The notes beneath the pieces are model-generated. The model searched no databases. It was not told where the DNA came from and worked only from the letters and a program-made list of their open reading frames with translations. 11,775 bases of DNA from Fidelibacterota bacterium (GTDB lineage: Bacteria; Fidelibacterota; Marinisomatia; Marinisomatales; UBA2128), in assembly GCA_046861645.1 (NCBI GenBank), contig JBHHUM010000066.1:1-11775 (forward strand). Direction: 5' to 3'. How positions within the stretch are numbered: position 1 is the first letter of the stretch; each line of letters begins with the position of its first letter. This document shows, piece after piece, positions 1 to 11,775 of the stretch. The translations under genes were made by a program, and so were the position numbers.

Positions 1-836
1 AAACGAATCCATGGTTTAACGGCTTGGATTGAATCGTGGAGAACGTGCACAAATTCAGTAACACCCCAACGCCACCAATCTTCCCAGGAGGGGAATTGTC
101 CTCCACCAGCACTGTCGGGAATACCGCCATTATAAGGATGCTCAATGTCGTATAAATATCTCCCCTCGGGATTTTCGCTTAATTCTTCGATTTGTTCCTG
201 GGTTATCATTCCATCAAGTGCGCGCGTTTCCCGTACCCATTTTGCATAATCAGACGATCGGGTAGAGTTAGTGTATTCATTCCAGCGGATGTAGTCAAGG
301 TGCAATCCATCGATGTCATAATTACGGATAATTTCCATAGCCACACTGACTAAATATTCTCTTACTGAGTCAAGCCCTGGTGAAAGTGCAATGTTTTCTG
401 TCATAGGATTTCCACTTCTATCTCGACAAATCCATTCAGGATGTTCTGCAGCAGGAGCGCCTTCATGCAAACTGGCACTGGCAAAGACATTAAACCAGGC
501 ATGAAGTTCAAGACCGCGGGCATGTGCTTGTTCAATAGCATAAGCCAATGGATCGTAACCCGGATCCTCATAACCAGCATAATATCCCCACGGCTCATAT
601 GAAGAATTGTAATATGCCGTTCCACTTTGACGAGCTTGGAAGAGTACAGCGTTCATATTTGCGGAACTGTGATCATCCAGAATAGCTCGTACCCTTGCCA
701 TATTTTCCTCGGGAGTATCATCTGGGTTGATGTGCTCCCAAGTGATCACCCAAGTAGAGCGGAATTCTTCGTTGCTGCTGGCAAGCAGGCTTAGATTAAA
801 AAAAAGTAATTGAATGATAATCGTTATTCGTAACAT
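1..836 (-). CDS. Family 10-like glycoside hydrolase (GHL10/DUF187, YddW/DigH-like) with signal peptide; 3'-truncated by the window edge
   Basis: Translated by hand because it is not in the ORF track. ATG at 834-836, with AGGAG 5 nt upstream, and the frame is open to position 1. Sequence: MLRITIIIQLLFFNLSLLASSNEEFRSTWVITW...MNAVLFQARQSG...SSYEPW...GYDPLAYAIEQAHARGLELHAWFN...HPEW...LSPGLDSVREYLVSVAMEIIRNYDIDGLHLDYIRW...WEDWWRWGVTEFV. These are characteristic GHL10 motifs. Confidence 0.9.
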   Translation of the reverse strand, partial: MLRITIIIQLLFFNLSLLASSNEEFRSTWVITWEHINPDDTPEENMARVRAILDDHSSANMNAVLFQARQSGTAYYNSSYEPWGYYAGYEDPGYDPLAYAIEQAHARGLELHAWFNVFASASLHEGAPAAEHPEWICRDRSGNPMTENIALSPGLDSVREYLVSVAMEIIRNYDIDGLHLDYIRWNEYTNSTRSSDYAKWVRETRALDGMITQEQIEELSENPEGRYLYDIEHPYNGGIPDSAGGGQFPSWEDWWRWGVTEFVHVLHDSIQAVKPWIR

Positions 837-907
837 TAATTCTCCTCTATTTGTTGTCATAACTATTTTGGGAATTAAAGTTAGTTTAGGATTTGATGTT
901 TACTAAT

Positions 908-950
908 CATTTCTCACAAAATAGACTTCTTTGATTTTGTGCTGGAAATG
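908..950. repeat. Imperfect inverted repeat / potential hairpin in the intergenic region
   Basis: cacaaaat (915-922) pairs with attttgtg (934-941) around an 11-nt loop. The outer catttc (908-913) pairs with gaaatg (945-950). Function is not known. Confidence 0.45.
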
Positions 951-976
951 TCTCTTATAATAATCATATTTTCAGT

Positions 977-994
977 TTAAAACACCTGTTTTAA
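977..994. promoter_or_regulatory. 18-bp palindrome, candidate transcription-factor operator upstream of the GHL10 gene
   Basis: ttaaaaca-cc-tgttttaa has perfect 8-bp arms and a 2-nt centre, in an AT-rich 197-bp intergenic gap. Confidence 0.4.
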
Positions 995-1033
995 GCAATT
1001 TGTAGGTAGTATGAAAAGGTAATAAGAATCTTT

Positions 1034-2896
1034 TCAATGGTCGTCTTCGACCAGCATCATCACTCGACCATCCATATCGGTGATTACTACTCGATTACTA
1101 TCTATTGGTGCTACAGTGTTCACTAATGCCACACCTGTTCGATGTATCCATTTCACGATACCTGTATCCGCATCAACGGCAATAACTAAACCATTTTTAG
1201 TTCCGAAAAATATGACGCCATCCTTTTCCATTGGCATGGAAGGATCAATATCATAACTGTATTTACAGGATGTAGACCAGAGAAGTTGAGGTGTTGTTGA
1301 GGATGATGAAAAGGCAAGGAGGGTATCCATAATACAACGGGAATAGATGGAACTTCCATCCTCTGAAATGCCTATAGTTTCCCGAACACTATGACGATTT
1401 GTTCGCCAGATAGTTTTTCCCGTTTCAATATCAATGGCGGTCATATAGCGATCAGGTGCAACGATAAAGACTTTATTACTCGAACCGACAGGCCAACAGG
1501 CAGCAGGAGAATATAACAAAGCTGGATGGTCATTAGACCACTTCCATGCAAGAGTCCCATCTAGGGTATTCAACGCATATAAAAATGTGTCCCATGCACC
1601 AAAAATAACCTTTTCCTTATAGATAAGAGGTTTGGTTTCTACAAAATCTCCAACGTCGCGAAATTCCCAAATTAACTGTCCTTTTTCAAGATCTATAGCT
1701 CTAAAATTACCGTCGCTCCCTCCAATGTAAACTACTCCCTTTACAATCGTTGGTGCAGCAACTACAGGTAATTCAGTTGGCATTTGCCATAATAGATTGC
1801 CATTTTTTACATCTAAACAATAAATGTTCCTATCCGACGAACCAAATACCACCTTTCCATCAGATATATCAGGTGTAGAGTAAACACTCTCTCCCGTAGC
1901 AAAACGCCAAAGTTCTTTTCCTTCAGATAATGATATCCCATAAACCACTCCACCACGGTTACCAATCACAACATACCCTTCCCCCACTGTAGGTGCAGAT
2001 GCAATAGTATAATCCGTTTCAAATGTCCATTTGACTGTTATATTAGGATATTCCTGATTTATGGAGAAATCCGGTCGTTCATAAGGTGTTGCCTCTGAAA
2101 GATAATCCTTTTGATCGAGAGAAAGGGAATGCCATGCAGATTTTGTTCTGATTCCTGTCAACCGTTCATAAAAAAACATGCTATCGTTTTGGATTTCCAC
2201 AAGTGTATAACCACCTGCTATGTCCTCCTGTCGGAGTAAAGACCTTCCCATCACACCGTGGATTCCCTCAAAATTCAAGGCTCTGTTTCTATGACCATGT
2301 CCCACCAGCACAACTTGAGTGTTATGTTGTTTTGCTCTATCCACAAGTTCATACCAGTTGTCAATAGACGAATCCAATGGGTAGTGAGTCACAAAGATCA
2401 ATGGTTGCTTTATATTCTGTATGGATGTTAGTAAAGAGTCAAGCCAGCGCAGATCTTCCGGAGTAAAATGTCCGTCTCCCATACGCATCAATGGACCTTG
2501 ATGTATCCCGATGAAGCGGTAATCCCCATATTCAAATTCAAACTTGTCGTTCCCCCATAATTGGGAAAATTTAGTAAATCCTGATGCAGACCATTTGGTA
2601 TCGTGATTCCCAGGGATTATGTAGTATGGTTTTATTAGACTATCGAGAATTCCCTTCGCTAATTCAAGCTCGCTATTTTTACCCATCTCAGTAACGTCAC
2701 CAGAAATAAGTATAAAACCAACACTTGACAAACCGTTAATGTCATGCACCGCTTGACTCAAATCCTTTGCACCTGTTGGACTCCCCACATGAATATCGCT
2801 CAGCCAGCAAAAACGGAGCGGTTGGTTTTGGGCAAGTAAAAATGACCAAGGAAAAAAGAAGATTAAGGAAACAAGTAAATGAAATAGAGATTTCAT
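1034..2896 (-). CDS. Exported calcineurin-like metallophosphoesterase fused to a PQQ/BamB-type beta-propeller
   Basis: 620 aa. Signal peptide ending LLA|Q. All five metallophosphoesterase motifs are present: SDIH, SGDVTE, PGNHD, THYP, GHGH. The C-terminal half has repeated A/CLDxxxGxxxW blades. AGGA RBS upstream. Confidence 0.9.
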   Translation of the reverse strand: MKSLFHLLVSLIFFFPWSFLLAQNQPLRFCWLSDIHVGSPTGAKDLSQAVHDINGLSSVGFILISGDVTEMGKNSELELAKGILDSLIKPYYIIPGNHDTKWSASGFTKFSQLWGNDKFEFEYGDYRFIGIHQGPLMRMGDGHFTPEDLRWLDSLLTSIQNIKQPLIFVTHYPLDSSIDNWYELVDRAKQHNTQVVLVGHGHRNRALNFEGIHGVMGRSLLRQEDIAGGYTLVEIQNDSMFFYERLTGIRTKSAWHSLSLDQKDYLSEATPYERPDFSINQEYPNITVKWTFETDYTIASAPTVGEGYVVIGNRGGVVYGISLSEGKELWRFATGESVYSTPDISDGKVVFGSSDRNIYCLDVKNGNLLWQMPTELPVVAAPTIVKGVVYIGGSDGNFRAIDLEKGQLIWEFRDVGDFVETKPLIYKEKVIFGAWDTFLYALNTLDGTLAWKWSNDHPALLYSPAACWPVGSSNKVFIVAPDRYMTAIDIETGKTIWRTNRHSVRETIGISEDGSSIYSRCIMDTLLAFSSSSTTPQLLWSTSCKYSYDIDPSMPMEKDGVIFFGTKNGLVIAVDADTGIVKWIHRTGVALVNTVAPIDSNRVVITDMDGRVMMLVEDDH

Positions 2897-2927
2897 GGCT
2901 TTTTCCTATTCTGCAGAAAACTATCTG

Positions 2928-5468
2928 CTATTTTAACAAAAGCATCTTCCTGCTTTGAGTGAATATGTTTCCATGTTGTAGAGGCTCGGCATACAGACGA
3001 TACAGGTACATCCCCGAAACCATAGGATGACCAAAGTCATCTCTCCCGTTCCAAATTACAAGTTTCTGGCCTGATGATTGAGTTTCGTTTACCAGAGTTA
3101 CTACTTCCCGTCCAATAAGATCGTATACCACAAGGTTCACTTTACTCTCTTGGGGTAAATCATATCGAATGGTTGTATTTGGGTTGAAGGGATTGGGATA
3201 ATTAGGGTAGAGGGTGAACTCACCAGGTATATATTGTGATTCTTCTGTAATATTTGTTGTCACAATTTCTGCTAAGTGAAGATCATCGAAATAGAGAGTA
3301 CCAAAGGGTGGATTACCGGGGAAGTAGGTTAGTTGAATACTGTCGATTCTTAGAGTGCCGTCGAGGTTTCCATCTCCGATCCAAGTACCAGTACCATCAC
3401 TCATCATATCCCAGGAGATCAACTTCCAGCCTATCCAGTCAATCGTATACCAGGGGCTTACCTCGTGATTTGCTGCATCCGCATTGGGAACTTTGTCATC
3501 CACACAAAACCTGAACTGATTTCCGCTACCGTCGCCGAAAATATAAATCTGTAGTTTATTATCACTGTCAAACCATACTTCTCTTGGTGTACCACCAGAT
3601 AAATAGACTCTTATCAGCCAATTATCAACATTAGTATCCCAACCATAATCTACTTGAAGGGATTGGGTGCTTCCAGTCAGTAGATTCACGATGTTGCTGT
3701 TGACACTTCTTCCAGTACTATCGGTAATAATTCCCGTAGTACTACCACTCATTTGTGGAGCCCACCAGTTAGAAATTACTCCAGACTCATAATCATCAAT
3801 GGTAGTTATTTCGAAGGTGTTTTCAGTTGTCACGAAAGGGAATGCCTTCCACTGGAAATTCTCATTTCCAAAGAGATCGCGGAGACCAGGGGATATTCTG
3901 GAAACATAAATTTCATCAGCAAATAAAAGATCTGATGGGAAATAACAAAGGACGCTTTGATCATTCATGACATAATGCTCGAGAATCCCCTGCACTTCTG
4001 TGTAATCACTATATCTCTCTAATTTAAAAAGCGTATCAGAAATAGATGTGGGATCCAATTCTTCATCGTAGATCATATTGACAATGGGATTTCTTTCTAC
4101 ATCTTGGGAATTAATAGGAGGATAGATCGACAGTAATTCTGGAGGGGACATATCTGGAGGACCGGTTCGAAAACTTAAGATGAAGTCATCCCCTCCTATA
4201 CCATCTCCGTTTCCATCTAAAAAGTGACCATATTGATCTTGAGCATCGCCAGTAATAGTCAATACATAGTTTGTCTCGAATTGCAAGGTGTCAGCATTAA
4301 ATATCAATTTCTTACTATCATCTGACCAGGCAAGAACGCCACCCATTTCTGGTTCTGTTACTAAAGTGGTTTCTACGGAAACTTCAGCCATAGGGCGACT
4401 GAACTCTATCATTATAGGGTCCCAAGCTGGAGTGTTTGTATCTCCTTCAGCAGGTAAAGTGTTGACTATTGTAGGGGGAGTATTGGATAGCAATTGAACA
4501 TCTTTAAAAGTAAAGAAAGTGTCCAGGATTGCTACTTGCAGAGTTTCTGGGTAATAGTTAGCAGCCTCGATTGTCATTTGGAGTGTATCATTGGAGAGGC
4601 CGTCAAAATAGTAAAATCCATTATGGAGGAGGTCTGGATCACTCGTGTAATTATGAAATAATGATTCAAAACTATCAGTAGAATAAGTTTTTTCTTGTAG
4701 AGAAACAACGGCACCATTAATAGGAATATTGGATTCCACATCAGAGATAATCCCGGTACAGGTTCCCACAAAGGGACGTTCGATATTATGATATTTCAGT
4801 AATGACCAGTAGAAAGTCATAGCCTCGAGTTTTTTCCATTCCGAATTCATGTTGAGTTGATTTTGAGTAGGATTAGTATGAAAACCAGCTTCACTCAGTT
4901 CTGACGGCATATTGGTCATTCTATTGACCCAAAGATAAGGACCACCAGTTTGTTGGCACCAGTCACTCCAGGTATAATAACTACAATCTCCCCAGGAACC
5001 ACGAGTAGTGGTTCTCATTCCCCGGGTTAGTATGTCTGTTATGATATCACTCATAGCCTCACCGCCCACAGGCGGATCGGGAGTACCATTATATAGTTCT
5101 CCCCATAAAAGTAAAGTACTGTTGTAATTTGGTGGACCAGCATCACTATGAATGGAATGAAACCAGGCAGTTCCAATCGAATTGGCATAGTCTGTGCGTT
5201 GACTTAAGGTGACATATTCTTCATCATTCGTACGAGTAATGTAAACTGTATCGATGTCAGTTTCTTCCAGCAAAAAGTCAAGAAGGAATAACCCCACTCT
5301 GAGATTTTTCTCTGCTTCAGAATAACCATAGATTCCCATATTCTCTGTTTGACTATGTCCTGGATCTAAACAGATATTCCACCCTTCTAAACCGACGACC
5401 TGAGCTAAACAATGTGATAAGAGTAATGTGAAGCATATAGGATAGTAAATAAGGAACTTCAATTTCAT
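2928..5468 (-). CDS. Secreted N-acetylmuramoyl-L-alanine amidase (Amidase_3) with a carboxypeptidase-regulatory-like domain, two Ig-like (Big_5-type) domains, a putative carbohydrate-binding beta-sandwich and a C-terminal T9SS-type A/FlgD-Ig sorting domain
   Basis: Signal peptide CLA|Q. Zn-amidase motifs LDPGH, SEAEKNL, TRxxD..LSQR..AN, SIHSDA, LSEAGFHTN. Ig repeats begin TPPTIVNTLP and SPPELLSIYP. The C-terminus reads LYPNYPNPFNPNTTIRYDLP...GMYLYRL...RKMLLLK. ATG at 5468 is preferred (AGGGA 7 nt upstream); GTG at 5471 is the alternative start. Confidence 0.9.
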   Translation of the reverse strand: MKLKFLIYYPICFTLLLSHCLAQVVGLEGWNICLDPGHSQTENMGIYGYSEAEKNLRVGLFLLDFLLEETDIDTVYITRTNDEEYVTLSQRTDYANSIGTAWFHSIHSDAGPPNYNSTLLLWGELYNGTPDPPVGGEAMSDIITDILTRGMRTTTRGSWGDCSYYTWSDWCQQTGGPYLWVNRMTNMPSELSEAGFHTNPTQNQLNMNSEWKKLEAMTFYWSLLKYHNIERPFVGTCTGIISDVESNIPINGAVVSLQEKTYSTDSFESLFHNYTSDPDLLHNGFYYFDGLSNDTLQMTIEAANYYPETLQVAILDTFFTFKDVQLLSNTPPTIVNTLPAEGDTNTPAWDPIMIEFSRPMAEVSVETTLVTEPEMGGVLAWSDDSKKLIFNADTLQFETNYVLTITGDAQDQYGHFLDGNGDGIGGDDFILSFRTGPPDMSPPELLSIYPPINSQDVERNPIVNMIYDEELDPTSISDTLFKLERYSDYTEVQGILEHYVMNDQSVLCYFPSDLLFADEIYVSRISPGLRDLFGNENFQWKAFPFVTTENTFEITTIDDYESGVISNWWAPQMSGSTTGIITDSTGRSVNSNIVNLLTGSTQSLQVDYGWDTNVDNWLIRVYLSGGTPREVWFDSDNKLQIYIFGDGSGNQFRFCVDDKVPNADAANHEVSPWYTIDWIGWKLISWDMMSDGTGTWIGDGNLDGTLRIDSIQLTYFPGNPPFGTLYFDDLHLAEIVTTNITEESQYIPGEFTLYPNYPNPFNPNTTIRYDLPQESKVNLVVYDLIGREVVTLVNETQSSGQKLVIWNGRDDFGHPMVSGMYLYRLYAEPLQHGNIFTQSRKMLLLK

Positions 5469-5483
5469 CACATTTTCCCTGGT

Positions 5484-6431
5484 TTAACGTACCTCTTGTA
5501 CGAAAATCTGTCCGTTGTATGAGTCAAAGGCTATCCATTTTCCATCAGATGACCAGTTGGGATGCATGGCAATGGTCTCAGAGTTGTTGGTGATGTTTAC
5601 TTTACCACTACCATCAATATTAATTACAAAGATGTCTGAGGAGAGGTAATTATGACCATCATCGGTAGTAATCATGTAAGTGATCTTATCGCTTTCTGGG
5701 TTCCATGAAGGGGCATGTCCTACTCCCAAGTCAACAAGGTTATCTCCTTTTATGGAGGATACCCATAGATGTCCTCCCATAACCTCGTAGGCTATCATGG
5801 TATTATCAGGAGAAATGACAAGATTTATTATTCTTCCTGGTGGAGAGTTAATGTATGAATCTATTTTAGAGGTGACCTTTCTACCCACAATCCGACTTTT
5901 CATAATAAACACGAGTTTTTCCTTACCGAAGTCATTTAGTTTGTCTACTCTTTCTCCCGTTGTACTGAAAATCCTGAAATCATCGGTGTTACTCAAGTAA
6001 ATGAATCGATCATCCTTCGTCCACTTAGGTATACCATAAAGATCAGGACTAAAGTCACTGATCAGTTGCATATTTCCAGAGTTTACATCATAAAAGACAA
6101 TGGCATTGAGTCGACGAATATTTTCAAACCGAGAGATTCGAGTAGCTATTTTATTTCCTTTGTTAGACCACTCTAAACCGAATCCTGCAGTAGGGTCATT
6201 AGTAAGATTAATGAGATCTCCACTGGGAAAATCTATCAGATAAATACCAGTATATTTGTTCCCGGTTGCGGCAATTATTGTACCATCAGGGGACCACTTA
6301 GGGGCAATGAGGAAATATTCAGTGCTGGTTAATGCACGAGGTGTGCCAACTGGTGTAATAGCAGGAGATTGCCCAATTGAAAATGAGATTAGAGTACAAA
6401 TTGTTGTGATTGTAAGAATTAATCGTCGCAT
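5484..6431 (-). CDS. Exported TolB-like (PD40/WD40-like repeat) beta-propeller protein
   Basis: 315 aa. Signal peptide followed by repeated PxWSPDG-type blades: PKWSPDG, EWSNKG, PKWTKDD, ISPDN, PSWNPES, PNWSSDG. It lacks the TolB N-terminal domain and tol-pal context, so it is not called tolB. Confidence 0.85.
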   Translation of the reverse strand: MRRLILTITTICTLISFSIGQSPAITPVGTPRALTSTEYFLIAPKWSPDGTIIAATGNKYTGIYLIDFPSGDLINLTNDPTAGFGLEWSNKGNKIATRISRFENIRRLNAIVFYDVNSGNMQLISDFSPDLYGIPKWTKDDRFIYLSNTDDFRIFSTTGERVDKLNDFGKEKLVFIMKSRIVGRKVTSKIDSYINSPPGRIINLVISPDNTMIAYEVMGGHLWVSSIKGDNLVDLGVGHAPSWNPESDKITYMITTDDGHNYLSSDIFVINIDGSGKVNITNNSETIAMHPNWSSDGKWIAFDSYNGQIFVQEVR

Positions 6432-6765
6432 TCTTTCTGATGTAGTCCCTTAATTCGTCTTTCCCTCATTTTCAATAAACAAAGTATAGGTTCAGATATT
6501 CGCTTATCGTGTTTTCTAAGGAATACTGACATATTTCTCTTGAAATTAAGGGAAACTTTTCTCCTTTTCAATGATTGTGATAAAGCATAATTCTCATCCT
6601 GAAATGGGAATTTACTTCCACATAAGATTCGCTACAAATGGTTCAATATTGTAGATAGTTTTCCGGGCTTTTTCTCTATTGTGAGTATCCAAGTGGTTTA
6701 ATAATACATTAGATTCTCTATAACTGGAAGGTAAATTCTCAGACAGACTATTTTCCAATTCGTCA

Positions 6766-6811
6766 TTGCGGTAAGGGGCGAGTGTACCTTAGATTTCGTA
6801 TCACCAAAGGT
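6766..6811 (+). promoter_or_regulatory. Candidate sigma70-type promoter and RBS for nagB
   Basis: TTGCGG (6766-6771), 18-nt spacer, TAGATT (6790-6795), then AAAGGT (6806-6811) 7 nt before the ATG at 6819. It lies in the 387-bp divergent intergenic region. The consensus match is only moderate. Confidence 0.3.
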
Positions 6812-6818
6812 ATGGGTT

Positions 6819-9146
6819 ATGTTTACTTCTTCCGTTGAAAAGCGATTTCATGAAAGATCGGGTTACGCTCTACCAGAATCACGTATTCCCTATATCACAG
6901 TATGTAGTTTTCCAGAGCTGGGACTTCTGACGGCGTTGAGGTTTTTGGAATGGTCTTCAGAGAATCCTGAAGGAGTAGTAAGCCTACCAACGGGAAAAAC
7001 TCCTGAGTACTTTATTAAGTGGACAAACTATTTGCTTTTAGAGTGGCAGTCTCCAGATCAGGAGAAATTCAGAAAGAATTTCGGGTTGGGAATAAAGAAT
7101 AAACCCGATCTGAGAGGGCTACATTTTGTGCAAATTGATGAATTTTACCCTATTAATCCTGTCCAACACAATAGTTTCAACTATTATGTAAATAAATATT
7201 ATGTGGAAGGGTTTGGTCTTGATCAAAATCGGGCACAGTTGATTAACTGTCAGAAGATTCCACGGCCTCAAGGTTTACCCTTTGAACAAATTTTTCCTAA
7301 CGACAAAGTAGATCTCACATTGAGAACCCGAGAATGCCGCAGCAGGGAAGAGGAGTTACAGCGGGATGCAGTATTGATGGTTGACGAATGGTGTGCGGAA
7401 TATGAGGAGAGGATTCGTCAGAAGGGTGGCATTGGTTTTTTCCTGGGGGGGATTGGTCCTGATGGACATATTGCTTTTAATGTAAGGGGATCGGACCATA
7501 ATTCTACTACCCGGTTGACTGATACTAATTTTGAGACGCAGGCTGCAGCCGCTACTGATCTGGGAGGAATTGAAATATCAAGGAGTAAGTTGGTAATTAC
7601 GATTGGATTAGCGACAATAACTTTTAATCCAGAAGTTATTGCTATCATTATGGCAGCGGGAGAAGCCAAGGCAGGTATTGTGGCTAACTCTGTGGAAAGT
7701 AAACCATCCAACCTTTTCCCAGCTACAGCGTTGCACAAACTTACTAATAGCAGATTCTATCTGACGCAAGGTGCTGCTTCCCGGATCAGTACAAGCATGC
7801 AAAGATATTACCAGAGCAGTAAATGGTCAGGTGAGAAAACCGAGCGTGCCATAATTGACCTTTGCAAGAGGGAAAATATTTTTGGTCACCGGTTAGAAGT
7901 GGAGGACCTTCAGAAAGACAAAGTATGTGACATGATTCCCAATAAGGATGGGAGTACAGTGAGTTTTGTAATTAAGTCTCTTCAAAAGAAGATCCAGCGC
8001 GGTTTAACAAATCTTACAGGAGAAGTTTTTCTGCATACAGGTCCCCATCATGATGATATTATGTTGGGCTATCTACCATTCATTGTTCATCTGATACGAT
8101 CTCCCAAGAATACACATCATTTTTCCATTTTTACTTCTGGTTTTACTTCAGTTACTAATAACTACCTGTTACGCACTCTCCGTGCAACCAAGACATTACT
8201 TATTCAAAACCGTATTGAGATGATTATGTATCCTGATTTCTTTGAATCAGGATATCGTTTGAAATGGGATAAAGACATTTTCCACTATTTGGATCGCGTT
8301 GCCGCCCGAAACCGGGAAGGGCAAACCCGTGGTCTCAGCCATAGAGTTATCAGGGTATTAGTTGAGATTTATGACATTAAGGATCGCACAGATCTATTGA
8401 GTAAAATTGATAACCTGATTACTTATCTTGAAGCCTGCTATGATGGTGAGAAAAATAGTTCTGATGTACAGCATCTAAAGGGAAGATTACGAGAGTTCGA
8501 GGAAGAACTGGTATGGGCTCATTATGGTGTGCAGGTAGAAAATGTCCACCATTTACGGTTAGGGTTTTACTCGGGAGATATTTTCAATAAACCTCCTGAC
8601 CGCTCCCGGGACGTGGCTCCTGTACTTGATCACCTTCGTACAATTAAACCGACCATCCTGACTCTGGCTCTTGATCCAGAAGGAAGTGGTCCTGATACCC
8701 ATTATAAAGCATTACAGACTCTTGCAGAAGCAGTGAGAGTTTGGCGACGAGATGAAGATTTATCTAATTTACGCATCTGGGGTTATAGGAACGTCTGGTA
8801 TCGCTTCCATCCTGCTGAAGCAGATATCATTGTACCGGTATCTCTCAATTCTATGTCAGTTTTGAGGGAGACATTCTTAGATTGCTATGTTAGTCAAAGA
8901 GAAGCGTCTTTCCCAAGTCACGAATTAGATGGCCCATTTTGTGAACTGGTTCAGAAAATATGGGTGGAACAGCATCAGCTGTTGGAGTTAGTTTTGGGAA
9001 GGGATTATTGGTACCAAAACAAGCATCCCCGTCTGCGAGCAACCCATGGGGTCCTTTATTTACGGGAAATGGATGTCGATACCTTCCTGGGTGAGGCGAG
9101 ACGTCTGGAAGAATCTATGGAGAGACAAATCGAATACTCTTTATGA
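6819..9146 (+). CDS. nagB: Long-form glucosamine-6-phosphate deaminase (NagB) fused to a C-terminal PIG-L/LmbE-like deacetylase domain
   Basis: 775 aa, no signal peptide. NagB motifs: SLPTGKTPE, QIDEFYP, FLGGIGPDGHIAFN..GS..STTR, ITIGLATI, AAGEAKA, PATAL. C-terminal PIG-L-like motifs: GPHHDDIMLG, LRLGFY, DPEGSGPDTH, IWGYRNVW, YVSQ. Confidence 0.9.
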   Translation: MFTSSVEKRFHERSGYALPESRIPYITVCSFPELGLLTALRFLEWSSENPEGVVSLPTGKTPEYFIKWTNYLLLEWQSPDQEKFRKNFGLGIKNKPDLRGLHFVQIDEFYPINPVQHNSFNYYVNKYYVEGFGLDQNRAQLINCQKIPRPQGLPFEQIFPNDKVDLTLRTRECRSREEELQRDAVLMVDEWCAEYEERIRQKGGIGFFLGGIGPDGHIAFNVRGSDHNSTTRLTDTNFETQAAAATDLGGIEISRSKLVITIGLATITFNPEVIAIIMAAGEAKAGIVANSVESKPSNLFPATALHKLTNSRFYLTQGAASRISTSMQRYYQSSKWSGEKTERAIIDLCKRENIFGHRLEVEDLQKDKVCDMIPNKDGSTVSFVIKSLQKKIQRGLTNLTGEVFLHTGPHHDDIMLGYLPFIVHLIRSPKNTHHFSIFTSGFTSVTNNYLLRTLRATKTLLIQNRIEMIMYPDFFESGYRLKWDKDIFHYLDRVAARNREGQTRGLSHRVIRVLVEIYDIKDRTDLLSKIDNLITYLEACYDGEKNSSDVQHLKGRLREFEEELVWAHYGVQVENVHHLRLGFYSGDIFNKPPDRSRDVAPVLDHLRTIKPTILTLALDPEGSGPDTHYKALQTLAEAVRVWRRDEDLSNLRIWGYRNVWYRFHPAEADIIVPVSLNSMSVLRETFLDCYVSQREASFPSHELDGPFCELVQKIWVEQHQLLELVLGRDYWYQNKHPRLRATHGVLYLREMDVDTFLGEARRLEESMERQIEYSL

Positions 9147-9167
9147 CTTTAAATTTAGGCTGATTTC

Positions 9168-9336
9168 TAACCTGTTTAATTCATCAGCCGCCAAGTTCGC
9201 GAAGTTTCACGAAGAGAAAACAAAAAAGTCCACAGAAATCCTGTTGGAAGATAATTTTCAATCATAATGCTCATATCTGCTATATTATCTATAATTTGCG
9301 AATCTTTGCGTTCTTCGTGACGAATAATCCAGGCTA
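9168..9336. repeat. Long imperfect inverted-repeat element (MITE/REP-like, possible bidirectional terminator) between convergent genes
   Basis: Outer arm 9168-9186 (taacctgtttaattcatca) matches the reverse complement of 9318-9336 (tagcctggattattcgtca) at 14/19. Inside each arm are three CGCRAAG/CACGAAG-like heptads with identical 7-2-7-3-7 spacing, in inverted orientation. Confidence 0.6.
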
Positions 9337-9388
9337 AATGTTCTCCCGATAAAATATCGTTAATTTATTCTGGATAGGAGAAAAAATC

Positions 9389-11775
9389 CTATTTGAGTAG
9401 GGTGAATTTCTTGGAAATATTTCTCCTCTTTGTCTTAAGTTTGGCTATATAAGTTCCAGTGGCAGCTCTATTCCCTGACGATGTTATCCCATTCCAAGTC
9501 AAGGTTATCTTACTACCAGAGGATAGTTGAGTCGGAAAAGGTATTTCAGAAATTTTGCGTCCAAGTAGATCAAGAATCTGAAGAGAAGCTGTGAGAGGGA
9601 AGGGTTCTGATGGTAGCTGAATTTCAATTTTCACATGAAGGTTAGCTGGATTAGGATAAATAGCCGTAATTGCTAATGTCATGGGTTGTGGATCAGGTTG
9701 GGTTTCAATATTTAGATTAGAGTAAAAATAGTTTAGTACAGAGGACATGACACTTTTCCTGGTTTCTTCTGGATAGATTGTTTCGAATGGAATGGCCAGA
9801 TGAACTAATCCACTGGGTACCGAACTGCTTCCGAATGATCCAATATATTCTATACCAGCCCCTCCCTGAGTGGAATAGTCCACTCCGCTATATTTGAGAT
9901 TTACAGAGGACCCACCAGTAGGTTTGATACCGTCTGGCCAATCCACATCATACGTGCCGTGTGATCCGTTGTCAAATGAGATGTTGGTAAGTTCCGTAAA
10001 AATAGTCCCACTTGTACCGTAGGCTTCATAGGTTCCTTGGTGACCTCCCGCGGCATCGGATACATAGACAGACTTCAGGTAGTCGGTATAGAAGGCGTAA
10101 TCGGTACTATTGCCCTGGGCCACAAGATCGTAGCCGATTTCCGACCCGGAGACGAAAAGTGCCCGGCCTGCCTCGAGGAAGTCCATCACCTCTGCCTGTT
10201 CCACCGCCGTGAAGGAACTGGTGGCTGTCCCCTCTTCGCCCAGAATCCAGTCCACGATAAAGTAATTGTTCATATCGATTAGTCCATTTTCGATCACCTC
10301 GTTGGCACAGGCATCGAAGGCATAGCCAGCGTTTTGAATAGCGGGTCCGTGGCGCCGGATGAAATCAAAAGTGTTATTAGTACCACTTACTCGGTCAAAA
10401 CCATTTACTACGAGTATTGACACTTCGTCTGTAGTGGGAATCACACCCAGCACTTCTGTCATAGGACTTTCCCCGTGCTCGTTTACTGCTGATACCTGGA
10501 TGTAGTACAGTTCTCCCTCCGTCAGGTTGGTCATGACGACTGGTTCGTTTGGAGAGGTTATGAGCAGGGTTGGATCGGAATCAGTGAACCAGCGGTAGAT
10601 GTTAAACTCGCTGGCACCGCTTGGAGTAGAGAAGCTGATCTGCACCGAGCCGTTGCCTGCATTGGTTATACTCAGATTGGTAGGTGCAGTGGGTGGTGAA
10701 GTGGCTCCAAAGTGGTCTGCCAGAGCACCCCACAATTCCGGTTCTGTTCCGTCGTATCCAAGAGCCCAAATGCCAATTCCTAGAAGGTCTTCTTCGATAA
10801 CCAGCTCGTACTTGAGAGAAAGAGATAGACTGTCGTCATACCATCCCTGATGCCATTGGTTGCTGTCGTCCTGGTAATGATACCACGGAGTCTGTGATTC
10901 ATCGTCCCAAAGTAGACCGTAACTCTCCGCCAGAGCAATGGCTTCGGAGTAGAACTTGGCATCGCCGCTCCCGGTCGTGGATGCTCCTGCACTGCCGGAG
11001 GTAGTTGGCCATTCATACCCGTAGTACGGCAGACCCAGGATAATCTTGTCCCGTTCGTTACCGGTCTTGGTCAGGTAGTCGTCTACGGTCCAGGTGATGT
11101 TATAAGTCCCCCAGCCGGTGAGAGGAGAGACAGGTCCTGCTGTGGAACTGCTGCTCCAGTGGTAACCGTAGCCCATGATCATTAAGCCGTCGCAGGCATT
11201 GGCGAGAGCATCATAGTTAAAGGCGTTGGACCAGTCCACAGCCGGTGTCGCAATGGTTACCTGTGAGGCCGGGTTTGCCTCGTGGAAAGCTGAAGTGAGA
11301 TCAGTCATGAATGTGGTAAGATTGTCACGCTGACTGGAGGGAACACCCTCAAAGTCGATATTTACACCGTCAGCCCCGGCAGCGTTTACCTCTGATAGGA
11401 GATTATTGATTAGCGTCTGCCGGTTGGAGGCGCTGTTTAAAAGCTGAGAGATTTGATCACTATTAAACAGGATAACCACCAGTGAAACTTCTGTTCCATA
11501 AGAATGAGCCAGGTTAATGAGGCTTGTCACCGGCCAGCCATGGTGGTCGATGATACTTCCATACCCATTGGTTTCCACACCGAAGTAGGCAATGGTGGAA
11601 ATTAGATTGAAATTATAATTCTGCCAGGCGCTTCCCATCCAGTAGGGATGATAGCCAAAAATCTCTCGAGAGGGGGCTGTCAGTCGTTTATGGAGTGGTA
11701 TAAAGTAATTATCACTTTTGGCCTTTATATCTTGGAATAACTTCTTGTAAAACTCATGCTGCTCCTGATGGATAC
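9389..11775 (-). CDS. Secreted GH18 glycoside hydrolase + fibronectin type III + uncharacterised alpha/beta domain + C-terminal T9SS-type A/FlgD-Ig sorting domain; 5'-truncated by the window edge
   Basis: The frame stays open upstream of the track's Met at 11638 (IHQEQHEFYKKLF...REIFGYHPYW-MGS), so the start is outside the window. GH18 motifs: ADGVNIDFE, IMGY, KIILGLPYYG, WDDESQTPW, GIGIWALG. FN3: PPTAPTNLS...YYIQVSAVNEHGES. C-terminus: AIYPNPAN...GTYIAKL...KKFTLLK. Confidence 0.9.
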   Translation of the reverse strand, partial: IHQEQHEFYKKLFQDIKAKSDNYFIPLHKRLTAPSREIFGYHPYWMGSAWQNYNFNLISTIAYFGVETNGYGSIIDHHGWPVTSLINLAHSYGTEVSLVVILFNSDQISQLLNSASNRQTLINNLLSEVNAAGADGVNIDFEGVPSSQRDNLTTFMTDLTSAFHEANPASQVTIATPAVDWSNAFNYDALANACDGLMIMGYGYHWSSSSTAGPVSPLTGWGTYNITWTVDDYLTKTGNERDKIILGLPYYGYEWPTTSGSAGASTTGSGDAKFYSEAIALAESYGLLWDDESQTPWYHYQDDSNQWHQGWYDDSLSLSLKYELVIEEDLLGIGIWALGYDGTEPELWGALADHFGATSPPTAPTNLSITNAGNGSVQISFSTPSGASEFNIYRWFTDSDPTLLITSPNEPVVMTNLTEGELYYIQVSAVNEHGESPMTEVLGVIPTTDEVSILVVNGFDRVSGTNNTFDFIRRHGPAIQNAGYAFDACANEVIENGLIDMNNYFIVDWILGEEGTATSSFTAVEQAEVMDFLEAGRALFVSGSEIGYDLVAQGNSTDYAFYTDYLKSVYVSDAAGGHQGTYEAYGTSGTIFTELTNISFDNGSHGTYDVDWPDGIKPTGGSSVNLKYSGVDYSTQGGAGIEYIGSFGSSSVPSGLVHLAIPFETIYPEETRKSVMSSVLNYFYSNLNIETQPDPQPMTLAITAIYPNPANLHVKIEIQLPSEPFPLTASLQILDLLGRKISEIPFPTQLSSGSKITLTWNGITSSGNRAATGTYIAKLKTKRRNISKKFTLLK

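Follow-up and report, generated by a model that had tools for sequence, protein, structure and literature searches.

A candidate peptidoglycan-harvest locus with T9SS-exported wall hydrolases in a Fidelibacterota genome

The stretch of DNA analysed here (the window) is one complete 11.8-kb contig of a marine Fidelibacterota (SAR406/Marinimicrobia) MAG (genome G000), and the locus to which it belongs is probably devoted to the harvest of exogenous peptidoglycan. Because exported wall hydrolases occur there with outer-membrane importers and an adjoining NagB/LmbE fusion, the bacterium most likely lives on debris of bacterial walls. The genomic context thus favors the view, taken in an initial annotation, that foreign cell walls serve as food, though by context alone necromass and living prey are indistinguishable.

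Gene content of the window and its continuations

Six large ORFs occupy the window, as judged from the ORF list and translations, and our searches reproduced all six domain calls of the initial annotation (amidase, GHL10, GH18, phosphoesterase-propeller, TolB-like protein and NagB/PIG-L fusion). The features are as follows.

3..860, minus strand: GHL10 glycan hydrolase, N-terminal 286 aa of ~1037 (PF02638 107.3 bits, cut-off 27.9)
G000:C111:24181-26436 (C111 fragment): remainder of GHL10, with two Big_5 domains, an X module and a T9SS sorting domain
1034..2896, minus strand: exported calcineurin-type metallophosphoesterase with PQQ/BamB-like beta-propeller, 620 aa (PF00149 55.4 bits, PF13360 140 bits)
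2928..5471, minus strand: T9SS-exported N-acetylmuramoyl-L-alanine amidase, 847 aa (Amidase_3 58.7 bits, two Big_5 74.9 bits)
5484..6431, minus strand: PD40 (TolB-like) beta-propeller without a sorting domain, 315 aa (PD40 34.5 bits)
6432..6818, unstranded: divergent intergenic region of 387 bp between the TolB-like/amidase unit and the fusion gene (from ORF coordinates), the presumed promoter region for both flanking units
6819..9146, plus strand: cytoplasmic fusion of a NagB-like (~1-395) and an LmbE(PIG-L)-like (~400-775) part (profile, PDB and fold matches)
9147..9388, unstranded: convergent intergenic region with a ~190-bp repeated element (copies at G000:C165, 95% over 186 nt, and at C53 and C173)
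9389..11773, minus strand: T9SS-exported GH18 of the spore-cortex-lytic (YdhD/YaaH/SleL) type (PF00704 127.4 bits, TIGR04183 29.5 bits)

Both window ends cut genes, which continue on contigs C111 (GHL10) and C140 (GH18). The window holds only the first 286 aa of GHL10, a signal-like segment and the start of a TIM barrel, since its frame continues past the contig end; the two halves match one ortholog in G006 (window part, residues 24-280, 76% identity; C111 part, residues 289-1039, 74%), with ~8 aa missing between them. The GH18 frame is likewise open at the contig end, and its first ~25 aa, a signal peptide, lie on C140 and join the frame in the window just as they do in the orthologs of G002 and G003. 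Independent Logan contigs extend 27.4 kb beyond the left end and 1.2-8.2 kb beyond the right end. Besides the GHL10 sorting domain and the GH18 signal peptide, these joins add a NamZ (DUF1343) exo-muramidase directly downstream of GHL10 on C111, two TonB-dependent receptor sets and an SSF (sodium) symporter on the same contig, and a lysA-like gene, and the window is best explained as the middle of a longer peptidoglycan-harvest locus.

The initial annotation had noted that the window carries no transporter, kinase, murQ or regulator, which is correct for the window itself, and had proposed looking beyond it for murQ, anmK, nagZ, namZ, transporters and TonB receptors. Apart from those on C111, these were found elsewhere in the genome: a murQ-like gene, anmK, nagZ (a GH3-beta-lactamase fusion), a further namZ, and SSF and MFS carriers, along with ldcA and a PBP4-type carboxypeptidase. 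AnmK, LdcA, MurQ and NagZ are also classic genes of own-wall recycling, an observation that counts against scavenging.

The predicted export signals were borne out, with hydrophobic, signal-like N-termini seen on inspection of the translated GHL10, phosphoesterase, amidase and TolB-like frames, and that of GH18 found on C140; the N-terminus of the NagB/LmbE fusion, inspected in the same way, has no signal-like segment. All three wall hydrolases (amidase, GHL10 and GH18) carry T9SS type A sorting domains, that of GHL10 scoring below the Pfam cut-off (Por_Secre_tail 19.9 bits, cut-off 27), and G000 encodes a T9SS translocon and sortase (SprA 609.8 bits, PorU 684.8 bits).

The TolB-like/amidase pair and its conserved neighbours

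Structurally, the amidase comprises a signal, Amidase_3, a CarboxypepD_reg-like domain, two Big_5 domains, an X module (~548-752) and the sorting domain (TIGR04183, 33.8 bits vs cut-off 23), and it shares a homologous C-terminal half with GHL10 (37-42% identity). Residues H39, E52, H108 and E194 are invariant across 13 amidase orthologs and align to metal and catalytic positions of the amidase 4rn7; the enzyme retains both its metal-binding and catalytic residues. The propeller encoded next to it scored only 56 bits against TolB (TIGR02800, cut-off 343). Its gene lies directly upstream of the amidase gene, often overlapping it, in 12/12 same-order loci and also in four Ignavibacteria-labelled loci (L025, L026, L027 and L028), and the amidase paralog in G027 comes with its own TolB-like copy, which makes this propeller a dedicated partner, obligately encoded upstream of the amidase.

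Synteny, which the initial annotation had named as a check, extends beyond this pair. GHL10 adjoins it in 9/12 same-order loci, NamZ lies at the amidase locus in L011, L012 and L015, and AnmK, LdcA, PBP4 and the fusion do so in L022. A receptor is present in 7/12 loci and its partner protein (p718/p708) in 9/12; since these partners (708 and 718 aa) have no Pfam match, the import of wall fragments is conjectural. The core, in which a TolB-like gene precedes the T9SS amidase and GHL10, NamZ and a receptor lie close by, occurs in 11/40 same-order and 70/301 phylum genomes, recurs in the same gene order across families of the order, and is found in the four Ignavibacteria-labelled loci too. The T9SS-type amidase itself was detected in 12/41 genomes of the order (G000 included) and 70/301 of the phylum and is absent from the three same-genus genomes; another amidase, one lacking a sorting domain, is present in 41/41. 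The T9SS type is an accessory trait of patchy distribution.

The phosphoesterase-propeller, whose phosphoesterase part resembles the GpdQ-type phosphohydrolase 2dxl (E 7.5e-7), is missing from all 12 same-order amidase loci and present in 2/40 relatives, at other places in those genomes, while in two Ignavibacteria loci it lies downstream of the TolB-like and amidase genes (48-49% identity). It is an optional, loosely linked accessory.

The GH18 operon and the NagB/LmbE fusion

The GH18 protein is built of a GH18 domain, fn3, a GATase1-like Y domain, similar in fold to the GH42 trimerisation domain and to IFT52-N, and the sorting domain. It carries the motif DGVNIDFE, and its top PDB matches are 4wiw, YdhD (3cz8), YaaH (4s3k) and SleL (4s3j), with chitinases ranking lower. 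Around its orthologs we found a recurrent gene set (lysA-like, GH18, NamZ, PBP4-type S13, LdcA S66 and an SpmAB-like Gate pair), with NamZ following GH18 in 9/12 fetched relatives' loci. At L102 and L103, the S13 and S66 peptidases and the paired Gate-domain genes come after NamZ, and both loci also have NagB, the fusion and a GntR/UTRA regulator within 7-15 kb. GH18 is thus a member of a second conserved operon (lysA-GH18-NamZ), distinct from the TolB-like/amidase/GHL10/NamZ/receptor module. In G000 the first two genes of this operon are spread over C140 and the window's right end, and GH18 there has no NamZ behind it and converges on the fusion gene instead. That adjacency runs through the repeat at 9147-9388, which matched no Rfam family; depth over it is 3-4x that of its flanks, all four Logan assemblies break there, and depth is equal to its left and right in four runs (all from one sample).

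The fusion scored below the cut-offs for PRK02122 of NCBIfam (193 bits, cut-off 384), TIGR00502 (80.5 bits, cut-off 236.9) and, in its second part, PIG-L (16.6 bits, cut-off 28.2). PDB NagB matches cover residues 188-333, and a Val occupies the Glu position of the NagB FNEP motif. Its AF2 model (pLDDT 82.2) matched GlcN-6-P deaminases (TMt 0.71-0.77) and the LmbE/PIG-L-type deacetylases 2ixd, 8bgo and 5bmo (TMt 0.54-0.65), confirming, at the level of predicted structure, a two-part NagB and LmbE fold, and the motifs PHHDD and GPDTH do not vary among 27 fusion sequences. A search of G000 returned no NagA over cut-off and no canonical NagB. Given the near absence of NagA in the order (over cut-off in just 1/41 genomes), the fusion, though below the NagB and PIG-L cut-offs, is a likely candidate for a GlcNAc-6-P deacetylase and GlcN-6-P deaminase. 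It is present in 22/41 genomes of the order (21/40 relatives plus G000; amidase, 11/40 relatives), is mostly unlinked to the amidase and occurs in 11/29 relatives without one, so that its role may be in amino-sugar use at large or in own-wall recycling. The initial reading of all these genes as one cluster stands for the TolB-like protein, amidase and GHL10, but needs correction for the phosphoesterase-propeller, for GH18 with its own operon, and for the usually unlinked fusion.

Proposed function, alternatives and known systems

Functionally, the nearest known relatives of the glycan-cleaving enzymes all act on peptidoglycan: those of GH18 are YdhD, YaaH and SleL, and a full GHL10 ortholog matched Cwp19 only among PDB entries (5oq2, E 2.5e-27). 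We posit that the amidase would strip stem peptides at or beyond the cell surface, after which the GHL10 enzyme (DigH/Cwp19 family) would cut the denuded glycan, the activity described for DigH (PMC12288456), and the SleL-like GH18 would cut GlcNAc-MurNAc bonds. Fragments could then be taken in by the neighbouring TonB-dependent receptors, periplasmic NamZ and GH3 NagZ would free MurNAc and GlcNAc, and SSF or MFS carriers would bring both inside. There, AnmK or else a kinase, and then MurQ, would yield GlcNAc-6-P, which the fusion, replacing the missing NagA, would deacetylate and deaminate to fructose-6-P, while LdcA, PBP4, alanine racemase and the lysA-like decarboxylase may salvage the peptides.

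The same exported hydrolases could instead be a bacteriolytic weapon that lyses living neighbours, with nutrition as a by-product and the TolB-like protein as the producer's periplasmic immunity or guard protein. Tight coupling to a partner gene is typical of effector-immunity pairs, and the T9SS sorting domains on three wall hydrolases and the non-exported partner, tightly coupled to the amidase in every locus and duplicated with the paralog in G027, fit such a role; however, the layout is one of nutrient uptake, with TonB receptors, symporters, NamZ and catabolic genes in the same place, Gram-negative prey would be shielded by its outer membrane, and no component for pore formation or delivery was noticed, so that we regard a weapon as unlikely. 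Very unlikely is maintenance of the cell's own wall, that is, daughter-cell separation plus muropeptide recycling as by E. coli AmiA/B/C, DigH, NagZ, AnmK and MurQ. Amidase_3 and GHL10 do form the E. coli septal pair (PMC12288456), and the genome holds the recycling genes AnmK, MurQ, LdcA and NagZ, but the sorting domains would move all three hydrolases out through the outer membrane and so away from the cell's own wall, and own fragments would need no adjoining TonB receptors. Moreover, since every genome of the order has the housekeeping amidase, whereas the T9SS type is naturally absent from 29/40 relatives, a division role for the latter is unlikely.

Use of chitin or another GlcNAc polymer, with GH18 as a chitinase, the fusion handling chitin sugars, and the amidase and GHL10 as unrelated neighbours, is similarly improbable. 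GH18 is the classic chitinase family, the fusion's C-domain fold match 8bgo is an archaeal diacetylchitobiose deacetylase, and in G011 SusC/SusD, GH20 and CBM9 genes separate the fusion from GH18. Yet three of the top four solved relatives of this GH18 are spore-peptidoglycan hydrolases and the other is an unnamed GH18 (E 1e-28 to 2e-17), chitinases coming next (E 2e-15 and weaker), the genes conserved beside it are those for NamZ, DD- and LD-carboxypeptidases and the lysA-like protein, and the domain searches detected no chitin-binding module. Least probable is a chance neighbourhood in a T9SS-rich genome, or a chimeric contig. The amidase query gave 98 first-look candidates in G000, the lower matches listed nearly all covering the sorting-domain end only, the repeat breaks independent assemblies, and the phosphoesterase-propeller is unlinked within the order, but the equal depth on both sides of the repeat (four runs, one sample) and the high GC of GH18, common to its orthologs, speak against an artefact, and the synteny conserved across order families and Ignavibacteria-labelled genomes largely refutes this reading.

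Compared with known systems, the proposed harvest locus resembles Bacteroidota polysaccharide utilisation loci of the SusC/SusD type in placing a TonB receptor with an N-terminal CarboxypepD_reg domain, followed by a conserved partner, beside exported glycan hydrolases, but the partner (708-732 aa) matches no SusD or other Pfam family, and surface delivery is by T9SS rather than Sus-type lipoproteins. To our knowledge, the Tannerella pathway as described does not include the T9SS amidase/GHL10/TolB-like module. Tannerella forsythia, likewise an FCB-group Gram-negative living on exogenous peptidoglycan fragments, is reported to scavenge MurNAc, for want of its own MurNAc synthesis, by NamZ-type exo-muramidases (NamZ1/NamZ2) and cytoplasmic catabolism through MurK and MurQ (10.1101/2021.12.02.470905, PMC10465942). 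Nothing seen in G000 so far points to a comparable auxotrophy.

The muropeptide rescue operon of Bacillus subtilis (murQ-murR-murP-amiE-nagZ-namZ) also combines an exported amidase with hexosaminidases, including NamZ (GH171), and leads through MurQ to GlcNAc-6-P catabolism, with NamZ, NagZ and AmiE jointly digesting peptidoglycan (PMC8054146); all counterparts occur in G000. The host here is Gram-negative, however, its genes are spread over several loci, and large T9SS multidomain, likely endo-acting Amidase_3, GHL10 and GH18 enzymes stand against the exo-acting AmiE and NagZ of that account, as does uptake presumably via TonB receptors and SSF/MFS carriers against its PTS. The NagB/LmbE fusion would moreover replace NagA, and a TolB-like partner gene is added. 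Septal amidases of E. coli are activated by LytM factors. The division of labour of AmiA/B/C and DigH (YddW) is alike, Amidase_3 denuding glycan before GHL10 cuts the denuded strands, but those enzymes are periplasmic and divisome-targeted (PMC12288456), whereas the genes described here are accessory, lie by nutrient receptors and encode enzymes that share a Big_5-X-sorting-domain tail for export.

Gene content and genomic setting

The window is filled by six open reading frames, and each domain call of the initial annotation was recovered with Pfam and NCBIfam; signal-like N-termini were called by eye on the ORF translations, and an Rfam search of the window matched no family.

Features of the window
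860..3, minus strand: GHL10 protein, only 286 aa within the window, frame open at the contig end
2896..1034, minus strand: metallophosphoesterase fused to a PQQ/BamB-like propeller
5471..2928, minus strand: amidase of 847 aa with Amidase_3, CarboxypepD_reg-like and two Big_5 domains and a T9SS type A sorting domain
6431..5484, minus strand: PD40 propeller, 315 aa
6819..9146, plus strand: NagB-like protein of 775 aa (the fusion, with NagB-like and LmbE (PIG-L)-like halves)
9147-9388: intergenic repeat of ~190 bp, with copies at C165:13102-13286 (95%) and on contigs C53 and C173
11773..9389, minus strand: GH18-fn3 protein with a T9SS sorting domain, frame open at the contig end

The window takes in the full length of one contig (C42) of the source metagenome-assembled genome (MAG), which comprises 2.51 Mb in 184 contigs (43% GC, 94% completeness). 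Among named loci, those most similar to its ORFs bear the label Candidatus Neomarinimicrobiota (52-56% mean identity), and near homologs of one of its proteins are assigned to Marinimicrobia or Fidelibacterota. Gaps of 12 and 31 bp separate the propeller, amidase and phosphoesterase genes, which suggests that these three form one transcription unit, and a further 173 bp precede the GHL10 gene. The latter measures 286 aa in the window because its frame runs off the contig: the piece matches residues 24-280 of a 1039-aa ortholog from the same-order relative G006 (76% identity), and a frame that lacks its N-terminus, lying at the right-hand edge of another contig of the MAG, C111, matches residues 289-1039 of the same protein (74% identity). 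At the other end, contig C140 closes with a 25-aa signal peptide (...THKSI) and the GH18 frame of the window begins IHQEQHEF, and same-genus GH18 orthologs read ...HKSIHQEQHE across this junction. In Logan assemblies of four runs from a single sample, perhaps that of the MAG itself, positions 1-9196 are spanned by contigs that continue for 27.4 kb beyond the left end (C111 measures 26.4 kb), and others reach 1.2-8.2 kb beyond the right end. The ortholog-matched halves, the signal-peptide junction and the Logan contigs therefore give the map C111 / window / C140 reversed.

This map supplies the NamZ, transporter and TonB receptor genes that the initial annotation had proposed to look for in the flanks. 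On C111, the tail of the GHL10 protein (two Big_5 domains, a C-terminal module shared with the amidase and here called the X module, and a sorting domain) is directly followed by NamZ (PF07075/PF20732). The contig also carries two receptor sets: in one, a TonB-dependent receptor of 1007 aa is joined by a 718-aa protein and by an NHL protein that bears a sorting domain, and the other includes PorV-like and TIG proteins. An SSF symporter and a class A beta-lactamase-like protein are encoded there too. On C140, a gene of the Orn/DAP/Arg-decarboxylase family (lysA-like) lies directly upstream of GH18. The region does not fit a SusC/SusD-type polysaccharide utilization locus, in which a TonB receptor is paired with a SusD-family lipoprotein: receptors with Plug and CarboxypepD_reg domains are present, but neither of the proteins next to them (708 and 718 aa) matches a Pfam family. 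A genuine SusC/SusD pair was seen in one relative (G011) only.

Two further observations concern these neighbors. A conserved protein of 704-732 aa that belongs to no Pfam family always follows a TonB-dependent receptor (C111:10785-12911 and 19069-21225, with homologs in 9/12 fetched amidase loci of relatives), and it may do in Fidelibacterota what SusD does elsewhere. The beta-lactamase-like gene (class A, PF13354) is repeatedly found next to an SSF symporter or NamZ/MurQ genes (C111:6429-7412, L106:10551-11429 and L107:7634-8542, the last two in relatives), and its product could serve the pathway by processing peptides instead of conferring resistance.

The amidase module and its export tags

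The window amidase scores 58.7 bits against Amidase_3 (PF01520; cut-off 27), or 62.4 bits in the genome search. Four of its residues (H39, E52, H108, E194) do not vary among 13 orthologs and line up with the GH, E, SIH and E-x-GF positions of the solved amidase 4rn7; we take them to be the metal-binding His/Glu/His set and the catalytic Glu. The outer sorting domain read from the sequence is a T9SS type A domain, with TIGR04183 scores of 33.8 bits for the amidase and 29.5 bits for GH18 (cut-off 23), although the Pfam model PF18962 gives the same two proteins 24.1 and 25.4, below its cut-off of 27. These domains have a machine to use, since the MAG encodes SprA (609.8 bits, cut-off 200) and PorU (684.8 bits, cut-off 420); the GldM model matched neither this genome nor the control genomes and is thus uninformative.

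Among the 40 same-order relatives, 11 carry full-length orthologs of the amidase, at 12 places in all, and the three same-genus genomes have none. More broadly, the gene is found in 70/301 sampled genomes of the phylum (the source MAG counted) and 38/104 genera, the distribution of an accessory enzyme. Where it occurs, its neighborhood is kept: a TolB-like gene stands directly upstream, often overlapping, in all 12 fetched loci, full-length GHL10 is adjacent in 9/12, homologs of the 718/708-aa receptor partner and of the receptor itself appear in 9/12 and 7/12, respectively, and NamZ in 3/12. A single locus in the relative G030 unites a receptor, TolB-like gene, amidase, AnmK, NagB/LmbE fusion, LD-carboxypeptidase and PBP4-type carboxypeptidase. 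Beyond the order, a TolB-like gene followed by an amidase was matched in loci labelled Ignavibacteriaceae, Ignavibacterium and Ignavibacteriae and in one further MAG, so that the synteny on which the initial annotation made its case depend is borne out for the amidase module; the related-locus search with the amidase alignment was dominated by sorting-domain matches, with 5 genuine relatives among 77 loci. An SSF symporter 76% identical to that of C111 lies directly upstream of the TolB-like gene and amidase in the relative G029 (L013:4005-5801), a position that links this carrier to the amidase module.

The upstream gene does encode a PD40 propeller, as its 'TolB-like' label implied, but TolB itself was rejected: the 315-aa protein consists of the propeller only and scores 56.3 bits against TIGR02800, where the cut-off is 343.

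The GHL10 fragment in the window scores 107.3 bits against PF02638 (cut-off 27.9), and the full G006 ortholog 128 bits. The sole solved relative of the latter is Cwp19 of Clostridioides difficile (5oq2, E 2.5e-27), and the other studied member of the family, DigH, is a denuded-glycan hydrolase (PMC12288456). Judging by adjacency to the amidase only, a preference for peptide-free glycan is a candidate property of the GHL10 protein of the window. The X module spans amidase residues ~548-752 and gives a sub-threshold CBM_11 match (E 0.016); by predicted structure it was also found in protein clusters with Amidase_3, GHL10, Amidase_2 or SpoIID domains, a recurrence that points toward wall binding, and it could be a new peptidoglycan-binding module.

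The phosphoesterase weakly resembles GpdQ-type phosphodiesterases, and removal of phosphodiester-linked wall polymers would be a speculative role for it. Its dismissal as a random insertion was softened, as two Ignavibacteria-labelled loci keep it after the TolB-like gene and amidase at 48-49% identity; the neighbors of the phosphoesterase-propeller in relatives G027 and G039 are unrelated.

The GH18 row, the fusion and amino-sugar catabolism

The GH18 protein matches its profile with 127.4 bits (cut-off 29.6), and its motif DGVNIDFE aligns with DGVVIDFE of 4wiw, the catalytic D-x-E being kept and the middle Asp of DxxDxDxE replaced by Asn. A further domain of this protein, here called the Y domain, was rejected as a wall-binding module; its predicted fold appears to be of an oligomerisation type, like the GATase1-type trimerisation domain of GH42 and IFT52-N (pLDDT 72.6, a moderate model).

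Orthologs of GH18 (57-89% identity) are present in 19/40 relatives, including all three same-genus genomes. In the loci fetched for them, NamZ directly follows in 9/12 and the lysA-like gene precedes in at least 9. The row runs on after NamZ in G039 and G027 with a PBP4-type S13 peptidase, LdcA (S66), a Gate-domain gene pair, canonical NagB, DUF4954, a GntR/UTRA regulator, acetate kinase and phosphotransacetylase before the NagB/LmbE fusion is reached. In other genomes the loci also include a MurQ-like gene and AnmK, a GH3-beta-lactamase fusion, carriers for amino acids and a Na:alanine symporter. Acetate kinase and phosphotransacetylase at this place would be apt for disposing of the acetyl group. 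Neither of these two genes, nor the DUF4954/DUF6819 protein or the GntR/UTRA regulator, was found in the source MAG at E 1e-10. In two loci of relatives (L102:5430-8186 and L103:10146-12896) it is a 660-aa hexapeptide-repeat protein with DUF4954/DUF6819, together with the GntR/UTRA regulator, that sits between NagB and the fusion.

The arrangement differs in the source MAG, where GH18 and the fusion gene face each other in convergent orientation, 242 bp apart. The repeat between them, perhaps a mobile element of small size or a REP-like one, has 3-4 times the depth of its flanks and breaks all four Logan assemblies, so the adjacency of GH18 and the fusion comes from the MAG assembler alone; depth is equal on either side of the repeat in all four runs, consistent with that adjacency. 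GH18 adjoins the proposed cluster in this assembly and belongs to a separate lysA-GH18-NamZ row in relatives. Its GC content (48-50%, where the remaining genes have ~40%) raised the question of a chimeric contig or of gene transfer; this reading was rejected, because orthologs (in L111, L114 and others) likewise exceed their own loci, for example 0.50 against 0.42 in G002; the excess is a property of the GH18 gene and no evidence of recent transfer.

The fusion falls below every curated cut-off: it scores 80.5 bits against TIGR00502 (cut-off 236.9) and 193 against the 'deaminase-like' model PRK02122 (384), Pfam gave nothing for the whole protein at E 0.01, and the split halves reached 16.8 for Glucosamine_iso (cut-off 27) and 16.6 for PIG-L (PF02585; cut-off 28.2, E 0.011). 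Over residues 188-333 its N-terminal half is similar in sequence to GlcN-6-P deaminases, and a fold match to these enzymes was obtained as well (TMt 0.71-0.77); this half keeps DGHIAFN, reads FNVR where NagB has FNEP, and holds the Asp of IDEF invariant, and we assume for these residues the roles that they have in the NagB active-site motif GxGxDGHxAFNEP and as the IDEF Asp. The C-terminal half resembles LmbE-type deacetylases in fold (Foldseek; 2ixd, TMt 0.63; 5bmo, 0.65; 8bgo, 0.54), and its P-H-H-D-D (409-413) and D-T-H (626-628), invariant in 27 sequences, presumably correspond to the zinc motifs of LmbE (HxDD plus a downstream His); a profile of 5 fusion orthologs searched against the PDB reached no LmbE chain. 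Both folds of the NagB/PIG-L fusion named in the initial annotation thus stand, along with the invariant PHHDD and DTH, but not membership of either family: the protein appears, from motifs and models, to resemble NagB joined to a PIG-L deacetylase in its predicted working and cannot be filed as either. In the genome search, the ortholog in G011 (G011:C9:30689-32998) showed one in-frame TAA, and the ORF call gave an intact 775-aa frame.

A BLAST search of the source MAG found no canonical NagB, the fusion alone being matched, and the best TIGR00221 score for NagA was 31 bits (cut-off 225). Across the 41 genomes of the order (the source MAG and its 40 relatives), NagA exceeds its cut-off in one and the fusion is present in 22. 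The MurQ, AnmK and NagZ sought by the initial annotation have counterparts on other contigs of the MAG.

Further pathway genes of the source MAG
C155: MurQ-like SIS protein adjoining AnmK
C150: ATG22-type MFS carrier, two SSF carriers, second NamZ, GH3-beta-lactamase fusion (NagZ-type), alanine racemase, BadF/BcrA-type ATPase
C115: Gate pair, another receptor set, PBP4, LdcA

Probable peptidoglycan harvesting and its alternatives

Peptidoglycan is a large, partly persistent marine pool of organic carbon and nitrogen, and SAR406/Fidelibacterota are abundant in the dark ocean. From the parts list, export tags, conserved neighborhoods and accessory distribution, we consider it probable that the locus harvests exogenous peptidoglycan, of dead or living cells. 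In the presumed order of action, the amidase, GHL10 and GH18 enzymes, at the surface or secreted, would break up wall material, and the TonB receptors would import the fragments. NamZ and NagZ would then complete digestion in the periplasm, and carriers, AnmK or a kinase, MurQ and the fusion would pass the sugars to glycolysis, while peptidases and the lysA-like enzyme would salvage the peptides.

A lytic weapon, which would likewise draw on exported wall hydrolases, is unlikely; a homolog of the receptor stands at 7/12 of the amidase loci, and NamZ at three. Upkeep of the cell's own wall is very improbable. Amidase_3 enzymes could serve that end, but a division role for the window amidase is opposed by a second amidase, on contig C31 (497 aa, 181 bits for Amidase_3, devoid of a sorting domain), whose type occurs as one copy in each of the 41 genomes, the streamlined 1-Mb ones included, and which is likely the division amidase. 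We give chitin use the same low standing: the GH18 family match would allow it, but the best PDB matches of the protein are 4wiw (9e-28), YdhD (1.2e-25), YaaH (1.2e-18) and SleL (2.2e-17), with the first chitinase at 2.3e-15, an order that places it putatively closer to the peptidoglycan-lytic GH18 enzymes (YdhD/YaaH/SleL, spore peptidoglycan hydrolases) than to chitinases. Chance or artefact, for which the assembly break at the repeat might speak and against which the recurrent amidase and GH18 neighborhoods weigh, is the least probable of all.

Compared with peptidoglycan harvesting as proposed here, the nearest described systems are the amiE-nagZ-namZ-murQ operon of B. subtilis (PMC8054146) and MurNAc scavenging in Tannerella. 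Peptidoglycan degradation by SAR406 was proposed earlier, in the available text of 10.1101/095471 from GH23, GH103 and CBM50, housekeeping-type families only. A literature search, with subscription journals and supplements (such as Table S1 of 10.1101/095471) outside its scope, found no description of a T9SS amidase/GHL10/NamZ/receptor locus, nor, within the same scope, of a NagB/LmbE fusion as a substitute for NagA. The locus offers a concrete, testable wall-harvesting set of surface amidase, two glycan cutters, receptors, NamZ and catabolism, in which the amidase-coupled propeller, the X module and the NagA-less amino-sugar catabolism most deserve experiment.

For the propeller, we raise tentatively, as a rather doubtful proposal, that it is a dedicated periplasmic guard of the T9SS amidase and, together with the shared Big_5-X tail, part of a new export-and-targeting cassette that FCB bacteria would use for wall-degrading enzymes. 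It would bind the folded amidase as this crosses the producer's periplasm toward the T9SS pore and keep it off the producer's own wall; if true, this would be an immunity- or chaperone-like way to export a murein hydrolase across a murein-containing compartment.

As a separate observation, G027 carries a second amidase paralog beside the first (L019:5752-8046; Amidase_3, CarboxypepD_reg, a GH18-type Y domain and a sorting domain), followed by a C92 permuted-papain amidase gene. This paralog has its own TolB-like gene (L019:8040-8960), and the TolB-like/amidase pair thus seems to duplicate as a unit.
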